Shown: one piece after another, positions 1 through 64,000 of the stretch | Layout of the letters: each line of letters opens with the position of its first letter | Numbering within the stretch: position 1 is the first letter of the stretch | DNA from: Enterobacteria phage GEC-3S | Strand: one strand, 5' to 3' | Length of the DNA stretch: 64,000 bases | Sequence record: HE978309 | The notes under the pieces: generated by a model | Told to the model about the DNA's origin: nothing | What the model saw: only the letters and a program-made list of their open reading frames with translations | The model's database searches: none | Translations under genes and position numbers: made by a program

Positions 1-70
1 CTGCTTTGAATGCTTCGAACATTGCCTTTTTCATTGCTACGTGGTTTTTACGGAATTTCATAATTAGTCA
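1..70 (-). CDS. hypothetical protein, N-terminal part only (gene runs out of window start)
   Basis: ATG near 68-70 preceded by AGAGGTGA RBS; reads MKFRKNHVAMKKAMFEAFKA leftwards. Confidence 0.35.
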
Positions 71-107
71 CCTCTATTGATTAGTTATTCAGAATATTAA
101 TTACAAA

Positions 108-383
108 TCAGGACATTGCCCTTTTGAATGCGTCCATTATAACAGTGTTATTTGGCTTGTCAACACGTTTTTGAACTTTATTTTTAAATTTTTTGTTGAT
201 GTGGTGTTTACGATAAACAACCTTTTCACGGTTGGCGTAAGCCTCGCGTGCGTCTTTTACCATCAACCATGCCTTAGCCGCATCTTGTCCGCTGATCCCG
301 CCAATCTTCTTAGCAATATCAACAAAATTAAGACCGTGGTCTTCGCGTAGCATGTAAACCATTAACGCTGTTTTCTTGTCCAT
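108..383 (-). CDS. hypothetical protein (~91 aa)
   Basis: ORF track 108..491; probable start is the internal ATG at 381-383, overlapping the stop of the upstream ORF (TGATG coupling). Confidence 0.45.
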   Translation of the reverse strand: MDKKTALMVYMLREDHGLNFVDIAKKIGGISGQDAAKAWLMVKDAREAYANREKVVYRKHHINKKFKNKVQKRVDKPNNTVIMDAFKRAMS

Positions 384-580
384 CACTTCGCCCCATTGAC
401 GATTAACAGGATAGTGATTAGCACCGGAAACTGGATCATGATAGTGCCAATAAACCGGATAAATGCATTTTCTGACTTCCACACATGACATGCGACTAGC
501 TGATAGACCATTGTTGAAACCAGAACTAGGATATAAACCGAAAGCGGTGTAACTTCGATTAGTCGGGAAATCTCATTCAT
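383..580 (-). CDS. small hydrophobic membrane protein (65 aa)
   Basis: ORF track; GAGGTGA RBS before ATG; two hydrophobic segments. Confidence 0.45.
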   Translation of the reverse strand: MNEISRLIEVTPLSVYILVLVSTMVYQLVACHVWKSENAFIRFIGTIMIQFPVLITILLIVNGAK

Positions 581-738
581 ACTTCACCTCATACATTCAT
601 AAACACAACAACGAATAATACAGTAACAGTTATCAACGCCATTTTCAACCCCATATTCATAATATGTTCTTCGCCTCACTATGGACAGTAGCATGTCGAT
701 GCGTGCCATTATAGACATCTAAATCGCTCTGTCAAGCA

Positions 739-770
739 CAAAAACAAAAAAGCCACCCCGAAGGATGGCT
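739..770 (-). terminator. rho-independent terminator downstream of hoc
   Basis: minus-strand hairpin AGCCATCC-UUCG-GGGUGGCU followed by a U-run. Confidence 0.5.
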
Positions 771-781
771 GATAGATTTCA

Positions 782-1996
782 TTAAGCAGGATGCGTTTCA
801 CGAATGCGTAGAACTCGCTCTAACGTATCTCGGTCCAGTTTATGTAACTCTTTGGAATGATACATGAAACCATTGCGAGATTCCATGCAAGTGCAATCAC
901 TATATTTTTCTTCCGCTGCCGCGATTGTCTCCAGATCTTTGGCGTACTTGCTGGTTGAATAAACTTCTCGATCACGCCACTCTAACCCAGACTCATTGAA
1001 TTTAACAATCTCGTCAAATACCCACCATCCAATGTAGATAAATGAAGTTTTGCGCCACGGGATCGGATGTACGTAACGAAACATTTTAACAACTTCCATT
1101 GAACATTTTCGGCTTGTACTTGCTGCAACTTCTACTGTTTCATCTTCGATCTGTTGATATAGTTTAGCAACACACCAGAATTTGGCTGTGTCATCGTAAG
1201 TAGCACTCTCTTTGAACAGATGACCGTCTGGAGTGATAGAAAATCCTTCCAGTGCTTCGCCGACCTCACTACCGATCAGAGTCGGTGACATTTGCCCTTC
1301 GCGCTGCAAATACCAGTTATATTTGATCGTCAAATTAGGCATACCGCTAGAATCGCCTACAATGTTCTCTGACACAACATAATTAAGTAAGATCTCATTA
1401 CCTAGTGCCACGGTCTTTGATTCCACCACATCCTGATCTACGTTCATTGTTGCCAGCATTATTTTAGTCGATGCGCTAGCGGCTGAATCTTCCGACTCGC
1501 CCCACACTTTTACAGTATACACGCCGTTTTTATCTGCTGTAAATTCTTGGATCGTAATATCCTTTTTTGTGTCTATAACGTCATCGCCCTTACTCCAACT
1601 ATAATGTAGTTCATAGTTGTCTGCTGGAGTCTTCCCACCAGAAAAATTTACTGTTGCATGTAATTCTACGTCTTTTTGTGATGATACGTAGAAATGCTGC
1701 GGTTCGGTGATATTTACGATTAATTCAGCTTCTTCCATGAGGAAAACTTCAGATTCTACTGATGTCATCGTATCGGTATCTTGTACCGTTACTTTATAGC
1801 TACCCGCATTTTCACTTGTTGCGTCTGCTACAGTTAGCGTAGCTGTGCTATTTTCATGCGGTTGGTCGTCTTTTGTCCATGTATATGTCAAATTGCTGGG
1901 TAATGGTTCGTCACCCGCTACAGTCGCCGTTAAGGTGAAACCATCTCCAGCAAGAAAACATCTTTTGTTAGATTGTATTGATACTGTGAAAGCCAT
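782..1996 (-). CDS. hoc: Hoc, Ig-like-domain outer capsid decoration protein
   Basis: 404 aa; C-terminal YVHPIPWR...WWVFDEI...ESRNGFMYH matches my recollection of the T4 Hoc capsid-binding region; position upstream of inh/uvsW. Confidence 0.85.
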   Translation of the reverse strand: MAFTVSIQSNKRCFLAGDGFTLTATVAGDEPLPSNLTYTWTKDDQPHENSTATLTVADATSENAGSYKVTVQDTDTMTSVESEVFLMEEAELIVNITEPQHFYVSSQKDVELHATVNFSGGKTPADNYELHYSWSKGDDVIDTKKDITIQEFTADKNGVYTVKVWGESEDSAASASTKIMLATMNVDQDVVESKTVALGNEILLNYVVSENIVGDSSGMPNLTIKYNWYLQREGQMSPTLIGSEVGEALEGFSITPDGHLFKESATYDDTAKFWCVAKLYQQIEDETVEVAASTSRKCSMEVVKMFRYVHPIPWRKTSFIYIGWWVFDEIVKFNESGLEWRDREVYSTSKYAKDLETIAAAEEKYSDCTCMESRNGFMYHSKELHKLDRDTLERVLRIRETHPA

Positions 1997-2091
1997 ATAA
2001 AGCCACTCCCATCGAAAATCCGAATTTAATTAATTGAAATAGTTGATTGTCATCAACCAGATAACCATTGCGAGATTCCAATACATGAGTA

Positions 2092-2256
2092 TTAGAATAG
2101 TGATGCAACGAGGCCGAAATAGTATCGATCTCGTCTGGGTATTTGTTCTGCTATAAAGTCTGCTGTACTAACAACAATCTTTAACAGAAGTGGATGACCA
2201 ACGGAGCCATAAACCGGATCTTCTGTTTGATGTAATACATTGATTTTGTTAGACAT
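2092..2256 (-). CDS. hypothetical small protein (54 aa)
   Basis: ORF track 2092..2280; second ATG has AAAGAGGAT RBS, first does not. Confidence 0.35.
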   Translation of the reverse strand: MSNKINVLHQTEDPVYGSVGHPLLLKIVVSTADFIAEQIPRRDRYYFGLVASLF

Positions 2257-2336
2257 GTAGTATCCTCTTTTTAATTGCATAACGGAACTACAATTAAAAT
2301 TATAACAAATATTTCACAACTTTTATCACCCAAAAA

Positions 2337-3062
2337 TTACTTGAGTGTGTGGAATTGGCTATGTTTAGTCTCTCGCACCTTGACAGACCCATCGCGTTTG
2401 ATATAATAGATCAGTGACTTGAGGGTGTCGTGTACATACGCGTGCGGGAAACGCTCTGGATACTTCTTCCAATCTGGAGTATTAACGATCCAGTCGAAAA
2501 TCCACCACGGGCAGGAGTAGTAACCACGACCGCCACCGATCAAACAAATGGTCGGACGGAAACCAGTAAGATCGCAAAATGAATCAGTGTCATGTGCAGG
2601 AGAACGATGCTCTGCTTCGTCAGAGAAAATGTTTGCTACCGGAGATTTCACTTTAACTTCCGGTGCTTCTTCAACATCTGACTTAACTTCTTCGACCACT
2701 GGTTCAACTGCTGGAGATTCTTCTTTTGTTTCTTCAATGACGATCTCAGGTTCTTTCATTGCTTCAACCAGAGACGGATCAACTTCGTCGAATACTACTT
2801 TATCATCTGCGGTATCTGCTGCCAGAATAAGATCGTTAATACTGGTTCCTTCTGCCGGAGTTTCTTCTTCCATTTCGGAAGCCAGTTTAGTTAATTCGGT
2901 TTCTACGAACTCGATCATGTTCTCTAACGAGAGCGTCTTTTTGACCTTTATATCAAATTGTTTTGCGTAGTCCGCTAATTCTGTTTTAGCGGTTTTCTGT
3001 GCTTCTTTGTCGTCGGACGCCGCAATAGCGCGGAGTTCTTCGAAATATTCTTTATCAAACAT
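2337..3062 (-). CDS. acidic protein, possibly Inh (prohead protease inhibitor) by position
   Basis: 241 aa, Glu-rich centre, Cys-rich C-terminus; lies between hoc and uvsW as inh does in T4; no motif-level confirmation. Confidence 0.4.
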   Translation of the reverse strand: MFDKEYFEELRAIAASDDKEAQKTAKTELADYAKQFDIKVKKTLSLENMIEFVETELTKLASEMEEETPAEGTSINDLILAADTADDKVVFDEVDPSLVEAMKEPEIVIEETKEESPAVEPVVEEVKSDVEEAPEVKVKSPVANIFSDEAEHRSPAHDTDSFCDLTGFRPTICLIGGGRGYYSCPWWIFDWIVNTPDWKKYPERFPHAYVHDTLKSLIYYIKRDGSVKVRETKHSQFHTLK

Positions 3063-3088
3063 GTTATTCTCCTGATTGGGGGTGTTTG

Positions 3089-3096
3089 TATAAATA
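3089..3096 (+). promoter_or_regulatory. T4-type late promoter (TATAAATA) for uvsW
   Basis: exact TATAAATA about 35 nt upstream of the uvsW ATG. Confidence 0.5.
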
Positions 3097-3132
3097 TTTG
3101 TATACTGTATTTATTGAGTGAGGCTATTCGCT

Positions 3133-4635
3133 ATGCAAGATATTAAAATTCACTTTCTGAACTACTCCCATGTTCAAATTGAATGTAGCGATTCAATTTT
3201 ATTAGAAATGCGAGATTATTTTAGTTTTGAAGTCGAGGGAGCAAGATTTCAAAAAAGATTTAAGTATGGTGGATGGGATGGGCGTATTCGTCTTTTAGAT
3301 TACAACGGAAAGCTGCCAATCGGTCTAACTAAAACCGTGGGAATCTTCGCTAAAAATATGGGCTATAGCGTATGGGTAGATCCTCGCTTATTCGAAAAAG
3401 AACAAGTTACAGAAGAAGAAATTACAAAATGGTGTAATGACTTAGAATTATATTCCGGTGCTAACAGGATCACCCCTCATTGGTATCAATCAAAGGCCGT
3501 CTTTGAAGGTATTCATCATAAACGCCGTATGTTAGTTTTGCCTACGTCCGCTGGTAAATCTGCGATTGCTTGTATGTTGTCTCGTTGGTACTTAGAGAAT
3601 TACGAAGGGAAAGTGTTGATCATCGTTCCTACCACGTCGCTAGTGCTGCAAATGCGTGATGACTTTGTTGATTATCGCCAGTTTCCTTATGAAGCAATTC
3701 ATACTATCATGAGCGGTACTAGTAAACACGTAGGTGATCGCCTGATCGTTGTTAGTACGTGGCAATCTGCATGTAAACAACCTAGTGAGTGGTTCCAACA
3801 ATTCGGGATGGTTATTGTTGACGAATGTCACAAGGCTACTGCTAAAAACCTGCTAAACATCGTTACTGATATGGATCATTGCCAATTTAAGATCGGCATG
3901 ACTGGTTCCCCTCGTGACGGGAAAGCTAACATGATGCAGTATGTCGGGCTTTTTGGTGATATTTCTAAGATCGTGAGTATTGACCGCCTGATGGAAGAAG
4001 GTCAAGTGACAAAACTGAAAATTAACTGCCTTTTCCTTCGTTATACCGATGAGGAATGTAGCGCGGTTAAGGGGCGAGAATATGCGGAAGAGATCAAGTA
4101 TATTACATCTAACCCACGACGAAATAAGTTTGCTTGCAATTTGGCGCTAAAACTCGCTAAGAAGGGCGAAAACGTATTCCTGATGTTCCGCAATACTAAG
4201 CACGGAAAACTTATGTATGATGCGTTACAGAAGGTACACGACAAGGTTTATTATATTGACGGTGGAGTTAAGACAGAAGAACGTGATGAATTTAAGAAAA
4301 TGGCGGAGGGTGACACCGGGATCATTTGTGTTGCGTCTTATGGTGTGTTCTCTACTGGTGTTTCAATTAAGAATTTGCACCATGTTATTTTCGGTCATCC
4401 AGTGAAGGAATCAACTATCGTTCGTCAGAGTATCGGTCGTGCATTGCGTAAACATGGTTCGAAAGACATTGCAACGGTCTGGGATCTTATAGATCATCTG
4501 GCGGTGAAGACAAAGAGCAAGAATGCTAAGAAACAGTTTAGTCACCTTAATTATGCTCTTAAACATGCCCTTGAAAGAATAAAAATTTACAATACCGACC
4601 GATTCGAATATGTCACGAAAACCATCGAGATTTAA
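3133..4635 (+). CDS. uvsW: UvsW DNA/RNA helicase
   Basis: ORF track 3118..4635 starts at GTG; the ATG at 3133 gives MQDIKIHF..., matching T4 UvsW as I recall it; Walker A LPTSAGKS and helicase motifs. Confidence 0.93.
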   Translation: MQDIKIHFLNYSHVQIECSDSILLEMRDYFSFEVEGARFQKRFKYGGWDGRIRLLDYNGKLPIGLTKTVGIFAKNMGYSVWVDPRLFEKEQVTEEEITKWCNDLELYSGANRITPHWYQSKAVFEGIHHKRRMLVLPTSAGKSAIACMLSRWYLENYEGKVLIIVPTTSLVLQMRDDFVDYRQFPYEAIHTIMSGTSKHVGDRLIVVSTWQSACKQPSEWFQQFGMVIVDECHKATAKNLLNIVTDMDHCQFKIGMTGSPRDGKANMMQYVGLFGDISKIVSIDRLMEEGQVTKLKINCLFLRYTDEECSAVKGREYAEEIKYITSNPRRNKFACNLALKLAKKGENVFLMFRNTKHGKLMYDALQKVHDKVYYIDGGVKTEERDEFKKMAEGDTGIICVASYGVFSTGVSIKNLHHVIFGHPVKESTIVRQSIGRALRKHGSKDIATVWDLIDHLAVKTKSKNAKKQFSHLNYALKHALERIKIYNTDRFEYVTKTIEI

Positions 4636-4678
4636 TAAATAGGGGATTTAATGCCCCTTTATTCTACGGAGATTAAAA

Positions 4679-4915
4679 ATGATTAGCTTTAAACGTTTTT
4701 TGGTTGAGGCCGCTATTGACGGTTTCATGCGTAAGATTTATTCTTGTAATACTATCGAGGGATTAAATGAACTTGAGGCATATTATGAGAAGCGCAAGAA
4801 AGAAACAGAATTGAAACCTGCTGATGATATTTCGATCCGTGATGCCATCGCTGGACGCCGTAAGCAATTGGAAGCGGACAACGAGCCAGAAGAGGAGCCG
4901 GAAGAGGATTTTTAA
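4679..4915 (+). CDS. UvsW.1-like small protein
   Basis: 78-aa ORF directly downstream of uvsW, same size and position as T4 uvsW.1. Confidence 0.55.
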   Translation: MISFKRFLVEAAIDGFMRKIYSCNTIEGLNELEAYYEKRKKETELKPADDISIRDAIAGRRKQLEADNEPEEEPEEDF

Positions 4916-4916
4916 G

Positions 4917-4945
4917 ATATAAAAAAGCCCCATCAATGATGGGGC
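4917..4945 (-). terminator. rho-independent terminator (minus strand)
   Basis: hairpin GCCCCATC...GATGGGGC with a minus-strand U-run, between convergent genes. Confidence 0.45.
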
Positions 4946-4978
4946 AAAATAAACCAATTAAAATCGGTTATCAACAAA

Positions 4979-5155
4979 TTACATTAACAGCATTGTTTGC
5001 TCTACGAGTTGTTCTTGTTCTTCGCCGTTCGCATCTTCACTAATCGAACGTTCTGTTACTAGCTGTAAGCAGTAGCCAGTGTGAACAACGCCGTTTTCTG
5101 TCTGGACTGATAACGCATCCTCGACAGGTTGTTTACAACAAATACAGATTTTCAT
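4979..5155 (-). CDS. small Cys-rich protein downstream of uvsY (58 aa)
   Basis: sub-60-aa ORF MKICICCKQP...; AGGAGG RBS 6 nt before ATG. Confidence 0.4.
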   Translation of the reverse strand: MKICICCKQPVEDALSVQTENGVVHTGYCLQLVTERSISEDANGEEQEQLVEQTMLLM

Positions 5156-5176
5156 AAAAATTCCTCCTGCATGTAT

Positions 5177-5584
5177 TTAGCGACCAGATTCCAGCATACG
5201 CAATTCTATAGCATTCTTGATCGCAAATCCACGAGATTTAACGATATCAAGTGCGCGACCAGCAAAATCCATTACCATCTGGTAATATGCAATTTTCGTA
5301 TCAAGCGGTAAGATCTCGTCGTCTGCTGCCATGACAACTTTCAATTCTGATTTCTCATATTCAGCACGACACCAGTCATCACTACGGTTAGTGTAAAAGT
5401 CAAGACGATTTTTCATAGCCTTTTTCTTTTTAGCCTCAAGAGCAATCGTCTCTCTTTTCGCCTCGCTGTAAATCCTTAACCACTTTGAGTATACTACCGG
5501 ATTATTCAGCGCCTCCCATTGCAACTTAGTCGCATCGATCTTCATGTCAGCTTCTAATTGTTCTTTCAAATCGTTTAGGTCCAT
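5177..5584 (-). CDS. uvsY: UvsY recombination mediator
   Basis: 135 aa; LQWEALNNPVVYSKWL...KSRGFAIKN resembles T4 UvsY as I recall it. Confidence 0.9.
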   Translation of the reverse strand: MDLNDLKEQLEADMKIDATKLQWEALNNPVVYSKWLRIYSEAKRETIALEAKKKKAMKNRLDFYTNRSDDWCRAEYEKSELKVVMAADDEILPLDTKIAYYQMVMDFAGRALDIVKSRGFAIKNAIELRMLESGR

Positions 5585-5631
5585 AATATCCCCTTATTCA
5601 CACTAAGACCTATATCATATCACACACAAAA

Positions 5632-6030
5632 TCACTTTGCAAGTCTTATGCGTAGTTGTTCAAGATCATCTGGGTTATCTATTACTGAAAAGTAGATTGA
5701 TACTATGATTGAGTTATCGTCGTACTGCGGGGTTACTTCTACTGTCAGGTTTCGGACCCGTGGTTCATAGTTTCGGATCGCCTCATTGATGTTTTTTGAT
5801 AAGGTATCCACTGTCAGTGGGTTCATGTTCTCAAACAGTGATTTATTGAGATCGCATCCAAACAGTGGATCAAATGGACGAGATCCCTTGCGAGTAGTCA
5901 CGATCAGTAGAATAGAATCTTTAACCGCTTTAATCCCTATGTTCTTTTTAACGTCGTTATTCCACGATCTGGATATATTGAGATCCAAATCAGTATACAT
6001 CTGATTAATAGTTGCCATGTTATACCTCAA
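5632..6030 (-). CDS. 25: gp25 baseplate wedge protein
   Basis: 132 aa; TTRKGSRPFDPLFGCDL...NYEPRV...FSVIDNPDD matches T4 gp25. Confidence 0.9.
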   Translation of the reverse strand: MRYNMATINQMYTDLDLNISRSWNNDVKKNIGIKAVKDSILLIVTTRKGSRPFDPLFGCDLNKSLFENMNPLTVDTLSKNINEAIRNYEPRVRNLTVEVTPQYDDNSIIVSIYFSVIDNPDDLEQLRIRLAK

Positions 6031-6656
6031 AGAATTTTAAGGAAACTGGATAGACCTGATAATGAATATACACCAGATTCCCCGCATTCGCACTTGATCG
6101 GTACTGCCAGCGTGATTTGATTTCTTGTTAGCTCGTCGATCACTTCTTCCACTTTATCCGTGGTAAGCATATCCAGCACGCGGTCAAAGTCCTGTGCGTT
6201 CAGGTCGTCTATATTGAATTGCTGATCGCCGATCACGATATATTCGATACATGCAATTACCATCTGCATAATATCAACATCTTCTGTAAACTTAGGTTGA
6301 CGAAACTTGATTTTTACTTGTCCTAAGTCCAGAATATACGGTTCAACTTCTGGTATCTGTGTGCGTGAAACATCAAGAGAGTATACTTTCTCTTTATTGC
6401 ATACACCACACACCCAAGTAGCATCAATTTTCATCTTATTGAGGCTGTGACACCATAAGAGAAGAAAAATATATTCTGCTTCGCATTTCTCTAGCTCTAA
6501 TGCATTGACCCCCGTACATTCATGTATGATCTCTATAACAACCTCTGACAGCTTGCCAGTCTCTTTTGCTGCTACCAGTTTTTGAAATTCGCCGAAGGTG
6601 AAAGCACGGGCGTGTATCAACTTTTCGCCTAATTGGATCTTGAAAAAGTATTGCAT
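6027..6656 (-). CDS. 26: gp26 baseplate hub protein
   Basis: 209 aa; position between 25 and the divergent gene 51, start overlaps gene 25. Confidence 0.7.
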   Translation of the reverse strand: MQYFFKIQLGEKLIHARAFTFGEFQKLVAAKETGKLSEVVIEIIHECTGVNALELEKCEAEYIFLLLWCHSLNKMKIDATWVCGVCNKEKVYSLDVSRTQIPEVEPYILDLGQVKIKFRQPKFTEDVDIMQMVIACIEYIVIGDQQFNIDDLNAQDFDRVLDMLTTDKVEEVIDELTRNQITLAVPIKCECGESGVYSLSGLSSFLKIL

Positions 6657-6698
6657 AATAAAACACCCTTTATAAACACATAGAATTATTTAGTATTT

Positions 6699-6706
6699 TA
6701 TAAATA
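6699..6706 (+). promoter_or_regulatory. T4-type late promoter (TATAAATA) for the 51-27-28-29-48-54 block
   Basis: exact TATAAATA about 20 nt upstream of the gene 51 start. Confidence 0.55.
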
Positions 6707-6726
6707 CCCGAAAGGGGGATTATACC

Positions 6727-7497
6727 ATGAATATTATCAGAATAAAACTACCGGAAGGTGTGCAGAGATTTAAACCATTCACGGTAAAAGATTATAGAGA
6801 TTTCCTTCTGGTGTCAACTGAAATTAAGATGAATCCAGAAGAAGAACAAACGATTCTTGATGAGCTATTAGAAGAAATATATCCAGACGTAGATCCGGCA
6901 TTTCGTGAATATATTTTCCTGAATGTCTTTACTAGTTCAATTGGTAAAACTAAGATACCGCTTTGTTTTACTTGCCCGACTTGCAACAAAGAAAGAAAAA
7001 TGTTGCTTAACTTACAGATTGAAGCACTAAAACCAATCGTTCTAGAGGCCGCAGGGCTTAAAATAACTTTCCGGTATGTTAAACCATCAACCGACTATGC
7101 AAAAACGTTTCTGGATGCGATAGAGCGTGTATCTGATGGTATTAATGATTATCTATGGACTGAATTACCGGAAGAAGTTAGAGAACAGGTTATCGATTCA
7201 ATCTCATTTGCTGAATTTGAAGAAGTTGTCAAGCAGATGCACACAATCAAGATCGAACAAAAGATATCTTGTTGTGAAAGTCATGACCTGAAATACATAG
7301 GTCTTCTTCCATTATTCAAATTGTTGTTGAATCCAGATGAGTTATTCATCTTTTATCGAATAAACCATCTATTGGCAAAATCAAATTATTCTATCAGTGA
7401 TCTTATGGATATGTTACCGGTCGAGAGAAACATTGCACTGACACTGGTCGAGAAAGACGTAAAAGAGGCAAATAATGCAAAGAACGGGGTTTCCTAA
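6727..7497 (+). CDS. 51: gp51 baseplate hub assembly protein
   Basis: 256 aa; synteny, divergent from 26; CxxC...C motif. Confidence 0.7.
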   Translation: MNIIRIKLPEGVQRFKPFTVKDYRDFLLVSTEIKMNPEEEQTILDELLEEIYPDVDPAFREYIFLNVFTSSIGKTKIPLCFTCPTCNKERKMLLNLQIEALKPIVLEAAGLKITFRYVKPSTDYAKTFLDAIERVSDGINDYLWTELPEEVREQVIDSISFAEFEEVVKQMHTIKIEQKISCCESHDLKYIGLLPLFKLLLNPDELFIFYRINHLLAKSNYSISDLMDMLPVERNIALTLVEKDVKEANNAKNGVS

Positions 7498-8257
7498 TGT
7501 CTCAATAAAACTTTATGCTGTTAATAACGTAACTAGCATGATTGATGCCATCTATAAGGAAGTTCCTTTATGGAAACCTACTATAAAGGGTGATAACGTT
7601 GTTATTCCTCGTTGTCCGTGGGTTAGTACCATAAATGACTATATGGATTTTGTGAGGGCATACGGGCAAAGCGTAGAAACAGAGTCTTTCGTGTATTGCT
7701 GGGAAGATTTTGATGGTATAACGATAGCTGGACACGATACAATATTAAAAAATGAGCCAATACCAGCTATAATCTGTGAGCCTAGACTCATGGGGCAATT
7801 TATTGATATGTCGCCTAATCTGATGGTTTTTAATTTCGAGTGGCAGACTAAGAGCAATGCTAAAGTTAAAAATTCATTTAGCAATGTGACATACACAACT
7901 ATTGATTTTGTTACTAAGCAGTATAATAAAATTATTGTTGGTAATGGGGATAACATTGCACACTTTGTTCATGGTGGCGCTTATGGCGATTTAACTTATA
8001 AGAATGCGTTTTTGGAAGGTTCTAAACTTGCCACAATAGAACAATATGATTCATATGCTACCGCCGTGTGTCACGGTAATTTTTCGTTGCGCCCCGGTAT
8101 GGTTATTCGATTCTTTGATGAGAAGCAACAAGCACGCAATGATTTTATTGTTGACGAAGTGGTGCATGAAATTAGCCGAGAGCAATCATTAACTCACCTG
8201 TATATGATCGGTAACAGCGAAGAATTACAGGAAGTCAAATTTGAAGGTAAGATATAA
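7475..8257 (+). CDS. 27: gp27 baseplate hub protein (short form, 260 aa)
   Basis: N- and C-terminal similarity to T4 gp27 (PNVSIKL..., ...VDEVVHEIS...THLYM); synteny between 51 and 28. Confidence 0.7.
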   Translation: MQRTGFPNVSIKLYAVNNVTSMIDAIYKEVPLWKPTIKGDNVVIPRCPWVSTINDYMDFVRAYGQSVETESFVYCWEDFDGITIAGHDTILKNEPIPAIICEPRLMGQFIDMSPNLMVFNFEWQTKSNAKVKNSFSNVTYTTIDFVTKQYNKIIVGNGDNIAHFVHGGAYGDLTYKNAFLEGSKLATIEQYDSYATAVCHGNFSLRPGMVIRFFDEKQQARNDFIVDEVVHEISREQSLTHLYMIGNSEELQEVKFEGKI

Positions 8258-8775
8258 TGACAGAAACTAAACCTATGTTAAAATTTGTTGTTCCTGTAAA
8301 AAAATTAGATATAAACGGGAAACATATCAAGATCCCAAAAATGGGGATTAAGCAACATCGATTATTAAAAGATGTTCGTAGCTGTGATGAAACATTAAAG
8401 ATTCTTCTTGATTCAATCTGTCCTGGGTTAAACGCTGCCGAGTCTGAATTGGTTATGCTTAACCTTTGTGCGTTTAATGGTAAGTGTCTGGAAGAAAAGG
8501 ATGGTCTTAAGCTGTCTGATGTGTATATTTGTACAGAGACTGAATTTACTTTAAATGGTAAAGTCTTTAAATTTAAAAATCCAATGTATACTTCTGACCC
8601 CATTATCGATGACGCTGATTTCTTGAGTCATCATTATCACGATCCTAGTGTAGACTTCCATGATTTCCCAGCTTTTATTATGGATTGGGCTACAGGATTA
8701 AGAAAAACTATTGCACTGGATACACCGGAAGGTACTATCTATGGTGGAATTAACATATTGGATCGCCTATCATGA
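8257..8775 (+). CDS. 28: gp28 baseplate hub distal subunit
   Basis: 172 aa, synteny, translationally coupled to 27 and 29. Confidence 0.7.
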   Translation: MTETKPMLKFVVPVKKLDINGKHIKIPKMGIKQHRLLKDVRSCDETLKILLDSICPGLNAAESELVMLNLCAFNGKCLEEKDGLKLSDVYICTETEFTLNGKVFKFKNPMYTSDPIIDDADFLSHHYHDPSVDFHDFPAFIMDWATGLRKTIALDTPEGTIYGGINILDRLS

Positions 8776-10505
8776 ATGACGCATTAACATCATTTCGCGG
8801 GATGCGCAAGGAAGCGGAAGAAAACCCGATTGATAAACTTAACAAATTAGATAAACTTGATTCTATTGATAATTTGCAAGCCGCTACCGAATTGGTGGCG
8901 GAGACAGTAGAACAAAAATCTAATGAAGTTGTTGGTGCGGTAGAGGATAACACCGCAGCCAATGAATTGACGGCAGAAAATACACAATCTACCGCTGGCA
9001 ATACCAAAAAAACTTATGAAGAATTGCAAAAACTCAATAATTTCTCTTCTCAGATGAATGAGAAATTACGTGGTTTTGGTGTTATGATGGAACGTAGATT
9101 TGGTGTTGTCAGTAAAATGGCTAGCGGTATTGGTGCGATTGAAGAAGCACTGAAAAAACCGGAACAACCGCAAACAATGCCATCACCTCAGCCAGTTTTG
9201 CCTACTGTGCCGGAACAGCCTAATAATGACAACTATCAAGGTCTTCCAAAGAAAAAACCAGATGTTGAGGAACGGAAGAAAAAGAACGCCACAGATAAGC
9301 GTAATGCCGATTCTATGGAAAATCTTCTTAAAGTTGTTCGTGGAGGATTTAAAGAAACCATAGGTATCTCTAATAAGGTCTTAGGGATGTTATTTAAGAT
9401 CACCTTGACCGCTATGGCAGAAGCCGCAAAATGGGGCGCTATTTTGATGGGTATTGTTTTTGCCATTGATACCCTTATGATTCATTTCAGATATTGGAGT
9501 GATTTATTCGAAACAAAATTTGATGAATTTATGGATAAAGCCGGAGAATGGGCTGGACCAATTAGTGATATTCTAACAACTATTCGTCAAGTTCGAGATT
9601 ATTGGTCTAAAGGCGAATATGGAGAGTTAATTAAATCTCTTGTTATGGGTATTGGTGATGCATTCTATAAAACCTTTATCCAACTTGATCGAATTATCAC
9701 TACTGGTATTGCTAAAATTCTTCGCATGATCCCTGGTATGGGTGATTATGCCGATAAGTTAGAATACGGTGCTTTAAAGTCTGCTGTCGCTCAAGGCTAT
9801 ACTCCAAATGAAAGAGAACTCGAATTAATGGATAAGGTCGAGTCTGAACATGAAGAAGACAAATATGGAGAGCGTACTGGTTGGACCGGAAAAGCCCGTG
9901 ATATTGGCGAAGCTATTGGGGATTCTATTAAGGATAAAGTTAACGAAGGTCTTGTTAGTCTGGGCTGGCGAGATCAAAAGGATGTTGACGCAGAGAAACG
10001 ACAAGAAGAATTAAAACGCGGGGAATATAAGTCTGTTTCTGCTGAACAACGATCTGCTAGTCGTAAACTTAGAATTAAAAGCGAGGGCGCGATCAATAAT
10101 ATTAATGAAGTTATGGAGAATTTGAGCGGTGACTATGACAAAGAAAGAATGGGAGAGTTGAAAAAGGATATTGATGTTTACCGTGAGCAAGTTCAAGATC
10201 CTACATTAGTTGAAAGTGATCGTTCTCAGTTAGAGCGTCTTATTGAAAAATTTGATGAGATGTATGCTGATAAAACTAAGGGTGCGGTTCCAACTAATCC
10301 TGTTCCTGCAACTGAAACGGAAACAGCAAAACAAGCGGAACGTACTGAACAAATGCAGAAACAAGCTGCAATCCAGCAACAAACGACAAATCAGACCTCA
10401 AACGTAAATAATACACAAATTGTAACAAACAATAGAACTGTTAAACAGGGTGCACCAACAACTAGAATTGATGCCCCCGGTACAATTAATATGGGGAACT
10501 TTTAA
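8772..10505 (+). CDS. 29: gp29 baseplate hub / tail-length determinant
   Basis: 577 aa, synteny, size close to T4 gp29 (590 aa). Confidence 0.8.
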   Translation: MNDALTSFRGMRKEAEENPIDKLNKLDKLDSIDNLQAATELVAETVEQKSNEVVGAVEDNTAANELTAENTQSTAGNTKKTYEELQKLNNFSSQMNEKLRGFGVMMERRFGVVSKMASGIGAIEEALKKPEQPQTMPSPQPVLPTVPEQPNNDNYQGLPKKKPDVEERKKKNATDKRNADSMENLLKVVRGGFKETIGISNKVLGMLFKITLTAMAEAAKWGAILMGIVFAIDTLMIHFRYWSDLFETKFDEFMDKAGEWAGPISDILTTIRQVRDYWSKGEYGELIKSLVMGIGDAFYKTFIQLDRIITTGIAKILRMIPGMGDYADKLEYGALKSAVAQGYTPNERELELMDKVESEHEEDKYGERTGWTGKARDIGEAIGDSIKDKVNEGLVSLGWRDQKDVDAEKRQEELKRGEYKSVSAEQRSASRKLRIKSEGAINNINEVMENLSGDYDKERMGELKKDIDVYREQVQDPTLVESDRSQLERLIEKFDEMYADKTKGAVPTNPVPATETETAKQAERTEQMQKQAAIQQQTTNQTSNVNNTQIVTNNRTVKQGAPTTRIDAPGTINMGNF

Positions 10506-11563
10506 TGAAAATTAGTGTTATCAATGATGCCGTTGATAGCTTTAAAGCGGGGGTTAAAACCTCCGCTGGTTTTACCTCAAAAAATAAAGGAAAAACATTA
10601 ACCGCTCAATTCCCCGCTGAACGTGCTAGCGGTAATGATGCTAGCGGTTATTATATCAACGACTTATATAATAATGGTCTGTTATTCACTGCATACGATT
10701 ATACATCTCGTACTACTGGATCGTTGCGTGATTTCAGGAAAAAGAAAAATGTTGCTAGCGGTTTTGGCGGTAGCGTTAATATCGCTGGTTTTGATTTAAA
10801 TTTGGGAGGGAGAAATGCTGCATTTGACCGCGAGGCAATTGCTAATATTCTTCTTCCTCGTAGTCAATCTGACGTTGACGCTGCTAGCCATAAGTTTAAT
10901 GATGTTGGTGAATCTGTCATTTCTCGCGGCGGTGGTACTTTAGGCGGTGCTCTTTCTAATATGGCATCTACTGCCGTTTTTGGTGGTATCGAAAGTATTA
11001 CTGGTGGATACCTTGCCGATCACGGTGAACAGATTTATAATACTGCGCGAAGCATGTATGCGGGTGCTGACGCACGAACTAAAAACTACGTATGGCATTT
11101 AACCCCACGTAGTATTGAAGACCTTCGCAATATTCTGATCATATACGAAACGTTTTTAGAATTGTCTTATGGATCTAGTGGTATTTCCAGCACCGCAAAA
11201 GAATTAAAAGCGGAAGTTGATGCGTGGTATAAAAATACACTATTGAGAAAATCCACCCCAGAGGAAGCGAAGAGAAATGATACTCTGTTTGAAGGGATCA
11301 CCGATTTTCTATCAAACGCAATTACTGTATCTAACCCGACAATATGGATGATCTCTAACTTCGGTAAGCGTACATCGTTTGAAGGGCGTAGCGATGCATT
11401 TGGTCCCGCTCAGATCTCAAGTGTACGTCTGGACAAGTCGCCGGATGGTAAGTTTAATGGCCTTGCTATTTCTCCTAACTTGCCGAGTACCTTTGTTCTG
11501 GAAGTATCATTTAGAGAGATCTTGACACTTTCCCGTGGTACTATATTTGGGAGTGCGGTATAA
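10505..11563 (+). CDS. 48: gp48 baseplate tail-tube cap
   Basis: 352 aa, synteny. Confidence 0.8.
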   Translation: MKISVINDAVDSFKAGVKTSAGFTSKNKGKTLTAQFPAERASGNDASGYYINDLYNNGLLFTAYDYTSRTTGSLRDFRKKKNVASGFGGSVNIAGFDLNLGGRNAAFDREAIANILLPRSQSDVDAASHKFNDVGESVISRGGGTLGGALSNMASTAVFGGIESITGGYLADHGEQIYNTARSMYAGADARTKNYVWHLTPRSIEDLRNILIIYETFLELSYGSSGISSTAKELKAEVDAWYKNTLLRKSTPEEAKRNDTLFEGITDFLSNAITVSNPTIWMISNFGKRTSFEGRSDAFGPAQISSVRLDKSPDGKFNGLAISPNLPSTFVLEVSFREILTLSRGTIFGSAV

Positions 11564-12495
11564 TGTTTGATTTAAATGATTTTAACGAACAAGCCGCTAA
11601 CCTTGACTTTCAGCGATCCAACTTATTCAGCGTGGCATTTGCCACCACTCCAAGTAATAAGACACAAGCGATCCTAGAAAGTATGGGCGGTGCGGTATAT
11701 GATATTATACCAAATGCATTAAATGACTATTTCGGGATTACTCGTGGTGATTATACTGACGCATTAACAAATCTTGCTGTACAGGGTGTTAGGCGTGCTG
11801 TTGATTCATCCGGTGTCAAAAAGTATCTTTTAGGTGCAATGTCATCCCGCGTAGTTCAATCTCTTCTGGGGCAATTTGATGTTGGTACATATGCGCTTGA
11901 CTGGTTCAATATGGCATATAAGACAAGCGGTCTTCTGGTGTATGCTGTTAAGGTTCCAGAAAACAGATTGAATTATGAAATGGACCGTAACCACAATGCG
12001 CCAAACATTCGAATTACCGGACGTGATTTTGATCCGCTTGTGTTGAGCTTTAGAATGGACTCTAGCGCATCAAACTATAGAGCAATGCAGGATTGGGTTA
12101 ACTCAGTAGAAGACCCCGTCACAGGGCTTCGTGCGCTTCCTGTTGACGTTGAAGCGGATATTCAGGTCAACTTACATAACCGAATGGGAGTCCCTCACAC
12201 GATTATGATGTTTAATGGTTGTGTTCCTGTTGGTGTGAGTGCACCGGAATTAACCTATGAAAACAACAACGAAATTACAACATTCGATGTTACTTTCGCA
12301 TATCGTTCTATGCAAACTGGTGCTGTAGGAGAGCAAGCCGCGCGAGAATGGATTGAGGATAAGGCAATAAACGCAATAACAAACACTTTCGGCAATAATT
12401 TACTTGATAGTGGGTTATCTGCTGCTGGTAATGCTTTATCGCGTCTAAATGGCGTTGGTGGGCGTGTGGTGAATACTGTCACTAACTGGTTCTGA
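11563..12495 (+). CDS. 54: gp54 baseplate tail-tube initiator
   Basis: 310 aa, synteny. Confidence 0.8.
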   Translation: MFDLNDFNEQAANLDFQRSNLFSVAFATTPSNKTQAILESMGGAVYDIIPNALNDYFGITRGDYTDALTNLAVQGVRRAVDSSGVKKYLLGAMSSRVVQSLLGQFDVGTYALDWFNMAYKTSGLLVYAVKVPENRLNYEMDRNHNAPNIRITGRDFDPLVLSFRMDSSASNYRAMQDWVNSVEDPVTGLRALPVDVEADIQVNLHNRMGVPHTIMMFNGCVPVGVSAPELTYENNNEITTFDVTFAYRSMQTGAVGEQAAREWIEDKAINAITNTFGNNLLDSGLSAAGNALSRLNGVGGRVVNTVTNWF

Positions 12496-12504
12496 TAAGC
12501 GAAA

Positions 12505-12533
12505 GGCGGGGATTATCCCCGCCTTTTTATTTT
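12505..12533 (+). terminator. rho-independent terminator after gene 54
   Basis: hairpin GGCGGGGAT-TATCCCCGCC followed by TTTTTATTTT. Confidence 0.6.
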
Positions 12534-13012
12534 GCTAAATCATTGCAATATTTTAGTGCCTTAGTTTGAAATTCTGCGCTGTTAAGTTCTTCATAACGGT
12601 CATAATCACCGTTTAATGCTGCCTTTCTTGCTTCTTGCTCTATCTGCATGTCAGACATGATAATACAGCGATCCCGTGCTTTCATCTTCTCAAGTTGTTT
12701 AGACTCTTCTTTCTGCTTGCGCAATTCTTCTTGACGCTTCTTTTCTTCTTGTTCTTTCTCTTCCCGCGCTTCTTTGATTGCATCCTTGAACATCTGCGTT
12801 TGTGGTGCTAAACCAACTTTAACGCGATCCACGTCTCGACGTTCCATTTTAGAAATAAAGCATGATTCGATCTGGTCATCACTTGCATATGCTGCTTTAC
12901 ATTCACGAAGCAAGAAAACCGGATCTGATTTAGCATTCATCATAGCTTCCATGTTGGTACAACCAGTAAGCATGAATGCAGCCGCAAGACCAATCAGTTT
13001 AATCATTTTCAT
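12527..13012 (-). CDS. phage lipoprotein with coiled-coil region
   Basis: 161 aa; signal peptide ending in lipobox LTGC; Lys/Glu-rich repeat region. Confidence 0.6.
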   Translation of the reverse strand: MKMIKLIGLAAAFMLTGCTNMEAMMNAKSDPVFLLRECKAAYASDDQIESCFISKMERRDVDRVKVGLAPQTQMFKDAIKEAREEKEQEEKKRQEELRKQKEESKQLEKMKARDRCIIMSDMQIEQEARKAALNGDYDRYEELNSAEFQTKALKYCNDLAK

Positions 13013-13833
13013 TTAGTCACCTCACCGAAAATTGTAAATTGTCTACGATTCTCATCGCCGAAAGATTCTACTACGTCGTTTACCTTGACGCAAGTCCCGC
13101 GCGGTAAAATTACTTCACATTCGCAAGGGTTCCATGCAATTGATCCAACAACAAAACCTTTATGATCTTTTACGTCAATTACCCATGATACATTACAAGA
13201 ATGTTGCATCTTTCCGGTCATGGATTCATATCGATTCTCACAATAAAGGCTAGTGCTATTTGAAAGCCAGCCTCCAAAGATGATTGGTGTCATGCTGGTC
13301 GATACAAAGTTTTTAAAGGTAAACTCCTTATCTTCAATAATACGCTCTATTGTCTGAATGTCAAGATGTTGACCGCGATAAAGAGTACCGTTTAACTTTT
13401 CGGTTTTATCCATGACACAATCCATCAAATCAACAATCTCTGATATCTCATCGGTCATGTCTTCTTCCCCTAAGAGAGCACCATTTACCCATTCGTATTG
13501 TTCAGACACATAATCACAGATTGCATTATATTCTGCTGGGGTTATGTTGTTATGTTTGTAATGTTTGAATACATTATCTCCAAAGTCTTCGGAGTGTACT
13601 TCATACATCACATTAATGATTTTCTTGACAAATCCATAATCTTGTGTCTCGCGCTCAAGGAAGCGGATAACCTTCACATAATCATCAAAGTTAATCTGAT
13701 CGCTGATCATCTCAGTGATCATGTAACCATTAATCCCCTCAATGTCATATGTTTCGATGTAATTATCCATACGTTCCATCATTGATTCGCGTGATTCTTC
13801 TGAAAGACGAAAATCCTGTAATTTCTTGAACAT
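13009..13833 (-). CDS. ADP-ribosyltransferase, short Alt/Mod-like paralog
   Basis: 274 aa; R (LYRG), STS (FVSTSM) and ExE (CECEV) ART motifs aligned with the Alt C-terminus. Confidence 0.7.
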   Translation of the reverse strand: MFKKLQDFRLSEESRESMMERMDNYIETYDIEGINGYMITEMISDQINFDDYVKVIRFLERETQDYGFVKKIINVMYEVHSEDFGDNVFKHYKHNNITPAEYNAICDYVSEQYEWVNGALLGEEDMTDEISEIVDLMDCVMDKTEKLNGTLYRGQHLDIQTIERIIEDKEFTFKNFVSTSMTPIIFGGWLSNSTSLYCENRYESMTGKMQHSCNVSWVIDVKDHKGFVVGSIAWNPCECEVILPRGTCVKVNDVVESFGDENRRQFTIFGEVTK

Positions 13834-13862
13834 TTTAAACCTCCCATATAACAGAAAACGGG

Positions 13863-13904
13863 GCTAGTATAAAACTAGTCCCCGTTTGAGTCAACCATTA
13901 TTTC
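13863..13904 (-). promoter_or_regulatory. terminator-promoter cassette between alt and the alt-like gene
   Basis: minus strand TTGACT, 17-nt spacer, TATACT; 11-bp stem-loop spanning spacer and -10. Confidence 0.4.
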
Positions 13905-13911
13905 TTAAAAA

Positions 13912-15963
13912 TTACATTTTAAATTTATCTGGCATTGCGTCTACAGATACCAGATCAGCGATAAGCTGACGTAGAGTTGCCTTATCTGCTTTCTTACGTT
14001 CGGTTTTAGCTTCGCTAATGAAGCTGGAGAAAGACAGGTCAGAAGCAGGTTTAACAACACCCTCACGGATGAATGCATCACCGTCCGCGATCATCTCGCC
14101 AGATTCTTGTAATGCTGCCAGTTCACTTTTGTTCATAATATGTGCCTCAATGTAATAAGTTTCTTGTGAATCCGTAGATGCCGTAGCACGAGTTACCGTA
14201 TCAAAGGATAACACAACACCGCGAGGAAGTAAAATCTCGCATTCTTTGTAAGCAAATGCTTTGTTACCTACTGGCAATACAGGGATGTTTTCCGCGCCAG
14301 CAATGGAGAAAGCAACATTAGCGCCACCTTCACCGCGAGATCCAGCCATAGAATCTACCCCAGCAACGGCACTAGCCACGTTTGCATTCCAGCCGCCAAA
14401 AATGTTAGGTGCAAGGGAAGTGCTCACGTAGTTTTTAAAGTAAAACGCTTTTTGCTTACGTGCAGTTTCCCACATTTGAGACCGGAAGTCCATACCACGA
14501 TACAGAATAGTACCCGGATCAAGTTTAACGCCATAGTTAGAGAAGGCATTATCCAGTGCATCGCACATCTTGACCAATTCTTCTGGATCTGCGATTCCCT
14601 CAAACTCTTCCAGCTTGCGATCAGTTAGGAAGTTGTTCATATTGATGTATGCTGCATCGGCATATTCGCTCAACACAAAACCTTCCGCGCCCGGCAGATC
14701 AAGATCAATATCTGCCATCATTTCACCCATGTTGCTAGCAATTGCTTCAAACATACCGGAAGCAACATTACGAAGGGCATCGGTTTTAATCTGGGTGATA
14801 TGACTACGCAGCATTTCAGCTTTTACATCTGCTGGCATAGACTGGTCTACTCGATCCATTGCCAGGGCGGTGATCTTGTTTTCGAATACTTCCTCGCTCA
14901 TGATTTCTTTTAAGCGTTTGATTGATGCTGCGATAACTTCCGCAGACAACGGATCATATTGATCCTGAACTTTTACCAGTTCGCTTACTGCGTATTTTGC
15001 ATCGGCTTCGCTTTCAAAAATAGTACGCATGAAACCATAGCGAGTGATAATATCACTTGTCCAGTCATTCAGAGAACGGGCGGTTGAACGTTCTAAGGCT
15101 TGACGGTCAATCAGAGTATTAAACTGTTTCTTAGGTTCTGCTTCGGTGATATCTTCTTCCGGTTTAAGATTAATTTTTTCTGGATGATTCACATAGTCGC
15201 TGTTATAGGTCGCTTGAGTTTTCAGCATTTCTTCTTTAGTCAAACGAGATTTAGCCGCTACGCGTTGTTCTGCTTCCGCGTTTCGTTCTTCTTCTGACAC
15301 AAGACTAGCCGCATATGCCTCATCTTTAGTCAGAGATTCACCAGTAGCCTTAGATACCCAGCGATCACCTAAATCACTTTCTACTTTAGTGAACAAGGAT
15401 TCATCAAGTTTAATCCCTTTAATCTTATCAATCGCCATCCCGCGACGCTTGACAACAACTAAAGCGATCTTTTTGCTGGTCATTACTTCCTGCTGGAATA
15501 CTTCAAACTTCGGTGTACGACGCACCAAACGCTCTATAACGCGCTTAACCAGTTCGGTCTTACCTTTCATGCGGGATACGTTAAAACGGAACATAACAGC
15601 GTCTAATTGCGCTTTACGGGCTGTTTCCATAACCACATCAAACGCACTTGCCATAACTGCAATCGGGTTATCGCCTAGACCATTTTTAAGCTGTACAATA
15701 CGACCGCTTTTGTTCATTTCGCACAGTACAACATGTGCGGTCTTGTCGCCCATACGAATGATTTTAGGTGTTTTGTTGGTGAAGTTACAAAGACGGACAA
15801 TCACATCTTTATCGCGTGTCTGTACTGCAAAAAGCTGTTTAGGATTCTGCTTAGGCTTTAAGCACTGTACCGGAGCAATACTGCCAAAGTTTTCTTCCTC
15901 TTCCGTCAACAGCCATTTCTCGAAAGATTCAATCATTAGATCGTCGATTTCTAAGTTAAACAT
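13912..15963 (-). CDS. alt: Alt ADP-ribosyltransferase
   Basis: 683 aa (T4 Alt is 682 aa by my recollection); ART motifs ILYRG, YVSTSL, KECEIL; position after gene 54. Confidence 0.85.
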   Translation of the reverse strand: MFNLEIDDLMIESFEKWLLTEEEENFGSIAPVQCLKPKQNPKQLFAVQTRDKDVIVRLCNFTNKTPKIIRMGDKTAHVVLCEMNKSGRIVQLKNGLGDNPIAVMASAFDVVMETARKAQLDAVMFRFNVSRMKGKTELVKRVIERLVRRTPKFEVFQQEVMTSKKIALVVVKRRGMAIDKIKGIKLDESLFTKVESDLGDRWVSKATGESLTKDEAYAASLVSEEERNAEAEQRVAAKSRLTKEEMLKTQATYNSDYVNHPEKINLKPEEDITEAEPKKQFNTLIDRQALERSTARSLNDWTSDIITRYGFMRTIFESEADAKYAVSELVKVQDQYDPLSAEVIAASIKRLKEIMSEEVFENKITALAMDRVDQSMPADVKAEMLRSHITQIKTDALRNVASGMFEAIASNMGEMMADIDLDLPGAEGFVLSEYADAAYINMNNFLTDRKLEEFEGIADPEELVKMCDALDNAFSNYGVKLDPGTILYRGMDFRSQMWETARKQKAFYFKNYVSTSLAPNIFGGWNANVASAVAGVDSMAGSRGEGGANVAFSIAGAENIPVLPVGNKAFAYKECEILLPRGVVLSFDTVTRATASTDSQETYYIEAHIMNKSELAALQESGEMIADGDAFIREGVVKPASDLSFSSFISEAKTERKKADKATLRQLIADLVSVDAMPDKFKM

Positions 15964-16004
15964 TTTATATCCTCTAGTTGATAACCTATAAACCTATATT
16001 TATG

Positions 16005-16030
16005 AAAAAGGGGCTTAACGCCCCCTTTTA
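16005..16030 (-). terminator. rho-independent terminator
   Basis: hairpin GGGGC-GTTAAG-GCCCC(U) then U-run on minus strand. Confidence 0.45.
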
Positions 16031-16243
16031 TTATAATGCACCATCGAGCAATTGCTCTAAGGTGTATCCTGAATAGTCTTTTTCAATCAGGGTATATTTT
16101 CCTACTCGTTTAATACAACCGCGCATTTCCACGTATTCTGTGTAGTTGATGGTACGAGTTGTTCCATCTTCCAGTAATGCAGTACCGATTTCGTTAATGC
16201 GGTCATAAGTTACGTCGGTAATGATGATTTCGATGTTAGCCAT
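16031..16243 (-). CDS. hypothetical early protein (70 aa)
   Basis: ORF track; GGAGTATCAA RBS; promoter cassette upstream. Confidence 0.5.
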   Translation of the reverse strand: MANIEIIITDVTYDRINEIGTALLEDGTTRTINYTEYVEMRGCIKRVGKYTLIEKDYSGYTLEQLLDGAL

Positions 16244-16277
16244 TTGATACTCCTTAGTAGTTCGTTTCGGTATGGGT

Positions 16278-16318
16278 GTATTATGATATACACCCTCTGT
16301 TATGTCAACAACTTTTTA
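16278..16318 (-). promoter_or_regulatory. early promoter cassette (PeSL-like)
   Basis: minus strand TTGACA, 17 nt, CATAAT; stem-loop GGGTGTAT...ATACACCC. Confidence 0.55.
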
Positions 16319-16495
16319 GAACATTTTTGAAATTAATTTTGCTTTGATTTCGCAGAGAACACCTAAAGATTTCTCGTCACCCGCTTTTGCTGCTTCTGAT
16401 TGCATTTTTGAAATGGCTTCAATGTCAGTGCAATTATAAGCCGCTTGAACTTTAGCGATTGCGATGATTGCCGATTCGATGGTTAAGTGTTTCAT
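16316..16495 (-). CDS. hypothetical small protein (59 aa)
   Basis: sub-60-aa ORF MKHLTIESAIIAIAK...; GGAGAATCAAAC RBS; own promoter cassette. Confidence 0.45.
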   Translation of the reverse strand: MKHLTIESAIIAIAKVQAAYNCTDIEAISKMQSEAAKAGDEKSLGVLCEIKAKLISKMF

Positions 16496-16524
16496 GTTTG
16501 ATTCTCCTTTCGTTTCGGTATGTG

Positions 16525-16566
16525 TGCATTATAGGGGATCACCGATCCCCTGTCAACAACTTTTTA
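16525..16566 (-). promoter_or_regulatory. early promoter cassette (PeSL-like)
   Basis: TTGACA, spacer GGGGATCGGTGATCCCC (17-nt palindrome), TATAAT. Confidence 0.6.
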
Positions 16567-17082
16567 GTTATTTTTTAATTGCTCATCTTGCAATAGGGAA
16601 ATCACATGCTGGCGATGTTCTTCCGATTGAGGAACACCGAAAAAGTTTGTTTTGTAGAAATACTCTAATCGGTCTTCTCGTGTGCTCTCTTCCATCATGA
16701 TCGCGGGTAGTCCGAGATTTCGGAAACGTCGCTTTTCTGCTGGCGTAAAATCACTGTAATACAACATAGAATCATCATTACCCGCAATGCTAAATTCATC
16801 CTTCATAAAGGAGAATATTGCGTTTAAACGCTGTTTACCGTCCACGATTTCGATCTCATAGCGAGATCCATCATCAATCTTAGCCATTGCGATAGCACCA
16901 ACCGGAAAATCATTAATCAGGTTTTCGATAAACATACGTTTGTTTTCGGTGTCCCATACCAAAGGACGCTGATAATCTGGGTTCATGTTGATATAGCCAT
17001 CTTCTAACCACGCCTCATAAACAGAGATGACAAAGTTTTTAGTATTGGTATAGTAACGGCGTTTAGGCGTTAAACGGTTCAT
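16564..17082 (-). CDS. DUF262 (ParB/GmrS N-terminal-like) domain protein
   Basis: ORF track 16564..17118; start ATG coupled to upstream stop (TAACATG) with AGGAGA RBS; motifs PDYQRPLVWD and IVDGKQRL. Confidence 0.6.
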   Translation of the reverse strand: MNRLTPKRRYYTNTKNFVISVYEAWLEDGYINMNPDYQRPLVWDTENKRMFIENLINDFPVGAIAMAKIDDGSRYEIEIVDGKQRLNAIFSFMKDEFSIAGNDDSMLYYSDFTPAEKRRFRNLGLPAIMMEESTREDRLEYFYKTNFFGVPQSEEHRQHVISLLQDEQLKNN

Positions 17083-17083
17083 G

Positions 17084-17416
17084 TTATAGTCTCCTGAATG
17101 GATCATCACGTAAATCAATATCTTTTAAGAACTCATCCCATGAATGGCGGATATTGTTCTTAATTCTCCAGATAAGCGCAGGGATTGAACGCTCTCCCAT
17201 CTGGAAGTAGGGATCATATGATCCGTATGCCCAATATGCTACTACAATTCCACAATCAGCGCAATAGTATTCTATTTCACTTGCTGGCGACCAAATTCCA
17301 TCAATATGATCGGTGATCCTGCTTTCGATGTTATGGCTATGGCAATCAGGGCAACGGATGCAATGACCTTGTTTATCGTAATTTGACGTTAGCGAATACT
17401 TAAACAATCTCATCAT
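17084..17416 (-). CDS. zinc-ribbon protein (two CxxC pairs)
   Basis: 110 aa; CIRCPDC...CADCG. Confidence 0.5.
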   Translation of the reverse strand: MMRLFKYSLTSNYDKQGHCIRCPDCHSHNIESRITDHIDGIWSPASEIEYYCADCGIVVAYWAYGSYDPYFQMGERSIPALIWRIKNNIRHSWDEFLKDIDLRDDPFRRL

Positions 17417-18129
17417 AGATCCTTATTGGCTTCAAATACTGCCTTTGCGAATCCTCGCGGGGTAAGTGACCTGATAGTCTTTGTTCTGGTTCCTTTCCCG
17501 CCTAGCTTAGAATGCTGTTTACTGTACCCTTTATTAATATGCAACGGTTTCTTTTCTGGCATTATAAAGCCTTGTCCGGTCCATAAGCAAGTCTTTTTCG
17601 GGTACATATCACGGGCGGCGATATACTCAGGAAACGTAGGATGTTTATCATCTTCCGGCAAATAACCGCCATATTCCCACGGATGGAACATGTAATCAGG
17701 CTTACGCCACATACTAGAGATAACGCTTACAGGATTCTCTATCATGTAGGGAACTCCTAGCCATTCACCCAAATAAGCGGTTATTTTAGCTGCCCGTACA
17801 TCATGAACTTGAATCAACGGTCCTTGTTCTCGTTTCTTTCGTTCAAAGTGTGCAGCGCCACTAACAGCTAAATTGGTACACGGTGGGAATGCAAAGATAA
17901 TATCCGGTTTCCCCCATTCAAGGTCCATTGCTCTTTCCAGCCAGTTCAAATCAATCCAGGTGTTTACATAGGTAATGTTTGGATGTTCAAATCTGGTATT
18001 ATACTTTTTGTATGTACCGTGGTCGGCGTCATCCGCATTAAAGCAGACTACCTTATGACCTGCTTTAGCCCATTCTAGACCCATTATCCCCGATCCATCA
18101 AAGTTGCAGAATATTAATTTTTGTTTCAT
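17413..18129 (-). CDS. C5-cytosine methyltransferase-like SAM-dependent enzyme (compact, no obvious target-recognition domain)
   Basis: 238 aa; motif I-like FCNFDGSGIMG, PC motif FPPCTNLAVSG, ENV-like MIENPVS, C-terminal RSLTPRGFAKAV. Confidence 0.5.
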   Translation of the reverse strand: MKQKLIFCNFDGSGIMGLEWAKAGHKVVCFNADDADHGTYKKYNTRFEHPNITYVNTWIDLNWLERAMDLEWGKPDIIFAFPPCTNLAVSGAAHFERKKREQGPLIQVHDVRAAKITAYLGEWLGVPYMIENPVSVISSMWRKPDYMFHPWEYGGYLPEDDKHPTFPEYIAARDMYPKKTCLWTGQGFIMPEKKPLHINKGYSKQHSKLGGKGTRTKTIRSLTPRGFAKAVFEANKDL

Positions 18130-18371
18130 ATACGACCCTTTAACCCAGCACAGATTTTAGTCGGTTCTTTACCGTGCCACATTAAGTAAAGTCCGTTAAT
18201 GCGACCTTGTTTTGTGTGTGATTCTTTTCTGATCTTCTTATAGTGTCGTGCTTCCTCAACTGATTGTTTAGAATACCAATCATAAAGGAAGAGGCACAAA
18301 GGCCAACCATTAGCGGCCTTAATGCAGTTATTAAGAAATTCCTTATTGCGTTTAATTAATTTTCTTTTCAC
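18126..18371 (-). CDS. hypothetical early protein (81 aa)
   Basis: ORF track; overlapping start/stop with neighbours. Confidence 0.5.
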   Translation of the reverse strand: MKRKLIKRNKEFLNNCIKAANGWPLCLFLYDWYSKQSVEEARHYKKIRKESHTKQGRINGLYLMWHGKEPTKICAGLKGRI

Positions 18372-18619
18372 GCTGCCCCCGTTGGTTTGATAGTAACAGA
18401 ATCTAAAAGACCTTTGTTAGCCAGTTCGCGGCAAGTTTTCAGATCCGCAACTTCCCAGCCAGCCGCAATCAGGTTATCAATCAGGCTGTTAGCAACTTCT
18501 TCGCTCATGAAAGAGCACTGTTTGCCGATGGTGTAGCGTACACGCTGTAATTTCAGTTTACGGAAGCCTTTAACGTTCAGGTCTTTAGCGATTTTCTTTG
18601 CGGTTTCGATGTTAGCCAT
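18368..18619 (-). CDS. hypothetical early protein (83 aa)
   Basis: ORF track; first gene after a promoter cassette; GGAGAATCAAAC RBS. Confidence 0.5.
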   Translation of the reverse strand: MANIETAKKIAKDLNVKGFRKLKLQRVRYTIGKQCSFMSEEVANSLIDNLIAAGWEVADLKTCRELANKGLLDSVTIKPTGAA

Positions 18620-18656
18620 TGTTTGATTCTCCTAAGTGGTATCTCGTCTTGATGGT

Positions 18657-18698
18657 TGTATTGTAGGGGAGTTATCCTCCCCTGTCAACACTTTTTAT
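18657..18698 (-). promoter_or_regulatory. early promoter cassette (PeSL-like)
   Basis: TTGACA, spacer GGGGAGGATAACTCCCC palindrome, TACAAT. Confidence 0.55.
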
Positions 18699-18702
18699 AA
18701 AA

Positions 18703-18870
18703 TTATTTGTTAATTTCTGGTGCGTTGCTAGGATAGTAACCTTCTTTAACTCCGAGGTATTTCGCAACCATCCCTACAATCTTCTGTGCTACTACAATGT
18801 CAAATTTCAGATAATCTTCGCCGTAGGTTTCAATGATATATGCTTCACATGCTGCTTTAGTCTCGAACAT
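18703..18870 (-). CDS. small protein, copy A of a duplicated gene (55 aa)
   Basis: MFETKAACEAYIIETYGEDYLKFDIVVAQKIVGMVAKYLGVKEGYYPSNAPEINK; about 85% nt identity to 21979..22146. Confidence 0.5.
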   Translation of the reverse strand: MFETKAACEAYIIETYGEDYLKFDIVVAQKIVGMVAKYLGVKEGYYPSNAPEINK

Positions 18871-18902
18871 TTTGATTCTCCTATATTTCGTTTCGGTATG
18901 GG

Positions 18903-18944
18903 TGTATTATAGGGGATCTCCCGATCCCCGTCAACAACTTTTTT
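18903..18944 (-). promoter_or_regulatory. early promoter cassette (PeSL-like)
   Basis: TTGACG, spacer GGGATCGGGAGATCCCC, TATAAT, conserved leader. Confidence 0.6.
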
Positions 18945-18948
18945 AAAA

Positions 18949-19230
18949 TTATTCGTGATTAGTTTCGATGTTGTGCATTTTGCACCAGTTCAGCCAATCG
19001 ACCAGGTCTTGATAGTTGATGCTTTTATCTGCTGCCATCGTTTTTGTCTTGATACCCATATGTGCGTTATGAGTAAGCATTTTTACAGTGAACTCAATTT
19101 TATCGCCTTTAGCTTTAACATCAACCAGTTTGGTCCACTGGCTACCAGCGCCGCGAATGTTCATGCCAACGATGTTTCCGATGTATGCTTCTTTGTTTTT
19201 CAGGATTTCGGTTGCTTTGATGAATTTCAT
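18949..19230 (-). CDS. hypothetical early protein (93 aa)
   Basis: ORF track; GGAGAATCAAA RBS. Confidence 0.5.
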   Translation of the reverse strand: MKFIKATEILKNKEAYIGNIVGMNIRGAGSQWTKLVDVKAKGDKIEFTVKMLTHNAHMGIKTKTMAADKSINYQDLVDWLNWCKMHNIETNHE

Positions 19231-19261
19231 TTTTGATTCTCCAGTTCGTTTCGGTATGGGT

Positions 19262-19303
19262 GTATTATGCTATGTTCTTACTTTGGTGTCAACAACTTTT
19301 TTA
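19262..19303 (-). promoter_or_regulatory. early promoter cassette (PeSL-like)
   Basis: TTGACA, 17-18 nt, CATAAT, conserved leader ACACCCATACCGAAACGAAC. Confidence 0.55.
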
Positions 19304-19570
19304 GATATTTTCAGAAATAAATTTTAAAACTTGACGTAAATGTTTCTCATCTTTGATAGTCGCCGGAAGTTCTTCTTTTACTTCCTGTGCAAGATAGATA
19401 TTTCCGTTCCAAGTGAAAGATCCGTCTTCGTTTACGCGATAGCTGAACATCCACTCGCAATCATTTTCGATTTCATATACACATAGAAGAGTATAATCTT
19501 CAAAGCTATTGATTTCAAGGTCGAAGCCGTGACGTTTTGCAAAGTTGGTAGTGGTTTTAGTCAGTGCCAT
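19301..19570 (-). CDS. hypothetical early protein (89 aa)
   Basis: ORF track; GGAGAATCAAAC RBS. Confidence 0.5.
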   Translation of the reverse strand: MALTKTTTNFAKRHGFDLEINSFEDYTLLCVYEIENDCEWMFSYRVNEDGSFTWNGNIYLAQEVKEELPATIKDEKHLRQVLKFISENI

Positions 19571-19606
19571 TGTTTGATTCTCCTAAGTGGTATCTCGTTT
19601 CGATGG

Positions 19607-19648
19607 GTGTATTATGCTATAGGCGTGATCTGGTGTCAATTCTTTTTT
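19607..19648 (-). promoter_or_regulatory. early promoter cassette (PeSL-like)
   Basis: TTGACA then CATAAT-like -10, conserved leader variant. Confidence 0.5.
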
Positions 19649-19659
19649 TAAATTTTATG

Positions 19660-19687
19660 CAATAAAAAAGCCGACGCTATGGTCGGC
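19660..19687 (-). terminator. rho-independent terminator
   Basis: hairpin AGCCGACC-AUAGC-GUCGGCU then UUUUUUAUU. Confidence 0.5.
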
Positions 19688-19695
19688 TAATAAAA

Positions 19696-20004
19696 TCATT
19701 TAGACAAATAATCATTCAGTGCAATCCGGTCGGCGTATGCTGGTGTTACGTCAATCGCAATCACTTTAACGCGTGCTTTCTTGCGACCTGGGTTTTCACG
19801 TAACCAGTGCTCATGACCGTGAACATTTTTATACTGCGATGCTTCTTCGAAGGTACGGATCGGACCTGGGTAATCAGCGTAAAGGATCTCTAGATCTTCG
19901 GTGATGTAAAAATATACATCGTAATTGCTGTTCTCTAGCTTAAGCAGAGACTTTCGGAACATTGGGAGATTTTCGCGGGTAAATTCAAAGATATTATCTT
20001 TCAT
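19696..20004 (-). CDS. HxHW-family small protein, paralog 1
   Basis: 102 aa; YDVYFYITEDLEILY...HGHEHW...VIAIDV. Confidence 0.55.
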   Translation of the reverse strand: MKDNIFEFTRENLPMFRKSLLKLENSNYDVYFYITEDLEILYADYPGPIRTFEEASQYKNVHGHEHWLRENPGRKKARVKVIAIDVTPAYADRIALNDYLSK

Positions 20005-20026
20005 AGTATTATCCTCAATAGTTGGA

Positions 20027-20049
20027 TGAAAAGGGGCGTTAACGCCCCC
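20027..20049 (-). terminator. hairpin, weak terminator
   Basis: GGGGCG-TTAA-CGCCCC with a short U-run; near-copy of the 16005 hairpin. Confidence 0.3.
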
Positions 20050-20054
20050 ATATA

Positions 20055-20342
20055 TTAAAACAGTCCTTCCTGTACACCGTAGTAGAGTTCGTCGCTGATA
20101 ATTTCATTAATGCGACGGTGTGCATATTCCTGATTTGCGAAGTTGTCAGCAAGTTCTATTTTAGTTTCGCCGTCATGAGTCCATTTAGTGATAACTTTAC
20201 CATCTGCAAATTTGAAGTTGAACTCTTTAGCTACTGCATCGCGTACCAGACGTGCAAACTTATTGTTGCGGATTGCATTGTCGGTTTCGTGTGCAGCGTG
20301 AGCAAATTTGTTAACTTTCAGAGTGATAGTGATGTATGCCAT
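20055..20342 (-). CDS. hypothetical early protein (95 aa), related to 23382..23693
   Basis: ORF track; shared segment ...RNNKFARLVRDAVAKEFNFKF vs ...LIREVRKALAKEFNTKI. Confidence 0.5.
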   Translation of the reverse strand: MAYITITLKVNKFAHAAHETDNAIRNNKFARLVRDAVAKEFNFKFADGKVITKWTHDGETKIELADNFANQEYAHRRINEIISDELYYGVQEGLF

Positions 20343-20385
20343 AATTTGATTCTCCTAGTTAGAAAGTGTATCTCGTTTCGATGGG

Positions 20386-20427
20386 GATATTATGCTATAT
20401 CCCCGATCCGGTGTCAACACTTTTTAT
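20386..20427 (-). promoter_or_regulatory. early promoter cassette (PeSL-like)
   Basis: TTGACA; -10 CATAAT lies inside hairpin GGGGATAT...ATATCCCC. Confidence 0.5.
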
Positions 20428-20702
20428 AAAATAATTTTTTGATATTTTTCTATGATGTTCGTGTAAGTCACATCAACCGCTAGCACTGTTGCTTCGAATC
20501 CACCGTTTAGCCAATGGCTATGATCATGGTCGTGAAAGAAACCTAGACCAGTACGAAGACCTTCTTTATATTCTGCGCGTACATTCAGTTTGTCGTCGAT
20601 AAACAGATAAAACCATGAATTTTTACTAGGATTGATGATACAACCTTTCAGATTAGGGAGAATATCACGACTAAGAATAAACTTATCACCTACTTTGAAC
20701 AT
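20424..20702 (-). CDS. HxHW-family small protein, paralog 2
   Basis: ORF track 20424..20717; start ATG with GAGGA RBS; WFYLFIDDKLNV...HDHDHSHW...VLAVDV. Confidence 0.55.
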   Translation of the reverse strand: MFKVGDKFILSRDILPNLKGCIINPSKNSWFYLFIDDKLNVRAEYKEGLRTGLGFFHDHDHSHWLNGGFEATVLAVDVTYTNIIEKYQKIIL

Positions 20703-20706
20703 AATA

Positions 20707-21027
20707 TTAGTCCTCACTTATAAGGTCAAACCAATTGTTTTTCGCATAATGCTTAATGCGTGCTTGATCTGCTTCCGCTGGTGATAGATTCCATGCAACC
20801 ACTACAACTTCTGACGCATCGTCATCAGTTTCCGATACCCAATGATTGTGATTCATACAGTTATTTGCTATCGAGTGAGCAAATGATTTCATCACTGGAG
20901 ACGTATAATCATAGTAACGGATTTTCAGATTTTCATCAACATACAAATAGATCGTATAAGGTTTATATTCAGTAACAAGTAACAGACAGTTACGCAATTC
21001 TGGGAAAATCTTTTTAGTTAATTTCAT
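20707..21027 (-). CDS. HxHW-family small protein, paralog 3
   Basis: 106 aa; YTIYLYVDENLKIRY...NHNHW...VVVAWNL. Confidence 0.55.
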   Translation of the reverse strand: MKLTKKIFPELRNCLLLVTEYKPYTIYLYVDENLKIRYYDYTSPVMKSFAHSIANNCMNHNHWVSETDDDASEVVVVAWNLSPAEADQARIKHYAKNNWFDLISED

Positions 21028-21229
21028 ATTCTAGTTCTCCGTAATACACGGTAATCCATTTTTCTTCATATTTTGTATCTTTCCAGCACACAATACCGTT
21101 TACTGTGCAATCTTTGGAATTGACGAATGATTCATATTGTTCCGCATCTTCCATCATTTCATGAGCGGTCTTTTCATCGAATATATCGCAGATCGCTTTA
21201 TATGCTCGATAATCTTTAAATTTGCTCAT
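21014..21229 (-). CDS. small protein, tandem duplicate (copy 1)
   Basis: MSKFKDYRAYKAICDIFDEKTAHEMMEDAEQYESF..., paralog of the adjacent upstream gene. Confidence 0.5.
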   Translation of the reverse strand: MSKFKDYRAYKAICDIFDEKTAHEMMEDAEQYESFVNSKDCTVNGIVCWKDTKYEEKWITVYYGELEYEIN

Positions 21230-21231
21230 AA

Positions 21232-21441
21232 TTAACACCACTCAAGAGTTTTTGAAAACACATCTATCCATTGTTGAGTATATGCGGTTTCTTTCCATGA
21301 TACAATACCAGTCGAATAATGGTTTTTGTTTCCAGAAAAGGACGGGCATTTTGATGCATCTTCCATCATCTTTTCGGCGAACTCTGGTTCGTATACTCGC
21401 AAGATCTGTTGATATGCTTTATAATCTTTAAACTTACTCAT
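21232..21441 (-). CDS. small protein, tandem duplicate (copy 2)
   Basis: MSKFKDYKAYQQILRVYEPEFAEKMMEDASKCPSF... Confidence 0.5.
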   Translation of the reverse strand: MSKFKDYKAYQQILRVYEPEFAEKMMEDASKCPSFSGNKNHYSTGIVSWKETAYTQQWIDVFSKTLEWC

Positions 21442-21722
21442 AACAACACCACCGATACATCGTAATCATTCGCGACCTTATCGGCTTCTTCAACCGACAT
21501 AATACCTTCTGCGACAATTGGCATAGGGTGATCGTGATTCCACCAATGGTCATGTATATCAATTTCAGTTTTGCCGGAAAATGAATCATGTTTGACGTTT
21601 TTCACTTTATACCCGATGTGACCGTCGTGGTCAATAAAGATATAGTTTCCGAAAATCGGTGTCTGTAAAATCATACCGAAAAATTTTTCTTTGTTGTTCG
21701 GGTCGAGTGTAATCATTTTCAT
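21438..21722 (-). CDS. HxHW-family small protein, paralog 4
   Basis: 94 aa; NYIFIDHDGHIGY...HDHWWNHDH. Confidence 0.5.
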   Translation of the reverse strand: MKMITLDPNNKEKFFGMILQTPIFGNYIFIDHDGHIGYKVKNVKHDSFSGKTEIDIHDHWWNHDHPMPIVAEGIMSVEEADKVANDYDVSVVLL

Positions 21723-21734
21723 AATATATTCCTC

Positions 21735-21914
21735 TTAGAAAGGGATGGTCATTTCTTGAGCTTGTACATTCTCGTTAGGATTAAACTTCATCCAACCGAT
21801 ATTGTCTACCAGCATATGCACATTTTTATCATATCCTACGTGAGTAGTCAACACTAAATGTGCTTTACATTCAACGATGATTTCCATGTACTTCTGAACT
21901 TCGATAGCTTTCAT
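21735..21914 (-). CDS. hypothetical small protein (59 aa)
   Basis: sub-60-aa ORF MKAIEVQKYMEIIVECKAHL...; GGAGAATCAAA RBS; promoter cassette upstream. Confidence 0.4.
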   Translation of the reverse strand: MKAIEVQKYMEIIVECKAHLVLTTHVGYDKNVHMLVDNIGWMKFNPNENVQAQEMTIPF

Positions 21915-21943
21915 TTTGATTCTCCGTTTGTTGTCTTGATGGG

Positions 21944-21985
21944 AGTATCTTACTACTCCCTTTAATCATTGTCAACGATTATTTG
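21944..21985 (-). promoter_or_regulatory. early promoter cassette (PeSL-like)
   Basis: TTGACA, spacer containing GGGAGTAGTAAGATACTCCC hairpin, weak -10. Confidence 0.45.
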
Positions 21986-22146
21986 TTAATTTCTGGTGCG
22001 TTGCTCGGATAGTAACCTTCTTTAACACCCAGATATTTTGCAACCATTCCGGTGATCTTCTGTGCTACTACGATATCGAATTTCAGGTAGTCTTCACCGT
22101 GGTTTGCTACAATGTATGCTTCGCATTCTGCTTTAGTCTGGAACAT
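21979..22146 (-). CDS. small protein, copy B of a duplicated gene (55 aa)
   Basis: ORF track 21979..22212; start at MFQTKAECEAY... with GGAGAATCAAAA RBS; duplicate of 18703..18870. Confidence 0.5.
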   Translation of the reverse strand: MFQTKAECEAYIVANHGEDYLKFDIVVAQKITGMVAKYLGVKEGYYPSNAPEINK

Positions 22147-22177
22147 TTTTGATTCTCCTATATCTCGTTGGTATGTG

Positions 22178-22219
22178 TGTAGTATAGGGGATCGGTGATC
22201 CCCTGTCAACAACTTTTTT
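22178..22219 (-). promoter_or_regulatory. early promoter cassette (PeSL-like)
   Basis: TTGACA, spacer GGGGATCACCGATCCCC, TATACT. Confidence 0.55.
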
Positions 22220-22526
22220 ATTCTTCATCTTCATTTTTATCTTTATATGCGTACTTCATAAATTTGTCTGCTACTTTGTCCGCGTTTTCAGGTTCTACGT
22301 CTGACGCTAGGACAACAGCTAGTTCGGTTTTGTCGTTTCCGTCATACCAATGATTATGAGTGTCGTTTTCTTCGATATAAAACGAATCATTTGGAGTTGT
22401 TCGACAATATACGTCTAAATTCCCATCGATATAAAAGATCCAATCCGAATACAAAATGATTGCTTTAGCCAGATTTTTATTGTCTCTTACAAAAGGTTCC
22501 GCGACAAATAGCTTAGTTTGTTCCAT
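22218..22526 (-). CDS. HxHW-family small protein, paralog 5
   Basis: ORF track 22218..22583; start at MEQTKLF... with GAGGAAAA RBS; WIFYIDGNLDVY...HNHW...AVVLASDV. Confidence 0.55.
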   Translation of the reverse strand: MEQTKLFVAEPFVRDNKNLAKAIILYSDWIFYIDGNLDVYCRTTPNDSFYIEENDTHNHWYDGNDKTELAVVLASDVEPENADKVADKFMKYAYKDKNEDEE

Positions 22527-22542
22527 AATATTTTCCTCAAAA

Positions 22543-22734
22543 TTATACAGCTTCGTAAACTTCCCAATGTTCAGCGCCAACACGCTTAACGAAAAGGTTT
22601 TCTTTGATGTTATTCATAAACGTCTGGATAGATTTAATGCGGTTGGAAGGTTTCCAGTCTTCGTTGGCATTGCGGCGATACATAATAACATTACCAGTTC
22701 GCTTATATTCAGCAACCATTTTAAGATCACACAT
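22543..22734 (-). CDS. hypothetical early protein (63 aa)
   Basis: ORF track; GAGGATAAT RBS. Confidence 0.45.
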   Translation of the reverse strand: MCDLKMVAEYKRTGNVIMYRRNANEDWKPSNRIKSIQTFMNNIKENLFVKRVGAEHWEVYEAV

Positions 22735-22779
22735 AATATTATCCTCAATTTGTGGGAGAGTATTACCCCTCCCAATGAT

Positions 22780-22821
22780 TGTTATGTTATATCACACAAA
22801 ATGGCGTGTCAATGCTTCTTT
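22780..22821 (-). promoter_or_regulatory. early promoter (sigma70-like)
   Basis: TTGACA, 17 nt, TAACAT; overlaps the 3' end of the upstream ORF. Confidence 0.4.
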
Positions 22822-23112
22822 TGCGGTTCCGCTAAGACTTTCGATCTCGCCTGGCATAACATCAACCGCCAGAACTTCGACAACATCCTCGGACCCTAAC
22901 CAGTGAGTATGGCCTTTGTAGAACTTGATAACCAGACTACCTTCCTCATCCCATTTAACGCTATCGCTAGCCCACCACACATCACCGTCGATAAAGTTGA
23001 TGTAAAGCACACTACGCCACATTGAATTAATTACTTTCAATACTGCGCCTTTCATCTCTTCCACGGTATGGTCTTCCATTTTGAAGACCTCACCTACCTG
23101 AACTTTTGCCAT
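22792..23112 (-). CDS. HxHW-family small protein, paralog 6
   Basis: 106 aa; VLYINFIDGDVWW...HTHW...VLAVDV. Confidence 0.55.
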   Translation of the reverse strand: MAKVQVGEVFKMEDHTVEEMKGAVLKVINSMWRSVLYINFIDGDVWWASDSVKWDEEGSLVIKFYKGHTHWLGSEDVVEVLAVDVMPGEIESLSGTAKEALTRHFV

Positions 23113-23129
23113 TTAGTCACCTCTCTTTA

Positions 23130-23309
23130 TTACATAACAATCACGCCAGCCGTTGAAAGTTGATGTTTCAACTGAGCATTTTCTGCTACCGTCAAATCAA
23201 TGATTTCTTGTGACGCTGCAATCATATATCCATTGGTGATATTGTTTTGCATCAGTTCAATGGTTTCTTCGTTGTAGCGGATTTTAGCGATGATTTCGTT
23301 GAAGTTCAT
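23130..23309 (-). CDS. hypothetical small protein (59 aa)
   Basis: sub-60-aa ORF MNFNEIIAKIRYNEETIELMQ...; GGAGAATCAATC RBS. Confidence 0.4.
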   Translation of the reverse strand: MNFNEIIAKIRYNEETIELMQNNITNGYMIAASQEIIDLTVAENAQLKHQLSTAGVIVM

Positions 23310-23341
23310 GATTGATTCTCCTAGTTCGTTTCGGTATGTGT

Positions 23342-23383
23342 GTATTATAGGGGATCTCCCGATCCCCTGTCAACAACTTTTTT
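23342..23383 (-). promoter_or_regulatory. early promoter cassette (PeSL-like)
   Basis: TTGACA, spacer GGGGATCGGGAGATCCCC, TATAAT, conserved leader. Confidence 0.6.
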
Positions 23384-23693
23384 AAAGTTTTTCCATGATA
23401 ACGGTCATAATTACATCTTCTGCGCGAGCGGTCAGATTATCAGCGTCAGCATGTGGGCGGTTGGTTGTTACAGAGATAGCACCGTTGCGCACTGGTTTGA
23501 TATTGATATCAAGATGATCCGCGAAACGTTCGCCAGTTACAGAATGAATTTTGGTGTTAAATTCTTTTGCCAGTGCCTTGCGAACTTCACGAATCAGGGT
23601 AGCGTTTTTCAGTTGGTTCTCCGCGCTCATGGTCTTCTGGGTGTTCATGGTTCCGTCGAAGTCAATCATTGGCAGCGTTACGATGTATTTCAT
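23382..23693 (-). CDS. hypothetical early protein (103 aa), related to 20055..20342
   Basis: ORF track; GGAGAATCAAAA RBS. Confidence 0.5.
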   Translation of the reverse strand: MKYIVTLPMIDFDGTMNTQKTMSAENQLKNATLIREVRKALAKEFNTKIHSVTGERFADHLDINIKPVRNGAISVTTNRPHADADNLTARAEDVIMTVIMEKL

Positions 23694-23736
23694 TTTTGAT
23701 TCTCCGTTTAAGAAAGTGTGTTTCGTTTTGATGTGT

Positions 23737-23778
23737 GTATTATAAGGGGATCACCGATCCCCTGTCAACAACTTTTTG
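23737..23778 (-). promoter_or_regulatory. early promoter cassette (PeSL-like)
   Basis: TTGACA, spacer GGGGATCGGTGATCCCC, TATAAT. Confidence 0.6.
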
Positions 23779-23780
23779 AA

Positions 23781-24257
23781 TTATTTTTCTTGATGCTCGC
23801 GCTCGTACTTTTCGAAATAAAATTCTACTGGCTGATCGTGGATTGAAAGCAAGCCAAAGCGTTTAGCCGCTCGCAATCCCATATTGCGCTGAATGTACTT
23901 CTGGAAGTTCTCGCGTATACACTTACGCCAGTATTCTAAGCCCATACAGCTTTTATAAAGATTGCATTGCACACACGCCGGATTCATGTTATCAAGTATA
24001 TCATGTTCCGGTTTATGCATTCCTACAACCTTATACTTCCACGATCCATCATCATTACGGGCAATTCGTCCATTTTCATCATAGACTACCTTTGAGCGTC
24101 GCAATACTGGTTTGATATGGTCTGCGTGCCAGCGATCCCCTAGTTCCTCGCCACAATAGGCACAACGCCCACCGTATTTCATTTTCAGGATCTGGCGTTG
24201 CTCTTTCTTTGACAATTTTTTAGGTTTAGGGGCTTTCGCCCCTTCATTATCACACAT
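23781..24257 (-). CDS. HNH endonuclease (free-standing, homing-endonuclease-like)
   Basis: 158 aa; CAYCG...HADHIKP...N...ACVQCN HNH motif; start overlaps ligase stop. Confidence 0.65.
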   Translation of the reverse strand: MCDNEGAKAPKPKKLSKKEQRQILKMKYGGRCAYCGEELGDRWHADHIKPVLRRSKVVYDENGRIARNDDGSWKYKVVGMHKPEHDILDNMNPACVQCNLYKSCMGLEYWRKCIRENFQKYIQRNMGLRAAKRFGLLSIHDQPVEFYFEKYEREHQEK

Positions 24258-25752
24258 CGAATACCTCTTTTACTGTATTTGCCGTGGTCTTGTCGTAGCG
24301 AATACGTTTGATGATCGGGAGAAATAAAGAGAACTCCGGTTCATCTTCTTTACGTGATTTGCTGCGAATGTACCCGTTGCATGTCATCTCAATGACTTTT
24401 CCGACCAGGTTATGCCGTTCAGCCCATAACATTTCTCGGTCAAGTTCATTTCGACGATCGAACGGAATTACACGTTCAGTACCATCATCACCTTTTTCGG
24501 TTGTAGTGTCGGTTAATCCCGATCCGGTGTTAGTCATCATTCGTCCGCACGCACTACGGACAGTAAAACCGCCTACCTTATTGGGGTCTTTACTATGCGG
24601 ATATACATCAACAATTTCCGCGTCGAAGTCAATAACTTCTTTAAATTTAACCTGATCTTTACTGCGACGATCTTCAAATACACCATGTAAATTTTTAAGG
24701 ATAATACCTTCTAAGCCCATGTTTACATAGCGATGATATACTTCGCGAGCTTCATCGATATTGTTAACTACGGTATTTTCGATTATCTGAACACGAGGAT
24801 CGTTAAGTTCTTCAACAATCTGTTTTAGTTCTTCGAATCGATCTTTATATTGCTTCGTTGCTTTCTCGTTTCCGTAATACACATCACGGTCGATAACATC
24901 CCAGACAGTGTAAACAATACATTGGGCTTCTTCTTTTGGAATAGTTCCTTTCAGTGATTTGTTGAGGATACCATTTCCGGTCTGACGATCTGCAACAACG
25001 GATTCTTTCACCGCTTCCGCTACTGGCGTTAATGGCATTTCCTCTTCTTCAAATATCCATGACAGAGTACCATCATAAACGCTCTCAACGAAGTTCTGCG
25101 CTGGTGTTTGCGAAAGGGTAGGCATATATACCAATTCGCCATCTAGAACAATTCCACGGCCTCGTAGACGCTCTAAAACCGCAAACAAATCATCAAGCCC
25201 TTGATAGGTATTACCTGAGCGGGTATAGATTGCTAATGTTTCCCCGTCAATATCAGCCATACCACGAGCGCCATCGCTTTTAAGTTGTGCATACGCCGGA
25301 TACTTGATATTAGAAATAGTCTTATCAGAACATGACGATGCAAGGTGGCACGGTTGCTGAGGGATCAGTTTCTTCCATACCTTGTTTGCAGTGGTAGCGG
25401 AACAACCGCATTCCAGGTCACGATTCAGGACCATCATTGCAACTTTAGCATCATCCTCTGACAAGCAAGTCAGAGTATCGGTAACTAGCTGTAATGCTGC
25501 GTTGCCAGTTACTTGACGCGTGGCAAGTTTATTTTTAAAGACCTGTAATGCACCGGATAAAGACAATACAGACGAATAGCGAGATGGTTTATCGTATTTC
25601 TTTACGCCAAACGTAACCTGTTTGCAATATGCCAGATAAAAGCATTCTTTCAGCGTTTCATTGCTCGCGGATTCTTTCAGAATCTTTTCTTTCAGCGATG
25701 TTTTGTCTGTTGCTGCAAGCTGATTAATGATATTAAGAATTGACATTTTCAC
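24250..25752 (-). CDS. 30: ATP-dependent DNA ligase
   Basis: 500 aa; KSDGARG adenylation motif and flanking similarity to T4 gp30. Confidence 0.9.
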   Translation of the reverse strand: MKMSILNIINQLAATDKTSLKEKILKESASNETLKECFYLAYCKQVTFGVKKYDKPSRYSSVLSLSGALQVFKNKLATRQVTGNAALQLVTDTLTCLSEDDAKVAMMVLNRDLECGCSATTANKVWKKLIPQQPCHLASSCSDKTISNIKYPAYAQLKSDGARGMADIDGETLAIYTRSGNTYQGLDDLFAVLERLRGRGIVLDGELVYMPTLSQTPAQNFVESVYDGTLSWIFEEEEMPLTPVAEAVKESVVADRQTGNGILNKSLKGTIPKEEAQCIVYTVWDVIDRDVYYGNEKATKQYKDRFEELKQIVEELNDPRVQIIENTVVNNIDEAREVYHRYVNMGLEGIILKNLHGVFEDRRSKDQVKFKEVIDFDAEIVDVYPHSKDPNKVGGFTVRSACGRMMTNTGSGLTDTTTEKGDDGTERVIPFDRRNELDREMLWAERHNLVGKVIEMTCNGYIRSKSRKEDEPEFSLFLPIIKRIRYDKTTANTVKEVFDV

Positions 25753-26212
25753 CTCGTTTTGTTAAACGTTCACGAATATCATTGAGGATACTACAAAATT
25801 CCGATTCAGTCAATATAGTCTTTAACGGATCTGTTCCACCTATACTATGACGCAATTTCTTATTTCCGGTAGCGAGTAATGCTTTACAAAATTCTGGGTT
25901 ATTCCGTGCCATCGTAACAAATGCCAGATGTACCAGTCTGTAATAATGCTCACTCATTCGATGAATCGGGCGACCCTGAAAATATAGCATGTGATTCTCT
26001 ATCTTTTCAGTCCTTCCGGTTCTTTTTGCTTTGCCACCGTGCATCAAAAAGATTTCTCTTTGTCTCTGGGGGTTCTTGAATCTTAATCCCTGTAAAAATC
26101 CTTCTGTGCTGTTAATATCGCAACCAAATAGACGGAATGGTCTTTTATTGAAATTACTCAATTCACCCGATGGATAAGGTCCACCCGCATAGATATCAAT
26201 TTCATAAGTCAT
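25733..26212 (-). CDS. NADAR (DUF1768, YbiA-like) domain protein
   Basis: 159 aa; IDIYAGG...LSNF...F..G...STEGFLQGLRF...ALLATGNKKL pattern of NADAR proteins. Confidence 0.55.
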   Translation of the reverse strand: MTYEIDIYAGGPYPSGELSNFNKRPFRLFGCDINSTEGFLQGLRFKNPQRQREIFLMHGGKAKRTGRTEKIENHMLYFQGRPIHRMSEHYYRLVHLAFVTMARNNPEFCKALLATGNKKLRHSIGGTDPLKTILTESEFCSILNDIRERLTKRGENVNS

Positions 26213-26366
26213 TGAAACTAATCTCGCTAATCAGAGAGAACGGATCATAATCGTCATTAGGAATATCGATAGTAATCGAATGAGGATTTACCCATACACC
26301 AAACTGGTCTTCTTCGGTGAATACTTCGGTATGGATTTCGTGGATGTTTACATTCATAGTTTTCAT
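26202..26366 (-). CDS. hypothetical small protein (54 aa)
   Basis: sub-60-aa ORF MKTMNVNIHEIHTEVF...; AAGGAA RBS; stop overlaps the NADAR start. Confidence 0.35.
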   Translation of the reverse strand: MKTMNVNIHEIHTEVFTEEDQFGVWVNPHSITIDIPNDDYDPFSLISEISFNDL

Positions 26367-26408
26367 AATAAAATTCCTTAATAATCAATAACTTACAAAA
26401 TCATATAG

Positions 26409-26437
26409 CCAAAATATAGGCGGGATTATTTCCCGCC
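26409..26437 (-). terminator. rho-independent terminator after gene 31
   Basis: hairpin GGCGGGAAAUAAUCCCGCC then UAUAUUUUG. Confidence 0.45.
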
Positions 26438-26449
26438 GTTTAAAAATCA

Positions 26450-26773
26450 TTAACCGTAAACTACCACAATATTCTGTTTGTGCGTTACAGTCCATTTCAG
26501 GTCGATCTCTTCTTCCTTCTTAACGCCGTTAATAACGTCTGGATGAGGAACTTTATTCATCTTTCCGTGTGGCAGTAGAACAGTTTTACCCAGCAATTCT
26601 TTATCTACAGTTTCACCAATATCAATAATCTTACCTACCAGCGGAATCTCGCCCATAGTGCGCTTTTGCTCAATAATGATCCCCATAGAGCTTTTTACTT
26701 CGGTCCCTGCGCTTTCTGCTTTAGCTTCGATAATTACATAATCACCAAGTGCTTTAGGAGTTTTAACGGTCAT
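26450..26773 (-). CDS. 31: gp31 co-chaperonin (GroES-like)
   Basis: 107 aa; LGDYVIIEAKAESAGTEV...NKVPHP... similar to T4 gp31. Confidence 0.8.
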   Translation of the reverse strand: MTVKTPKALGDYVIIEAKAESAGTEVKSSMGIIIEQKRTMGEIPLVGKIIDIGETVDKELLGKTVLLPHGKMNKVPHPDVINGVKKEEEIDLKWTVTHKQNIVVVYG

Positions 26774-26814
26774 AATTTTATTACCTCTTCAAATCAATAC
26801 AGTTTAATGATGAA

Positions 26815-27135
26815 TTATTTATAAATTTCGACGATCTGTGCTGGAGTCAGCCCGTCTACATTAATCAGACTATCAAGCCCAAAACTACGGAAACCTTCAA
26901 CTGCAATTTCATATACGGGCAAAGATGTTTCTGATTCTTTACGCGGTTTTTCTACATTAGGAACTAACCACTTTTCGTATGTTTCAAACGGCATCAGTGC
27001 CGGATCTCGCGTGGCGATCATCTCGCGGACAGTACCATCTTTCTTAGTAAACTGCAAAGAGTGAGTACCGACCGAAAACATTTTCTTTAGTGCTTCACGA
27101 ATTGCGATATTATCAATTTGTTCAGTCATTATCAA
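26815..27135 (-). CDS. hypothetical protein (106 aa)
   Basis: ORF track; between cd and 31. Confidence 0.5.
   Translation of the reverse strand: MIMTEQIDNIAIREALKKMFSVGTHSLQFTKKDGTVREMIATRDPALMPFETYEKWLVPNVEKPRKESETSLPVYEIAVEGFRSFGLDSLINVDGLTPAQIVEIYK
26816..26823 (-). promoter_or_regulatory. T4-type late promoter (TATAAATA on minus strand) upstream of gene 31
   Basis: plus-strand TATTTATA about 43 nt upstream of the gp31 ATG, overlapping the stop region of the preceding ORF. Confidence 0.4.
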
Positions 27136-27628
27136 TACCCTTCAAATCAGTCAATAATGCTTTTGGAATACGCGTAACCGTAATGTCGGCTTTATCCAAA
27201 ATATCAGCCCAATCACGCCCACCATTTCGATCATATGTGTCGCAATAATATAGATGTTTAATTCCACTGTTTGCAATTGCTTTAGCGCAATCTGGACATG
27301 GTGAAGCAGTACACCACATACTAGCGCCTTCAATCGATACACCGCTACGGGCAGCAAACAAAATAGCATTTAATTCAGCGTGGATCTCGTTTTTCTGTGA
27401 CCATGCACTATGCTCTGACCGTTTTTCAGGGATCATTTTACCTTCATCATCCAGCCAACCGCTTTTATGTGCATGACAGCTACAATTTACTTGCCCTGCT
27501 GGAGTTCCATTAAATCCAGTAGAAATGATTCGCCCGTCTTTTTCAATTAGTGCGCCTACCTTCCACGAAACGCATTTAGAGTTCTTTGCGATTAGATAGG
27601 CGATCTGCATGTAAGTTTGTGACAACAT
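27122..27628 (-). CDS. cd: dCMP deaminase
   Basis: 168 aa; HAELNAI and CTASPCPDCAKAI zinc-binding CDA motifs. Confidence 0.9.
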   Translation of the reverse strand: MLSQTYMQIAYLIAKNSKCVSWKVGALIEKDGRIISTGFNGTPAGQVNCSCHAHKSGWLDDEGKMIPEKRSEHSAWSQKNEIHAELNAILFAARSGVSIEGASMWCTASPCPDCAKAIANSGIKHLYYCDTYDRNGGRDWADILDKADITVTRIPKALLTDLKGIDND

Positions 27629-27649
27629 AATATAATCCTCACATATTAA

Positions 27650-27853
27650 TTAACCGTATACGCGAAAGTATTCTACTGATCCGTCGCTATACTGTTTTAC
27701 ATTGAATGTATTCACACCATGATTATTGCTCATAATGACATATACACTACGACGCTCATCGCTAAACGGGTTAACTGGTGCGGGTTCAATTTCAACATTA
27801 AAACCACGTTTAGCAAGTGCTTCGCCTAATTGCTTGAGTTTATCGGTAAACAT
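27650..27853 (-). CDS. hypothetical protein (67 aa)
   Basis: ORF track. Confidence 0.45.
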   Translation of the reverse strand: MFTDKLKQLGEALAKRGFNVEIEPAPVNPFSDERRSVYVIMSNNHGVNTFNVKQYSDGSVEYFRVYG

Positions 27854-28731
27854 TAAAAGTCTCCGTAGTTAACCTGAAAACATTCTACACCAATTGCGCG
27901 GTACATGTCAACCACTTGATCACGGTCATCTACTGCCAACACAACATGATAACGCGGTGCAATTTCAGAGAAGAAAATCTCTTTCTTCACTTCATGGTCA
28001 GGACGACGATCATTAGTTTCACGTTGAAAGTGATCACTAGGTTCAATACCCTGTTCACGCAGCCATTGCAGAGTATCTTCTTCGCAAACATCCTCACGCC
28101 CTGAGCATGTAATGATACGATAACCATTATCACGATACAGTTTAAGCATTTCGATCACTTGCGGACGCGGTTTATCTTCTTTGACCTTTGTCCAGTCAAA
28201 CGGATGACGACCGCCCTTATCCGCTAATGTCCCATCAATATCAAAGATCACTGCTTTCGGCAGCATGGTATTCGGTTTGTATACTTCTTGACCCATATAT
28301 TCCTGCATCAGATAAAATTGGTTGCGCAAATGAGAAAGTGGAATTGCTTTCTCTCCGCGATAGAAATTACGTTTCTTTAGTGTCTCAAATGATTCATTGA
28401 ACACTTGTTCAGTATACACCGCGTTAAATTCTTTTGCAAGTTTTTTGTAGAATACACGATGTTTTTCTTTCAGGTTAGTATCAGAGATAATGATACTTAA
28501 TCCGCGTGATAGAGTCTCACGAGCAATCATTCTCTGAATAGACTCTACCAGCTTTTCTTTTTCCTTAGTATACTTGTATTTCAAATGTGAGTCAACACCA
28601 AACAACATAAGACGAAGGTCATCACGATTCACATTACGATAATTACTAAACCGTTTACATGTCTCCATAGCCCATGTAGTTTTACCGGACCCAGAACAAC
28701 CAACGGTTAAAATCACTTCACATTTCGGCAT
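27853..28731 (-). CDS. pseT: polynucleotide 5'-kinase/3'-phosphatase
   Basis: ORF track 27853..28752; P-loop GCSGSGKTT near N-terminus and HAD motif FDIDGT in C-terminal half. Confidence 0.85.
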   Translation of the reverse strand: MPKCEVILTVGCSGSGKTTWAMETCKRFSNYRNVNRDDLRLMLFGVDSHLKYKYTKEKEKLVESIQRMIARETLSRGLSIIISDTNLKEKHRVFYKKLAKEFNAVYTEQVFNESFETLKKRNFYRGEKAIPLSHLRNQFYLMQEYMGQEVYKPNTMLPKAVIFDIDGTLADKGGRHPFDWTKVKEDKPRPQVIEMLKLYRDNGYRIITCSGREDVCEEDTLQWLREQGIEPSDHFQRETNDRRPDHEVKKEIFFSEIAPRYHVVLAVDDRDQVVDMYRAIGVECFQVNYGDF

Positions 28732-29183
28732 TATTTCTCCTTCGGTTTGCACCGTTCCTCATTAAGTTCTTTGCGATAATAACACATGATCAACTTACTT
28801 TCAAGTGTATATCTCTTAATATCCGCAAGCCAGACTCTGAATTTTTGGGAGTCCTCCCACGACATAGAAACTCTAGGTTTACCGTCTATTGTATCCACTT
28901 TCAGGTCAATGTCAACTTTTTCTATTGGTGCTGGTAGTGGAGGATGTAATTTCGGTTCTTGTGAATAATGGTCCATTGTACACGAAGAAAGCACAAATAC
29001 AATAGGCACAGCGAAGACATGGATTATGGAGGTCTGAAAATTCTTGTGTACTTTCTTAAACATCCAGTGTATCACGAAAATTGAAAACACCATCAGAATA
29101 ATAATGCTTGCACCTATCCACAAATAATCAACCAGATTAAAATTGCTTATCTGCTCTTGCGTAGGCAATATTTCTATGCTCAT
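28731..29183 (-). CDS. o-spanin (outer-membrane lipoprotein), start uncertain
   Basis: lipobox VFVLSSC after a hydrophobic segment, Pro-rich mature region; probable start near 29063 (MFKKVHK...); adjacent to pseT as T4 pseT.2. Confidence 0.55.
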   Translation of the reverse strand: MSIEILPTQEQISNFNLVDYLWIGASIIILMVFSIFVIHWMFKKVHKNFQTSIIHVFAVPIVFVLSSCTMDHYSQEPKLHPPLPAPIEKVDIDLKVDTIDGKPRVSMSWEDSQKFRVWLADIKRYTLESKLIMCYYRKELNEERCKPKEK

Positions 29184-29503
29184 TTAGTAGCCTCCTTTAA
29201 TTCTTCGGTAAACTCCTTAAATGAGTCATTAAGCTGTTTCTCTACCAACTTGGGTTTTTGTGCTACTACATAGCCTCGTGTAGCGTCTTTCATTGCTTTG
29301 TTTTGTTCTTCTGCAAACTTAGTTCTTATTCCGTACATCTCCTTTTGCAGCGAGTCTACAATCTTCATCTTTTCATCTGTCTTTTTCTTATACTCTGTAA
29401 ATTCCTGATTCAGTCGATCTACCTCCTTTTTATTTTCCCACCACATATTTCCACCTACCCCCAGCAACACAGAGATGATAACAATGTATATCAGCTTTGA
29501 CAT
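29180..29503 (-). CDS. i-spanin (N-terminal TM plus coiled coil)
   Basis: ORF track 29180..29554; start MSKLIYIVIISVLLGV with GGGGGT RBS; position as T4 pseT.3. Confidence 0.55.
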   Translation of the reverse strand: MSKLIYIVIISVLLGVGGNMWWENKKEVDRLNQEFTEYKKKTDEKMKIVDSLQKEMYGIRTKFAEEQNKAMKDATRGYVVAQKPKLVEKQLNDSFKEFTEELKEATK

Positions 29504-29513
29504 ATTACCCCCA

Positions 29514-29541
29514 ACGACAAAAGGCGGGGAACTAGCCCCGC
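29514..29541 (-). terminator. rho-independent terminator after rnlA
   Basis: hairpin GCGGGGCUAGUUCCCCGC then CUUUUGUCG. Confidence 0.4.
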
Positions 29542-29547
29542 TTATTA

Positions 29548-30717
29548 TTACCAATCAATCTTATCTGCCGGAATCAGTTTCTTATAATTCCGTAGATAGT
29601 AAGTTTTCATTGAATCCAGAATACGGTCATAATCAAGACCATCGAATGCAATCATCAGACACATGAAAATATATGCTTGTGCATCACCATGTTTACGCGA
29701 TTCGATAGTCGCATTGGATGCATATGTCTTTCTGTCTTCTCCCGCGTGTTCGTTATAAAACTCTGTTGCTGTCGTAAAGGCATTGCGAAGAATAGACCTG
29801 AATGCTTCCTCGAATAACTCGATTCGTTCCAGTGCTTCCGGTTCGCCTTCATATGCAGCACGCAAATCATCGGTTTCGCTTTCTACGACATAGTAGATCA
29901 GGTTATTAGGAAACATCGATGTGTTTTTAATGTTATGCACACCAATATACCATTCACTCTTCACTTTGAACAGTTGACCGTCTTTAGTGCGTGCAACAAT
30001 TCCTTCGATACCTTCTGCGGTCCGAACTTCATCAAGAATATTGCTAAAACGCGCTGAATCAACCTGTAACGCATTTACCAGATGAGGACGTAGGATTGAA
30101 TCGGCGAATAGCATTTGATGCGGTACATACTCTCCTGTGACGTTATGGCGTACATTCAGAAGTGTTAGCGACGGTTCAGAATATTCTACAACAATTCGGT
30201 TGCTGGGTGCTGTATATTCAAAGTTGAAAGTATAATCAGACCCAATATCGGCGATCTTAGCGCGTAGATCCGCATACTTCTCGGAATACAGAAGACCGTT
30301 TGCTCTCTCTGCCTGGCTTGAGTATAAGGCCGCTTTAGACTTCAACTGAACATAGCCGTTATCAATGTATGTGCTTACTAGACTACCGTCCATTTTGTCC
30401 ATGACCATTTCCACATCTTCCGGCTTAAAGCGAGCGCGATCATTCTCACCTAAATTAAAAAACTTCTCCATAGGACGAGATGCAATGCGGACCGGACTAC
30501 CTTTATCGTCAATTTCAAACATGATCCCGCGACACTCTAACGCATCTGGTTTATTCCACATTTCCGGTTTGCTCAAGTACAGATAACTAAAAATGCGCAT
30601 ACGGGTTTGCATCGCCGTAATTTCATCTTTGTAATAGAACGTATCAGATCCGTCACATAGTGCCATCAGATTTTTGAACAATGCTAAAACTTTTTTGTTG
30701 TTTTCTTTTGTTGACAT
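29548..30717 (-). CDS. rnlA: RNA ligase 1
   Basis: 389 aa; LECRGIMFE...VRIASRPMEKFFNL matches T4 gp63/Rnl1. Confidence 0.9.
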   Translation of the reverse strand: MSTKENNKKVLALFKNLMALCDGSDTFYYKDEITAMQTRMRIFSYLYLSKPEMWNKPDALECRGIMFEIDDKGSPVRIASRPMEKFFNLGENDRARFKPEDVEMVMDKMDGSLVSTYIDNGYVQLKSKAALYSSQAERANGLLYSEKYADLRAKIADIGSDYTFNFEYTAPSNRIVVEYSEPSLTLLNVRHNVTGEYVPHQMLFADSILRPHLVNALQVDSARFSNILDEVRTAEGIEGIVARTKDGQLFKVKSEWYIGVHNIKNTSMFPNNLIYYVVESETDDLRAAYEGEPEALERIELFEEAFRSILRNAFTTATEFYNEHAGEDRKTYASNATIESRKHGDAQAYIFMCLMIAFDGLDYDRILDSMKTYYLRNYKKLIPADKIDW

Positions 30718-31114
30718 AATTTGTGTTCCATTCTGGTTTAAATTTGGTGATCAAAACAGGTTCTTCGATATCGGCAGTGCTTATAATATCCTTACCCGTT
30801 GGATTCTCAATATATAACTCAAAGCACTGGCGGTAATAGAATGTTACTGTCTTACCTTCCTCTAGCGCCTTATGAATATTCTTACTCTTGCGAGTATCCG
30901 CTGTTGGTGTTTGTCTGTTAATGCTAGTCCGGTAATAATTGATCCGCTTTCTGAGATTGACAGTCTGACCAATGTATACCAGTTCATTATCAACCGCAAT
31001 AGCGTAAAGAACATTTAAACGGTTCTTCTGAGGCGGTAGAATAACGTCACCATCTTTACACTCTAAACATGAATATTTAACGAATCCATAGTTTTCTATT
31101 AGCTCATTAATCAT
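30653..31114 (-). CDS. denA: endonuclease II (GIY-YIG)
   Basis: 153 aa; VLYAIAVDNELVYIGQTVNLRKRINYYR matches T4 DenA. Confidence 0.85.
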   Translation of the reverse strand: MINELIENYGFVKYSCLECKDGDVILPPQKNRLNVLYAIAVDNELVYIGQTVNLRKRINYYRTSINRQTPTADTRKSKNIHKALEEGKTVTFYYRQCFELYIENPTGKDIISTADIEEPVLITKFKPEWNTNYVNKRKQQKSFSIVQKSDGTM

Positions 31115-31129
31115 TATCCTTTCCTCACG

Positions 31130-31157
31130 TCACAACAAAGGCGGGATTTCTCCCGCC
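31130..31157 (-). terminator. rho-independent terminator
   Basis: hairpin GGCGGGA-GAAA-UCCCGCC (GNRA loop) then UUUGUUGU. Confidence 0.45.
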
Positions 31158-31164
31158 CACCTTA

Positions 31165-31563
31165 TTAACTTTCCAGAATATCGCGAGCTTCGTTACGCTC
31201 CTTGATGATTTTCAGGACAAATTCCAGTTTTTCTTTGTTTAGTGTTCCGTTTTCCATTGCTTCTTTGACGGTAAACACTCCGCCACCTTGCCCGTATACA
31301 GTGACAGTGATTTCACCTAACATCGTGGTATGAAAACCGCCAATTTTCGGTGATTCGAAAGAAACAATTACCTCGCGGACAGTATTACCGTCGTTGATTT
31401 CTGAGAGGGTAATGTCGTTTTTGTAGGCGGTTGCTTTAACCATACGGATCAGCATAGTCTGATCTGGGGAGATGGTCATTTTGTCCATTGCATGTTGCAA
31501 TGCAGCGTAACCGAAAACTTTAACGAAGTCCAGAACGTCTTTGCGAGTTTGAAATTTAATCAT
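31165..31563 (-). CDS. hypothetical protein (132 aa)
   Basis: ORF track; own promoter cassette. Confidence 0.5.
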   Translation of the reverse strand: MIKFQTRKDVLDFVKVFGYAALQHAMDKMTISPDQTMLIRMVKATAYKNDITLSEINDGNTVREVIVSFESPKIGGFHTTMLGEITVTVYGQGGGVFTVKEAMENGTLNKEKLEFVLKIIKERNEARDILES

Positions 31564-31593
31564 CTTGATACTCCTTAGTTGTTTTAGTATTGG

Positions 31594-31635
31594 AGTATCT
31601 TACTACTCCCGTGATATGCTGTCAACTGCTTTTTT
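31594..31635 (-). promoter_or_regulatory. early promoter cassette (PeSL-like)
   Basis: TTGACA, spacer with GGGAGTAGTAAGATACTCC hairpin. Confidence 0.5.
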
Positions 31636-31783
31636 ATGCAACCGCAAACATCAACATTTGAACATTCTTGGCTGTCTGGCTTTCAAAGTTCTGACATTCT
31701 TTGATAATGTCCTCTACTTTCTCTCCGGAGATCTCCGCGTAAGTTTCGATTGCCATTTTCAGTACCGCGTCAAAGTTGTTCAT
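31634..31783 (-). CDS. hypothetical small protein (49 aa)
   Basis: sub-60-aa ORF MNNFDAVLKMAIETYAEISGEK...; AAGGAGAATCAA RBS. Confidence 0.4.
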   Translation of the reverse strand: MNNFDAVLKMAIETYAEISGEKVEDIIKECQNFESQTAKNVQMLMFAVA

Positions 31784-31818
31784 TTGATTCTCCTTAAAGT
31801 GTATTTCGTTTCGATGGG

Positions 31819-31860
31819 GGTATATTAATACCCCCGTTATTCAGTGTCAACTACTTTTTA
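31819..31860 (-). promoter_or_regulatory. early promoter cassette (PeSL-like)
   Basis: TTGACA; hairpin GGGGGTAT-TAAT-ATACCCCC over the -10 region. Confidence 0.5.
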
Positions 31861-32069
31861 ATGACAAGTTCGAATTTTGCTACCTTGCGTCCGCGTTTAT
31901 TGAAAGCAACCCACGGACGGTTTTCAATGTAGAACAATTCTTCGCCAATAATGAATACTGGCTGATTGTAAAGTCGACCCATCAGGTCACGTTGACGAAT
32001 AGTAGTAGATTCGTATACTTCGCCCACTACAAAGTGTTTGTTGATAGAGTCGGTGCAAATAAATTTCAT
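31851..32069 (-). CDS. hypothetical protein (72 aa)
   Basis: ORF track; AGGAGAATCAAA RBS. Confidence 0.5.
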   Translation of the reverse strand: MKFICTDSINKHFVVGEVYESTTIRQRDLMGRLYNQPVFIIGEELFYIENRPWVAFNKRGRKVAKFELVIKK

Positions 32070-32096
32070 TTTGATTCTCCTTTGTTTCTTGGTGGG

Positions 32097-32138
32097 GTAT
32101 ATTACTACCCCCGTTATTCAGTGTAAACTACTTTTTAC
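32097..32138 (-). promoter_or_regulatory. early promoter cassette (PeSL-like)
   Basis: GTTTACA -35 (T4-type), hairpin GGGGGTAGTAATATACCCC. Confidence 0.5.
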
Positions 32139-32353
32139 TTGTTGTATTCATTCCACCATTGGGTGAGCTTATCAATTATTTTTGTGTTTCTATCCAACTT
32201 ATCCCACCGTTTTCGAGGGTTTATCAACCGGAATAGGTAAGGTGTACTTGTTAAGTGAACTCGGTCAATATAGTGATTGATGTACTGCTTTTCGATTCTA
32301 AGTTTCATCTTTTTACGATGAAAATATGCAATAACTTGTTCTTCTGTTTCCAT
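32135..32353 (-). CDS. hypothetical protein (72 aa)
   Basis: ORF track; GGAGGAACAT RBS. Confidence 0.5.
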   Translation of the reverse strand: METEEQVIAYFHRKKMKLRIEKQYINHYIDRVHLTSTPYLFRLINPRKRWDKLDRNTKIIDKLTQWWNEYNK

Positions 32354-32374
32354 ATGTTCCTCCGTCTCGATGTG

Positions 32375-32416
32375 CGTATTATGCTATGGTAAGATCCGAT
32401 TGTCAACACCCAATAA
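32375..32416 (-). promoter_or_regulatory. early promoter (sigma70-like)
   Basis: TTGACA, about 17 nt, CATAAT; immediately follows a terminator hairpin. Confidence 0.5.
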
Positions 32417-32442
32417 CAAAAAAGTCGCCACTATGGGCGACT
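32412..32442 (-). terminator. rho-independent terminator
   Basis: hairpin AGUCGCCC-AUAGU-GGCGACU then UUUUUUGUUAUU. Confidence 0.5.
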
Positions 32443-32453
32443 TTGAACAAACA

Positions 32454-32930
32454 TTAATCATGACCGTGATTTGCAATATCCGCTCGCGTCTTATCTTTGT
32501 GATTTCCTACGTCAAAAACACGATAACCATTTTCACGCAAAACTTTAATCACTTCTGGGTTATCCTCAAAGACTCCGACAACTTCATCTTTATCAAAGGA
32601 TTTAATTACCTCTAATTTGATGTGATAGTCTTTACGGGAGTCTGTGCGGCCTCTCATAAAGATTTTATCAAAACACACCCCGTTAGAAATTAACCAATCA
32701 ATTGTTTCCATGTAAGCATGTGAACTTCGTCCGGTGAGGATGTAAATCAAATGCCCGTTATCGGAAAGAGCATTAATAACACGAATTACATCGTAAATGG
32801 GGGAATCTCCCCCACATGCCTTGTTATATTCGATCCATGACTCAACTTTATCAAGATTTTCGGTTGGCATCTTTGTTAGTCGATGTGTTGGATCTGTGAT
32901 CGTAAAATCTAAATCGACAAAATATATCAT
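32454..32930 (-). CDS. HAD-superfamily phosphatase (possible deoxynucleotidase)
   Basis: 158 aa; motif I FVDLDFT, motif II ILTGR, acidic motif FEDNPE. Confidence 0.5.
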   Translation of the reverse strand: MIYFVDLDFTITDPTHRLTKMPTENLDKVESWIEYNKACGGDSPIYDVIRVINALSDNGHLIYILTGRSSHAYMETIDWLISNGVCFDKIFMRGRTDSRKDYHIKLEVIKSFDKDEVVGVFEDNPEVIKVLRENGYRVFDVGNHKDKTRADIANHGHD

Positions 32931-34087
32931 AGATATTTCCCGAATCGGTTGTAGTCATCGTCTGTTAAATCGGTATTAACCTGAGATACCAGATACATAA
33001 TCTCTACTTCCTGCGCTGCATTCTGTACTTCGTCAGAGTTCAACCATTTACGCATCCACGGTAACGGATGACGACGAACACTAAACGGGCTTTTCAGTCC
33101 GGCAGCACGCATACGGGAATCTGCCAGGTATTCTACATAGGTTTTCAGAATTTCCGGTGACAGGTTAGGAATTGCCCCCATTGCGAATAGGTGGTCTACC
33201 CATTCTTTTTCTTGCTCGACAACATCCAGAAAGATTTTCGTTGCTTCGCCTTCAAGTTCTTCCGCAATCTGTTTCCACTCATCACCATCAACCCCCGTTT
33301 GCCATTGACGAATAATGTATTGTGTGCCTTTTAAGTGAAGTTGTTCATCACGCGCAATAAATTTCATGATCTTCGCGTTACCTTCCAGTAAACCACGTTC
33401 GGCAAAGCTGAAAGTACATGCAAAGGACACATAAAAACGAATTGCTTCCAGTGCATTGACGCAGTGTGCACACAGATAAATCGAAGCCATCAGATCTCGT
33501 TTTGTATCTTCAAAAAATCTTCTTGCATCATCTAATGCTGTCTGGTCGTCTCGTTCTTCCCAATAGCGGAGATCTTCTTTTGCATTCTCATACTTACGAA
33601 TCCAATAAAGAACATCATCATAATATTTCCCGATAGATTCCGCTCGCTTCATGATAGCAGGGTTATCGATGATCTGGTCGAACTCACTAGCCGGATCAAT
33701 GAAACAGTTACGCATAATGTGTGTATAGCTTCGGCTATGAATCGTTTCGCTGAATGTCCATGTTTGCAACCATGTATCGAGAGTTGGATCAGATACAATT
33801 GGACCAAATGCTGCGGACGGTGCGCGTCCTTGAATAGAATCAAGTAATGTCTGATACTTCAAATTTTCGGTAAAGAAACGCTTTTCAACGTCACCCATAT
33901 TAAGATATTGAATGCGGTCGGTTGCAAGTGAAATTTCTTCGGGGCGCCAAAAAAATGACAATTGCTTTTCGATCAGTTCTTCAAATACTTGATGACGCTG
34001 AATATCATAGCGAGCGATACCCAACCCACTACCCAGAAACATTGGTTCGTTCATAATATCAACATGTTCGCGGTTAAATACGCTCAT
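32927..34087 (-). CDS. nrdB: ribonucleotide reductase small subunit
   Basis: 386 aa; ferritin-like di-iron motifs; uninterrupted ORF. Confidence 0.9.
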   Translation of the reverse strand: MSVFNREHVDIMNEPMFLGSGLGIARYDIQRHQVFEELIEKQLSFFWRPEEISLATDRIQYLNMGDVEKRFFTENLKYQTLLDSIQGRAPSAAFGPIVSDPTLDTWLQTWTFSETIHSRSYTHIMRNCFIDPASEFDQIIDNPAIMKRAESIGKYYDDVLYWIRKYENAKEDLRYWEERDDQTALDDARRFFEDTKRDLMASIYLCAHCVNALEAIRFYVSFACTFSFAERGLLEGNAKIMKFIARDEQLHLKGTQYIIRQWQTGVDGDEWKQIAEELEGEATKIFLDVVEQEKEWVDHLFAMGAIPNLSPEILKTYVEYLADSRMRAAGLKSPFSVRRHPLPWMRKWLNSDEVQNAAQEVEIMYLVSQVNTDLTDDDYNRFGKYL

Positions 34088-34102
34088 TAATTCACCTCAC
34101 TA

Positions 34103-34270
34103 TCACTTTTTAACACAAAAGAACTTAGTATTTCTGTTAACTTCGCTATCCTGCTGCAATTCCTGCACAGCTTCAAAACAATTTTGATATGATGAAAACT
34201 CTACGCTGGTAACAGTTCCTTTATTATATACGCCTACGCTAACGGAAAGCAATAACCATAATGTAGCCAT
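34103..34270 (-). CDS. small hydrophobic N-terminus protein, tandem paralog 1 (55 aa)
   Basis: MATLWLLLSVSVGVYNKG...; AAGGTGA RBS; TAATG stop-start overlap with paralog 2. Confidence 0.4.
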   Translation of the reverse strand: MATLWLLLSVSVGVYNKGTVTSVEFSSYQNCFEAVQELQQDSEVNRNTKFFCVKK

Positions 34271-34443
34271 TAGTTCACCTTTTGTTTTTCAACGCAATAT
34301 AGATTCATAAAGCGTTTATTGTCTTCGCGGATAATCTCGCGAGCTTTAACGCAATCCTGCTTTGTTGCAAATTCAATGCTTGACATATTTCCGTAATTAT
34401 ACATTGAATTGCTGATTGCAATCAATAACCATACAGTAGCCAT
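34270..34443 (-). CDS. small hydrophobic N-terminus protein, tandem paralog 2 (57 aa)
   Basis: MATVWLLIAISNSMYNYG...; TAATG stop-start overlap with upstream ORF. Confidence 0.4.
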   Translation of the reverse strand: MATVWLLIAISNSMYNYGNMSSIEFATKQDCVKAREIIREDNKRFMNLYCVEKQKVN

Positions 34444-34631
34444 TATTCGACAACCTCAAAGCATTTATCATCAGGAAGAATAGCCCATTCTATGCCGTAT
34501 TCATCCTCAACGTAGTAGCAAGCCCCATCATGTCGAGCATCATATTCATCACGTCGAGCATCATATACATCACCGACAACAAAGCTATCAGCTAGCTCAA
34601 AATCTACAGCAACACATTTTAATTTGGTCAT
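34443..34631 (-). CDS. hypothetical acidic protein (62 aa)
   Basis: ORF track 34443..34694; start MTKLKCVAV with GTGAGGAT RBS. Confidence 0.45.
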   Translation of the reverse strand: MTKLKCVAVDFELADSFVVGDVYDARRDEYDARHDGACYYVEDEYGIEWAILPDDKCFEVVE

Positions 34632-34659
34632 AATAAAATCCTCACTTGTTTTTGATGGT

Positions 34660-34701
34660 TGAATTATAGCGGGGATTTCTCCCCGCGTCAACACTTATTT
34701 T
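34660..34701 (-). promoter_or_regulatory. promoter with palindromic spacer, just downstream of nrdA
   Basis: TTGACG, spacer CGGGGAGAAATCCCCGC, TATAAT. Confidence 0.5.
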
Positions 34702-36943
34702 ACAGCTTGCAAGATGAGCACTCGCTAGAGTCTTCCGTACCATCTGCACCGTCGCGAACGTTCGCATAATACAGGGTTTTCAGACCGTAATATTGAGCAA
34801 ACAACATATCATCTAAAACATCAGCAATATCGACTTTACCCGTCTTATAAGTGCTTGGGTCGTAGGATGTATTGGAACTAATCGCCTGGTCTACAAACTT
34901 CTGCATGATCGCTGCCAGTGTCAGATAAGGCTTGTTACCTTTCTTGATCAGTGTCCAAAGCAGGTCAATAACATCAGCATTATTCTCTACGTTCGGAATA
35001 ACCTGATTAAATTGCCCTTCTTTCGATCCTTTAACCGATACAATCCCGCGAGGCGGTTCAATACCGTTTGTGCTGTTAGACACCTGAGAAGACGACTCAC
35101 AAGGCATCAGCGCCGAAAGCGTACTGTTACGAATGCCATATTTTTTCAGGTCTTCGCGCAGTTCTTCCCAATCCATCTCATACACCGGATCAACCAGTTC
35201 ATCTACTGTCTTTTTGTACCAGTCGATAGGAAGTTCACCGCGACCATAGCGTGTTTCGTGCATCAGTTCGCAAGCACCCTTCTCTTTTGCTAGCTGCACA
35301 CTAGCTTTAATCAGAGCATATTGCAAGCGTTCAAACGTTTTATGCGTAAACTCGTTAGCGTCTTCATATGTGAAGAAATTATCTGCTAGATATGATGCAA
35401 AGTTAGTCACACCAACACCCAGAGAGCGACGTTTTTTGGCTGTCAGAGCTTGTTCTACAGGATAATCCTGGTAATCTAACAGGTTGTCAAGTGCACGCAC
35501 CATAACCATAGCAATGCGTTCTACTTCTTCCATATTTTCGATATCAAAGTTTCCTAAAACATATGCTGCCAAAGTGCATAGGCTGATCTCTGAATCATCA
35601 CGACCCATCGGTTTTGTAGGCAGAGCAATTTCACAACACAGGTTGGATTGTTTAATCGGTGCTACATTACGAATAAACGCCCCGTGATTGTTCATGTTGT
35701 CTGTGAACGTTGGGTAGATTCGACCAGTGTTAAAACGTTCAATTGCCACCGCTAAAAACAGGTCTTCGGCTTTAACACGAGTTTTACGAACACTCGGATC
35801 TTTTTCCAGTTTTTCGTAAAGCTGGCGGAAACCTTCCTCATCTCGGAAGTATAGATCCCACAACAAGCCACCTGCAACATCTGGACTAAACAGAGTAATG
35901 TAATCCCGTTTAAGGAATCGCTCTACCATCAGGTTATTAATCTGTACGCCGTAGTCAAGATGGCGAATGCGGTTATCTTCCACGCCCTTATTGTTCTTTA
36001 ACACAATCAGACTTTCAAACTCTAAATGCCACATTGGGTAATAGAGAGTCGCCGCCCCGCCACGAATACCGCCTTGTGAGCATGACTTAACGGCAGTCTG
36101 AAAATGTTTCCAGAATGGGATAACGCCAGTATGACGAACTTCACCATGCCCGATCTTAGATCCTTCCGCGCGAATCATGCCAGCGTTGATACCGATACCC
36201 GCACGCTTGCTAATATACTTGATGATTGCATTTGCTGTTTCGTTGATGCCCTGCAATGAGTCATCACTTTCAATCACCACACACGAACTAAATTGGCGTG
36301 TTGGGGTACGCACACCAGCCATAATCGGAGTAGGCAGAGAGATTTGCTTATTCGAAACAGCATTATAAAAATCAATCACATGTTCAAGTCGATTTTCTGT
36401 CTCTTCTTGATGCAAGCACATACCGATCAGCATATACGCAAATTGCGGTGTTTCGATGATTTTCTTAGTGCTGCGATCCTGAACAAGATATTTCTCTTTT
36501 AACTGCATCGCACCAGCATAGGTCATTTTAAAATCAAGTTTATGGTCGATGAATTTCTCCAGATATTCCACTTCTTCACGGGAATACTTTTGCAGAATTT
36601 CACGATCATATTTTCCGGTTGCAATATTACGCTCAATATGGCTGTAAAAATCAATCGGTTGGAATTGACCGTATACTGATTTGCGAAGCGCGAACATTGC
36701 AAGGTTACTTGCTACATATTGATAATCGGGTGTTTCTACAGTAATGTTATCTGCTGCGACCTTAATCAATACTTTCTGGATATCATTGGTAGACATACCT
36801 TCTGTCAGAAGTGGTTCAACCATATCAAACAATTCATATGGATCAACGTTATGACCTTCGGCTGCCGCTTCCAGAATTTTCATTACTTTTTCTTTTTCAA
36901 ACGGAACAGTCAGACCGGAAGACTTAACAACATTTTTAATCAT
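34700..36943 (-). CDS. nrdA: ribonucleotide reductase large subunit
   Basis: 747 aa; class Ia RNR alpha features, synteny with nrdB. Confidence 0.9.
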   Translation of the reverse strand: MIKNVVKSSGLTVPFEKEKVMKILEAAAEGHNVDPYELFDMVEPLLTEGMSTNDIQKVLIKVAADNITVETPDYQYVASNLAMFALRKSVYGQFQPIDFYSHIERNIATGKYDREILQKYSREEVEYLEKFIDHKLDFKMTYAGAMQLKEKYLVQDRSTKKIIETPQFAYMLIGMCLHQEETENRLEHVIDFYNAVSNKQISLPTPIMAGVRTPTRQFSSCVVIESDDSLQGINETANAIIKYISKRAGIGINAGMIRAEGSKIGHGEVRHTGVIPFWKHFQTAVKSCSQGGIRGGAATLYYPMWHLEFESLIVLKNNKGVEDNRIRHLDYGVQINNLMVERFLKRDYITLFSPDVAGGLLWDLYFRDEEGFRQLYEKLEKDPSVRKTRVKAEDLFLAVAIERFNTGRIYPTFTDNMNNHGAFIRNVAPIKQSNLCCEIALPTKPMGRDDSEISLCTLAAYVLGNFDIENMEEVERIAMVMVRALDNLLDYQDYPVEQALTAKKRRSLGVGVTNFASYLADNFFTYEDANEFTHKTFERLQYALIKASVQLAKEKGACELMHETRYGRGELPIDWYKKTVDELVDPVYEMDWEELREDLKKYGIRNSTLSALMPCESSSQVSNSTNGIEPPRGIVSVKGSKEGQFNQVIPNVENNADVIDLLWTLIKKGNKPYLTLAAIMQKFVDQAISSNTSYDPSTYKTGKVDIADVLDDMLFAQYYGLKTLYYANVRDGADGTEDSSECSSCKL

Positions 36944-37011
36944 ATTACCTCACTTCATATTTTAGCAGGAACAAGTTTATCCTCCATATTGGGGGCTTTC
37001 GCCCCCTTTGT

Positions 37012-38235
37012 TTATACTGCCATTTGAGCGGTGATCGCTGGATGGCTTTGATAGTTGTGAATTTTAAAATCTTTCGGAGTCTTTGTCAATACCTCATCTA
37101 AAGATTTAAATTCCGGCAACTCAATTGTTGGTTTATCAAACGGAACACGGCTTAACTGTTCCATAACTTGATCAAAATGGTTTTTGTAAATGTGGCAATC
37201 CCCACACTGATAAACCAGTTCGCCAACTTCTAACCCGCAAATCTTCGCGATGATATGCGTTAACAGTGCATAGCTCGCTACGTTGAACGGATTCCCTAAA
37301 AAGAGATCATTCGAACGCATGAAAAATAAACAACTCAATTTGTTGTCGTTGGAAACATAAAACTGTACCATCGGATGACATACACCTAACACAGCATTAT
37401 GCGTTTCCTGTACGTTCCATGAATCAATGATAATACGACGACTATACGGATCATTCTTGATCATGTCAATAACTTTTTGTAACTGGTCTTCCCAAATCTT
37501 CGGGCGATAGACATATTCTTCATCGTCTTTAGTGCTTGATGTGTCTACGTCCATACTAACAAACATCGTGGTATCCGGTGCTATAATATCCCCACCCAGA
37601 TAATCACTATCAAGCAGATAACCGAAATAACCATCATCTACCCATTCCTGGAATCCCCACAAGCAATATGCATCATTAACAAAATTAGATTGAGTCTTCC
37701 AGTGGTCTGCTACCAGAATATAATCAAACTCTTCATAACGCATACCACGCCAGATAGCACATAAACGGTCTTCTGTGTCATTGGTTGGCGTAAAGTCTTC
37801 TACCCACGGGTGCTTAAATGTATGTGTATATTTGCTCTTAACGCGCTTAATTTTGATTTCACCATGTGGATGAATCGGTTTGCGTCGCCACGCCATACCA
37901 TACATATTGCCGACATTATAACCATTGAATCGCAAGGGATTCTTTTCTTTCATATCAAGACAGTTGCCGCGCCAAATATCAAAGGCTTCCTCGTCAAACT
38001 TGCCGCGTGTAATTTCCTGTAAGCGACGGCGGTCAAGTGATCCCTCCATAAACCATAGCAATTCGCCAATCACAGAGGCTGTAGCCATCTTTTTAGTGGT
38101 CAGTAATGGGAAACCCTTGCTTAAATCAATTCGCATCTCTGCGCCGAATTTAGAGAGCGTACCTACCCCCGTGCGGTCTTCACGAGGACAGCCATTATCA
38201 AGAACATCACGCAACAGTTTCAAATATTCTTTCAT
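37012..38235 (-). CDS. td: thymidylate synthase with a large internal insertion
   Basis: 407 aa; conserved DRTGVGT, catalytic CHPMVQFYV, SNDLFLGNPFNVASYALL; roughly 120 extra residues between YGMAWRR and DPYSRRII; no intron. Confidence 0.85.
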   Translation of the reverse strand: MKEYLKLLRDVLDNGCPREDRTGVGTLSKFGAEMRIDLSKGFPLLTTKKMATASVIGELLWFMEGSLDRRRLQEITRGKFDEEAFDIWRGNCLDMKEKNPLRFNGYNVGNMYGMAWRRKPIHPHGEIKIKRVKSKYTHTFKHPWVEDFTPTNDTEDRLCAIWRGMRYEEFDYILVADHWKTQSNFVNDAYCLWGFQEWVDDGYFGYLLDSDYLGGDIIAPDTTMFVSMDVDTSSTKDDEEYVYRPKIWEDQLQKVIDMIKNDPYSRRIIIDSWNVQETHNAVLGVCHPMVQFYVSNDNKLSCLFFMRSNDLFLGNPFNVASYALLTHIIAKICGLEVGELVYQCGDCHIYKNHFDQVMEQLSRVPFDKPTIELPEFKSLDEVLTKTPKDFKIHNYQSHPAITAQMAV

Positions 38236-38476
38236 CCCACATCACCTTTTTCTTGTTGATTGCTTTCTTACGCAGTTTTGCTACTGTCTCGTCAATATCG
38301 ATAAAGACAACGCCACGGTCGAATATAGTAGCAGGTCTTGAGATATCGCTATTTTCTTGCACAGGAAGCCATGATGCGCTCGCTTCATCATAGAGATATT
38401 GTAAACCGTAATAATCTACGGCTACTGCGTAGTTTTCACTGGTAGCCGTCCATAATTGAATAATACCGACTTTCAT
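38207..38476 (-). CDS. hypothetical protein (89 aa)
   Basis: ORF track 38207..38503; start MKVGIIQLW coupled (TAATG) to the upstream mini-ORF. Confidence 0.45.
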   Translation of the reverse strand: MKVGIIQLWTATSENYAVAVDYYGLQYLYDEASASWLPVQENSDISRPATIFDRGVVFIDIDETVAKLRKKAINKKKVMWDERIFETVA

Positions 38477-38568
38477 TATTGTTCCCGTCCGCAATGTAAG
38501 CACCGACTACCAGCAAACATCAAAGATTCACCACAATGTTTGCACTCATAATCTGTAAGAATTTTCAT
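38476..38568 (-). CDS. zinc-ribbon mini-protein (30 aa)
   Basis: MKILTDYECKHCGESLMFAGSRCLHCGREQ; AAGAAGGCG RBS; coupled to the frd stop. Confidence 0.35.
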   Translation of the reverse strand: MKILTDYECKHCGESLMFAGSRCLHCGREQ

Positions 38569-38569
38569 G

Positions 38570-39139
38570 TTACGCCTTCTTACGTTCTAAAATTTGTTCG
38601 CTGATCAGGTAATTATCAAGGAAGTAATTATGTTCTTCTTTGGTTACAAAGTCAAAATACAATTCCTGAATCATTTCCTTAGAGATACCAACATCATATT
38701 CAAATGGATCGTTGATCCCTGAACGTTGAACATACGTTAACACAATACGGTCCGCAAAGTCAACCGCTTTTTCAATCAGGGAAGGTCCGCCGATAACACT
38801 TACCAAACCTTGCGTTTTCTCCAGGACTTTTAACAGATCCTTTAATTCAATTCCAGTATACACATTAGGCTGGTCGCCGTTTTTGGCTTTCGGTGTCGGC
38901 TTGCTGGCATCGGTACTAATAACCACATTAAGACGACCTTCCAGTGCTTTAGGGAGACTTTCAAAGGTATTACGTCCCATTACAACCGCCGCAAGATCAA
39001 CATCTCCCATAGTGCGCATTTTAAAGTTTTCCATGTCCTTTTTAATTGGACGCCCCCACGGTAAACCGCCTTTAAAACCAAAAGACCATTTTTCATCTGA
39101 CATTTTAGTGTCACCAATAGCAAATACACATTGAATCAT
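38570..39139 (-). CDS. frd: dihydrofolate reductase
   Basis: 189 aa; GLPWGRPIKKDMENF...VVMGRNTFESLP DHFR motifs. Confidence 0.85.
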   Translation of the reverse strand: MIQCVFAIGDTKMSDEKWSFGFKGGLPWGRPIKKDMENFKMRTMGDVDLAAVVMGRNTFESLPKALEGRLNVVISTDASKPTPKAKNGDQPNVYTGIELKDLLKVLEKTQGLVSVIGGPSLIEKAVDFADRIVLTYVQRSGINDPFEYDVGISKEMIQELYFDFVTKEEHNYFLDNYLISEQILERKKA

Positions 39140-39154
39140 AATATAAATCTCCCA

Positions 39155-39484
39155 TCAAATCAGTTTGAAATAGTTTTCGTTTACATTTTCTTCTGTGATT
39201 GCTGTCTTAAATTCTTGACCGTTATCCGGTGTGATGAAATAACGGTCAGAATAATCACGAAAACGTTTTAAGTGAGATACCCCAACATTAACACCATTTT
39301 CCCAAAAACGAAAGGTAATCATTTTTGGTTCATATCGATAGTCGCTGGTTAACACAGTACCATCACCGCGACGGGCTTCATAAACCGTAATACATTCACG
39401 ATTAGCGGCTTTAAGGCATTCTTCAATAGTGCCGCATGAGATAATACTTACTTTTTCATCTACGATTTGTTCTACAGTCCACAT
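39155..39484 (-). CDS. hypothetical protein (~109 aa)
   Basis: ORF track 39155..39517; the first ATG lies inside the promoter -10; second ATG has GAGAGGAT RBS. Confidence 0.45.
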   Translation of the reverse strand: MWTVEQIVDEKVSIISCGTIEECLKAANRECITVYEARRGDGTVLTSDYRYEPKMITFRFWENGVNVGVSHLKRFRDYSDRYFITPDNGQEFKTAITEENVNENYFKLI

Positions 39485-39512
39485 AATATAATCCTCTCTT
39501 TGTTTCGATATG

Positions 39513-39554
39513 TGCATTATACACTATTGCGTTACGCTGTCAACTCTTTTTCAA
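39513..39554 (-). promoter_or_regulatory. early promoter (sigma70-like)
   Basis: TTGACA, about 16 nt, TATAAT. Confidence 0.5.
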
Positions 39555-40710
39555 AAGATTTTACGATATACATGATGGTGCTCAATTCGGACGGCGCTAC
39601 TGTCTCTGTGTAGCCATCCGGCATATCTTCTTTCGAGATATAGGAAGTTTTACCTTTCATTGCTTCCTTGATTTTGTTCTCTAATTCTAAGATCTTTTGA
39701 CCGTCTTGTAAAGTCAATTCATAAAAGATCTCATGATCGAACTTTGAAACACGAGATTGGTTTCTCATGCGCTCATGTGTTTCTTTGTTTGTTATTCCAA
39801 ATTTCACGCCAACAAAGGAATCATTGTTGGTTAATTTCTGTATATAAAGAGTTCCTGTCTTTAATGCCTGATAACCATGCTTAGAACACAACGGGCAGCG
39901 TGTTCCGCGATTAACAAAATTATCAATAGTTACATCCCATTCATGGTTACGTTCGCATGTCAGAAGTATTCTTGTTAATGCACCTTTCCACTTTCCTGAA
40001 ATCCCAATAAATTTTAGTCTGTTGGTTTCGCATATTTTTTCAATTTGTTTTAATCGGTCACTTTTTGTTATTGGTGCTGTTCCGCTACATTTGCGACACC
40101 GACGACCTAGTTTGAACTTATCATAACTTTGTTCGTAAATGTGATTATTAGGACACTCAAATTTAAGTTTAGTTTTTGTTCCTCTCCATTCCCCAATTAT
40201 ACCCAAAAATTTATAATCTCCTTTATTTTCATTTATATAAGATAAGGAATCTTCTTTATCATGCATCTTGCCCCCGTTACATAAAGGACATCTTGTTTTT
40301 TGATGAATGAAATCTGTATATGTTGGTTGGTATGTGTGTCCGTTTGTACAGTTCATAATGAGTCTTGTTCTGCTATTTTTATACTCCCCACCAACAAAAC
40401 CAACAAATACATCGTTTGTTTCTTGTTTTATTCTTTCTATCACATTGTTTGGGTTTAATCTTTGAGAATCAACCACACATTTCTTACACGAAACTTTTTT
40501 CCTGATATTTGCTAGAGTTGATGTGTATTCATGCTTGTTATTACATAATATAAGAGCTTTTGTTTTGAGACCAGACCATTCTCCAACAAACCCCATGAAA
40601 GAATAACCAACTTCCAAACATGATTTTTTTACAACATTTTCCCAATAGAAGGGAGTTTTCGTGTTTCCTTTTATTTCTATACGAATCTCATGTGCTTGAC
40701 GTACTAACAT
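39532..40710 (-). CDS. protein with four zinc-ribbon repeats and a C-terminal T5orf172/GIY-YIG-like domain
   Basis: ORF track 39532..40755; start MLVRQAHEIR with GGAGGA RBS; four repeats of G..G.W.G..TK....C...H.Y...(F)....RC..C; C-terminal GTLYIQKL...VGVKFGITN. Confidence 0.55.
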   Translation of the reverse strand: MLVRQAHEIRIEIKGNTKTPFYWENVVKKSCLEVGYSFMGFVGEWSGLKTKALILCNNKHEYTSTLANIRKKVSCKKCVVDSQRLNPNNVIERIKQETNDVFVGFVGGEYKNSRTRLIMNCTNGHTYQPTYTDFIHQKTRCPLCNGGKMHDKEDSLSYINENKGDYKFLGIIGEWRGTKTKLKFECPNNHIYEQSYDKFKLGRRCRKCSGTAPITKSDRLKQIEKICETNRLKFIGISGKWKGALTRILLTCERNHEWDVTIDNFVNRGTRCPLCSKHGYQALKTGTLYIQKLTNNDSFVGVKFGITNKETHERMRNQSRVSKFDHEIFYELTLQDGQKILELENKIKEAMKGKTSYISKEDMPDGYTETVAPSELSTIMYIVKSFEKELTA

Positions 40711-40737
40711 ATTTTTATCCTCCGTTGTTTCGATGAT

Positions 40738-40779
40738 TGTATTATACATTACCACATCAGCATGTCAATACATTTTCAT
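40738..40779 (-). promoter_or_regulatory. early promoter (sigma70-like)
   Basis: TTGACA, 16-17 nt, TATAAT, directly after the gp32 terminator. Confidence 0.5.
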
Positions 40780-40789
40780 AAAATTTTAG

Positions 40790-40820
40790 GCAATAAAAAA
40801 GCCTTCCCGAAGGAAGGCTT
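40790..40820 (-). terminator. rho-independent terminator after gene 32
   Basis: hairpin AAGCCUUCC-UUCG-GGAAGGCUU then UUUUUUAU. Confidence 0.55.
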
Positions 40821-40829
40821 TAAAATTCA

Positions 40830-41804
40830 TTACATCGCTAACAGAGAGTCAAGGTCATCCAGATCAGAAGCGGAGGAAGTACCGCCACCCAGGTCCAGAG
40901 ATGCCATCAGGTCATCAGCGGAAGAATCTAACGCCGTGCTAGCTGCGTTAATACCAACTACAGTGCTAGCTGCGGTAATACCAGAGTCGAATGCATTCAT
41001 CTGTGCGTCAAAATCGTCAAGCTGACTGTTAATCGCTGCCGCAGCACTGGAAGCCGCAGCACCCGCTACCATAGAAACGCCCATAGTTTTCTTAAATTTG
41101 GTTTCCAGTTCATCGAACGGTTTAAACTGGCTAGGCGCTACAATCTCACTCAGATCAACCATGTTTTCCATCAGATATTTCTGATATGCTTCGTCTTCAA
41201 TCTTCGGAAGCTGTGATTGCTGCATGAAACGAGAATCATCATAGTTCTGGTGTTTATCAACCTTCTTAGCTTTCAGGAGGAAGTTAGCACCGGAGAACAC
41301 ACAAGTTACATCTACCGGAACTTCGCCCATGTCGGTATTCACGTTCACCATTGCAACGATCTTATCATAAATTTTCTGACCGAATCGGAATTTGAATACT
41401 TTACCTTCATTTTCTGGTGCTTGAGGATCTTTCAGTACAAGAATGTTTGCGTAGTAAGACGCTTTACGCTTAATCAGTTGCCATTCGGTTTTATCGGTAT
41501 TGTATAGGTCTTTTTCGTTAATATATTTGCACACAGGGCAAGAATCAAAATCACCGTGGGTGCTGGAGCAGTTTTCCCAATACCATTTACCATTAACTTT
41601 GAAGGAATGGTTTACCAGTTTCACAATCGGCAGACCGTCTTCTGTCTTAGACGGCAGGAAGCGAATCAGGGCTTCACCGTTACCTGCTGCATCAGTCTTA
41701 ATCTTCCACTCTTTCGGATCTTCTTTTGAGAAACCGTTGCCACCTTTCAGTGCGGCCAGTTGAGCTTGCAGTTTGGAAGAATCTTGGCGTTTAAACATAT
41801 TCAC
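40830..41804 (-). CDS. 32: gp32 single-stranded DNA-binding protein
   Basis: 324 aa; zinc-binding C/H cluster and acidic Ser/Asp-rich C-terminal tail as in T4 gp32; synteny. Confidence 0.9.
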
Positions 41805-41858
41805 TATTCCTTCTTTTGATTAATTTACTAGACTATTATACAGATTTAAATTTACTTG

Positions 41859-42539
41859 TCAACTATTTGTTTCGGCTTTTAATTGAGATATTTCTTTACA
41901 CTCTTTAACTACTTTAACAAATAATGCTCTTGCTTTTGCGGCGTCAATAACAAGTAGTTTCTTGTACGCCTTCATTTTAACACTATAAGTTTGCCAAATC
42001 AAGTCTTTGGCTACCTTGTCGTGTTCGTCGATTATATTTAGAAAGCTATCTAACAACATAAACGACTCAAACGATATAATCCGATTTTGCAGTAGTTTAA
42101 AGATACCGCTAGTTTCGGTTGCGGGATTGTATGTAATTAGCTCTTTAAGAGTAACCCCGCGTTTCTCGGAGAAGTATACCAGACTTTTAATGTCATCGTC
42201 AAATCTTGTTGCTGCATCGGTTATCTTTCCTATGTATTCCATATAAAAGCCGTATGCGTCAACATCAGTGATTTCACCTACCCATGCATCGGTATTAGCT
42301 ACCAGATTGCTTAGGAATAAGAAGTATAATTCTCTTAGATTGTACTTTTCCGCTAATTTTGCGAAATAATACTTATCTCTGCGTTTATTGAATGCGGCAT
42401 CAGACAACCGCATCCTCCAATTGTATTTTACGCAATCATAACGCCCGTTCATATGAGCTTTCATCATGCAATATAACATATACACAGATTTAGCATTAAT
42501 TCGCATATCTGGATCTGGAGGAAGACGGTTTCTGATCAT
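41859..42539 (-). CDS. 59: gp59 helicase loader
   Basis: 226 aa; KSVYMLYCMMKAHMNGRYD...YNWRMRLSDAAFNKRRDKYYF matches T4 gp59. Confidence 0.9.
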   Translation of the reverse strand: MIRNRLPPDPDMRINAKSVYMLYCMMKAHMNGRYDCVKYNWRMRLSDAAFNKRRDKYYFAKLAEKYNLRELYFLFLSNLVANTDAWVGEITDVDAYGFYMEYIGKITDAATRFDDDIKSLVYFSEKRGVTLKELITYNPATETSGIFKLLQNRIISFESFMLLDSFLNIIDEHDKVAKDLIWQTYSVKMKAYKKLLVIDAAKARALFVKVVKECKEISQLKAETNS

Positions 42540-42548
42540 ACATACCCC

Positions 42549-42803
42549 TTAAATATCGAGAGTGTTGGTCGGTTCGTCGATCACTCCCTTCCTGAGCGTT
42601 CTATTTACTATACATTCTTGTGTGATCTTGTCAATAATGGACACCGGAATATACTTCTGATAGTGACCATATTCTATAGAGTTTTCCTCGACAAACTGAG
42701 TTGTCGCTTCAAGATAAGTCAATCCCTCTTCAACAACCAGTTTTTCGATTGCAAGACCGTTTGCTGTTTTATTCGCGGCTTTTACCGCATGTTCATTAAG
42801 CAT
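42549..42803 (-). CDS. 33: gp33 late transcription co-activator
   Basis: ORF track 42549..42818; IEKLVVEEGLTYLEATTQFVEENSI...PTNTLD matches T4 gp33. Confidence 0.8.
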   Translation of the reverse strand: MLNEHAVKAANKTANGLAIEKLVVEEGLTYLEATTQFVEENSIEYGHYQKYIPVSIIDKITQECIVNRTLRKGVIDEPTNTLDI

Positions 42804-43071
42804 TGAACACCCGATCATAGAGTTCTACCGCTTCATCGCGTTCTGCTTCGAAGGTTTCGCGCTGTTGCTGGTGATACAGTTTAAACAGAATGCCCCACAT
42901 TTTACCATCTACACCTAATTCTTCTTTAGCACGCTGTTTGATCTCTTTGATCTTATCGCCATATGCTTCTTGAATGGTTTTCTGATCGCTGGCTTCTTTA
43001 ATCAGTTGTGCCAGGGTATTTCCGTGCGCTGCTTCGTCAAATACTACTTTTTCTTTTTTCTGTTCAGTCAT
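42796..43071 (-). CDS. small protein in the DsbA (dsDNA-binding) position
   Basis: 91 aa, size and position as T4 dsbA; no motif confirmation. Confidence 0.4.
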   Translation of the reverse strand: MTEQKKEKVVFDEAAHGNTLAQLIKEASDQKTIQEAYGDKIKEIKQRAKEELGVDGKMWGILFKLYHQQQRETFEAERDEAVELYDRVFNA

Positions 43072-43075
43072 AATA

Positions 43076-43672
43076 TTAACCCTCTTTCGTCATTAATTGA
43101 AAACCACGTTCAGCTTTTGAAATTTCGCTAGGACTTAAATCGTCACCCACATATTCTAGCATCATTTCTCGGATAATGTCAAGTGCTTTTTCATCGCCTG
43201 ATTTTAACTCAAACTCAAGTTCATAGTGAGCATCTCCCATTACTTCGCCGACTTTGCAATAATAGAAAGTGTCTCTGCACATTTCCACTATACCACAACC
43301 CATATCTAGAGTCAATGACTTGCGGTATGTCATTACTTGAAGTAAAGGAACGATAAGGTCGGAGTTTACGCCTAGACTATCAACATAGTGATAGAAATCA
43401 TCCATTGTTGAAAAAGTAATTTCTTCTCGGTTGAATAGTCCAGATTCACCATCACCTATTTTGACCATGATCAATGATCTATTAACGTCAAGTCGTGCAT
43501 AAATTCCTTTTTGACGTAGAGCATGATCTTTGGTATCATAATAAAATTCGTGTTTTATAATGTTATCTCGGTCTACGAGATTGTACCCGTCATACATTGC
43601 TACCCACAAATCACAGATTGTTTCGACGCCAATTTGTGAGTGTGCATAGTATTTTAATTCAAGTTCTTTCAT
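43076..43672 (-). CDS. CYTH-domain (triphosphate tunnel metalloenzyme-like) protein
   Basis: 198 aa; N-terminal ELELKYY (ExExK), EFYYDTKDHALRQKGIYARLD, YELEFELK. Confidence 0.5.
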   Translation of the reverse strand: MKELELKYYAHSQIGVETICDLWVAMYDGYNLVDRDNIIKHEFYYDTKDHALRQKGIYARLDVNRSLIMVKIGDGESGLFNREEITFSTMDDFYHYVDSLGVNSDLIVPLLQVMTYRKSLTLDMGCGIVEMCRDTFYYCKVGEVMGDAHYELEFELKSGDEKALDIIREMMLEYVGDDLSPSEISKAERGFQLMTKEG

Positions 43673-43682
43673 GTGTCAACCC

Positions 43683-44630
43683 TTAGAACTCACCAATTTT
43701 CTGCAACATTTTAACTAACGCATTTGTTACAAAATAGTTATAAATTTTACCGCGTGGTGCTGGTTTAGATTTTTCCCATGACTCCAGAATCTGAGTCTTA
43801 ATATTGTCTGGGATGTAATCGAAATCAATAAGTTCGCGGTTTTCGTCAAAGCGTCGTGCTTCTTCCTCTGTCATTAAAGACTTTGGATCTTCGGCATCGA
43901 AAATTTGCTCTAACCATTTGGTTGCAACCGGTTTAGCTCGTTCCCCTTCCAGTCGAGAGATAATGAAATCACTACGACACTTGACAGAAGCCACACCGTC
44001 TTTTGCGTCACCCTTAACACATTTTACCATAAGGTCTTTGTAAGGGCTACCATATTTGCATTTCTTCCATGCTTTCTGTACTGGCGCCCACTGTTTCACG
44101 TTTTTGTATTTGTGCAACTGCGTGTAGTCACCATCACCGGAGTTGATCAGCACCTGGCGACCTTCTACAGAAAACTTTTTAGTTAATACAGCGATTATAT
44201 CATCCGCTTCAACTTTGTCAACCTTAATAACGTGATAAGGCATATTCTCTTTAAACTCTTCGGTGATCTTATTGATCGCAGCAAAGATCATCTCCCAATC
44301 ACGCGGATCTGCGTCTCGCTTTTCCTTACGGTTGCGTTTATAGTAAGGGGCGATATCACGTCGCCAGTAACCTTTGCTTGAATCAAAAGCAAGTACCGTA
44401 ATAGGGTATTGCTCTTTGAATTTTGTCATATTATAACGCATGGTGTCAAGAATAAGATGACGGATCATGCCTTCATTAATAGGATCTTCCGGTTTAAATG
44501 TATGCGAGATAGTAGCAATCATAAGCTGTGACATATCAATCAAATGCACACCTTCCGGCAGTTTATCTTCTGGATCATCGAAGAAATCATTAAGTGTAGC
44601 GGTAGTTTTTGTAAACGGGTTATATGTCAT
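43683..44630 (-). CDS. rnh: RNase H (5'-3' exonuclease / flap endonuclease)
   Basis: 315 aa; SKGYWRRDIAPYYKRNR, INSGDGDYTQLHKY, DFDYIPDNI match T4 RNase H. Confidence 0.9.
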   Translation of the reverse strand: MTYNPFTKTTATLNDFFDDPEDKLPEGVHLIDMSQLMIATISHTFKPEDPINEGMIRHLILDTMRYNMTKFKEQYPITVLAFDSSKGYWRRDIAPYYKRNRKEKRDADPRDWEMIFAAINKITEEFKENMPYHVIKVDKVEADDIIAVLTKKFSVEGRQVLINSGDGDYTQLHKYKNVKQWAPVQKAWKKCKYGSPYKDLMVKCVKGDAKDGVASVKCRSDFIISRLEGERAKPVATKWLEQIFDAEDPKSLMTEEEARRFDENRELIDFDYIPDNIKTQILESWEKSKPAPRGKIYNYFVTNALVKMLQKIGEF

Positions 44631-44632
44631 AA

Positions 44633-44818
44633 TTAAGTTCTCTCCACTCTCACAACAACATATTCGCCAAACGAGTTAGATACTTCACGATCATAACCGT
44701 ACTTCTCCATAACTCGCAGAATTGCATTGTTTAATTCGGCGCGGAAATAATTGTAATCCTTATCAGGGATTCTGTCAACTACCCATTTTGCACCGTCTGA
44801 CAAATCAACTTTAACCAT
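44633..44818 (-). CDS. hypothetical protein (61 aa)
   Basis: ORF track; coupled to rnh. Confidence 0.45.
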   Translation of the reverse strand: MVKVDLSDGAKWVVDRIPDKDYNYFRAELNNAILRVMEKYGYDREVSNSFGEYVVVRVERT

Positions 44819-44856
44819 AATATATCATCCTCTTTTGTTTCTATCAAGCCTTATTT

Positions 44857-44864
44857 TATAAATA
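44857..44864 (+). promoter_or_regulatory. T4-type late promoter (TATAAATA) for gene 34
   Basis: exact TATAAATA about 29 nt upstream of the gp34 ATG; AAAGGAGA RBS. Confidence 0.6.
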
Positions 44865-44892
44865 TGATCATACTATAAAAGGAGACCCAATA

Positions 44893-47800
44893 ATGGCAGA
44901 TTTTTCTCAACATTTCAAGGCCACATTTGGCTTTGACGCTGGTAATGAAAAGGTCGTCAATGTAGCATTGGCTGATAAGAATGTCAACACCGATGCGGTC
45001 AACGTTGAATTTTTCAATTACCATAATGGTATTACTCAGTATGACACAACTCGCGGTTATGATCAATACGGAACTACAATCTATCAAAACCGTCCGTATT
45101 ATGCAAAAGAAGATATCACAAAACCAGCAGGTGATTTTGACCCGACTAAATGGCAAGCACTGCGCACGGACCCACGTTGGGATTATATTGCAGCAACTTC
45201 CGGTGATACTCCTTTACAGTCTGGTGATTATATCGCAGCAGATGGTCAATTTGCAAACTTGACTTTCTCTATGCCAACTAAACCAGCAGAGGGAGACACT
45301 ATAACAGTAAAAGATATCGGTGGCAAGTGTGGTGTTAACGAATTATCGTTCTTGAGTTCAGGACATGAGTTTTACCATAACGGTAATGTGTATAACCGAA
45401 AATGGTATTGCACTACCCCGTATGCAATGAACTATTTCATCTTTGTTCGTAATCGTTGGCATGTTTATCAGACAGGAACAGAGCCACGCGGTGTGTACGC
45501 ACAGCCAGCGATTGATGCTATTCAAATGCAGAATGGTGATCAGGTCTTTCGTCGTAGTTCGTTGGGTAATATTACCTTAGTGCTTCCTAAGTTTGCCAAC
45601 AATGGCGACATGATCCAGACTACAGACCTTGACGGATTAACCGCAACCAACCACGTTACGGTTAAAGTTCATGAGCACGCAGAAGAACAATCAATTGGCA
45701 CGTCCGGTCTAAAAGAGATTATCGGTAAGCGTAGCGGTCATGGTGTATTCATCTTTGACAAGACGGAAAACTTATGGCGTTTGTGGGATGGTGATCAGTC
45801 TGTTCGTCTTAAACCGATCATCGATGACACTCGCTTGCAACCTAATAGCTATGTTGCCGTATTTGGTGATCGTGATGTTACTCTGACGCTGCCGACCAAT
45901 GTCGAGCCGGGTGATCGTATTCAAGTTTCTATGCAGTATATGCACGGAAACCAGAATTGCCGTATTATCACCGCCACAGAGGATACAAAAATCCTTATGC
46001 AGAAAAACATGGTTCAGTTTCCTAAGCGTAGCGAGTACCCATTCAATGGGACCGATACATGGACGGGAGTTTCTGAATTGTCTTTCAACGCTGCAAATGA
46101 TTATGTACCTTATCTGGAGTTCTCTTATTCAGAAGGTGATGATGGTAAGAAATACTGGTTGGTGGCACATGCTCACCCGATTGTAGAACGAGTAGATCCG
46201 ACTCGTAAAGACCGTGTTGGTGTAATTGCACTGGCTACCCAGGATGAAACAAACAAAAACCATGAAGATAATCCTAGCGACGAAGTTGCGGTGACTCCAA
46301 AGGTTCTGGCTAATAAAACAGCCAACGAAACTCGACGCGGTATTGCTCGCATTGCGACTCAAGCGGAAACGCATCAAGATACTGGTTCTAACTTCCTGGA
46401 TGATGTTATCGTTACGCCTAAAAAGTTAAATGACTGTGTTGCTACCGAAGCCCGTCGTGGTGTGATGGAAATTGCAACCCAGCACGAAACCAATGAAGGT
46501 TTAGACGATACCCGCGCTATTACTCCTAAGAAATTAGAAGAACGTCGCGCTTCCGAAGATCTCGCTGGTATTGCTGAAATTGTTCAGGTTGGCGGTAGTG
46601 CTGCCGCTCGACGTGGCGAAGCTGGTACAGGGATCTATAACATCAATGACCATGCTAAAATTGTTACGCCAAAAAACATCAACGAAGTCAAGGCGACCGA
46701 AACTTCCCGTGGTGTTGGCTATCTGGCAACTGACGCGGAAGTGCAAGGGGCTACAGAATCAACCCCGCAAGATGCTTTACTAATCACTACTCGCACGCTA
46801 ACTAAACGTACTGCTACCGAATCGCGCACTGGTATCGCTGAAATTGCAACTCAGGAAGAAACAAACTTAGGTCAAAGTGATAACCATATCATCACGCCTA
46901 AAAAGCTGCATACTCGCCGCGCAACGGAAACTTTACATGGTTTAGCAGAAATTGCAACTCAACCGGAGTTTGACGCAGGTCTTGACGATGCTCGCATTTC
47001 TACCCCATTGAAGATTAAAACCTTCTTTGAGAATGCACAGCGTTTGAAAGTAGATCCGACTCAGGGGCTTAACCTTACTGGTGATTTGTGGCAAGGTATC
47101 ATGATCAGCGGTCTGGATGCAACCGAAGACACAAAAGGTGTCGCTAAAGTTGCTACTACTCAGCTTACGGATGCTGGTCAAGATGATACTACAATCATCA
47201 CGCCTAAAAAGCTGCAAGGCAAAAAAGCCACCGAAGGTAAAGAAGGTATTATCCGCGTTGGTACTCAAGCCGAAACCGTGGCTGGTACACTGGCTAATGT
47301 AGCAATTTCTCCGAAGAACTTCAAATATGTTGTTCAGACAGAGGATACATGGAAAGCAACCGAAGCGCGTCGTGGATTCTTGAAAGTTGCTACTCAGGAA
47401 AACTGTTTTGTTGGTGACAATCTGCAAGGTTCTACTCAAGAACTAGGAAACTACCAGCATGACGGAATTGCTGTTACCCCGAAAGGATTAAACTATGCAC
47501 TTGCTAATTTCTTACCTAAGATGGCAACCGCTCAGAATAGTTTGAAATTGGGTAACGTAGAGGCCGCTAAATGGGCGCGTAGAGACATTGACCAGACCAT
47601 AGAGAGCAATTACACGTTTAATAAAAACGTTAACGTGAAGGGCGATTTAGGGTGCTTAAAATCTGGTTCCTTTGAAACTCTTTCTGTGACTAAGAACTCT
47701 ACTGATGTTCCGAGTAATGGTCATCTGGTGTTGGGTAAGCGTGGAGTTGACGGTCACACCGGAATTACTCTGCATGGTACAACCGCATCGGAAGGCATGA

Positions 47801-48633
47801 AAAACTCGTGGTCTATTATCGTTGGTGGTACTGGAACAGCGCAAGTTGTTGATAGTGATGCTATCGCTTTCGGTCAAATCAATGATGGTGGAGTCGTCGA
47901 GCATTACGCCTTTGCTGTGGAACACAATGGCGACGCGACAGCATATAGAGACTTTATTGCAGGTCGTAACCTGTATGCGAAACAAGGCGGTTTATACATT
48001 GTTGACCAGTCTAATCCGGCAATGACTCGTTCCCAAGATGGTATGCTGAATATCGGTCACGGTGGAAGTGTTAACATCAAGGCAGGTTCTCAAAAGTTAA
48101 CTACAGAGATCGCCGGACAGAAATATCAGATCGTACACGCAGGAAACGCCGACGAAGTTCTTAACCGTCAGTTTGTTAAGAATGCTGGCGATACAATGGT
48201 CGGTAAGCTGACTATGGATAATGCGCCTATTGTTTCTGTTAAGCATGAAGCTAGCGCGGCAACCGCTCCGGCAATCGGTAACATCGGTTTCTGGAATATG
48301 CGAGTTACTACCCAGAACATCAAAGAAACTTATCCAGAGAAGAAAAACGGTACTCTGATGCAATGGGGTACTGACGCGGACGGGCTTACCCAGCTTTGGT
48401 CCCCTGATGGTACTCATAAACATTATATCCGTTCCGGTACTGGTGGTCAATGGACCGCATGGGGTGAAATTTACACCAAACAGAATAAGCCTACCGCTCA
48501 GGAAATCGGGGCAGTAGTTGCAGAAGGTGGTTTAATGAACTCTATGACGGTTCGTGATTGGATCAAAGTTGGTAATGTTAAAATCATCGCCAATAATCTG
48601 ACTCGTACCGTAGACTTTATCTGGGAAGACTAA
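44893..48633 (+). CDS. 34: gp34 long tail fibre proximal subunit
   Basis: 1246 aa; N-terminus similar to T4 gp34; synteny after rnh. Confidence 0.9.
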   Translation: MADFSQHFKATFGFDAGNEKVVNVALADKNVNTDAVNVEFFNYHNGITQYDTTRGYDQYGTTIYQNRPYYAKEDITKPAGDFDPTKWQALRTDPRWDYIAATSGDTPLQSGDYIAADGQFANLTFSMPTKPAEGDTITVKDIGGKCGVNELSFLSSGHEFYHNGNVYNRKWYCTTPYAMNYFIFVRNRWHVYQTGTEPRGVYAQPAIDAIQMQNGDQVFRRSSLGNITLVLPKFANNGDMIQTTDLDGLTATNHVTVKVHEHAEEQSIGTSGLKEIIGKRSGHGVFIFDKTENLWRLWDGDQSVRLKPIIDDTRLQPNSYVAVFGDRDVTLTLPTNVEPGDRIQVSMQYMHGNQNCRIITATEDTKILMQKNMVQFPKRSEYPFNGTDTWTGVSELSFNAANDYVPYLEFSYSEGDDGKKYWLVAHAHPIVERVDPTRKDRVGVIALATQDETNKNHEDNPSDEVAVTPKVLANKTANETRRGIARIATQAETHQDTGSNFLDDVIVTPKKLNDCVATEARRGVMEIATQHETNEGLDDTRAITPKKLEERRASEDLAGIAEIVQVGGSAAARRGEAGTGIYNINDHAKIVTPKNINEVKATETSRGVGYLATDAEVQGATESTPQDALLITTRTLTKRTATESRTGIAEIATQEETNLGQSDNHIITPKKLHTRRATETLHGLAEIATQPEFDAGLDDARISTPLKIKTFFENAQRLKVDPTQGLNLTGDLWQGIMISGLDATEDTKGVAKVATTQLTDAGQDDTTIITPKKLQGKKATEGKEGIIRVGTQAETVAGTLANVAISPKNFKYVVQTEDTWKATEARRGFLKVATQENCFVGDNLQGSTQELGNYQHDGIAVTPKGLNYALANFLPKMATAQNSLKLGNVEAAKWARRDIDQTIESNYTFNKNVNVKGDLGCLKSGSFETLSVTKNSTDVPSNGHLVLGKRGVDGHTGITLHGTTASEGMKNSWSIIVGGTGTAQVVDSDAIAFGQINDGGVVEHYAFAVEHNGDATAYRDFIAGRNLYAKQGGLYIVDQSNPAMTRSQDGMLNIGHGGSVNIKAGSQKLTTEIAGQKYQIVHAGNADEVLNRQFVKNAGDTMVGKLTMDNAPIVSVKHEASAATAPAIGNIGFWNMRVTTQNIKETYPEKKNGTLMQWGTDADGLTQLWSPDGTHKHYIRSGTGGQWTAWGEIYTKQNKPTAQEIGAVVAEGGLMNSMTVRDWIKVGNVKIIANNLTRTVDFIWED

Positions 48634-48666
48634 TTAAAGGGGGCGAAAGCCCCCTATGGGGTTATT

Positions 48667-49806
48667 ATGACACAAGAGATAGAATTACGCAACACTGGAA
48701 TTAGGTTTGCGCATTTCGACGAAGACTCTGCGACATTTACCAGCATTTCAGAAAATAACTCTGTGATGTATAAGCTGGAAGTGCGCGGATCTAATGCGGA
48801 TTCTACCAAACCAGCAAGGATTAGATTTAATGGAGTGGAGATCGTTGGCACTGGCTATGAAAATGGCCTAAATTTTAAAGTTCTTACTCCAACTGGACAA
48901 TTACACGAAGAAAAGGTATTCTATGGTCGCGGTGCTGTTTTGGCAATGCGTGATTATCTTTCTTTGCTGAAAGGTGACTATATCATTGCGATGGCAACGC
49001 ATGGAGAATTGTTTGCAGATCCGGTAAGTGATGTTGTATTTTCTAAGCTGGGATCTGTATCATTCCCGAATCACATTTTGTTACAGCAAATGCCTCGTGT
49101 ATCATATGCAGCAATTTATTCTACGAAAATGGGTAAAATTGTGTGCGAAGGGATGCAAGCAACTCACGGGGAAGGACAAGATTCATCTATACAAATTGAG
49201 AAAGTCTATGATACTATAGATGATCTTGCTATAACAGGAACACCGCAACGATTTTTAGATTATCCGGTTGAGTATGTTAGCGAAGATGCCGAACATTTCG
49301 AGCTAATACAATGGCCTCACGATGAGATCAGCGCCCCACTTGAGGATTTTAACATAAAGGCAGGTGACAAACTATCAATATCCTTTGAATTGTTCCGTGA
49401 TAGTGCCGCAGCCGCAGCCAACGTAACAGCGCGTTTCTATCACAACTACTTCACCGATGGACAATATCAAACTGGTGTTCGATACAATGCCAGCAAAAAA
49501 GATCAATGGGAAAAGTTTGAAGCAGTCTATACCGTACCGGAAGGTGTCGATAGTGTAGTAACTGGTTGTATCAGATATCCAACCAACTCAAGTGAAGGTA
49601 TTGTTAAAATTAGAAACATACTAATAACGCCGATCAGTGGAGTCGTCAAAACTACTGGTCCTACTTCATTTGGTGTTAATGGTGTTAGAACAACTCATAT
49701 TCAGGATAACGGTGATTTTACTAACCCTGTAATGAGTCTTCTTAAGCTGCCTAGAGACAATAAACATATCACATCCAACAACTTTAAAGAGTTCGATGTT
49801 GATTAA
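48667..49806 (+). CDS. 35: gp35 long tail fibre hinge
   Basis: 379 aa (T4 gp35 is 372 aa by my recollection), synteny. Confidence 0.8.
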   Translation: MTQEIELRNTGIRFAHFDEDSATFTSISENNSVMYKLEVRGSNADSTKPARIRFNGVEIVGTGYENGLNFKVLTPTGQLHEEKVFYGRGAVLAMRDYLSLLKGDYIIAMATHGELFADPVSDVVFSKLGSVSFPNHILLQQMPRVSYAAIYSTKMGKIVCEGMQATHGEGQDSSIQIEKVYDTIDDLAITGTPQRFLDYPVEYVSEDAEHFELIQWPHDEISAPLEDFNIKAGDKLSISFELFRDSAAAAANVTARFYHNYFTDGQYQTGVRYNASKKDQWEKFEAVYTVPEGVDSVVTGCIRYPTNSSEGIVKIRNILITPISGVVKTTGPTSFGVNGVRTTHIQDNGDFTNPVMSLLKLPRDNKHITSNNFKEFDVD

Positions 49807-49816
49807 CATTTTTAAC

Positions 49817-49848
49817 AAGCCGATCCATGTGGTCGGCTTTATTTTTAT
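49817..49848 (+). terminator. rho-independent terminator after gene 35
   Basis: hairpin AAGCCGA...UCGGCUU then UAUUUUUAU. Confidence 0.55.
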
Positions 49849-49968
49849 ACAGTTGGTTAAAATGTAACCAAAACGAAGAAAGATCTTTAGAATAATAGAA
49901 AATTTGTTTCGGTTAAAAATTAGTCAGTGCCTCCGGCACGTCGCGAAGCGATATTTTTGTTAACATTC

Positions 49969-49976
49969 TATAAATA
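49969..49976 (+). promoter_or_regulatory. T4-type late promoter (TATAAATA) for gene 36
   Basis: exact TATAAATA about 34 nt upstream of the gp36 ATG. Confidence 0.6.
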
Positions 49977-50009
49977 CTCGGAACTATAACTAATTTTTGA
50001 GGTTACTTT

Positions 50010-51500
50010 ATGGCAGATTTGAAATATGGATCTACTGTAGGTGGATCTCCCATTTGGACGCAAGGAAACTTGACGATCCAGCCAGCGGGGGATCAGCTTT
50101 TCTACAAAGGTCATAAAATCTATACCGCTTTTGATAGACCTTCGGCTACCGATTTTGATGCTGTTAGTGCATCCGAAGGTGGCACATTTCAAAAGCAAGT
50201 TCATTTCGAGGAAGGTTTAAGCGTAGGTAGCGCATCGGCTGGAGAAACTAAAAAGAATGGTATCTTTAAAGGTCAGAGTGACGCTGCTAATTTTGACGGT
50301 GTAAGCTGGGGTTTGCATTCATGGAAGTCAATCGGCTTTGTTAATGCCCGTGATGGCGTTATTATGGCGTATATTGACACCACAACTGGCGAATTTAAGT
50401 CTAAAGGGACTATCGAAGGGACAACCATTAAAGACACAGGTCAACGCGTCTATAGCCCTGTTAATAAACCAACGAATAATGATTTAGATTTGGTGTCTCG
50501 TCGCGGTGATACTCTCACAGGAACATATAATTTAAACACCGTCACTGTTAAACTATCGGTTGATTCGAAATTAATTGCAAGGGAACGTGATTTAATTAAT
50601 TTTGATGCGACTAAGATCTATTATGGTAACGTTCTTGATACGTTGGTCTTCCGAAGTAAAGATGAGCCTACCATTTTTGTTAATGGCAAAGAAGGTCGTT
50701 TTTATCACACCAACAATAAACCAACTAAAGCCGATGTTGGACTAGGCAATGTCACCAATGATGCACAGGTTAAACGTGCTGGTGATATTATGGAAGGTAA
50801 CTTGCAAGCGCCTAGAATGTTGGCGACAAACGATCCTGCTGGTCCTAATGAATTGGTTCGTTTGAGCTACTTTGAGAGAAAATCAATGGTAGCAAATCCA
50901 ACCATCATTGGAAACGTTGATTGGAACACTCTTATTAATCGCGGTATCTATCGTGTGGAAAATGCTGGATCAGGTACTAATAAACCGTCTGATAGCTATT
51001 ATAACGGCGTTTTGATGGTATATCGCCCAGAAGATGCGGTCGGTACTCGTCGAATTGTTCAGGTGTATTATCCTGAATCTATTGACCATCCGATGTGCTG
51101 GCGTTCTTGTTCTAATGAATCATGGACTGCATGGAACTATGTAGATCACCGTAAATTAGCCGATATTCGCTATGTTAACGTAACTGGCGATACCATGACA
51201 GGACCGTTAACTGTTCCGGCTGCAAACGGTGTTAGAACAGCTAAAACTAACTATAACGGGGATAACTGTTATGCGGCGTTAAGCGGTGCTGATGGTACTG
51301 CTATGATTCACCGCATTAGTGATATTAAAGGGACCGAAAAGCTGGGGATCACCCACGACTCAAAGGTCGTGTTTTTCCGTTCTAGAAACAATACTCAAAC
51401 CGTGGATCGCTATCAGCTTTATCATGAAGGTAATAAACCTACTCCGGCTGATGTTGGAGCGGTTCCACTTAATGCGGTGATTGATTTTGGTACTTTCTAA
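50010..51500 (+). CDS. 36: gp36 long tail fibre distal connector (expanded, 496 aa)
   Basis: N-terminus MADLKYGSTVGGSPIWTQGN similar to T4 gp36; more than twice the T4 length. Confidence 0.8.
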   Translation: MADLKYGSTVGGSPIWTQGNLTIQPAGDQLFYKGHKIYTAFDRPSATDFDAVSASEGGTFQKQVHFEEGLSVGSASAGETKKNGIFKGQSDAANFDGVSWGLHSWKSIGFVNARDGVIMAYIDTTTGEFKSKGTIEGTTIKDTGQRVYSPVNKPTNNDLDLVSRRGDTLTGTYNLNTVTVKLSVDSKLIARERDLINFDATKIYYGNVLDTLVFRSKDEPTIFVNGKEGRFYHTNNKPTKADVGLGNVTNDAQVKRAGDIMEGNLQAPRMLATNDPAGPNELVRLSYFERKSMVANPTIIGNVDWNTLINRGIYRVENAGSGTNKPSDSYYNGVLMVYRPEDAVGTRRIVQVYYPESIDHPMCWRSCSNESWTAWNYVDHRKLADIRYVNVTGDTMTGPLTVPAANGVRTAKTNYNGDNCYAALSGADGTAMIHRISDIKGTEKLGITHDSKVVFFRSRNNTQTVDRYQLYHEGNKPTPADVGAVPLNAVIDFGTF

Positions 51501-51504
51501 TTTT

Positions 51505-51529
51505 AGCGGGGATTATCTCCCCGCTTTTC
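51505..51529 (+). terminator. hairpin, weak terminator after gene 36
   Basis: AGCGGGGA-UUAUC-UCCCCGCU then UUUC. Confidence 0.4.
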
Positions 51530-51570
51530 TAAATAATATTATTCTAATAACCGTTTAAGGATTTTATAAA

Positions 51571-54339
51571 ATGGCAGATTTAAGCAGAATCCAATTTAAA
51601 CGCACTAGCACTAAAGGTCGTAAACCTGATGCTAGTACGATGAATCCGGGGGAATTGGCAATCAACCTTGCGGATCAATATCTTCTTACTAAAAATGATT
51701 CCGGTGCTATTATCAATTTAAGTTGCCCTCCGGTGTATGACCGTGATGTTACAATGGCGGGTAAGGTTAAAGGTAATAATTATATCTTAGGTAAAACCGC
51801 CAACTATCTGGAAGATCAGACAGCGCGAGATCTTAACTACTTTGGTGCTTTCCGTACCAATGGTCTTGATGGTTTTCTCGAACTCACGCTAAACGTTCCT
51901 CATTCTTCTGGTGTTCAGCATGGTCGAGGATTTACTTTCCAGTATGGACACACAGGAAACCGTGTAGAAACTTATGGTTATAATAAAGAAGGACAAAAAG
52001 CATTTAGCTATAAAATGTATCACGAAGGTGATAAACCAACACCCTCAGAATTGAACGTTTACAGCAAACAAGAAGTTGACCGTATGTTTGTTAAAAACGT
52101 TAAACTTGCTACAGTTCCTGGTGATATAGTTGACGGTTATTTTAAATTAGCAACTGCAATGATTCCGCAAAGCGGTCGTAGTGTATTTTTCCGTATTCAT
52201 GGTGGTAACGGATATAACGTTACTGCATACGATCAAGTTGATATTGTAGAAATTGTTATTCGCAGTGGAAATAATCGTCCTAAAGGTGTTAACGTTATTG
52301 CATATCGCCGAAATACAAACAAAGCATTTGATGTTTTGGCTGTTAATACTTCTGGTGATAACTATGATATCTACGTGAAATATCAGCGTTATACTGATAA
52401 CGTTATTGTTGAATTTGGTAAAAGTGTTGATGTTAATCTGGTAGTCCATGACGTTCCAGACTTTGTTGTTGATCGTCCTGCTGGCGATAATGTTATTGGC
52501 GGTCGCGCGGTAACTCTTTTTAACACCGAAAACAAACGAGGTGTGTTGAGTTTTGACGATAACACACAAAATAGTTATGATATTGTTCACTTGAGTAATG
52601 ATAGGGGTACTGGACGAAAATATATTCGTAAATTCCGTAGTAACTATAATGAAATGATCTGGCACGAGACGGTTCAAGGCGCCAGCTATCGTCTGGCTAC
52701 TGGTGCAACTGATGTTCAGGAGATTCTAACCGTTGAATCTGTTAGCTCAATTGCTGGAACTCATAAAGGTAATATTACTTCTGGCCGTATGCTGTTAAAT
52801 GGTGGTAGTAATGTTATTACCTTGCGGCGTCCTGCTGGTCAATCCAACCATATTGCGTTTCAAGATAATCGTACTGGAGATATTACCCGTCAAGGATGGA
52901 TCGGTTATGCCAATGCTGATACTAACGTTTTTGAATGGTATAGTGATGTAGGTGGCAGTTCTATTCGTCAACATATCGACGGACAGATCGAATTTCAGAC
53001 AGGTAGCATGAAGCGAGTTTATACTAACGGACAATTCATTTCATTATATGCCGATGGCTTCCGTACAGTATATGGAAACTATGGTTCATGGTGGCGAAAT
53101 GACGGTAGTAACGTTTATCTGATGAGCACAAAATCAGGCGACACTATGGGTCCGTGGAATACCTTTAGGCCGTTCATATACAGTCTCGCCAATGGAAACG
53201 TTACTCTAGGTGGTAGCGATGCTGGCAACCATTTAATGCGTCTCAATAATGAAAATCGTCAAGTAGAAATAAATGCAACAACACATTTAGGGTCTCGATT
53301 ATATTGGGAACGTAGCGAAGGATCGGCATCTAGATTTTTTATTAAGAATTGGGGTAATGGATCTTCTCGCGCTCAAGTGTGGGAACTTGCTGACGAGACA
53401 GGTTATCATGTATATTCTCAGCGAAACGACGCGGGTGTTCTTCAATTCCGTACTGCTGGTAATTTTGAGACTGGTGGTGATGCTCAAGTAAACGGGACTT
53501 TACGTGTCACCAATGTTCTTCGAACAGATAACCAAATTCAGATTTATCGCGATAACAACAAAGAACTCTGGTTTAAGGATGCTAATGGTACTAACCGTGG
53601 TGTTATCTGGGGTGATAGCACAGGTCAAATGCGCATTCGAAACTATAACAGCGGAGAATTTGACCATGTTTTCCAGACTGGTATGATTCGCTTAGAACGT
53701 GGGTATGCAAACGGTAGCGACCGTGGTTTGATTCGCGGAGAAGTACAAGGTGGTGCTTGGTCAGAATGGAAAACTCGCGCTGCTGGCTTATTGGTTGACT
53801 GTCCAGCTGCTCAAACTTCCGCATATAACGTATGGAAAGCGACCAAATGGGGTTTAGACCACATCGCGGCAATGGGCGTTCATGTTCCTAGTGGCGTTAT
53901 TACTAATGCTATGGCACGTCTTCATATTCATACCACAAACTTTGACTTTAACGCCTCCGGTGATTTCCAAGCAGGTCGTAACGGTAATTTTAACGATGTG
54001 TATATTCGTTCTGATGCTCGCCTTAAAATCAATAAGGAAGAGTATAAGGAGAATGCCACCGATAAAGTTAATCGCTTGACGGTATACACCTATGACAAGG
54101 TTAAATCTTTAACCGACCGTACTGTCATTGCTCATGAAGTTGGTATTATTGCTCAGGATCTTGAGAAAGAATTGCCGGAAGCCGTAACAACTTCTAAGGT
54201 CGGCGATCCTGATAAGCCAGAAGAGATCTTAACAATTTCTAACTCTGCTGTCAACGCTCTTTTAATTAAGGCGTTTCAGGAAATGAGCGAAGAACTTAAA
54301 GCCGTTAAAGCTGAACTAGCGGAACTTAAAAAGAATTAA
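51571..54339 (+). CDS. 37: gp37 long tail fibre distal subunit with C-terminal intramolecular chaperone (peptidase S74-like) domain
   Basis: 922 aa; N-terminus MADLSRIQFKRTSTKGRKP similar to T4 gp37; C-terminal about 110 aa begins SDARLKINKE. Confidence 0.8.
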   Translation: MADLSRIQFKRTSTKGRKPDASTMNPGELAINLADQYLLTKNDSGAIINLSCPPVYDRDVTMAGKVKGNNYILGKTANYLEDQTARDLNYFGAFRTNGLDGFLELTLNVPHSSGVQHGRGFTFQYGHTGNRVETYGYNKEGQKAFSYKMYHEGDKPTPSELNVYSKQEVDRMFVKNVKLATVPGDIVDGYFKLATAMIPQSGRSVFFRIHGGNGYNVTAYDQVDIVEIVIRSGNNRPKGVNVIAYRRNTNKAFDVLAVNTSGDNYDIYVKYQRYTDNVIVEFGKSVDVNLVVHDVPDFVVDRPAGDNVIGGRAVTLFNTENKRGVLSFDDNTQNSYDIVHLSNDRGTGRKYIRKFRSNYNEMIWHETVQGASYRLATGATDVQEILTVESVSSIAGTHKGNITSGRMLLNGGSNVITLRRPAGQSNHIAFQDNRTGDITRQGWIGYANADTNVFEWYSDVGGSSIRQHIDGQIEFQTGSMKRVYTNGQFISLYADGFRTVYGNYGSWWRNDGSNVYLMSTKSGDTMGPWNTFRPFIYSLANGNVTLGGSDAGNHLMRLNNENRQVEINATTHLGSRLYWERSEGSASRFFIKNWGNGSSRAQVWELADETGYHVYSQRNDAGVLQFRTAGNFETGGDAQVNGTLRVTNVLRTDNQIQIYRDNNKELWFKDANGTNRGVIWGDSTGQMRIRNYNSGEFDHVFQTGMIRLERGYANGSDRGLIRGEVQGGAWSEWKTRAAGLLVDCPAAQTSAYNVWKATKWGLDHIAAMGVHVPSGVITNAMARLHIHTTNFDFNASGDFQAGRNGNFNDVYIRSDARLKINKEEYKENATDKVNRLTVYTYDKVKSLTDRTVIAHEVGIIAQDLEKELPEAVTTSKVGDPDKPEEILTISNSAVNALLIKAFQEMSEELKAVKAELAELKKN

Positions 54340-54381
54340 GGAAAACTCCCAGGGAAGGGAAACTACTAAGGAGAAACGGCT

Positions 54382-54621
54382 ATGGTCTATAATATCGTCA
54401 TTGGTGCTTTGTCTAGTTTCGGAATGAAATTATTGTCAAAGTTAATTAGTGAAAAGATGCTCACTAAAATTTTCTTCTATTGCGCTCGTCGTCTTGCGGC
54501 TTATACCAATACGCCAATTGATGATCGTTTTGTGGAAGAACTTTATAAGGAGTTTAATAAAGATCAGTCAGAAGATAGTAACGAGCAAGAGAAACCTAGT
54601 GATAGTCAACTACCTAAATAA
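54382..54621 (+). CDS. small protein with N-terminal hydrophobic helix (79 aa)
   Basis: ORF track; AAGGAGAAACGGCT RBS; sits where gp38 lies in T4 but shows no resemblance. Confidence 0.45.
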   Translation: MVYNIVIGALSSFGMKLLSKLISEKMLTKIFFYCARRLAAYTNTPIDDRFVEELYKEFNKDQSEDSNEQEKPSDSQLPK

Positions 54622-54654
54622 GAGTACACTGTCATAGTTATCTTAGGGCATTAT

Positions 54655-55311
54655 ATGCAAGTTTCTGAAAAAGGGAAAGACTTTGCTATCTCAAATGTCC
54701 TGCGCGCTATTTTCACAACTAAAAGCACGGAGTTGCTCGTACTTCGTGTTTTTGCTGCCGTCGTGTTGTCCATATTGGCATTTGTCGTTTATAGTAAAAA
54801 CGAGTTGTTTGCGCTTTATAAAGAGACTCGTTATGAGACTTATGCTCACATTCTCCAGGTAGAGAAAGACCGCAATTTTGATAATGCAGCACAGGAGCAG
54901 TTACAGATAGTTCATGTGTCGGCTGATGCCGATTTTTCTGCTGTTTTTAGTTTTCGTCCGAAAAACCTAAACTATTTTGTTGATTTGGTGGCATATGAAG
55001 GAAAGTTGCCGCATACAATCGATGAAAAAAATTTAGGCGGATTCCCTATCAATAAAACGAGTGAAGAATATCGTAGGCATCTTTTAGGTAAATCATATTT
55101 TACCGATAAAGATTTCCAGTATATTCCATCAAGAGAAAAGAAATTAGAGAATATCGATATAGGTTTCATGTATTCTTGTCCTATATTCAATCTCGATAAT
55201 GTCTATTCTGGTAGTATCGCCATTTCATGGAAGAATAAACCGGATATTGACATTGAGAATTTAGATACTCTTTGCAATCAATCTGCCAGAATCCTCGGAA
55301 GGATTAGATAA
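54655..55311 (+). CDS. t: holin
   Basis: 218 aa; ETRYETYAHILQVEKDR...LQIVHVSADADFSAVFSFRPKNLNYFVDLVAYEGKLP...SARILGR matches T4 holin T. Confidence 0.9.
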   Translation: MQVSEKGKDFAISNVLRAIFTTKSTELLVLRVFAAVVLSILAFVVYSKNELFALYKETRYETYAHILQVEKDRNFDNAAQEQLQIVHVSADADFSAVFSFRPKNLNYFVDLVAYEGKLPHTIDEKNLGGFPINKTSEEYRRHLLGKSYFTDKDFQYIPSREKKLENIDIGFMYSCPIFNLDNVYSGSIAISWKNKPDIDIENLDTLCNQSARILGRIR

Positions 55312-55315
55312 CTTA

Positions 55316-55347
55316 AAGGGGAAGCCTTTCGGCCTCCCCTTCTTTTT
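55316..55347. terminator. terminator between convergent genes
   Basis: hairpin with UUUC/GAAA loop followed by TTCTTTTTATT. Confidence 0.55.
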
Positions 55348-55594
55348 ATTGGCGCATAGAAGCCCCTGAATCACATTTTGACGCTGTATGATGAAAACAG
55401 GTAGCGTACCAGTCATCGGCTTGTTTGTCTTCGTCAGAAAACGCGTAATTGCGTTGTATGCCGTTTTCTACTTTGACCAGTGCAATAGCTGTTTCTGGAA
55501 GATCAATCAATCGGACAAAATCACCATCTTCCCACTCTACACGAGCAATATCATAGCCCATCTCAAAGTATACAATCGCTTGTTCTAATTTCAT
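55346..55594 (-). CDS. DUF2829-like small protein, candidate Tad2-type anti-defence sponge
   Basis: 82 aa; pattern ...YDIARVEW...DKQADDWY resembles DUF2829/Tad2 as I recall it. Confidence 0.4.
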   Translation of the reverse strand: MKLEQAIVYFEMGYDIARVEWEDGDFVRLIDLPETAIALVKVENGIQRNYAFSDEDKQADDWYATCFHHTASKCDSGASMRQ

Positions 55595-55914
55595 TCTGGA
55601 AACTTCCCGTAAACATTCTCTGCCAGCTTACGTGCATCTTTTACAATATCTTTCATGTAGTGACTATAATTTTTAGCTAGATCAATGATGCAATCAACAA
55701 AGAAGTAATAGCGTCGCAGTGCTACCAGCTCAACATCTTCAAGATGACCATTTTCTCCAATCGCTGAAATATGTTTAAATTCCTTTCGGATCGCATCCAT
55801 CGCTACATTAACTTCTTTTATAATATCTTTCGTATTATATGCACCTCGACTAATCAAAATTTTGGTTAGGTCTTCTGCTTTTTCGTGAAAGTTGTCAATT
55901 TCAAACTCGATCAT
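55591..55914 (-). CDS. hypothetical protein, paralog pair member 1
   Basis: ORF track 55591..55920 starts at GTG; ATG with GAGAGGTGA RBS; C-terminus ...ENVYGKF. Confidence 0.45.
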   Translation of the reverse strand: MIEFEIDNFHEKAEDLTKILISRGAYNTKDIIKEVNVAMDAIRKEFKHISAIGENGHLEDVELVALRRYYFFVDCIIDLAKNYSHYMKDIVKDARKLAENVYGKFPE

Positions 55915-56028
55915 AATCACCTCTCATAATTTCACGCTGTTGTTTCAACATTTTTTCGTGGTTTGCTAATTCTATACCTTGTAATAGCATAACCAGTGCA
56001 ATTTTCAATGATTCATCATCTTTCATAA

Positions 56029-56361
56029 TCAAAATTTACCGAAAATATTCTCTGTCATAATTCTTGCTTCGTCGATTATTTTCGTCATGTTCATGGTGTA
56101 GTTATGATCATTTAATGCCTTAATGACAACGAGCAAGGAATCTAAAAACACTCGATACCGGGTATATTCTACGCTATTTGTGAATACCGATGTTTTCTCT
56201 ACTTTATCGATCAGATAGCCTAAAACCGATAGCGCCTCGTTTACTTCCCTTGTTACTTTATCGGCGCTAAACAACACCGGATAAAGACGCGGTGTGATTA
56301 ACCGCGCTGCCTCTTTCAATTCGGTCGCTTTCCATGATTCATATTTGTCATAGTTAAACAA
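56029..56361 (-). CDS. hypothetical protein, paralog pair member 2
   Basis: 110 aa; C-terminus ...ENIFGKF. Confidence 0.45.
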   Translation of the reverse strand: MFNYDKYESWKATELKEAARLITPRLYPVLFSADKVTREVNEALSVLGYLIDKVEKTSVFTNSVEYTRYRVFLDSLLVVIKALNDHNYTMNMTKIIDEARIMTENIFGKF

Positions 56362-56373
56362 TGTATAATCTCC

Positions 56374-56706
56374 TTACAGATGAAAACCTGTTACAATCAC
56401 CGCATCGATCATACCGCTAGGAATAAACGGTTCGCCCTCTTTTATTTCAACTTTGAATTGATGCCATTTCGCTAATACTTCTTCCGGTACACCCAGCGAT
56501 TCGGCGTCTGCTTTAGTTTCATCCATAATCCAACTAGGCTGCATGAGAGCATAGTTTACATAGTCCATTTCTGGGGTCATGTCATCAATGTTAATATATT
56601 TGCAGTTGACGCGTTTCAGAATTTCAAATTCTTTATTGTCAACCTGTACCATGTATAATTCAGTAGTTTCTGGAATCAGTTCCCACACAATCAGTACATT
56701 TTTCAT
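56374..56706 (-). CDS. hypothetical protein (110 aa)
   Basis: ORF track. Confidence 0.45.
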   Translation of the reverse strand: MKNVLIVWELIPETTELYMVQVDNKEFEILKRVNCKYINIDDMTPEMDYVNYALMQPSWIMDETKADAESLGVPEEVLAKWHQFKVEIKEGEPFIPSGMIDAVIVTGFHL

Positions 56707-56714
56707 AGTTCACC

Positions 56715-57083
56715 TCACTTAACAAAGATTTTCTTTAATGCTTTCAGGATCGTTGCTTCCGGCGCTTCTTCCGGTGGAGGAAGCAATTCTACCACTTCCT
56801 CTTCCAACTCGATATAGTCTACCAGATATTCTACATAGAATGCAAGTGCTTCCATGAAATTAGATGCTACATCCGATTCGCCACACGCGCCCACATGCAT
56901 TGTATAAACATCACTGCGATCAAGTTTGTGGATGCTCCCCAGATAGTTTCGGTTATACCAGACTTCCCACACTTTCAACTTTCCGGTTTTGGTTGCTGTT
57001 TTATAATCGGTTTCGTAATGATGCAATTGACGTTGCAGATCATTGATAATAACACATTTTTCGTAATTGTTTTGAATTTCCAT
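56715..57083 (-). CDS. hypothetical protein (122 aa)
   Basis: ORF track. Confidence 0.45.
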   Translation of the reverse strand: MEIQNNYEKCVIINDLQRQLHHYETDYKTATKTGKLKVWEVWYNRNYLGSIHKLDRSDVYTMHVGACGESDVASNFMEALAFYVEYLVDYIELEEEVVELLPPPEEAPEATILKALKKIFVK

Positions 57084-57093
57084 GATGTAATCC

Positions 57094-57285
57094 TCACTTA
57101 TCGTTAAGAAGTTCTAAAACTTTCTGTCGTACTTTGTCAATATTAGTTGATTCAAAAACTGTACGGTATCCCCAACCTTGACCGTATGATCGCGAGCAAT
57201 CCCCATATCCCCATTGTTCAACCTGATAGTATTCAAGGAATTGGTGCTGCCGAACTATGATACCATCGCGATTAAAAATTACCAT
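57094..57285 (-). CDS. hypothetical protein (63 aa)
   Basis: ORF track. Confidence 0.4.
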   Translation of the reverse strand: MVIFNRDGIIVRQHQFLEYYQVEQWGYGDCSRSYGQGWGYRTVFESTNIDKVRQKVLELLNDK

Positions 57286-57308
57286 AATATAATCCTCACG
57301 TCAACAAC

Positions 57309-57590
57309 TTATTTTCGGTTGTAATTCTGCCACTTTCGGTAATACTGCTTGTAATATTGTTTAATGTTTGGTGGTTCGTCACTATACATGTTATCAACCA
57401 TCATGTCAATAAGACCTTCCGGTGTTTGATAGTTACCCGCTCGAATGAGTTCCTTAATCAAAAGATCTTGTGTCGCTTTATACTTGACAATAACAACTGT
57501 CTTTTCTGCCTTTCCAATTCCGATCCGGTCGTTAGCTCTCATAGCATCCCACCAATCTTTTTTAAACTTCATGTTGTTAAATTTCATCAT
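57309..57590 (-). CDS. hypothetical protein (93 aa)
   Basis: ORF track. Confidence 0.4.
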   Translation of the reverse strand: MMKFNNMKFKKDWWDAMRANDRIGIGKAEKTVVIVKYKATQDLLIKELIRAGNYQTPEGLIDMMVDNMYSDEPPNIKQYYKQYYRKWQNYNRK

Positions 57591-58391
57591 TTAACCCTTC
57601 TTATATTCGCAAACATATTGAGTACCATAATCATAGCTAATGCGACCTTTCTCGATGACTTCAAAGCGGATTTCATCGTTTTCCCCTACCCACATTTTGT
57701 ACTCGTTGAAGTATCCTGCTACATCCGGTTTGCTCATACCAACAACCATATTTTTATATTGTTTGCTGCGTGTCAGATTTGATTTAAACACTTCGCGCTC
57801 ATCAACATATACGAAAGAAGACAATTCACCTTCGGTCATGGTCATTTTCAGCTTGCCGCCCTTGTTGCCATAAGTAGAGTTGCCATACAATGGATCTTTG
57901 CGGCTGTCTGTTTCAATACCATCAATGATTTTCCATGTAAATTTTGCAATGCACTGATAAGTGATAGATCCAGAGATTTTCTCTTCTTTCTTCTGTTCTT
58001 CCACCACTTTTTCTTCCTGTTTCGGCTGTTCTTCTTCAACCTTCACGGAAGTCTCTGAATCGATTTCTGACGCGGTTTCTTCTTTAGGTAATACATTCAT
58101 CAAGTTTTGGATTTGAGCGTTATATACAGCCTCCAGTGGCTGGATCTGCCCGATATTGATCATTGTATCACGAACAGTTTTATTCCAGTTGCGTTGCTCT
58201 TGTTTAAGAGACGGATCAATCTTAACAGCCTTAACATATACTTCATGAAGTTTCGAATCCAGTGCGGAGATTGACTCATTAGCACAAATAAACTTCTCTG
58301 ATTTGGTAGTAGCTTTAGCGCAATCAAAGGACGCAGCATTAGCACCGAAAGCAGTAGCAGAAAGAACGATAGCAGCGATAATGTTTTTCAT
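57591..58391 (-). CDS. secreted protein with DUF1311 (LprI-like) N-terminal domain
   Basis: 266 aa; signal peptide MKNIIAAIVLSATAFGANA; FDCAKATTKSEKFIC...LDSKLHEVY. Confidence 0.5.
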   Translation of the reverse strand: MKNIIAAIVLSATAFGANAASFDCAKATTKSEKFICANESISALDSKLHEVYVKAVKIDPSLKQEQRNWNKTVRDTMINIGQIQPLEAVYNAQIQNLMNVLPKEETASEIDSETSVKVEEEQPKQEEKVVEEQKKEEKISGSITYQCIAKFTWKIIDGIETDSRKDPLYGNSTYGNKGGKLKMTMTEGELSSFVYVDEREVFKSNLTRSKQYKNMVVGMSKPDVAGYFNEYKMWVGENDEIRFEVIEKGRISYDYGTQYVCEYKKG

Positions 58392-58421
58392 AATATATTC
58401 CTCAATGTTTTTCTTGATGGG

Positions 58422-58463
58422 AGTATCTTACTACTCCCTTAATCCGGTGTCAACTACTTTTTA
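58422..58463 (-). promoter_or_regulatory. early promoter cassette (PeSL-like)
   Basis: TTGACA with GGGAGTAGTAAGATACTCCC hairpin. Confidence 0.5.
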
Positions 58464-58673
58464 ATTTTTACCCACTCGTGCATTAATGCGCATTTTCTGC
58501 ATAGCCATGATCTGGTTTACTGCTTCTTCTTTACGTTCTTGCGTGATAACGTGACCAGATTCCGCAAACTCTCCAGCAACTTCTTCTACGATCTCGCGAA
58601 CTTGAGAACGTCCAAAGATGCGGTTTCCTTCGTAGCTCATAAATTCAGTCACTACTTGCTCAATAGATTTCAT
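58461..58673 (-). CDS. hypothetical protein (70 aa)
   Basis: ORF track; GGAGAATCACATG RBS. Confidence 0.5.
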   Translation of the reverse strand: MKSIEQVVTEFMSYEGNRIFGRSQVREIVEEVAGEFAESGHVITQERKEEAVNQIMAMQKMRINARVGKN

Positions 58674-58703
58674 GTGATTCTCCTTCTTTCGTTTCGGTGT
58701 GGT

Positions 58704-58745
58704 AGTATGTTAATACTCCCATTTCTTTACGTCAACCAGTTTTTA
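58704..58745 (-). promoter_or_regulatory. early promoter cassette (PeSL-like)
   Basis: TTGACG then TAACAT-like -10, conserved leader. Confidence 0.45.
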
Positions 58746-58985
58746 GAAATTTTTCGCTTCTTCTTCGGTCATCATCACCGCGCATTCGTGCATAACTTTG
58801 AAAACCGGGTCAATCATATCGAATGCTTCGCGGGACAGTTTACGAGAAGCGATTTTGACTGCTTCAACGTCTTCTACTACAGGAACAAAAACAGTTTTCA
58901 GTTCGTCGAGCATGGCAGCTTCTTTTTCATTCAGGAAGATTCCAGCGTCGTACAATGCAACTTCGATAACATTAACTTTAACCAT
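58743..58985 (-). CDS. hypothetical protein (~80 aa)
   Basis: ORF track 58743..59048; start MVKVNVIE with GGAGGAAATAAAA RBS. Confidence 0.45.
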   Translation of the reverse strand: MVKVNVIEVALYDAGIFLNEKEAAMLDELKTVFVPVVEDVEAVKIASRKLSREAFDMIDPVFKVMHECAVMMTEEEAKNF

Positions 58986-59016
58986 TTTTATTTCCTCCAG
59001 TTCGTTTCGGTATGGG

Positions 59017-59058
59017 AGTATAATACTACCGATGACCTTTGGCGTCAACTAGTTTTTG
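59017..59058 (-). promoter_or_regulatory. early promoter cassette (PeSL-like)
   Basis: TTGACG, 17 nt, TATTAT-like, conserved leader ACTCCCATACCGAAACGAAC. Confidence 0.5.
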
Positions 59059-59249
59059 TTATTTTCGTGAAAATTTTTCGTCGCCTCATGTGCTTTTCTC
59101 TGGGCTTCTTGTTGTGCTTGCTGGCGTGCTGCCTCTTGCGATGTCATAACGGAAGCATTTGCAGCAGTTACAGCCGCGACCATCGCTGCGGTATTAGCAT
59201 TTACAGTACATGCACTAGCCAGCAAAGCAATTGCAATCATTTTCTTCAT
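59049..59249 (-). CDS. small secreted/periplasmic protein (66 aa)
   Basis: signal peptide MKKMIAIALLASACTVNA; Gln/Ala-rich mature part. Confidence 0.45.
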   Translation of the reverse strand: MKKMIAIALLASACTVNANTAAMVAAVTAANASVMTSQEAARQQAQQEAQRKAHEATKNFHENNKN

Positions 59250-59416
59250 AGTTTCCCCTTTAGGTTATCTTCGACCTTCATCCATTCCGCGTATTCTTGC
59301 GCGGCTACTTTCGGATTTAGTCCGTCTTCGTACATTGCTTCAAGTAATTCTTCGTCGGTGGGCTTATACCCTAGATAAGCCTCCACCTGATTTTTCCAAA
59401 TTTTATACCAGTTCAT
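59246..59416 (-). CDS. hypothetical small protein (56 aa)
   Basis: ORF track 59246..59485; start MNWYKIWKNQ with GGTGATAAT RBS. Confidence 0.4.
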   Translation of the reverse strand: MNWYKIWKNQVEAYLGYKPTDEELLEAMYEDGLNPKVAAQEYAEWMKVEDNLKGKL

Positions 59417-59420
59417 ATTA

Positions 59421-59693
59421 TCACCAGTCAAGAGCGCGTGTCTCTGCGTCTTCCCATGCTTGATCCATAACAGCCTTGAAAACATATTCTAAAGTATCAT
59501 CTTTAGAGAATCCGAAGACCTTAGACGGGATATCTTCAATTGCTACTCCCGCAACTTCTGCATTACGCGCTTGGCAATAATGCAACTCTAAGTTATCGAG
59601 ATAGCGACCGCCTAATTTCTCCATATCATCCCAGCATTTCCAGTAACCTACTTTATCTGCAATTGCTAACACTTTGCTGTTTTTGTTGCTCAT
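59421..59693 (-). CDS. hypothetical protein (90 aa)
   Basis: ORF track 59421..59783; start MSNKNSK with AAAAGGAGAATCAAAG RBS. Confidence 0.45.
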   Translation of the reverse strand: MSNKNSKVLAIADKVGYWKCWDDMEKLGGRYLDNLELHYCQARNAEVAGVAIEDIPSKVFGFSKDDTLEYVFKAVMDQAWEDAETRALDW

Positions 59694-59721
59694 CTTTGAT
59701 TCTCCTTTTGTTTGGTATGGG

Positions 59722-59763
59722 TGTATTATGCAATGCTGGATTTGTGAAGTCAACAACTTTTTA
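59722..59763 (-). promoter_or_regulatory. early promoter cassette (PeSL-like)
   Basis: TTGACT, 17 nt, CATAAT, conserved leader ACACCCATACCAAACAAAAGGAGAATCAAAG. Confidence 0.55.
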
Positions 59764-59793
59764 AAATAAAAAAAGCCGACCACAAGGATCGGC
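59764..59793 (-). terminator. rho-independent terminator
   Basis: hairpin AGCCGAUCC-UUGU-GGUCGGCU then UUUUUUUAUUUU. Confidence 0.55.
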
Positions 59794-59804
59794 TTAATAA
59801 TCAG

Positions 59805-60200
59805 TTACTTACTAAATTTCTTTTTGGCTTCGTCTACTGCATGAGATGCCAGTACCGCAGCCGCATGTGCACTTTTATCTGTGTTGCAGAGAACACCCAG
59901 ATAAACATCACGCCAAAGTTTAATCATCTCGTAGATCATATCAATATCATTTTCTTGTTTGTTGGCGATGCTATTCGTCGTTATCTGGTAAGGCAACGGC
60001 TTGATCTGTACTGGTTCCGCCATCGGGCTAATCGGTTTCGGATCAGTCATAATAGGTGCTGTTGTGGGCGGTGTTTTCCATACGCCATTATTCCACGGTT
60101 TAATTGTTGTATCGTAAAGTTTATAAGGGTTTTTGTCTGGGTCAACCATCCATGCATGATGAGTACCCAAACCATTTGAAGTGATGCGTCGTTCAGTCAT
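59805..60200 (-). CDS. hypothetical Pro-rich protein (131 aa)
   Basis: ORF track. Confidence 0.45.
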   Translation of the reverse strand: MTERRITSNGLGTHHAWMVDPDKNPYKLYDTTIKPWNNGVWKTPPTTAPIMTDPKPISPMAEPVQIKPLPYQITTNSIANKQENDIDMIYEMIKLWRDVYLGVLCNTDKSAHAAAVLASHAVDEAKKKFSK

Positions 60201-60215
60201 AATTTATTTCCCCTC

Positions 60216-60407
60216 TTAAAATTCTTTCATCAAGCTATCGATCTTTGCTCTGTGTTCTGGCGTGTTTGTCATCTCTGCTAATTTGCTCAGAGATTCACTG
60301 GTGATCCGGTTGGATTCTTCCAGTGTTTCAACGACCATTGGCACAATCTTTTTATTGTTGTACAGAAATGCAATATAACCGCCTTCTGGATATTCTTTCA
60401 TAATCAA
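60216..60407 (-). CDS. hypothetical protein (63 aa)
   Basis: ORF track; overlaps gene 52 stop. Confidence 0.45.
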   Translation of the reverse strand: MIMKEYPEGGYIAFLYNNKKIVPMVVETLEESNRITSESLSKLAEMTNTPEHRAKIDSLMKEF

Positions 60408-61765
60408 CCCTTCTTAAGTTCTTTAAGATCTTTCTTATATTCCTTCATTGCGGTCGTCTTTGTCCAATACTCATATTCACTATGATGTTTATCGGCATCT
60501 TTGACCAGTCGATCATACTCTTCTTGAGTAACGCTATACAATGGCATAGAAACTAGCTTATCGGCGTATGAACGTAGTTTTTCATGTCCATTGATGGATT
60601 GCATTACCTCGGCCTTTTTCTTGCCCTGTAGCTCGATTTCGCCCTTAATTACGCGATCGATAAATTCGGCTTTAGCCATTGCATAATTGTATGCTTCCAG
60701 CGTTTCCGCTTGCATCAATTCAATGCGTTTATCGACATACCCTAATCGGATTTCGACGAATCGACGGATCAGATCGCTCGCTTTCTCGAATACTTCTACT
60801 AAACCACGTTCGTTAACTACCACGATATTCTGGGCTACTAACTGCGTTAGTTTAAAATCCTTCATGATTTGCTCGTGTCGAGCGGATTCATCTTCGCTTT
60901 TGAAATAATCGCGTTTCAGTGTTACTTCAAATCTGAATCCGTCCTTAGAGCAACGGTCATTATATGAGACAATCAGATCTTTTTCTTCCAGTGCATCCAG
61001 TACCGCTACATATTCTTCACGATCGAACTTATAAGGAACTTCTGATATTGTTAGTTTAGTCTTGCCGTTTAGTTCATATGTACCCTCAAGGATCACCCCA
61101 TCGCGATCATCTCGCGGGATAACTTTACCCGTGAATTTCGGGAATTGAACACTAGGTTCTTTATCCAGTTTTCCGGCAAGTGCTAGCTCTGTGCATTCAA
61201 TGAGGCTTTCCAGTGAATGCGGTAAAATGTCAGTTTTATACCCTGTAGCAATACCACTAATACCATTAGCCAATACCATCGGCACAACTGGCAAGTAGAA
61301 CGCTGGCGGGATGTGTTCCAGATCTTCGTGCTTAGGTGCGCAATTCATATCTTTATAGATTTTAAAGAAGTTTTCATGCACACGAGCAAAAATATAACGT
61401 GCTGCACCTGCTTTCTGGACTAAACGCGATCCGAAGTTACCTTGACCGTCAAGCAGTGGAGTATTATTGCTCCATGTATTCGCCATGAGTGATCCGGCTT
61501 CTACGGCATTAGTTTCGCCGTGGTGATACCCCAACTCAGCAACACCAGATCCAATATCTGCCATCTTACGGAATTTCTTACGGTCGCCTTTACTCTTTTG
61601 CAAAGCACATTCCATAACAAAGCGTTGCACTGGTTTAAGCCCATCCACTAATTGAGGAATCCCGCGTTCCTCGGCAGAATAGATCGCATATTCCTTAGCT
61701 TCATTATGTACAATGCTTTCAAGGCTACGGTAAGTAACTGATTTATTCATCTTCACCTCATACAC
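60404..61765 (-). CDS. 52: gp52 DNA topoisomerase II medium subunit
   Basis: 453 aa; GyrA-like N-terminus LVDGLKPVQRFV, active-site region AARYIFAR. Confidence 0.9.
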   Translation of the reverse strand: MYEVKMNKSVTYRSLESIVHNEAKEYAIYSAEERGIPQLVDGLKPVQRFVMECALQKSKGDRKKFRKMADIGSGVAELGYHHGETNAVEAGSLMANTWSNNTPLLDGQGNFGSRLVQKAGAARYIFARVHENFFKIYKDMNCAPKHEDLEHIPPAFYLPVVPMVLANGISGIATGYKTDILPHSLESLIECTELALAGKLDKEPSVQFPKFTGKVIPRDDRDGVILEGTYELNGKTKLTISEVPYKFDREEYVAVLDALEEKDLIVSYNDRCSKDGFRFEVTLKRDYFKSEDESARHEQIMKDFKLTQLVAQNIVVVNERGLVEVFEKASDLIRRFVEIRLGYVDKRIELMQAETLEAYNYAMAKAEFIDRVIKGEIELQGKKKAEVMQSINGHEKLRSYADKLVSMPLYSVTQEEYDRLVKDADKHHSEYEYWTKTTAMKEYKKDLKELKKG

Positions 61766-62120
61766 GCTTACAAATCACATTCTTTACTTTATCAGATTTA
61801 TCAGCCCAATCCAATAGCCATTTTAACGGAAGGATTGAAACAATAAACGGGGCAGCAATCAAAGCAAACATGATACATCGGATAATCAGGAAAGCGCAAG
61901 TAACAAAGCTAGCGATAGCGATCCCGACAAAACAAAATACCATAGAAAACAGAGTAATGATATAGAAAGGCCAGAATACCCACTCCCGCATCTTAACGCC
62001 TTTGTATTCTCTGAATTGCTTAAAATCTACAAACAACTCTCGGATAGACGCGTACAGGACCGAAAAATCATCTTTCATTGCTCTGAATGAGCAATCTTCT
62101 ATTTTAGAATGACCTAGCAT
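61758..62120 (-). CDS. membrane protein (120 aa)
   Basis: ORF track; two to three hydrophobic helices. Confidence 0.45.
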   Translation of the reverse strand: MLGHSKIEDCSFRAMKDDFSVLYASIRELFVDFKQFREYKGVKMREWVFWPFYIITLFSMVFCFVGIAIASFVTCAFLIIRCIMFALIAAPFIVSILPLKWLLDWADKSDKVKNVICKRV

Positions 62121-62122
62121 TA

Positions 62123-62416
62123 TTAACCGCCTTTCATCATTGATACTGGAATTGTTTTCTGATTTGTGTATAATTGGCCTACTTCAATTTTTTCTTGAAT
62201 CACCACGACGTTACAATATCCACTGTCTTTAAGTTTTCTGATAATAACTCGCTTTTGTTCGTCGGTGATAGGATTGACTGTTCTCACCAATTCACCACAA
62301 ATAATAGCACCATCTTTACAATTACCAGTAACTTTCATGCTACGACCGTGAACAACAACCACATCACCGCAAATCACATTTTCGTCGTCGTATTTGGTAA
62401 TAACCGTGACCGTCAT
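62123..62416 (-). CDS. hypothetical protein (97 aa)
   Basis: ORF track. Confidence 0.4.
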   Translation of the reverse strand: MTVTVITKYDDENVICGDVVVVHGRSMKVTGNCKDGAIICGELVRTVNPITDEQKRVIIRKLKDSGYCNVVVIQEKIEVGQLYTNQKTIPVSMMKGG

Positions 62417-62461
62417 AATGTATTCCCTCTAAGAAAGGCCGCGCAAAGCGGCCTATGTTGA

Positions 62462-62788
62462 TTATTGTTCTACAGTATAACCGTTGTTTTCAAGCCATGC
62501 AATAACAATCTTCTCACCAATTTCATCGAGCATTTCATCAGCGCCATATTCTTTGATGAAAATCGATGGATCATTATTGCTTACTACGTGCTGGATCACA
62601 ACATGTTCAGGAATTGCGTCTAGCAGTTCGCTATGATCATACTCATTAACGATATCTTCAACACTAACATTATTAACCAAATCAACATCATCCATAGTCA
62701 CAGTAACGCGACCGGACGGACGCAATGAATATTGGCTACTTTCAACTTCAACATGTGCACTTTCGCAAGTAACTTTCATATCAACCAT
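62462..62788 (-). CDS. hypothetical acidic protein (108 aa)
   Basis: ORF track. Confidence 0.4.
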   Translation of the reverse strand: MVDMKVTCESAHVEVESSQYSLRPSGRVTVTMDDVDLVNNVSVEDIVNEYDHSELLDAIPEHVVIQHVVSNNDPSIFIKEYGADEMLDEIGEKIVIAWLENNGYTVEQ

Positions 62789-62802
62789 AATTAATTCCTC
62801 TG

Positions 62803-63804
62803 TTAGTAATGGCTAAAACCTTCGGTTACATCTTCAACCACATAGTAACGATGACAGCGCATTTTGGCATTCGCATAATCTTTCGGGATACTTACAACGT
62901 GACGCGGATCAACTTTGCATTTAATGATTCGGCCTCGCCCACCGCCATAGTGCGGAATATAGTGTTTCGCTGCAACATGGAGGCCATTAGAGCAAGTGCG
63001 ATCATCATCTGGGTCCACGTCTTTACGCTTCATTTTAACCGTGCGCCCTGGGCTATTATCAAACGTATGCGTAAAGAAATCTTTATAATCAACATCAACA
63101 CGTTTCCATGCATAGAAACAACCATCTTCCCCGATCTCAATGTCGTTGTGTTCTAAGAAGTCAAACAGACGATCTACGGCCTTACGGCTAGGGTTTTTCT
63201 TGCACTTCTCAAAGAAGTTCAGATAGTGCGTATATGGCTTATTCTCTTTAATAGACTCAACAACTCGACGAGTCAGATTATTATCAAGAACAATATTATG
63301 ATAATACACAATACCATTTTCGATACGGAAAGCGCCGTGATAATATACTTCAACCGCTTTCTTAATGTCAATCAGCGTAATTGCTTTAATAAAATCATTC
63401 TGCTTAACTGCTTCCAGTGCTTCATTAAAGTTGACATGTGATGGATCAGCAGTATAAACAATGTCACCACATGTAATAGTAATAAACTTAGTTGAGGCTA
63501 TGGCTACGATTTTTGAGGAAGTAGTCACGGGCTTTTTTGCGCGTTCACCGCCTTTTCCTTTACTGGTTTTACGGCGTGCTTTACGTTTTTCTAGTGCCTT
63601 GCGGCCTTCCGCTACTGCGTCTTTCTGGATCAGTAATACACGGGAGGCAGTACGACGAGATACCCCAAATGCTGCCGCAAGTGCTTCGCGGGTAGTAAAC
63701 TTACCTTCGCCCCACTGTTTAGCCAGTTTGATTTGTTTTTCAGAATCCAGGCATTGAACGTTACGGTCAGAGACGGTGATTTTTGCTTTAGTCATAGTAT
63801 TCAT
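62803..63804 (-). CDS. hypothetical protein with N-terminal helix-turn-helix-like segment (333 aa)
   Basis: ORF track; TTREALAAAFGVSRRTASRVL HTH-like; basic linker. Confidence 0.45.
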   Translation of the reverse strand: MNTMTKAKITVSDRNVQCLDSEKQIKLAKQWGEGKFTTREALAAAFGVSRRTASRVLLIQKDAVAEGRKALEKRKARRKTSKGKGGERAKKPVTTSSKIVAIASTKFITITCGDIVYTADPSHVNFNEALEAVKQNDFIKAITLIDIKKAVEVYYHGAFRIENGIVYYHNIVLDNNLTRRVVESIKENKPYTHYLNFFEKCKKNPSRKAVDRLFDFLEHNDIEIGEDGCFYAWKRVDVDYKDFFTHTFDNSPGRTVKMKRKDVDPDDDRTCSNGLHVAAKHYIPHYGGGRGRIIKCKVDPRHVVSIPKDYANAKMRCHRYYVVEDVTEGFSHY

Positions 63805-63857
63805 TCCTCTATTAGTTGGGCGACTATCGCCGCCCGATTCACATCATTATACCAGAA

Positions 63858-63989
63858 TTATTTTGCTTCGACAACCTTGCGGATTGTGCGGTCTGATACA
63901 TTATAGATTCGTGCCAGTTCGCCTTTAGTCAAGCCGCGAGCGTATTGTTTACGGATGGTTTCTTTCTGGATAGCGGTCAGTTTAGTCAT
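63858..63989 (-). CDS. small HTH protein (~43 aa), coordinates approximate
   Basis: MTKLTAIQKETIRKQYARGLTKGELARIYNVSDRTIRKVVEAK read from the reverse complement; lies at the window edge. Confidence 0.3.
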   Translation of the reverse strand: MTKLTAIQKETIRKQYARGLTKGELARIYNVSDRTIRKVVEAK

Positions 63990-64000
63990 AATATCACCTC

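What the first reader, a model, noticed from the sequence alone, without database searches (positions are those of the whole stretch)
37485..37857. Thymidylate synthase with an in-frame insertion of about 120 residues
td (37012..38235) encodes 407 aa, against about 286 aa for T4 td and 264 aa for E. coli ThyA as I recall them. The extra residues lie as one block between the conserved YG.QWR-type segment (YGMAWRRKP) and the DPYSRRII segment, while the catalytic CHP and SNDLFLG motifs are intact. The block has no intein termini and the reading frame is unbroken, so it is not an intron or intein.
Basis: partly seen in the sequence, partly recalled or inferred. Interest (0 to 1): 0.45.

Follow-up and report, generated by a model that had tools for sequence, protein, structure and literature searches.

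The report
Fossil homing-endonuclease domain inside thymidylate synthase
The extra ~125 residues in this phage's thymidylate synthase are real and translated, and appear to be the worn-down remnant of a selfish DNA-cutting (homing endonuclease) module that other phages carry full-size at the same spot in the same enzyme, with no intron or intein to remove it.

Summary
A single block of about 121-128 residues (about 121-248) sits between YGMAWR and DQL, and all thymidylate synthase (TS) catalytic residues are intact. The window is a Krischvirus (RB49-like), and all 57 Krischvirus records carry the insert.

It is coding, not spliced. There is no Rfam intron hit and no intein domain, dN/dS is 0.26, and AlphaFold models it confidently as a separate domain on a beta-hairpin stalk.

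Origin: dozens of diverse phage TS proteins (400-740 aa) carry a larger insert at the same site. A profile of these inserts matches the N-terminal domain of ICP1 Gp59 (hhalign 98.8%, E=1.4e-16). Gp59 is a founding member of the IPA-HNH homing endonucleases.

Full-size inserts keep an LDKD...N motif. The Krischvirus copy has lost this motif and both flanking sub-domains.

In Asteriusvirus jumbo phages, 3 genomes have the insert and about 25 lack it. The insert comes with divergent flanking td sequence while the gene ends stay 94-98% identical, which is a homing-like co-conversion pattern.

Verdict: an ordinary active TS carrying a decayed, in-frame, splice-free relic of a homing endonuclease. 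I found no description of this in-frame arrangement in the literature I could search.

The parts
37012..38235 (-). td gene, 407-aa ThyA-type thymidylate synthase including the stop codon
   Evidence: ORF list. Pfam PF00303 E=1.9e-83. Annotated td/thymidylate synthase in ELT3, JSE, RB49 and others.
37876..38235 (-). N-terminal part of the TS core (residues 1-120), ending in the YGMAWRRKP motif
   Evidence: Aligns to E. coli ThyA 1-102 and T4 Td. dN/dS 0.045 among Krischvirus.
37492..37875 (-). In-frame insert (residues ~121-248): a decayed IPA-HNH-type homing-endonuclease module
   Evidence: Gap block in the alignment with T4 Td and ThyA. phrog_2081 'HNH endonuclease' E=0.067 for the window copy, and down to 2e-50 for full-size copies at the same site. 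Insert profile vs ICP1 Gp59: 98.8%, E=1.4e-16. AF2 pLDDT 93.5 for the insert alone. dN/dS 0.26.
37846..37884 (-). First strand of the beta-hairpin stalk (residues 118-130, RKPIHPHGEIKIK)
   Evidence: DSSP on the AF2 model: E118-130. The motif P.(N)PHG..I.R is shared by insert-bearing TS.
37636..37779 (-). Helical core of the insert (residues 153-200; conserved W162, W179, F185, D188, LWGFQEWVD)
   Evidence: Helices 153-168, 177-189 and 195-200. W162, W179, F185 and D188 are invariant or nearly invariant across 32 insert-bearing TS.
37555..37620 (-). Degenerate beta-beta remnant of the HNH-like motif (residues 206-227, YLLDSDYLGGDIIAPDTTMFVS). The Lys of LDKD is replaced by Ser, and the following helix with its Asn is missing.
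37486..37515 (-). Second strand of the stalk (residues 241-250, EYVYRPKIWED), rejoining the TS core at DQL
   Evidence: E241-250. The V.RP.I..DQL motif is shared by insert-bearing TS.
37015..37491 (-). C-terminal part of the TS core (residues 249-407) with DPYSRR, the catalytic CHP, RSND and HIY motifs
   Evidence: Pfam stretch 250-407. Residue mapping.
37168..37467 (-). Mosaic tract just downstream of the insert (residues ~257-356). The window/KFS-EC allele is only 50-82% nt identical to RB49 here, against >=95% in the rest of td except two 20-codon windows inside the insert (85% around the SEYN indel, 92%).
   Evidence: Sliding identity. dS 0.8-1.1 in the C-terminal core against 0.1 in the insert. 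The tract ends at the same HIYKNH motif as the co-converted tract in Asteriusvirus.

Best explanation
td encodes a normal, catalytically competent ThyA-type thymidylate synthase. One surface loop, just after the YGxxWR helix (E. coli W101-H108), carries an extra domain of about 125 residues that is translated with the enzyme and never removed.

The domain is the decayed remnant of an IPA-HNH-type homing-endonuclease module. This divergent HNH-like family was defined from Vibrio phage ICP1 Gp59/Gp115/Gp209. In many other phages the full module (about 240-290 aa) sits in frame at exactly this site of TS. It consists of an N-terminal beta sub-domain, a helical core with an LDKD...N motif, and a C-terminal sub-domain.

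Inferred mechanism:
1. The element entered td by double-strand-break repair or gene conversion, carrying flanking td sequence with it.
2. It landed in a loop that tolerates a whole domain, so it needed neither an intron nor an intein.
3. After fixation in the RB49-like lineage its nuclease and DNA-binding parts decayed. The N- and C-terminal sub-domains were deleted, LDKD became LDSD, and the motif helix was lost.
4. What remains is a compact helical stump on a two-stranded beta stalk. Selection keeps it foldable because a misfolded insert would damage an essential enzyme.

Shown: the insert exists, it is coding, it is lineage-wide, it is homologous to the HEG module, its motifs have decayed, and the full-size form shows presence/absence with replaced flanks in Asteriusvirus.

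Inferred: the historical invasion by homing, the loss of nuclease function, and the present role as a tolerated passenger.
For: TS identity and intact active site.

Coding, not spliced:
- Open frame.
- dN/dS 0.26 in the insert, against 0.045 and 0.18 in the core.
- In-frame 4-aa indel SEYN within the insert.
- No Rfam hit.
- No Hint/intein Pfam domain.

Separate folded domain: full-length AF2 model pLDDT 94.6 / pTM 0.92, with stalk strands 118-130 and 241-250. Insert alone: pLDDT 93.5.

Lineage-wide: 57 Krischvirus records have it. A more distant T4-like 169-kb contig with frd-td-nrdA has a 55%-identical td with a short insert.

Same-site larger inserts:
- 32 TS proteins of 401-613 aa.
- 23 of these 32 hit phrog_2081 'HNH endonuclease' (best 2e-50), and one also hits Pfam I-HmuI_NUMOD-like.
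- 84 of the top 147 50%-identity cluster representatives found with the insert profile are TS-embedded.

Homology to a described HEG family:
- Insert profile vs ICP1 Gp59 residues 25-170: probability 98.8%, E=1.4e-16.
- Gp59 is a founding IPA-HNH HEG (PMC10448857).
- tblastn of a full-size insert finds 1445 phage records, mostly small free-standing genes annotated HNH endonuclease next to polymerase, primase, terminase or TS genes.
- BFVD fold matches to the same kinds of proteins.

Decay: LDKD..YS..TC.F....N is kept in nearly all full-size inserts shown but lost in the short ones, including the window.

Mobility of the full-size form: UE-S1, phiKp_21 and KP13-7 carry it, while about 25 other Asteriusvirus-like jumbo phages have a 309-aa TS. 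The gene ends are 94-98% nt identical, but the centre (insert plus about 27 upstream and about 100 downstream codons) is only 43-73% identical.

Scattered distribution: insert-bearing TS are spread among insert-less TS in a core tree. For example, the P0040 core is 75% identical to an insert-less TS but at most 65% to any insert-bearing one.
Against: - The window copy alone matches the HEG family only weakly: phrog_2081 E=0.067 and BLASTP to Gp59 E=0.028. Its assignment rests on transitive homology through full-size TS inserts.
- No IPA-HNH protein has been shown biochemically to cut DNA. The HNH label comes from HHsearch in PMC10448857 and from PHROG names.
- dN/dS of 0.26 and retention in every Krischvirus genome would also fit a domain that has acquired a function.
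- The Asteriusvirus pattern shows exchange of the central td segment but does not by itself give the direction or prove endonuclease-driven homing.
- The NJ tree has no support values, and co-converted flanks confound it.
Confidence: 0.62

Rival explanations
1. The insert is an exapted, functional accessory domain of Td. For example, it could be a docking or nucleic-acid-binding module that ties TS to the phage dNTP-synthesising or replication machinery, or regulates td expression. Its HEG ancestry would then be only history.
For: It is retained in all 57 Krischvirus records and in more distant T4-like relatives. It is under purifying selection, dN/dS 0.26. It has a confident, compact fold. 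Several core positions (W162, W179, F185, D188) are invariant across very diverged copies.
Against: Constraint is about 6-fold weaker than in the N-terminal TS core. In-frame indels occur within the genus (SEYN). The motif conserved in full-size copies is lost in different ways in different short copies (LDSD, LTQK, LSCD, LSLV), as expected for decay rather than for a new shared function. No ligand or partner is suggested by any search.
Confidence: 0.25
2. The Krischvirus insert is still an active homing endonuclease domain that cuts insert-less td alleles of co-infecting phages.
For: It is homologous to a HEG family. A recombinant tract lies immediately downstream of the insert among Krischvirus genomes.
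Against: It lacks the N-terminal and C-terminal sub-domains of full-size copies. The Lys of LDKD and the downstream helix with its Asn are missing. No presence/absence polymorphism exists in Krischvirus. The insert itself is nearly identical across alleles that differ downstream.
Confidence: 0.05
3. The segment is removed after transcription or translation, as a group I/II intron read in frame or as an atypical intein.
For: td genes are classic hosts of introns (T4 td) and of inteins in other phages (bioRxiv 10.1101/2025.01.02.630785).
Against: There is no Rfam match at E<=1 over 36500-38800. The segment is in frame with both flanks and shows a synonymous bias. Protein-level conservation extends down to 34% identity in other phages. 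There is no Hint, intein or LAGLIDADG Pfam domain in any of 32 insert-bearing TS. The junctions lack the intein His-Asn followed by a Cys/Ser/Thr residue (sequence). AF2 integrates the two junction strands as a hairpin continuous with the TS core.
Confidence: 0.02
4. The insert is a lineage-specific expansion of the variable TS 'small domain' with no mobile-element ancestry, like the 50-residue insert of Lactobacillus casei TS. On this view its similarity to HEG proteins is chance or convergence.
For: This region of TS is known to vary in length. L. casei TS is 316 aa. PBECO4 TS has its own unrelated ~35-aa extension at the same loop. The window copy has only weak direct similarity to HEG families.
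Against: Profile-level homology is strong (E=1.4e-16 to Gp59; PHROG E down to 2e-50). Intermediates of every length connect the window copy to full-size modules at the same site. The same module occurs as thousands of free-standing phage genes.
Confidence: 0.04

Closest known systems
IPA-HNH homing endonuclease genes (ICP1 Gp59, Gp115-116, Gp209; Barth et al. 2023, PMC10448857)
   Same: The insert family is homologous to their N-terminal divergent HNH-like domain (hhalign 98.8%). It has the same phage hosts and the same association with nucleotide-metabolism and replication genes.
   Different: Described members are free-standing genes with a C-terminal AP2 DNA-binding domain. Here the module is embedded in frame inside TS, has no AP2 domain, and in the window is truncated with the conserved LDKD...N motif lost.
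Intein-encoded and intron-encoded homing endonucleases in nucleotide-metabolism genes (e.g. T4 td group I intron with I-TevI; ICP1 NrdA intein)
   Same: A selfish endonuclease module sits inside an essential, conserved gene at a fixed site. In Asteriusvirus it shows presence/absence among relatives and replaced flanking host-gene sequence.
   Different: There is no splicing element of either kind. The host protein simply carries the extra domain.
Free-standing HEG insertions that split host genes (Aeromonas phage Aeh1 nrdA split by mobE; Friedrich et al. 2007, cited in PMC5374615) and in-frame enlargements of mitochondrial cox2 (PMC5374615)
   Same: A HEG-associated insertion into a coding gene that retains function without splicing.
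   Different: In Aeh1 the gene is broken into two polypeptides. Here a single polypeptide with an internal extra domain results.
Known length variants of ThyA (L. casei 50-residue small-domain insert; short eukaryotic loop inserts)
   Same: The extra residues lie in the variable small-domain region on the enzyme surface and leave the catalytic core intact. That the eukaryotic insert lies in this same loop is from my memory of TS structures, not tested here.
   Different: The insert is much larger, forms an autonomous domain on a stalk, and has a traceable mobile-element ancestry.

Membership tests
ThyA-type thymidylate synthase (Pfam PF00303) | Sequence match above the curated family threshold | tested here: met
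   280.2 bits against a cutoff of 24.3, in two stretches. PDB TS hits down to 1.8e-66.
ThyA-type thymidylate synthase (Pfam PF00303) | Catalytic Cys-His and the dUMP phosphate-binding arginines (E. coli C146, H147, R21, R166, R126', R127') | tested here: met
   C286, H287, R21, R307, R266, R267.
ThyA-type thymidylate synthase (Pfam PF00303) | Asn at E. coli position 177, which gives dUMP rather than dCMP specificity (Asp in dCMP hydroxymethylases; established knowledge) | tested here: met
   N318 in NPFNVASY.
ThyA-type thymidylate synthase (Pfam PF00303) | dTMP synthesis activity | not testable with these tools
   Needs an enzyme assay or thyA complementation.
IPA-HNH homing endonucleases (PMC10448857) | Homology to the N-terminal divergent HNH-like domain of ICP1 Gp59/Gp115/Gp209 | tested here: met
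   Insert-family profile vs Gp59: 98.8%, E=1.4e-16. The window copy alone is weak: BLASTP E=0.028, phrog_2081 E=0.067.
IPA-HNH homing endonucleases (PMC10448857) | Conserved LDKD...(G/S)N..YS..TC.....N motif of the domain (the putative active site) | tested here: not met
   The window has LDSD...GD..APDTT..VS and no following helix or Asn. Full-size TS inserts keep the motif.
IPA-HNH homing endonucleases (PMC10448857) | C-terminal AP2 (or other) DNA-binding domain | tested here: not met
   No Pfam domain in the insert. Only one full-size relative has an I-HmuI NUMOD-like domain.
IPA-HNH homing endonucleases (PMC10448857) | Variable presence among closely related genomes | tested here: not met
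   Fixed in 57/57 Krischvirus records. Met for the full-size form in Asteriusvirus: 3 genomes with it, about 25 without.
IPA-HNH homing endonucleases (PMC10448857) | Site-specific DNA cleavage and homing | not testable with these tools
   Needs nuclease assays and mixed-infection crosses.
Canonical HNH / beta-beta-alpha-metal nucleases (Pfam HNH, HNH_3) | Recognisable HNH domain with a general-base His and metal-binding Asn/His | tested here: not met
Inteins | Hint splicing domain, N-terminal Cys/Ser, and C-terminal His-Asn followed by Cys/Ser/Thr | tested here: not met
   No Hint/intein Pfam family in 32 insert-bearing TS. The junction sequences lack these residues.
Group I / II introns | Conserved ribozyme structure; no need for a frame continuous with both exons | tested here: not met
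   No Rfam match at E<=1. The frame is continuous and there is codon-level purifying selection.

The most novel reading that the evidence does not exclude
The TS-embedded modules represent a fourth lifestyle of homing endonucleases, beside free-standing, intron-borne and intein-borne. In this lifestyle a splice-free, in-frame domain insertion is expressed as part of the host enzyme and homes into td/thyA at one permissive loop, dragging flanking td sequence with it. The Krischvirus insert would be the fixed fossil of such an element. Because TS is an obligate dimer, the host enzyme could even pair two nicking HNH-type domains to make a double-strand break (speculation).
Probability: 0.4. Interest if true: 0.8.

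Novelty: new variant of a known kind. Interest (0 to 1): 0.6.

Why it matters
Homing endonuclease genes are thought to survive inside essential genes only by hiding in self-splicing introns or inteins, or by sitting between genes. Here the same kind of module is simply tolerated as an extra domain in a surface loop of an essential enzyme.

This form is diverse: at least 84 TS-embedded 50%-identity clusters among the top hits. In Asteriusvirus it shows a homing-like presence/absence pattern with replaced flanks.

If confirmed, three things follow:
- It widens the known routes by which selfish nucleases invade genes.
- It explains many over-long 'thymidylate synthase' annotations in phage genomes.
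- It offers a natural series from intact to fossil copies for studying how enzymes absorb foreign domains.

For Krischvirus itself the practical message is modest. Td is an ordinary TS with a passenger domain. Its Asn at the specificity position argues against it being the missing cytosine-modification enzyme of this genus.

Tried and rejected
- The search for homologous proteins with the insert alone timed out twice. The full-length query worked.
- Pfam on the window insert and on a full-size insert found nothing at E<=10. Pfam on three free-standing homologues found nothing relevant.
- A profile search of PDB sequences with the insert alignment gave only a chance hit, E=1.1.
- Foldseek against PDB found nothing below E=3.
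- The afdb50 library was unavailable.
- hhalign of the insert profile to a canonical HNH_3 protein (fPS-9 g045) gave no alignment. The HNH link therefore stays indirect.
- Intron hypothesis: rejected on Rfam and codon statistics.
- Intein hypothesis: rejected on the absence of Hint domains and junction residues.
- I considered that Td might be the unknown cytosine-modifying enzyme of Krischvirus. PMC13390438 reports that the genus lacks 5hmC/5hoC synthase homologues. I set this aside because the specificity Asn (N318) and all TS residues are canonical.
- I tested whether the RB49-type downstream tract was recently imported from T4. It was not: only 57-68% nt identity.
- Literature searches for a prior description of an HNH/HEG insertion in TS found none. 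The library covers only open-access papers.
Full report
**1. The observation**

The ORF at 37012..38235 on the minus strand encodes 407 aa. It lies between frd (38570..39139; Pfam DHFR_1) and nrdA (34700..36943), the T4-type arrangement.

The window is a Krischvirus, an RB49-like 'pseudo-T-even' phage. The region is 99.1% identical to phage ELT3, 98.3% to JSE and 92% to RB49.

Pfam Thymidylat_synt matches in two pieces, with residues 250-407 covering profile positions 110-266. Solved thymidylate synthases align only to residues 4-88 and 240/250-407.

I rebuilt T4 Td (286 aa) from the exons of NC_000866 and took E. coli ThyA (264 aa) from NC_000913. MAFFT places one uninterrupted block of extra residues after YGMAWRRKP and before (KIWE)DQL:
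- The block is 121-128 residues depending on gap placement (residues ~121-248, window 37492..37875).
- In E. coli numbering the site is the loop W101-H108.

All catalytic and ligand-binding residues are intact. These include C286/H287, the four phosphate-binding arginines, and N318, the residue that sets dUMP rather than dCMP specificity.

**2. It is translated, not spliced**

- The frame is continuous with both flanks.
- Among nine Krischvirus td genes, pooled pN/pS is 0.26 in the insert, against 0.045 in the N-terminal core and 0.18 in the C-terminal core. The insert also carries an in-frame 4-codon indel, SEYN.
- Copies only 34-63% identical in other phages keep the frame.
- A permissive Rfam scan of 36500-38800 found nothing.
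- No Hint, intein or LAGLIDADG Pfam domain occurs in this protein or in 31 other insert-bearing TS.
- The junctions lack intein signature residues.

AlphaFold2 with a 32-sequence alignment gives pLDDT 94.6 and pTM 0.92 for the whole protein:
- The insert leaves the core as a long strand (118-130) and returns as a second strand (241-250).
- In between are four helices (153-168, 177-180, 182-189, 195-200) and a small beta pair (206-209, 224-227).
- Modelled alone, the insert reaches pLDDT 93.5.

**3. Distribution**

All 57 Krischvirus records that match td carry the insert. No close insert-less td exists in the phage collection.

A search of 5.8 billion proteins returned about 35 long TS proteins of 401-613 aa. 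In the alignment every one has its extra residues at this same site, flanked by shared junction motifs P.(N)PHG..I.R and V.RP.I..DQL.

One of them, P0006 (55% identical to the window Td), comes from a 169-kb T4-like contig with gp59-gp32-...-frd-td-nrdA-nrdB. The short insert is therefore older than the genus.

**4. What the insert is**

The window insert has no Pfam match. The full-size insert of Asteriusvirus UE-S1 Td (517 aa) hits PHROG families annotated 'HNH endonuclease': phrog_2081 at 4e-32, phrog_953 at 6e-25 and phrog_374 at 8e-21. The window insert hits phrog_2081 at E=0.067 over the corresponding profile region. Of the 32 insert-bearing TS, 23 hit phrog_2081 (best 2e-50), and one also has a Pfam I-HmuI NUMOD-like domain.

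tblastn with a full-size insert finds 1445 phage records and 2031 places. Most are small free-standing genes annotated HNH endonuclease, DNA-binding or hypothetical. Examples:
- Yersinia phage fPS-9 g047, between the terminase subunits.
- Vibrio phage D391_0038, between primase and polymerase.
- Vibrio phage K470_0227, two genes upstream of a normal TS gene (one small ORF between).
- ICP1 Gp59, next to the DNA polymerase.

Barth et al. 2023 (PMC10448857) define Gp59, Gp115-116 and Gp209 as 'IPA-HNH' homing endonucleases. These have an N-terminal HNH-like domain too divergent for Pfam, detected by HHsearch, plus a C-terminal AP2 domain. They are abundant in Barbaviruses and other phages. That paper does not mention thymidylate synthase.

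A profile of the TS inserts aligns to Gp59 residues 25-170 with probability 98.8% and E=1.4e-16.

Structure searches agree but add little:
- BFVD returns other insert-bearing TS and small phage proteins, including some named 'Homing endonuclease' and 'I-HmuI-like NUMOD-like'.
- Foldseek on PDB and a profile search of PDB sequences give nothing.

**5. The Krischvirus copy is a decayed version**

Full-size inserts (about 240-290 aa) have three parts: an N-terminal beta sub-domain, a helical core (W..M..R.Y / W..F.NF..D), and a C-terminal sub-domain following the motif LDKD(Y/F).G...YS..TC.F......N.

That motif is kept in nearly all full-size copies. Among 84 TS-embedded cluster representatives, 68 keep a DKD-like motif.

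The short copies lack both outer sub-domains. They have also lost the motif in different ways:
- LDSD in the window.
- LTQK, LSCD and LSCK in relatives 61-63% identical.
- LSLV in P0006.

By eye the motif lines up with the HNH_3 signature DH.D...NN...NL..VT...N, with Lys in place of His. This reading is mine and is not supported by hhalign to a single HNH_3 protein.

**6. Evidence that the full-size form moves**

Within Asteriusvirus-like jumbo phages, UE-S1, phiKp_21 and KP13-7 have the 517-aa TS. About 25 others (PBECO4, 121Q, slurp01, JP4 and more) have a 309-aa TS in the same gene neighbourhood.

Comparing UE-S1 with PBECO4:
- The first ~270 nt and the last ~175 nt of td are 95-98% identical.
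- Everything between is only 43-73% identical. This covers about 27 codons upstream of the insert, the insert itself, and about 100 codons downstream, ending at GGDCHIYKNH.

The insert therefore came, or left, together with a tract of foreign td sequence. This is the pattern expected from double-strand-break repair with co-conversion of flanks.

In a neighbour-joining tree of TS core columns, most insert-bearing proteins form one clade, but others scatter among insert-less TS. For example, the P0040 core is 75% identical to an insert-less TS and at most 65% to any insert-bearing one. The tree has no support values. Because flanks travel with the insert, it cannot be read simply.

With the insert profile, 23,390 clusters (50% identity) match at E<=1e-3 and 4,203 at E<=1e-10. 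Of the top 147 new representatives, 84 are TS-embedded.

**7. Interpretation**

The best-supported reading is this. An IPA-HNH-type element entered td in frame at a loop that tolerates a whole domain, so it needed no intron or intein. It became fixed in the RB49-like lineage and then lost its nuclease and DNA-binding parts. A foldable stump remains, which selection keeps from misfolding.

The main rival is that the stump has acquired a function. Universal retention and dN/dS of 0.26 allow this. The heterogeneous decay of the motif, and the absence of any hint of a ligand, argue against it.

Still-active nuclease, intron, intein, and 'ordinary small-domain expansion' are each contradicted by specific tests (see rival explanations and membership rows).

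**8. Comparison with what is known, and novelty**

The protein is a member of ThyA-type TS. The insert works like, and descends from, the IPA-HNH HEG domain. The window copy nevertheless fails that family's defining features: the motif, the AP2 domain, the free-standing gene, and variable presence. It should not be filed as an IPA-HNH endonuclease.

The in-frame, splice-free embedding of such a module in an enzyme is not described in any paper I could search. The nearest precedents are:
- HEG insertions that split genes (Aeh1 nrdA).
- In-frame enlargements of mitochondrial cox2 (PMC5374615).

I rate it a new variant of a known kind. The window copy by itself is a relic of moderate interest. 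The class it reveals is more interesting.

**9. Limits**

- Nothing here shows nuclease activity for any IPA-HNH protein.
- The structures are predictions.
- The direction of the Asteriusvirus exchange is inferred from the 3-versus-25 distribution.
- The literature library holds only open-access papers.

Noticed in passing
window 37168..37467 (-), td residues ~257-356: Mosaic tract immediately downstream of the insert. The window, KFS-EC, JSE and ELT3 share one allele. RB49, Phi1, pEJ01 and others share another that is only 50-82% nt identical (dS 0.8-1.1, dN 0.13), while the N-terminal core and most of the insert are >=95% identical (two insert windows are 85% and 92%). The tract is centred on the position of the T4 td intron / I-TevI homing site (window residue 315). 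It ends at the same HIYKNH motif as the co-converted tract in Asteriusvirus. The RB49-type tract is not a recent import from T4 (57-68% nt identity).
   Followed up: partly
window 39532..40755 (-): A 407-aa ORF two genes upstream of frd carries four CapR-homology zinc-finger domains (Pfam PF21817, E=9e-30). In ICP1 this DNA-binding module is typical of T5orf172/GIY-YIG-type homing endonucleases. It is therefore a likely free-standing HEG-like gene in the td neighbourhood.
   Followed up: partly
window ~37690..37700 (-), td residues ~174-175: In-frame 4-codon indel inside the insert. RB49, KFS-EC and SFHK24 have SEYN after EEFD, whereas the window, Phi1, pEJ01, G2248, PHB13 and E26 lack it.
   Followed up: yes
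window 38207..38503 (-): A 98-aa ORF (GTG start) overlaps the td start codon region by 29 nt. It is homologous in position to the annotated hypothetical RB49p236 (270 nt in RB49). It has no Pfam match.
   Followed up: no
L017:2362-3291 (PBECO4 td) versus L001:2455-4008 (UE-S1 td): The insert-less Asteriusvirus TS (309 aa) has its own unrelated ~35-residue extension in the same loop (WREWEDYKFSSSTEEIQELKDKGYKVIDYTGSHGVVMKRTTDQL). This loop is therefore a repeated site of length change in phage TS.
   Followed up: no
whole td; literature (PMC13390438): A 2026 paper reports that some Krischvirus phages carry modified cytosines although the genus lacks homologues of 5hmC/5hoC-dCMP synthases (TS-superfamily enzymes). 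Td is the obvious TS-family gene, but it has the canonical Asn (N318) and a full TS active site, so it is unlikely to be that missing enzyme.
   Followed up: partly
L013:1387-2208 and 2433-3281 (Vibrio phage K470): A free-standing 273-aa member of the same HNH-like family lies two genes upstream of a normal-length thymidylate synthase gene, with one small ORF between. This may be an 'intronless homing' arrangement targeting the same host gene.
   Followed up: no

What the first reader, a model, noticed from the sequence alone, without database searches (positions are those of the whole stretch)
38207..38572. frd and td separated by two coupled small ORFs, one a 30-aa zinc-ribbon peptide
frd and td are adjacent and overlapping in T4. 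Here the frd stop is followed by a 30-aa CxxC...CxxC ORF and then an 89-aa ORF, both joined by TAACATG/TAATG overlaps, before td. Tight coupling suggests they are made in proportion to the two folate enzymes.
Basis: seen in the sequence. Interest (0 to 1): 0.3.

Follow-up and report, generated by a model that had tools for sequence, protein, structure and literature searches.

The report
Two real small genes between frd/td
Between the dihydrofolate reductase and thymidylate synthase genes of this RB49-like phage lie two real, conserved small genes: a 30-residue four-cysteine peptide found in about 280 phage genomes and often left unannotated, and an 89-residue protein limited to RB49-like phages. 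Nothing ties either one specifically to the folate enzymes, and both were already on record as hypothetical proteins.

Summary
All genes are on the minus strand. frd (38570-39139) ends TAA. One base later the 30-aa CxxC-x10-CxxC ORF starts (38476-38568). Its TAA overlaps the ATG of an 89-aa ORF (38207-38476), whose last 29 nt overlap td (37012-38235).

The window is a Krischvirus (RB49-like). RefSeq RB49 annotates both ORFs (RB49p237, RB49p236), and both are PHROG families of unknown function. One paper deleted ORF237 for lack of support.

Both ORFs are under frame-specific purifying selection: dN/dS is 0.016 for the 30-aa ORF and 0.27 for the 89-aa ORF.

The 30-aa peptide has full-length homologues in roughly 220 other T4-like phages of enterobacteria. 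In every retrieved locus that contains frd (26), it lies 0-700 nt upstream of frd, usually with a stop/start overlap onto the next gene. It also occurs in two Klebsiella podophages (Drulisvirus) between helicase and DNA polymerase; the one examined in full has no frd or td.

The 89-aa protein is confined to Krischvirus plus two metagenomic relatives, where it sits between frd and td without the mini-ORF. Its predicted fold matches nothing known.

Co-expression with frd and td is plausible. A functional link to the folate enzymes is not supported. Function remains unknown, and interest is low to moderate.

The parts
38570..39139 (-). frd, dihydrofolate reductase (189 aa). Its last codons carry the GAAGG Shine-Dalgarno sequence (38575-38579) for the mini-ORF.
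   Evidence: Pfam DHFR_1 E=4e-21 and PHROG 316. Junction AGAAGGCGTAACATG is kept in 9 of 10 Krischvirus sequences; one has GGT.
38476..38568 (-). Mini-ORF, 30 aa, C9xxC12-x10-C23xxC26. Equivalent to RB49p237/ORF237, PHROG 17317.
   Evidence: PHROG 17317 E=5e-22, full length. dN/dS 0.016 within Krischvirus. Family-wide pS 0.77 against pN 0.21, with the four Cys invariant. tblastn: 299 phage records at E<=10 and 281 at E<=0.01.
38207..38476 (-). ORF89, 89 aa. Equivalent to RB49p236, PHROG 16012. Its ATG overlaps the mini-ORF stop (TAATG) and its 3' end overlaps td by 29 nt.
   Evidence: PHROG 16012 E=4e-60. dN/dS 0.27. Only Krischvirus-type homologues among 5.8e9 proteins, plus two ~32%-identical relatives among 1.8e9 representatives. 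AF2 model pLDDT 76: six beta strands plus a C-terminal helix.
37012..38235 (-). td, thymidylate synthase (407 aa, with a ~130-aa insertion). It has its own strong Shine-Dalgarno sequence, AGGTGAT, at 38241-38247 inside ORF89.
   Evidence: Pfam Thymidylat_synt E=2e-83, match split in two. Sequence read.
39516..39543 (-). Perfect sigma-70-type promoter (TTGACA-16-TATAAT) with a GCGTAACGC mini-hairpin in the spacer (PeSL-like). Presumed start of the ORF109-frd-mini-ORF89-td transcript.
   Evidence: 12/12 consensus match. Sequence. PeSL concept from PMC2839356.
39155..39484 (-). ORF109 (RB49p239-like, PHROG 16287), first gene of the presumed operon.
   Evidence: PHROG 16287 E=5e-73 over residues 12-120 of the mechanical ORF. 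RefSeq start. SD GAGAGG followed by ATG.
38436..38516 (-). Predicted mRNA hairpin. A 13-bp stem pairs mini-ORF codons 18-22 with ORF89 codons 10-14 and encloses the ORF89 SD and AUG.
   Evidence: MFE -22.4 kcal/mol, z=-2.07, 9 of 200 shuffles as stable. Kept in the main Krischvirus clade (z -1.3 to -4.0) but not in other genera. Weak evidence.

Best explanation
Both ORFs are genuine protein-coding genes of a Krischvirus early operon with the order PeSL-type promoter, ORF109, frd, mini-ORF, ORF89, td.

The mini-ORF has its own Shine-Dalgarno sequence (GAAGG, 6 nt upstream of its ATG) inside the last frd codons. Ribosomes finishing the mini-ORF then re-initiate at the overlapping TAATG of ORF89. 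In the main Krischvirus clade this may be helped by melting of a hairpin that encloses the ORF89 start. td has its own strong Shine-Dalgarno sequence inside ORF89.

The 30-aa product is most likely a free-standing single zinc-ribbon micro-protein with Zn bound by Cys9, Cys12, Cys23 and Cys26. It would act in trans as a small binding module on a protein or nucleic acid during early infection of enterobacteria. It is a portable micro-gene of the variable gene 32-frd-td region of T4-like phages. It has changed position relative to frd and has also been transferred to Klebsiella podophages. Its neighbourhood to frd therefore reflects inherited gene order, not a role with DHFR or TS.

ORF89 is a lineage-restricted small beta-rich protein of unknown function and is the older resident of the frd-td slot in this lineage.

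Status of each step:
- Shown: coding status, gene order, conservation and distribution.
- Inferred: transcription unit, translational coupling, zinc binding.
- Speculative: action in trans on a binding partner.
For: Coding status:
- dN/dS is 0.016 (mini-ORF) and 0.27 (ORF89), against about 1 in the off-frames. frd and td in the same sequences give 0.15 and 0.10.
- Across genera, synonymous sites of the mini-ORF are saturated (pS 0.77) while pN is 0.21. Invariant residues are encoded by up to 5 different codons.

Family and distribution:
- Both ORFs give full-length PHROG matches.
- tblastn with the Krischvirus peptide finds 299 phage records at E<=10, with 54 of 57 Krischvirus records 100% identical. 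tblastn with the podophage form finds 281 records at E<=0.01.
- Invariant residues are I3, L4, D6, E8, C9, K10, C12, G13, L16, C23, C26 and Q30.
- In all 26 non-Krischvirus T4-like loci retrieved that contain frd, the mini-ORF lies from -4 to 698 nt upstream of frd. It usually ends ...ATGAGGCARGGnTAATG, so its last codons form the SD and start overlap of whatever gene follows.

Portability:
- The peptide lies between DnaB-type helicase and family A DNA polymerase in Drulisvirus IME308, Kpp-9 and 4 metagenomic contigs.
- IME308 lacks frd, td and ORF89.

ORF89 is the older resident of the slot: the order frd-ORF77/78-td, without the mini-ORF, is found in two contigs whose frd is 60% and td 71-82% identical to the window's.

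Operon: one perfect promoter lies upstream and nothing above chance lies between the genes. No Rfam RNA is present.

Hairpin: plus one C-G to U-A double change in phage GoldenSnicker.
Against: - There is no direct evidence of translation, zinc binding or any binding partner.
- The best Pfam zinc-ribbon score (22.5 bits) is just under its gathering cut-off (23.4).
- A PDB profile search gives only generic knuckle matches (best E=0.005).
- No structure model of the 30-mer could be made.
- The mini-ORF stays within about 700 nt of frd in every T4-like genus examined. This is also what a functional link would predict.
- The hairpin is only about 2 sd better than shuffles, and it is absent in the divergent Krischvirus clade and in other genera.
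- Arbiol et al. 2010 judged ORF237 unsupported.
- Phage E26 carries a frameshift that destroys the second CxxC. This is either a sequencing error or a sign that the gene is dispensable.
Confidence: 0.55

Rival explanations
1. One reading: the two small proteins are accessory subunits or regulators of DHFR and TS (the phage dNTP-synthesis machinery). Translational coupling would make them in fixed proportion to those enzymes.
For: - The mini-ORF lies within 0-700 nt of frd in every T4-like locus that contains frd.
- In several genera (Marfavirus, Gelderlandvirus, phage MHG19) its stop overlaps the frd start itself.
- ORF89 homologues always lie between frd and td.
- The junctions are tight.
Against: - Drulisvirus IME308 has the peptide but no frd, td or ORF89.
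- T4 and its close relatives have frd and td but neither gene.
- In Kanagawavirus and others, unrelated ORFs separate the mini-ORF from frd.
- The two small genes do not co-occur outside Krischvirus.
- Other genera carry small proteins between frd and td with no detectable relationship to ORF89 (hhalign probability below 1%).
- Overlapping junctions are general among the small genes of these loci.
Confidence: 0.15
2. The mini-ORF works mainly in cis as a short relay reading frame. Its translation delivers ribosomes to, or unmasks, the start of the next gene. The peptide itself would be incidental.
For: - Its stop overlaps the next start in most loci, and its last codons encode that gene's SD (ATGAGGCARGG) whatever the downstream gene is.
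- In Krischvirus a hairpin pairs its codons 18-22 with ORF89 codons 10-14 around the ORF89 start.
Against: - A relay ORF needs no particular peptide. Here four Cys and eight other residues are invariant, encoded by varying codons while synonymous sites are saturated.
- dS in the mini-ORF (0.15) is similar to its neighbours (0.17-0.20), so there is no extra nucleotide-level constraint.
- The hairpin is not general.
- A peptide function and a coupling function are not mutually exclusive.
Confidence: 0.12
3. The 30-aa ORF is a chance open frame, as concluded when ORF237 was removed from the RB49 annotation. On this view only the 89-aa ORF, or neither, is a gene.
For: - Arbiol et al. [quoted passage not shown]
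- 15 of 21 Krischvirus rows have no feature under it.
- The CxxC...CxxC pattern alone is not significant in 64 kb.
- Phage E26 has a frameshift in it.
Against: - Frame-specific purifying selection within Krischvirus (dN/dS 0.016; 7 of 9 variable sites at third codon positions).
- The ORF is preserved with its length (30-34 aa) and Cys spacing across many T4-like genera and in podophages, at 47-70% amino-acid identity, with saturated synonymous sites.
Confidence: 0.03
4. The small ORFs are decayed remnants of a mobile element, for example the zinc finger of a homing endonuclease like the one upstream at 39532-40755.
For: - The 32-frd-td region is a hotspot for mobile endonuclease genes: the CapR-domain ORF here, SegG and I-TevI in T4, and an intron-associated endonuclease in CF-SP2.
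- The weakest tblastn hits touch an HNH endonuclease and a primase (E=4-10).
Against: - There is no significant similarity to any endonuclease, in Pfam, PHROGs, NCBIfam, PADLOC or PDB.
- The ORF is a complete, length-conserved unit under strong purifying selection, not a decaying fragment.
Confidence: 0.04

Closest known systems
RB49 RB49p237 / ORF237 (NP_891808.1) and PHROG family 17317
   Same: The peptide is identical, in the same position after frd. It gives a full-length PHROG match at E=5e-22.
   Different: Nothing differs; this is the same gene. Its status is disputed. RefSeq keeps it ('predicted by Glimmer'). Arbiol et al. 2010 removed it. Most Krischvirus records listed do not annotate it.
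RB49 RB49p236 (NP_891807.1) and PHROG family 16012
   Same: 98% identical 89-aa protein in the same position, with the same 29-nt overlap onto td.
   Different: Nothing differs. No function has been assigned anywhere.
T4 frd-td junction (ATGA overlap)
   Same: Same two enzymes in the same order, followed downstream by nrdA, with tight junctions.
   Different: T4 has no gene between frd and td and no homologue of either small ORF. T4 td carries a group I intron with I-TevI. The td here has no intron but does carry a ~130-aa in-frame insertion.
Small frd-td ORFs of other T4-like genera (Marfa 117+68 aa, PEi26 111+118 aa, CF-SP2 103+93 aa, MHG19 136 aa)
   Same: They occupy the same slot and are tightly packed or overlapping with their neighbours.
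   Different: No detectable relationship to ORF89 (hhalign probability 0.4% or less). The slot holds different families in different genera.
Free-standing mini zinc-ribbon proteins such as archaeal RNA polymerase subunit Rpo12/RpoP (~45-49 aa)
   Same: A very small protein built of two CxxC knuckles. This is the best PDB and NCBIfam match (E=0.005 and 0.013).
   Different: Only the knuckles align, in two separate short pieces. Homology is not established and there is no functional inference.
PeSL-flanked ORFan cassettes of RB49/phi1 (Arbiol et al. 2010, PMC2839356)
   Same: Small genes of unknown function in a variable region of the same phage group. A PeSL-like promoter heads this operon.
   Different: The two small genes are not flanked by PeSLs. 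They sit at coding-to-coding junctions with no promoter of their own.

Membership tests
Cys4 zinc ribbon / zinc-knuckle pair | Two CxxC motifs separated by a short spacer, invariant across homologues | tested here: met
   C9xxC12-x10-C23xxC26. All four Cys are invariant in 15 distinct peptides and 32 distinct nucleotide sequences.
Cys4 zinc ribbon / zinc-knuckle pair | Score above the curated threshold of a zinc-ribbon profile | tested here: not met
   Best hit is Pfam PF10005 Zn_ribbon_DZR_6 at 22.5 bits, against a cut-off of 23.4. All other hits are lower. The peptide is so short that few models could reach threshold.
Cys4 zinc ribbon / zinc-knuckle pair | Two beta-hairpin knuckles around one zinc ion in 3D; zinc actually bound | not testable with these tools
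Metal binding needs an experiment.
PHROG 17317 (phage protein family, unknown function) | Full-length significant match to the family profile | tested here: met
   E=4.8e-22, residues 1-30 on profile positions 1-30 of 31.
PHROG 16012 (phage protein family, unknown function) | Full-length significant match to the family profile | tested here: met
   E=4e-60, residues 1-89 on profile positions 1-89 of 89.
Translationally coupled genes of one operon | Stop/start overlap or near-abutting junctions on one strand | tested here: met
   TAAcATG, TAATG and a 29-nt overlap, kept in all 10 Krischvirus sequences compared.
Translationally coupled genes of one operon | No promoter or terminator between the genes | tested here: met
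   The consensus scan finds only 10/12 matches inside frd and at the td start, with total counts at the shuffle expectation. There are no TATAAATA or MotA-box motifs. This is a consensus scan only.
Translationally coupled genes of one operon | Downstream translation depends on upstream translation | not testable with these tools
   There is only an indirect hint: a hairpin enclosing the ORF89 start, z=-2.07.
Accessory component of the phage DHFR/TS (dNTP synthesis) machinery | Present wherever, and only where, phage frd/td are present | tested here: not met
   Present in Drulisvirus IME308, which has no frd or td. Absent from T4, which has both.
Accessory component of the phage DHFR/TS (dNTP synthesis) machinery | Physical or functional interaction with DHFR or TS | not testable with these tools
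   No multimer prediction or experiment was available.
Homing-endonuclease remnant | Significant similarity to an endonuclease domain or its DNA-binding zinc finger | tested here: not met
   No such hit in Pfam, PHROGs, NCBIfam, PADLOC or PDB.
Known anti-phage defence or structured RNA element | Match to a PADLOC or Rfam model | tested here: not met
   PADLOC best E=0.029 on one knuckle. Rfam finds nothing credible in 37800-39300.

The most novel reading that the evidence does not exclude
The 30-residue zinc-ribbon peptide is a trans-acting phage micro-effector. It would bind one conserved factor of enterobacterial hosts, or a shared piece of the phage replication and nucleotide-supply machinery. 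It would be useful enough on its own to be kept in about 280 T4-like genomes and to have been captured by Klebsiella podophages. That would make it one of the smallest conserved phage effectors, and one routinely missed by gene callers. In Krischvirus its translation would additionally gate ORF89 through an mRNA hairpin.
Probability: 0.25. Interest if true: 0.55.

Novelty: already known. Interest (0 to 1): 0.25.

Why it matters
The practical value is for annotation. A 30-codon gene that one published re-annotation deleted, and that most deposited Krischvirus genomes listed here omit, is shown by comparative evidence to be real. It belongs to a family spread over many genera of T4-like phages and a few podophages. 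This illustrates how conserved micro-proteins escape phage gene calling. It also offers a very small, easily synthesised candidate for zinc-binding and partner-finding experiments.

The analysis also corrects an expectation drawn from T4. The frd-td junction is a variable slot that different genera fill with different small genes. Adjacency to the folate enzymes should therefore not be read as function. No new mechanism is demonstrated.

Tried and rejected
- **Large protein database, 30-mer:** the search refuses queries under 40 aa, both for the peptide and for its alignment. A 61-aa tandem of two family variants found no candidate. That database evidently lacks such short proteins, so distribution had to come from tblastn and DNA-pattern scans.
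- **Genome-contig scan:** it gave one spurious Planctomycetota hit without the cysteines. There is no evidence for bacterial copies.
- **AlphaFold2 of ORF89:** with only Krischvirus sequences the model was useless (pLDDT 43). Adding the two distant homologues raised it to 76.
- **Foldseek of that model:** nothing significant against PDB (best E=0.6). Against viral models it found only its own family at E<=0.001, followed by weak hits to unnamed small phage proteins (E>=0.02).
- **PDB profile search for the 30-mer:** only generic zinc knuckles.
- **NCBIfam and PADLOC:** nothing. **Rfam:** nothing.
- **hhalign of ORF89** against the frd-td ORFs of four other genera and against T4 frd.1-3 and nrdA.1-2: no relationship.
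- **Mini-ORF and ORF89 as one gene split by a frameshift:** the 120-aa 'fusion' annotated in phage E26 comes from a 1-nt insertion that destroys the second CxxC. It is one record out of 57. The distant ORF89 homologues have no zinc-ribbon extension. Rejected.
- **General mRNA structure at the mini-ORF/downstream junction across genera:** median z about -0.3, so not general.
- **ORF109 duplication:** the extra 109-aa ORF in Makalu_003 is unrelated.
- **Literature searches:** no functional study of either gene.
Full report
**1. What is there**

All genes are on the minus strand.
- frd occupies 38570-39139 (189 aa; Pfam DHFR_1 E=4e-21) and ends with TAA at 38572-38570.
- After one base, an ATG at 38568 opens a 30-codon frame, MKILTDYECKHCGESLMFAGSRCLHCGREQ (38476-38568).
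- Its TAA shares an A with the ATG of an 89-codon frame (38207-38476; TAATG).
- That frame runs 29 nt into td (ATG at 38235; 407 aa; Pfam Thymidylat_synt E=2e-83).
- Shine-Dalgarno sequences: GAAGG lies 6 nt before the mini-ORF start, inside the last frd codons. A weak GGGA precedes ORF89. A perfect AGGTGAT lies 5 nt before the td start, inside ORF89.
- In T4, frd and td do overlap by ATGA with nothing between them.

TAACATG is a one-base spacer rather than an overlap. The overlap of ORF89 with td was not mentioned.

**2. Source and prior annotation**

The region is 97-99% identical to RB49-like phages (genus Krischvirus), with 57 matching records.
- RefSeq RB49 annotates both ORFs as hypothetical proteins: RB49p237 (30 aa, 'predicted by Glimmer') and RB49p236 (89 aa).
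- Both are PHROG families of unknown function: 17317 (E=5e-22) and 16012 (E=4e-60).
- Arbiol et al. [quoted passage not shown] Consistent with that, GenBank AY343333 shows one hypothetical protein here while RefSeq shows two.
- 15 of 21 Krischvirus rows have no feature under the mini-ORF.

**3. Are they genes?**

Ten Krischvirus sequences were compared with the Nei-Gojobori method.

| Gene | dN/dS in frame | dN/dS in off-frames |
|---|---|---|
| mini-ORF | 0.016 | 1.1-2.0 |
| ORF89 | 0.27 | 0.8-0.9 |
| frd | 0.15 | not computed |
| td | 0.10 | not computed |

- In the mini-ORF, 7 of the 9 variable sites are third codon positions.
- Synonymous divergence in the mini-ORF (0.15) is like that of its neighbours. 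This argues against a nucleotide-level element. Rfam finds nothing.
- Across genera, 32 distinct nucleotide versions of the mini-ORF have saturated synonymous sites (pS 0.77) but pN of 0.21. The off-frames give pS about equal to pN.
- Invariant residues, including the four Cys, are encoded by 2-5 different codons.
- The bare CxxC...CxxC pattern is not significant on its own in 64 kb (1 observed against a mean of 0.27 in shuffles). Conservation is what settles the matter.

Both ORFs are real genes, and the published removal of ORF237 does not hold up.

**4. The mini-ORF family**

- tblastn with the Krischvirus peptide finds 299 phage records at E<=10. Of the 57 Krischvirus records, 54 are 100% identical at the peptide level. 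The rest are full-length 47-67% identical copies in T4-like phages of Klebsiella, Enterobacter, Salmonella, Citrobacter, Serratia, Erwinia, Yersinia and Edwardsiella, plus a few chance hits at the weak end. tblastn with the podophage form finds 281 records at E<=0.01.
- T4 has none and shows no remnant.
- I examined 4 GenBank loci, 22 IMG/VR loci and 8 metagenome loci. In every T4-like locus outside Krischvirus that contains frd (26 loci), the mini-ORF lies upstream of frd, from a direct stop/start overlap up to 698 nt away.
- It nearly always ends ...ATG AGG CAR GGN TAA TG. Its last codons are thus the Shine-Dalgarno sequence and start overlap of whatever gene follows, which is frd itself in some genera and another small ORF in others.
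- Krischvirus is the exception, with the gene downstream of frd.
- A 97%-identical pair of copies occurs in the Drulisvirus podophages IME308 and Kpp-9, and copies occur in four metagenomic contigs (L014-L016, L041). In IME308 and L016, where the neighbours were examined, the gene lies between the DnaB-type helicase and the family A DNA polymerase.
- IME308 has no frd, td or ORF89.
- No profile or structure database gives more than generic zinc-knuckle similarity.

**5. ORF89**

- Among 5.8 billion proteins, only Krischvirus-type sequences match (14 clusters).
- A profile search of 1.8 billion representatives adds two ~32%-identical proteins of 77 and 78 aa (a third hit is a repeat artefact).
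- Both distant homologues lie directly between frd and td on short metagenomic contigs. On those contigs frd is 60% and td 71-82% identical to the window's, and on L036 the td carries the same insertion. There is no mini-ORF at the junction.
- ORF89 is therefore the older resident of the slot, and the mini-ORF was inserted at the frd/ORF89 junction in the Krischvirus lineage.
- With the two distant sequences added, AlphaFold2 gives pLDDT 76 and pTM 0.61: six beta strands followed by a C-terminal helix. The last ten residues, which overlap td, are disordered.
- Foldseek finds nothing significant in PDB. In the viral library it finds only its own family at E<=0.001.
- ORF89 shows no detectable relationship to the small frd-td ORFs of other genera or to T4 frd.1-3 and nrdA.1-2.

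**6. Expression**

- A perfect TTGACA-16-TATAAT promoter, with a small hairpin in its spacer, lies at 39543-39516 upstream of ORF109. This is the PeSL type described for RB49 and phi1.
- Nothing above chance lies between frd and td, and no late-promoter or MotA-box motif is present.
- A G5/C5 stem-loop follows td.
- The mRNA around the ORF89 start is predicted to form a 13-bp stem. It pairs mini-ORF codons 18-22 with ORF89 codons 10-14 and encloses the ORF89 SD and AUG (-22.4 kcal/mol, z=-2.07).
- The stem is kept in the main Krischvirus clade. In GoldenSnicker one pair changes from C-G to U-A through an A19V change in the peptide and an S13N change in ORF89. In AV108 the same pair is mismatched.
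- No comparable structure is general in other genera. This is weak support for structure-assisted coupling in Krischvirus only.

**7. Interpretation**

- Shown: two conserved coding genes, their positions, the wide distribution and mobility of the mini-ORF, and the narrow distribution of ORF89.
- Inferred: a single early transcript, translational coupling, and zinc binding by four cysteines.
- Speculative: the peptide acts in trans as a small binding module in early infection.

The peptide exists without frd and td. frd and td exist without the peptide. The two small genes do not travel together outside Krischvirus.

The steady proximity of the mini-ORF to frd in T4-like phages is most simply inherited gene order in the variable 32-frd-td region. 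A functional link with the nucleotide or replication module cannot be excluded.

**8. Verdict**

The feature is real but already on record as two hypothetical proteins and two PHROG families. The new points are modest:
- solid comparative support for a 30-codon gene that was dismissed in print and is usually unannotated;
- its family-wide coupling architecture;
- its change of side relative to frd;
- its transfer to podophages.

Function remains unknown.

Noticed in passing
window 37012-38235 (-), protein residues ~118-249: The thymidylate synthase is 407 aa because of a ~130-aa in-frame insertion. By my own alignment to E. coli ThyA from memory, this lies where the TS small domain is. tblastn against td of every other T4-like genus splits into residues 1-117 and 250-407, and the Pfam match is split too. 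The same insertion is present in metagenomic contig L036. No domain match was found for the insert.
   Followed up: partly
window 38476-38568 (-); PMC2839356: Arbiol et al. 2010 explicitly removed RB49 ORF237, which is this 30-aa ORF, from the annotation for lack of support. 15 of 21 Krischvirus rows have no feature there. The comparative data here contradict that removal.
   Followed up: yes
L038 (phage E26, MN655998.1) 708-1070: A 1-nt insertion (AGTCGG to AGTCCGG) shifts the mini-ORF after residue 21 into the ORF89 frame, giving an annotated 120-aa 'fusion' that lacks the second CxxC. This is either a sequencing error or a natural knockout. It is 1 of 57 records.
   Followed up: partly
L047/L048 (Klebsiella phage vB_KpnP_IME308, Drulisvirus) 8238-8336 in the record; also L014-L016 and L041: An unannotated 32-aa homologue of the mini-ORF lies between the DNA helicase and DNA polymerase of a 43-kb podophage that has no frd or td. 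Its end overlaps the start of the next small ORF by 8 nt. Only 2 of the 281 matching phage records are podophages, which suggests recent lateral transfer among Klebsiella phages.
   Followed up: partly
window 39532-40755 (-): An endonuclease-like ORF with four CapR-homology repeats (Pfam PF21817, PHROG 681). It is present in RB49, and an ORF of about the same size and position (annotated endonuclease or hypothetical) occurs in AV108, GoldenSnicker and JK32. In Makalu_003 and SSG23 an unrelated 109-aa ORF takes its place. It is a variable, probably mobile gene between gene 32 and the frd operon.
   Followed up: partly
window 40741-40768 (-) and 39516-39543 (-); hairpin 40798-40821 (-): Two perfect 12/12 sigma-70 promoters flank the endonuclease-like ORF. 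One is preceded by a 10-bp terminator-like hairpin and the other has a GCGTAACGC mini-hairpin in its spacer. They look like the PeSL promoter/stem-loop cassettes described for RB49 and phi1.
   Followed up: no
window 38436-38516 (-): A predicted 13-bp stem between the mini-ORF and ORF89 coding sequences encloses the ORF89 start (z=-2.07). GoldenSnicker shows one C-G to U-A double change that costs an amino-acid change in each protein, and AV108 shows the mismatched intermediate.
   Followed up: partly
window 36991-37006: A GGGGGC-TTTC-GCCCCC stem-loop lies immediately after the td stop codon and before nrdA. The T-run follows it only on the plus strand, opposite to the genes. Makalu_003 annotates a terminator there on the opposite strand.
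   Followed up: no
L003-L006 (Marfa, PEi26, CF-SP2, MHG19), frd-td interval: Other T4-like genera carry one or two small ORFs between frd and td. These appear related to each other (shared ...GRF.K.GSEI.F... C-terminal motif, seen by eye) but not to ORF89. T4's direct frd/td overlap is therefore not the general state.
   Followed up: partly

What the first reader, a model, noticed from the sequence alone, without database searches (positions are those of the whole stretch)
39532..40710. Protein with four tandem zinc-ribbon repeats fused to a T5orf172/GIY-YIG-like domain, between frd and gene 32
The ORF has four consecutive modules of about 45 aa with the pattern G..G.W.G..TK....C...H.Y...(F)....RC..C, followed by a C-terminal region (GTLYIQKL...VGVKFGITNKETHERMRNQ) that resembles the T5orf172 DNA-binding/GIY-YIG-like fold. 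The architecture suggests a sequence-specific DNA-binding or nicking protein, possibly homing-endonuclease-related, in a region where T4 has small frd.x ORFs.
Basis: partly seen in the sequence, partly recalled or inferred. Interest (0 to 1): 0.45.

Follow-up and report, generated by a model that had tools for sequence, protein, structure and literature searches.

The report
Phage homing-endonuclease gene with four zinc fingers
This is an ordinary, already-described kind of selfish phage gene: a DNA-cutting enzyme (T5orf172 branch of the GIY-YIG nucleases) guided by four zinc-finger DNA-binding modules, sitting in a swappable slot next to the single-strand-binding protein gene of an RB49-like coliphage.

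Summary
Window 39532-40710 (minus strand) encodes a 392-aa protein with four tandem ~65-aa modules, each with a C-x3-H...C-x2-C zinc site. They are followed by a ~110-aa C-terminal domain.

The modules are CapR-homology/DUF4379 zinc fingers (Pfam, 100.6 bits). In the model they look like treble clefs, not zinc ribbons.

The window is a Krischvirus (RB49-like) phage. In relatives the same slot holds endonuclease alleles with 2 to 6 fingers, an unrelated 109-aa ORF, or nothing. The slot is bounded by duplicated consensus sigma-70 promoters. One of them lies in the gene's last codons.

The best reading is a free-standing homing endonuclease in a promoter-bounded cassette. This repeated-finger T5orf172 architecture was published in 2023. 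Cleavage, target site and homing are inferred, not shown. Interest is low.

The parts
39532..40710 (-). Endonuclease gene: 392 codons plus stop. The product matches PHROG 681 'endonuclease' at E 1.5e-100.
40459..40650 (-). CapR/DUF4379 zinc-finger module 1 (aa 21-84). Zinc ligands C56, H60, C75, C78.
40261..40458 (-). Zinc-finger module 2 (aa 85-150). Zinc ligands C121, H125, C141, C144.
40063..40260 (-). Zinc-finger module 3 (aa 151-216). Zinc ligands C186, H190, C205, C208.
39865..40062 (-). Zinc-finger module 4 (aa 217-282). Zinc ligands C252, H256, C272, C275. This is the best Pfam CapR stretch (aa 221-276).
39535..39864 (-). C-terminal T5orf172/MUG113-type GIY-YIG nuclease domain (aa 283-392). 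Invariant residues: Y289, K303, G305, R314, E344, G366, E369, T370.
40741..40768 (-). Consensus sigma-70 promoter (TTGACA-16-TATAAT, 12 of 12) directly upstream of the gene. It is shared with every other occupant of the slot.
40718..40723 (-). GGAGGA ribosome-binding site, 7 nt upstream of the ATG.
40798..40821 (-). Gene 32 terminator hairpin. Together with the promoter that follows, it has the form of a PeSL (promoter-early stem-loop) cassette.
   Evidence: PMC2839356
39516..39543 (-). Second 12-of-12 sigma-70 promoter, driving the downstream small ORF. Its -35 TTGACA is formed by the last codons of the endonuclease gene (GAG TTG ACA GCG TAA).
39500..39570 (.). Right copy of a 71-nt direct repeat (70% identical to 40725-40795) that brackets the cassette.
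40725..40795 (.). Left copy of the same 71-nt direct repeat.
40830..41804 (-). Gene 32 (single-strand DNA-binding protein), the upstream neighbour.
39155..39484 (-). Small conserved ORF (phrog_16287, unknown function), the downstream neighbour. The likely start is the ATG of MWTVEQ, not the ATG at 39517.

Best explanation
The gene encodes a free-standing homing endonuclease of the T5orf172 branch of the GIY-YIG superfamily.

Four zinc-finger modules of the CapR/DUF4379 type, joined like beads on a string, together read a long DNA site. The C-terminal GIY-YIG-type domain then cuts nearby, with Y289, R314 and the metal-binding E369 as the predicted catalytic residues. In a mixed infection the enzyme would cut a related phage genome that lacks this allele. 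Repair from the endonuclease-bearing genome would then copy the gene and its flanks across.

The gene sits in a slot between gene 32 and a small ORF upstream of frd. Near-identical strong early promoters bound the slot. The downstream gene's promoter is built into the endonuclease's last codons, which discourages loss of the gene. Homologous recombination between the bounding promoter repeats gives a second route for swapping cassettes.

Shown here: the domain architecture, the fold, the conserved residues, the locus polymorphism and the promoter duplication. Inferred: zinc and DNA binding, cleavage, the target site, and homing.
For: Architecture:
- Pfam CapR scores 100.6 bits in 4 stretches, and DUF4379 44 bits. 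PHROG 681 'endonuclease' matches at E 1.5e-100.
- The four modules are significantly related to one another (z 13.8-22.9) and each has a full set of four zinc ligands.

Nuclease domain:
- phmmer of aa 281-392 finds 399 proteins at E <= 0.001. In nearly all of the 150 listed, the match lies at the C-terminal end; a few are short fragments.
- Of 69 diverse homologues, 30 match MUG113 and 11 match T5orf172 at E <= 0.01.
- Isolated homologous domains pass the T5orf172 gathering score (30.4, 27.4 and 25.2 bits; cut-off 20).
- The domain model has pLDDT 96.8 and pTM 0.88.
- BFVD matches include proteins named GIY-YIG, homing endonuclease and T5 Orf172.
- Y289, K303, G305, R314, E344, G366, E369 and T370 are invariant in 54-69 sequences.

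Mobility signature:
- The same slot is empty in PHB13 and FL20.
- It holds an unrelated 109-aa ORF in 28 records.
- It holds endonuclease alleles of 281-541 aa with 2-6 fingers in about 26 records.
- Alleles share the last ~180 nt at 95-98% identity, while the finger arrays are unrelated at the DNA level.
- The promoter is duplicated and one copy is embedded in the gene.

Literature:
- Repeated CapR/DUF723/DUF4379 fingers on T5orf172 homing endonucleases, and domain swapping, are described in PMC10448857.
- CapR binds DNA through its cysteines (PMC8096241).
- Odn's T5orf172 nuclease activity depends on a glutamate (PMC10448857).
- Embedded promoters in T4 seg/mob genes, and SegG beside gene 32, are described in PMC2988022.
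Against: - The window protein itself does not reach any Pfam nuclease threshold: MUG113 scores 14 bits (E 0.08, cut-off 22.3) and T5orf172 gives no hit.
- I did not check residue-by-residue that Y289, R314 and E369 match the catalytic residues of solved GIY-YIG enzymes by superposition.
- No flank polymorphism separates endonuclease-bearing from endonuclease-free genomes, so no co-conversion tract or protected target site is visible.
- An unrelated ORF shares exactly the same boundaries. Promoter-repeat recombination alone could therefore explain the polymorphism.
- No member of this Krischvirus group has been tested experimentally.
Confidence: 0.75

Rival explanations
1. The protein is a domesticated derivative, not a selfish homing enzyme. 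It could be an early-expressed nuclease that excludes co-infecting relatives or satellites, as Odn does. It could also be a CapR- or I-TevI-like repressor that binds promoter regions, for example the duplicated early promoters around it.
For: - The gene is driven by a 12-of-12 sigma-70 early-type promoter. According to PMC2988022, the promoters specific to T4 homing endonuclease genes are middle or late, never early.
- CapR and Odn are documented domestications of the same domains.
- Truly empty target alleles are rare: about 2 of 57 records.
Against: - All putative catalytic residues are invariant, which argues against a pure repressor.
- The presence/absence and allele-replacement pattern at one intergenic slot is typical of free-standing homing endonuclease genes.
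- No satellite-derived DNA-binding domain is present.
- Exclusion of co-infecting relatives is mechanistically the same act as homing.
Confidence: 0.14
2. The gene is a passive passenger of a promoter-bounded (PeSL-type) cassette. It moves and is replaced only by homologous recombination between the repeated promoters, and the nuclease is inactive or decaying.
For: - The unrelated orf109 cassette has identical left and right boundaries.
- A 71-nt direct repeat brackets the gene.
- The single promoter at the empty PHB13 site looks like a hybrid of the two copies.
- PeSL-mediated shuffling has been demonstrated in RB49 and phi1 (PMC2839356).
Against: - All seven alleles examined have intact ORFs.
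- The nuclease residues are invariant across distant homologues.
- Finger arrays differ in number and sequence while every module keeps its zinc ligands, which suggests selection on function.
Confidence: 0.1
3. The repeats or the ORF are chance features of AT-rich phage DNA and do not form a real gene.
For: None found.
Against: - Module similarity has z-scores of 13.8-22.9.
- Pfam and PHROG matches are strong.
- 656 phage records hold homologues.
- Domain models are confident.
- A consensus promoter and ribosome-binding site precede the ORF.
Confidence: 0.01

Closest known systems
T5orf172 homing endonucleases with repeated CapR/DUF723/DUF4379 zinc fingers (ICP1, T5-like, Plateaulakevirus and VpaJT-like phages; Barth et al. 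2023, PMC10448857)
   Same: - N-terminal array of repeated zinc-finger DNA-binding modules and a C-terminal T5orf172 nuclease domain.
- Position next to an essential replication gene.
- Alleles that keep one domain and swap the other.
- T5 protein T5.141 is 34% identical over 244 aa.
   Different: - This one is in a T4-like (Straboviridae, Krischvirus) phage, a group that paper does not highlight for T5orf172 genes.
- Its nuclease domain is too divergent to pass Pfam T5orf172/MUG113 directly.
- The first zinc-ligand pair is C-x3-H, not the CxxC of CapR.
- One locus carries alleles with 2 to 6 fingers.
PLE CapR (Netter et al. 2021, PMC8096241)
   Same: The zinc-finger DNA-binding domain is homologous; the Pfam CapR family is named after it. 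In CapR, the cysteines are required for DNA binding.
   Different: CapR is a single-module repressor encoded by a phage satellite and has no nuclease domain. The protein here has four modules plus an apparently intact nuclease domain.
T4 Seg free-standing GIY-YIG homing endonucleases, especially SegG beside gene 32 (Edgell et al. 2010, PMC2988022)
   Same: - Free-standing gene in an intergenic slot adjacent to gene 32, in the same orientation as its neighbours.
- GIY-YIG superfamily nuclease.
- A promoter for the downstream gene embedded in the endonuclease coding sequence.
   Different: - The domain order is reversed: here the nuclease is C-terminal.
- It belongs to the T5orf172 branch, not the canonical GIY-YIG branch.
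- DNA recognition is by a zinc-finger array.
- It lies downstream of gene 32, whereas segG lies between genes 59 and 32.
- It has its own consensus early promoter, which the T4 endonuclease genes lack.
PeSL cassettes of RB49/phi1 (Arbiol et al. 2010, PMC2839356)
   Same: A strong sigma-70 promoter with an upstream stem-loop precedes a variable gene. Repeated promoter sequences bracket the variable segment. Unrelated genes occupy the same slot in close relatives.
   Different: The downstream promoter copy lies inside coding sequence and has no stem-loop. The cargo here is itself a putative mobility enzyme.
ICP1 Odn (origin-directed nuclease)
   Same: It has a T5orf172 nuclease domain whose activity depends on a conserved glutamate (as reported in PMC10448857).
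   Different: [quoted passage not shown]

Membership tests
T5orf172/MUG113 branch of the GIY-YIG nuclease superfamily (Pfam PF10544, PF13455) | The protein itself matches the Pfam profile at the gathering score. | tested here: not met
   MUG113 scores 14 bits (E 0.08; cut-off 22.3). T5orf172 gives no hit at E <= 10.
T5orf172/MUG113 branch of the GIY-YIG nuclease superfamily (Pfam PF10544, PF13455) | Homology to proteins that do pass the profile (transitive membership). | tested here: met
   Of 69 homologues, 30 hit MUG113 and 11 hit T5orf172 at E <= 0.01. Isolated homologous C-terminal domains score 30.4, 27.4 and 25.2 bits for T5orf172 (cut-off 20), and one covers profile positions 4-100 of 101. 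These were taken from homologues found by phmmer at E of about 1e-8 to 1e-14.
T5orf172/MUG113 branch of the GIY-YIG nuclease superfamily (Pfam PF10544, PF13455) | GIY-YIG alpha/beta fold. | tested here: met
T5orf172/MUG113 branch of the GIY-YIG nuclease superfamily (Pfam PF10544, PF13455) | Conserved Tyr in strand 1, Gly in strand 2, Arg in helix 1, and a metal-binding Glu. | tested here: met
   Y289, G305, R314 and E369 are invariant in 54-69 sequences and sit in the expected secondary-structure elements. Their one-to-one match to catalytic residues of solved enzymes is inferred, not superposed.
T5orf172/MUG113 branch of the GIY-YIG nuclease superfamily (Pfam PF10544, PF13455) | Metal-dependent DNA cleavage. 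| not testable with these tools
   This needs biochemistry.
CapR-homology / DUF4379 zinc-finger DNA-binding domain (PF21817, PF14311) | Profile match above the gathering score. | tested here: met
   CapR scores 100.6 bits (cut-off 24.2) in 4 stretches. DUF4379 scores 44.3 bits (cut-off 24.5).
CapR-homology / DUF4379 zinc-finger DNA-binding domain (PF21817, PF14311) | Four zinc ligands per module. | tested here: met
   Each of the four modules has C-x3-H...C-x2-C. The cysteines are invariant or nearly so among homologues. The first pair is Cys/His, whereas CapR has CxxC.
CapR-homology / DUF4379 zinc-finger DNA-binding domain (PF21817, PF14311) | Sequence-specific DNA binding. | not testable with these tools
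   It has been shown only for PLE CapR (PMC8096241).
   In the AlphaFold model the second pair (for example C75/C78 and C205/C208) sits at the N-terminus of a helix (H76-83, H206-209). That is a treble-clef arrangement, and Pfam also describes DUF4379 as a treble clef. This judgement rests on a model only.
Free-standing homing endonuclease gene | Presence/absence polymorphism at one intergenic site among close relatives. | tested here: met
   PHB13 and FL20 are empty. Twenty-eight records carry orf109. About 26 records carry endonuclease alleles.
Free-standing homing endonuclease gene | Co-conversion tract or protective polymorphism in the flanks. | tested here: inconclusive
   Across 11 loci, no flank position segregates with the presence of the endonuclease.
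Free-standing homing endonuclease gene | Cleavage of the endonuclease-free allele, and super-Mendelian inheritance. | not testable with these tools
   This needs cleavage assays and phage crosses.
PeSL (promoter-early stem-loop) cassette of RB49-type phages | A strong sigma-70 promoter with an associated stem-loop, repeated at the borders of a variable gene. | tested here: met
   The hairpin at 40821-40798 is followed by a 12-of-12 promoter at 40768-40741. A second 12-of-12 promoter lies at 39543-39516, though without a hairpin. A 71-nt direct repeat brackets the gene. Unrelated cargo shares the same borders.

The most novel reading that the evidence does not exclude
The slot downstream of gene 32 could be a specificity-diversifying battleground. 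One conserved nuclease 3' end, with its embedded promoter, would be repeatedly recombined with different arrays of 2 to 6 zinc fingers. It would compete with an alternative 109-aa cassette that might confer resistance. The endonuclease would be expressed early, unlike T4 homing endonuclease genes, and so act as an inter-phage exclusion weapon between co-infecting Krischviruses instead of a simple selfish gene.
Probability: 0.12. Interest if true: 0.45.

Novelty: new member of a known kind. Interest (0 to 1): 0.2.

Why it matters
It matters modestly. It places a T5orf172-type, zinc-finger-array homing endonuclease in T4-like (Krischvirus) phages, right beside gene 32, where T4 itself carries SegG. 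One genus also provides a natural series of alleles with 2 to 6 fingers on a nearly identical nuclease domain. That series could be used to work out how CapR-type finger arrays encode DNA specificity, and whether such arrays can be reprogrammed. It also shows two known mobility mechanisms, homing and promoter-repeat (PeSL) recombination, overlapping at one locus. None of this changes current understanding.

Tried and rejected
- **Full-length model against PDB (Foldseek).** No match reached E <= 0.001, and the hits were unrelated multi-domain proteins. The beads-on-a-string model (pTM 0.37) is unsuitable as a single query, so I modelled the C-terminal domain alone instead.
- **Sequence and profile searches of the C-terminal domain against PDB sequences.** Nothing meaningful was found.
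- **afdb50 fold library.** It was not available, so BFVD was used.
- **NCBIfam.** Only a meaningless weak DrmB hit appeared.
- **MIZ6/G5211 109-aa ORF as a remnant of the endonuclease.** Rejected: there is no protein similarity and no Pfam or PHROG hit.
- **GTG start at 40755 (407-aa ORF).** Rejected: it lies inside the promoter, and the ATG has a consensus ribosome-binding site.
- **Recent DNA-level duplication of the modules.** Rejected: Tandem Repeats Finder reports no array, and the repeat finder reports no repeat corresponding to the modules.
- **Paralogues elsewhere in the window.** None were found by tblastn.
- **Target-site or co-conversion signal in the flanks.** None was found.
- **NixI nicking nuclease as a relative.** The paper mentions T5orf172 only in passing and is not relevant.

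Full report
**The observation**

The ORF lies on the minus strand at 39532-40710. Its ATG (40710-40708) follows a GGAGGA ribosome-binding site at 40718-40723. The mechanical ORF list extends it to a GTG at 40755.

The protein has four modules starting at aa 38, 102, 168 and 234. The period is therefore 64-66 aa: a ~41-aa conserved core plus a ~24-aa linker that the model predicts to be helical. Each module carries C-x3-H...C-x2-C. All six pairwise module alignments score 81-112, against 22-24 +/- 4-5 for shuffled sequences (z 13.8-22.9). The repeats are old at the DNA level, and Tandem Repeats Finder reports no array.

**The domains**

- *Zinc-finger modules.* Pfam assigns the repeats to the CapR homology domain (PF21817; 100.6 bits against a cut-off of 24.2; four stretches) and to DUF4379, described as a 'probable treble clef zinc finger'. 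PHROGs places the whole protein in phrog_681, 'endonuclease' (E 1.5e-100).
- *Full-length model.* It is confident per domain (mean pLDDT 88.9) but has pTM 0.37, as expected for independent domains on linkers. In each module the first ligand pair flanks a beta-hairpin turn and the second pair sits at the N-terminus of a helix. That is a treble-clef arrangement, not a zinc ribbon. This conclusion rests on the model alone.
- *C-terminal ~110 aa, sequence evidence.* The window protein does not reach any Pfam nuclease threshold; the best is MUG113 at 14 bits, E 0.08. The homology is nevertheless solid.
  - phmmer of aa 281-392 against 1.84 billion representative proteins found 399 hits at E <= 0.001. 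In nearly all of the 150 listed, the match lies at the C-terminal end of the protein.
  - Of 69 diverse homologues, 30 match MUG113 and 11 match T5orf172 at E <= 0.01. Forty-two also carry CapR, 35 carry DUF4379 and 23 carry DUF723.
  - Isolated homologous C-terminal domains pass the T5orf172 gathering score (30.4, 27.4 and 25.2 bits; cut-off 20), one of them across the whole profile.
- *C-terminal domain, structural evidence.*
  - A model of the domain alone is very confident (pLDDT 96.8, pTM 0.88; beta-beta-alpha-beta-alpha-alpha).
  - BFVD gives 91 viral matches at E <= 0.001, including proteins named GIY-YIG, homing endonuclease and T5 Orf172.
- *Conserved residues.* Y289, K303, G305, R314, E344, G366, E369 and T370 are invariant in 54-69 sequences. 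They fall where the GIY, YIG, Arg and Glu elements of the superfamily are expected. That equivalence is inferred, not superposed.

**Genome and locus**

The window is a Krischvirus (RB49-like Straboviridae). Six deposited phages carry this allele within a region that is 94-98% identical at the nucleotide level. Its product is annotated as 'hypothetical protein', 'endonuclease' or 'putative GIY-YIG nuclease family protein'. The gene order is nrdA, td, a small ORF, frd, a small ORF (phrog_16287), this gene, gene 32, gene 59, all on the minus strand.

The slot is polymorphic:

| Occupant of the slot | Phages |
|---|---|
| Empty | PHB13, FL20 |
| Unrelated 109-aa ORF with no family match | MIZ6, G5211 and 26 other records (28 in all) |
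| Endonuclease alleles of 281, 392, 414, 460, 485, 486 and 541 aa, with 2 to 6 fingers | Sf20, this window, kaaroe, FL38, RB49, Whisky, JEP8 |

About 26 records carry the conserved endonuclease 3' end. The alleles share the last ~180 nt at 95-98% identity, which is the level of the genome backbone. Identity then decays, and the finger arrays are unrelated at the DNA level. At the other end, homology among all occupants resumes exactly at the start codon. So the variable segment is the DNA-binding array together with part of the nuclease domain.

**Boundaries**

Three perfect 12-of-12 sigma-70 promoters lie on the minus strand. One is upstream of gene 32, one is upstream of this gene (40768-40741, just after the gene 32 terminator at 40821-40798), and one is at 39543-39516. 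The -35 TTGACA of the last one is formed by the final codons of the endonuclease gene (GAG TTG ACA GCG TAA), and it drives the downstream small ORF.

The two promoter/5'-UTR segments form a 71-nt direct repeat, 70% identical, that brackets the gene. The empty PHB13 site has a single promoter that looks like a hybrid of the two copies. The orf109 cassette has the same two borders.

This is the form of the PeSL cassettes shown to mediate modular shuffling in RB49 and phi1 (PMC2839356). It also matches the 'embedded promoter' arrangement that favours retention of T4 seg and mob genes (PMC2988022). T4 SegG likewise sits next to gene 32, on the other side, and cuts gene 32. One difference from T4 is that this gene has its own early-type promoter. 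The same review reports only middle or late promoters among those specific to T4 endonuclease genes.

**Mechanism**

The best-supported reading is a free-standing homing endonuclease. The four fingers jointly recognise a long site and the GIY-YIG/T5orf172 domain cuts nearby. Repair from the endonuclease-bearing genome then spreads the gene. Recombination between the promoter repeats is a second route for exchange.

CapR-type fingers bind DNA through their cysteines (PMC8096241). A T5orf172 domain has shown glutamate-dependent nuclease activity in Odn (PMC10448857). For this protein, zinc binding, DNA binding, cleavage, the target and homing are all inferred.

I looked for flank polymorphisms that segregate with the endonuclease, as a sign of co-conversion or a protected target, and found none in 11 loci.

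The rivals cannot be excluded. One is a domesticated exclusion nuclease or regulator. The other is a passive passenger of promoter-repeat exchange. The intact ORFs and invariant catalytic residues argue against an inactive protein.

**Comparison and novelty**

Barth et al. 2023 (PMC10448857) described the architecture in detail: repeated CapR/DUF723/DUF4379 fingers, a T5orf172 nuclease, a position beside essential genes, and domain swapping between alleles. They did so for ICP1, T5-like and other phages, and noted that T4 lacks T5orf172 genes.

This is therefore a new, uncharacterised member of a known kind. Its nuclease domain is divergent. Within one genus there is an unusually clear allelic series of 2 to 6 fingers on one nuclease 3' end. 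Interest is low (0.2).

Noticed in passing
window 37012-38235 (-): The thymidylate synthase gene encodes 407 aa, but its match spans only about 276 positions of the PHROG thymidylate synthase profile (profile positions 33-308 of 335). The protein therefore carries an internal insertion of roughly 130 aa (about aa 120-250). RB49 and other Krischviruses share the long form (1233-nt CDS).
   Followed up: no
P0041, P0042, P0050 (homologues; alignment): Some proteins with CapR/DUF4379 finger arrays end in a different C-terminal domain, unrelated to the T5orf172-type one (for example '...RPDFIIEDKKIWIEYDGEFHY...'). By eye it resembles Vsr/DUF559-type PD-(D/E)xK nucleases. That would mean the same finger array is combined with different nuclease types.
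   Followed up: no
L002 2541-2870 (MIZ6); same slot as window 39532-40710: An unrelated 109-aa ORF with no Pfam or PHROG match occupies exactly the same promoter-bounded slot in 28 Krischvirus records, at 95-100% identity. It is about as common as the endonuclease alleles. Its function, and whether it affects endonuclease targeting, are unknown.
   Followed up: partly
L006 1344-2969 (JEP8 allele): The 541-aa JEP8 allele has six very regular, highly similar finger modules ('SKEEY..RLKPIFEKENI.FNGFVGEWKG..TKL.L.C.EGH.FTP....FQ.G.RC..C'). This suggests recent intragenic duplication, unlike the diverged modules in the window.
   Followed up: no
window 39484-39517 (-): The small ORF downstream of the endonuclease is listed from an ATG at 39517 (120 aa). 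The PHROG match starts at residue 12, and the relatives' annotated CDSs begin at the ATG of MWTVEQ (about 39484), which follows its own ribosome-binding site and the embedded promoter.
   Followed up: partly
window 41835-41862, 40741-40768, 39516-39543 (-): Three perfect 12-of-12 sigma-70 consensus promoters lie within 2.4 kb on one strand. The total number of promoter-like sites in the region is no higher than in shuffled sequence (8 found against a mean of 8.9). This is consistent with the PeSL promoter family of RB49-type phages.
   Followed up: partly
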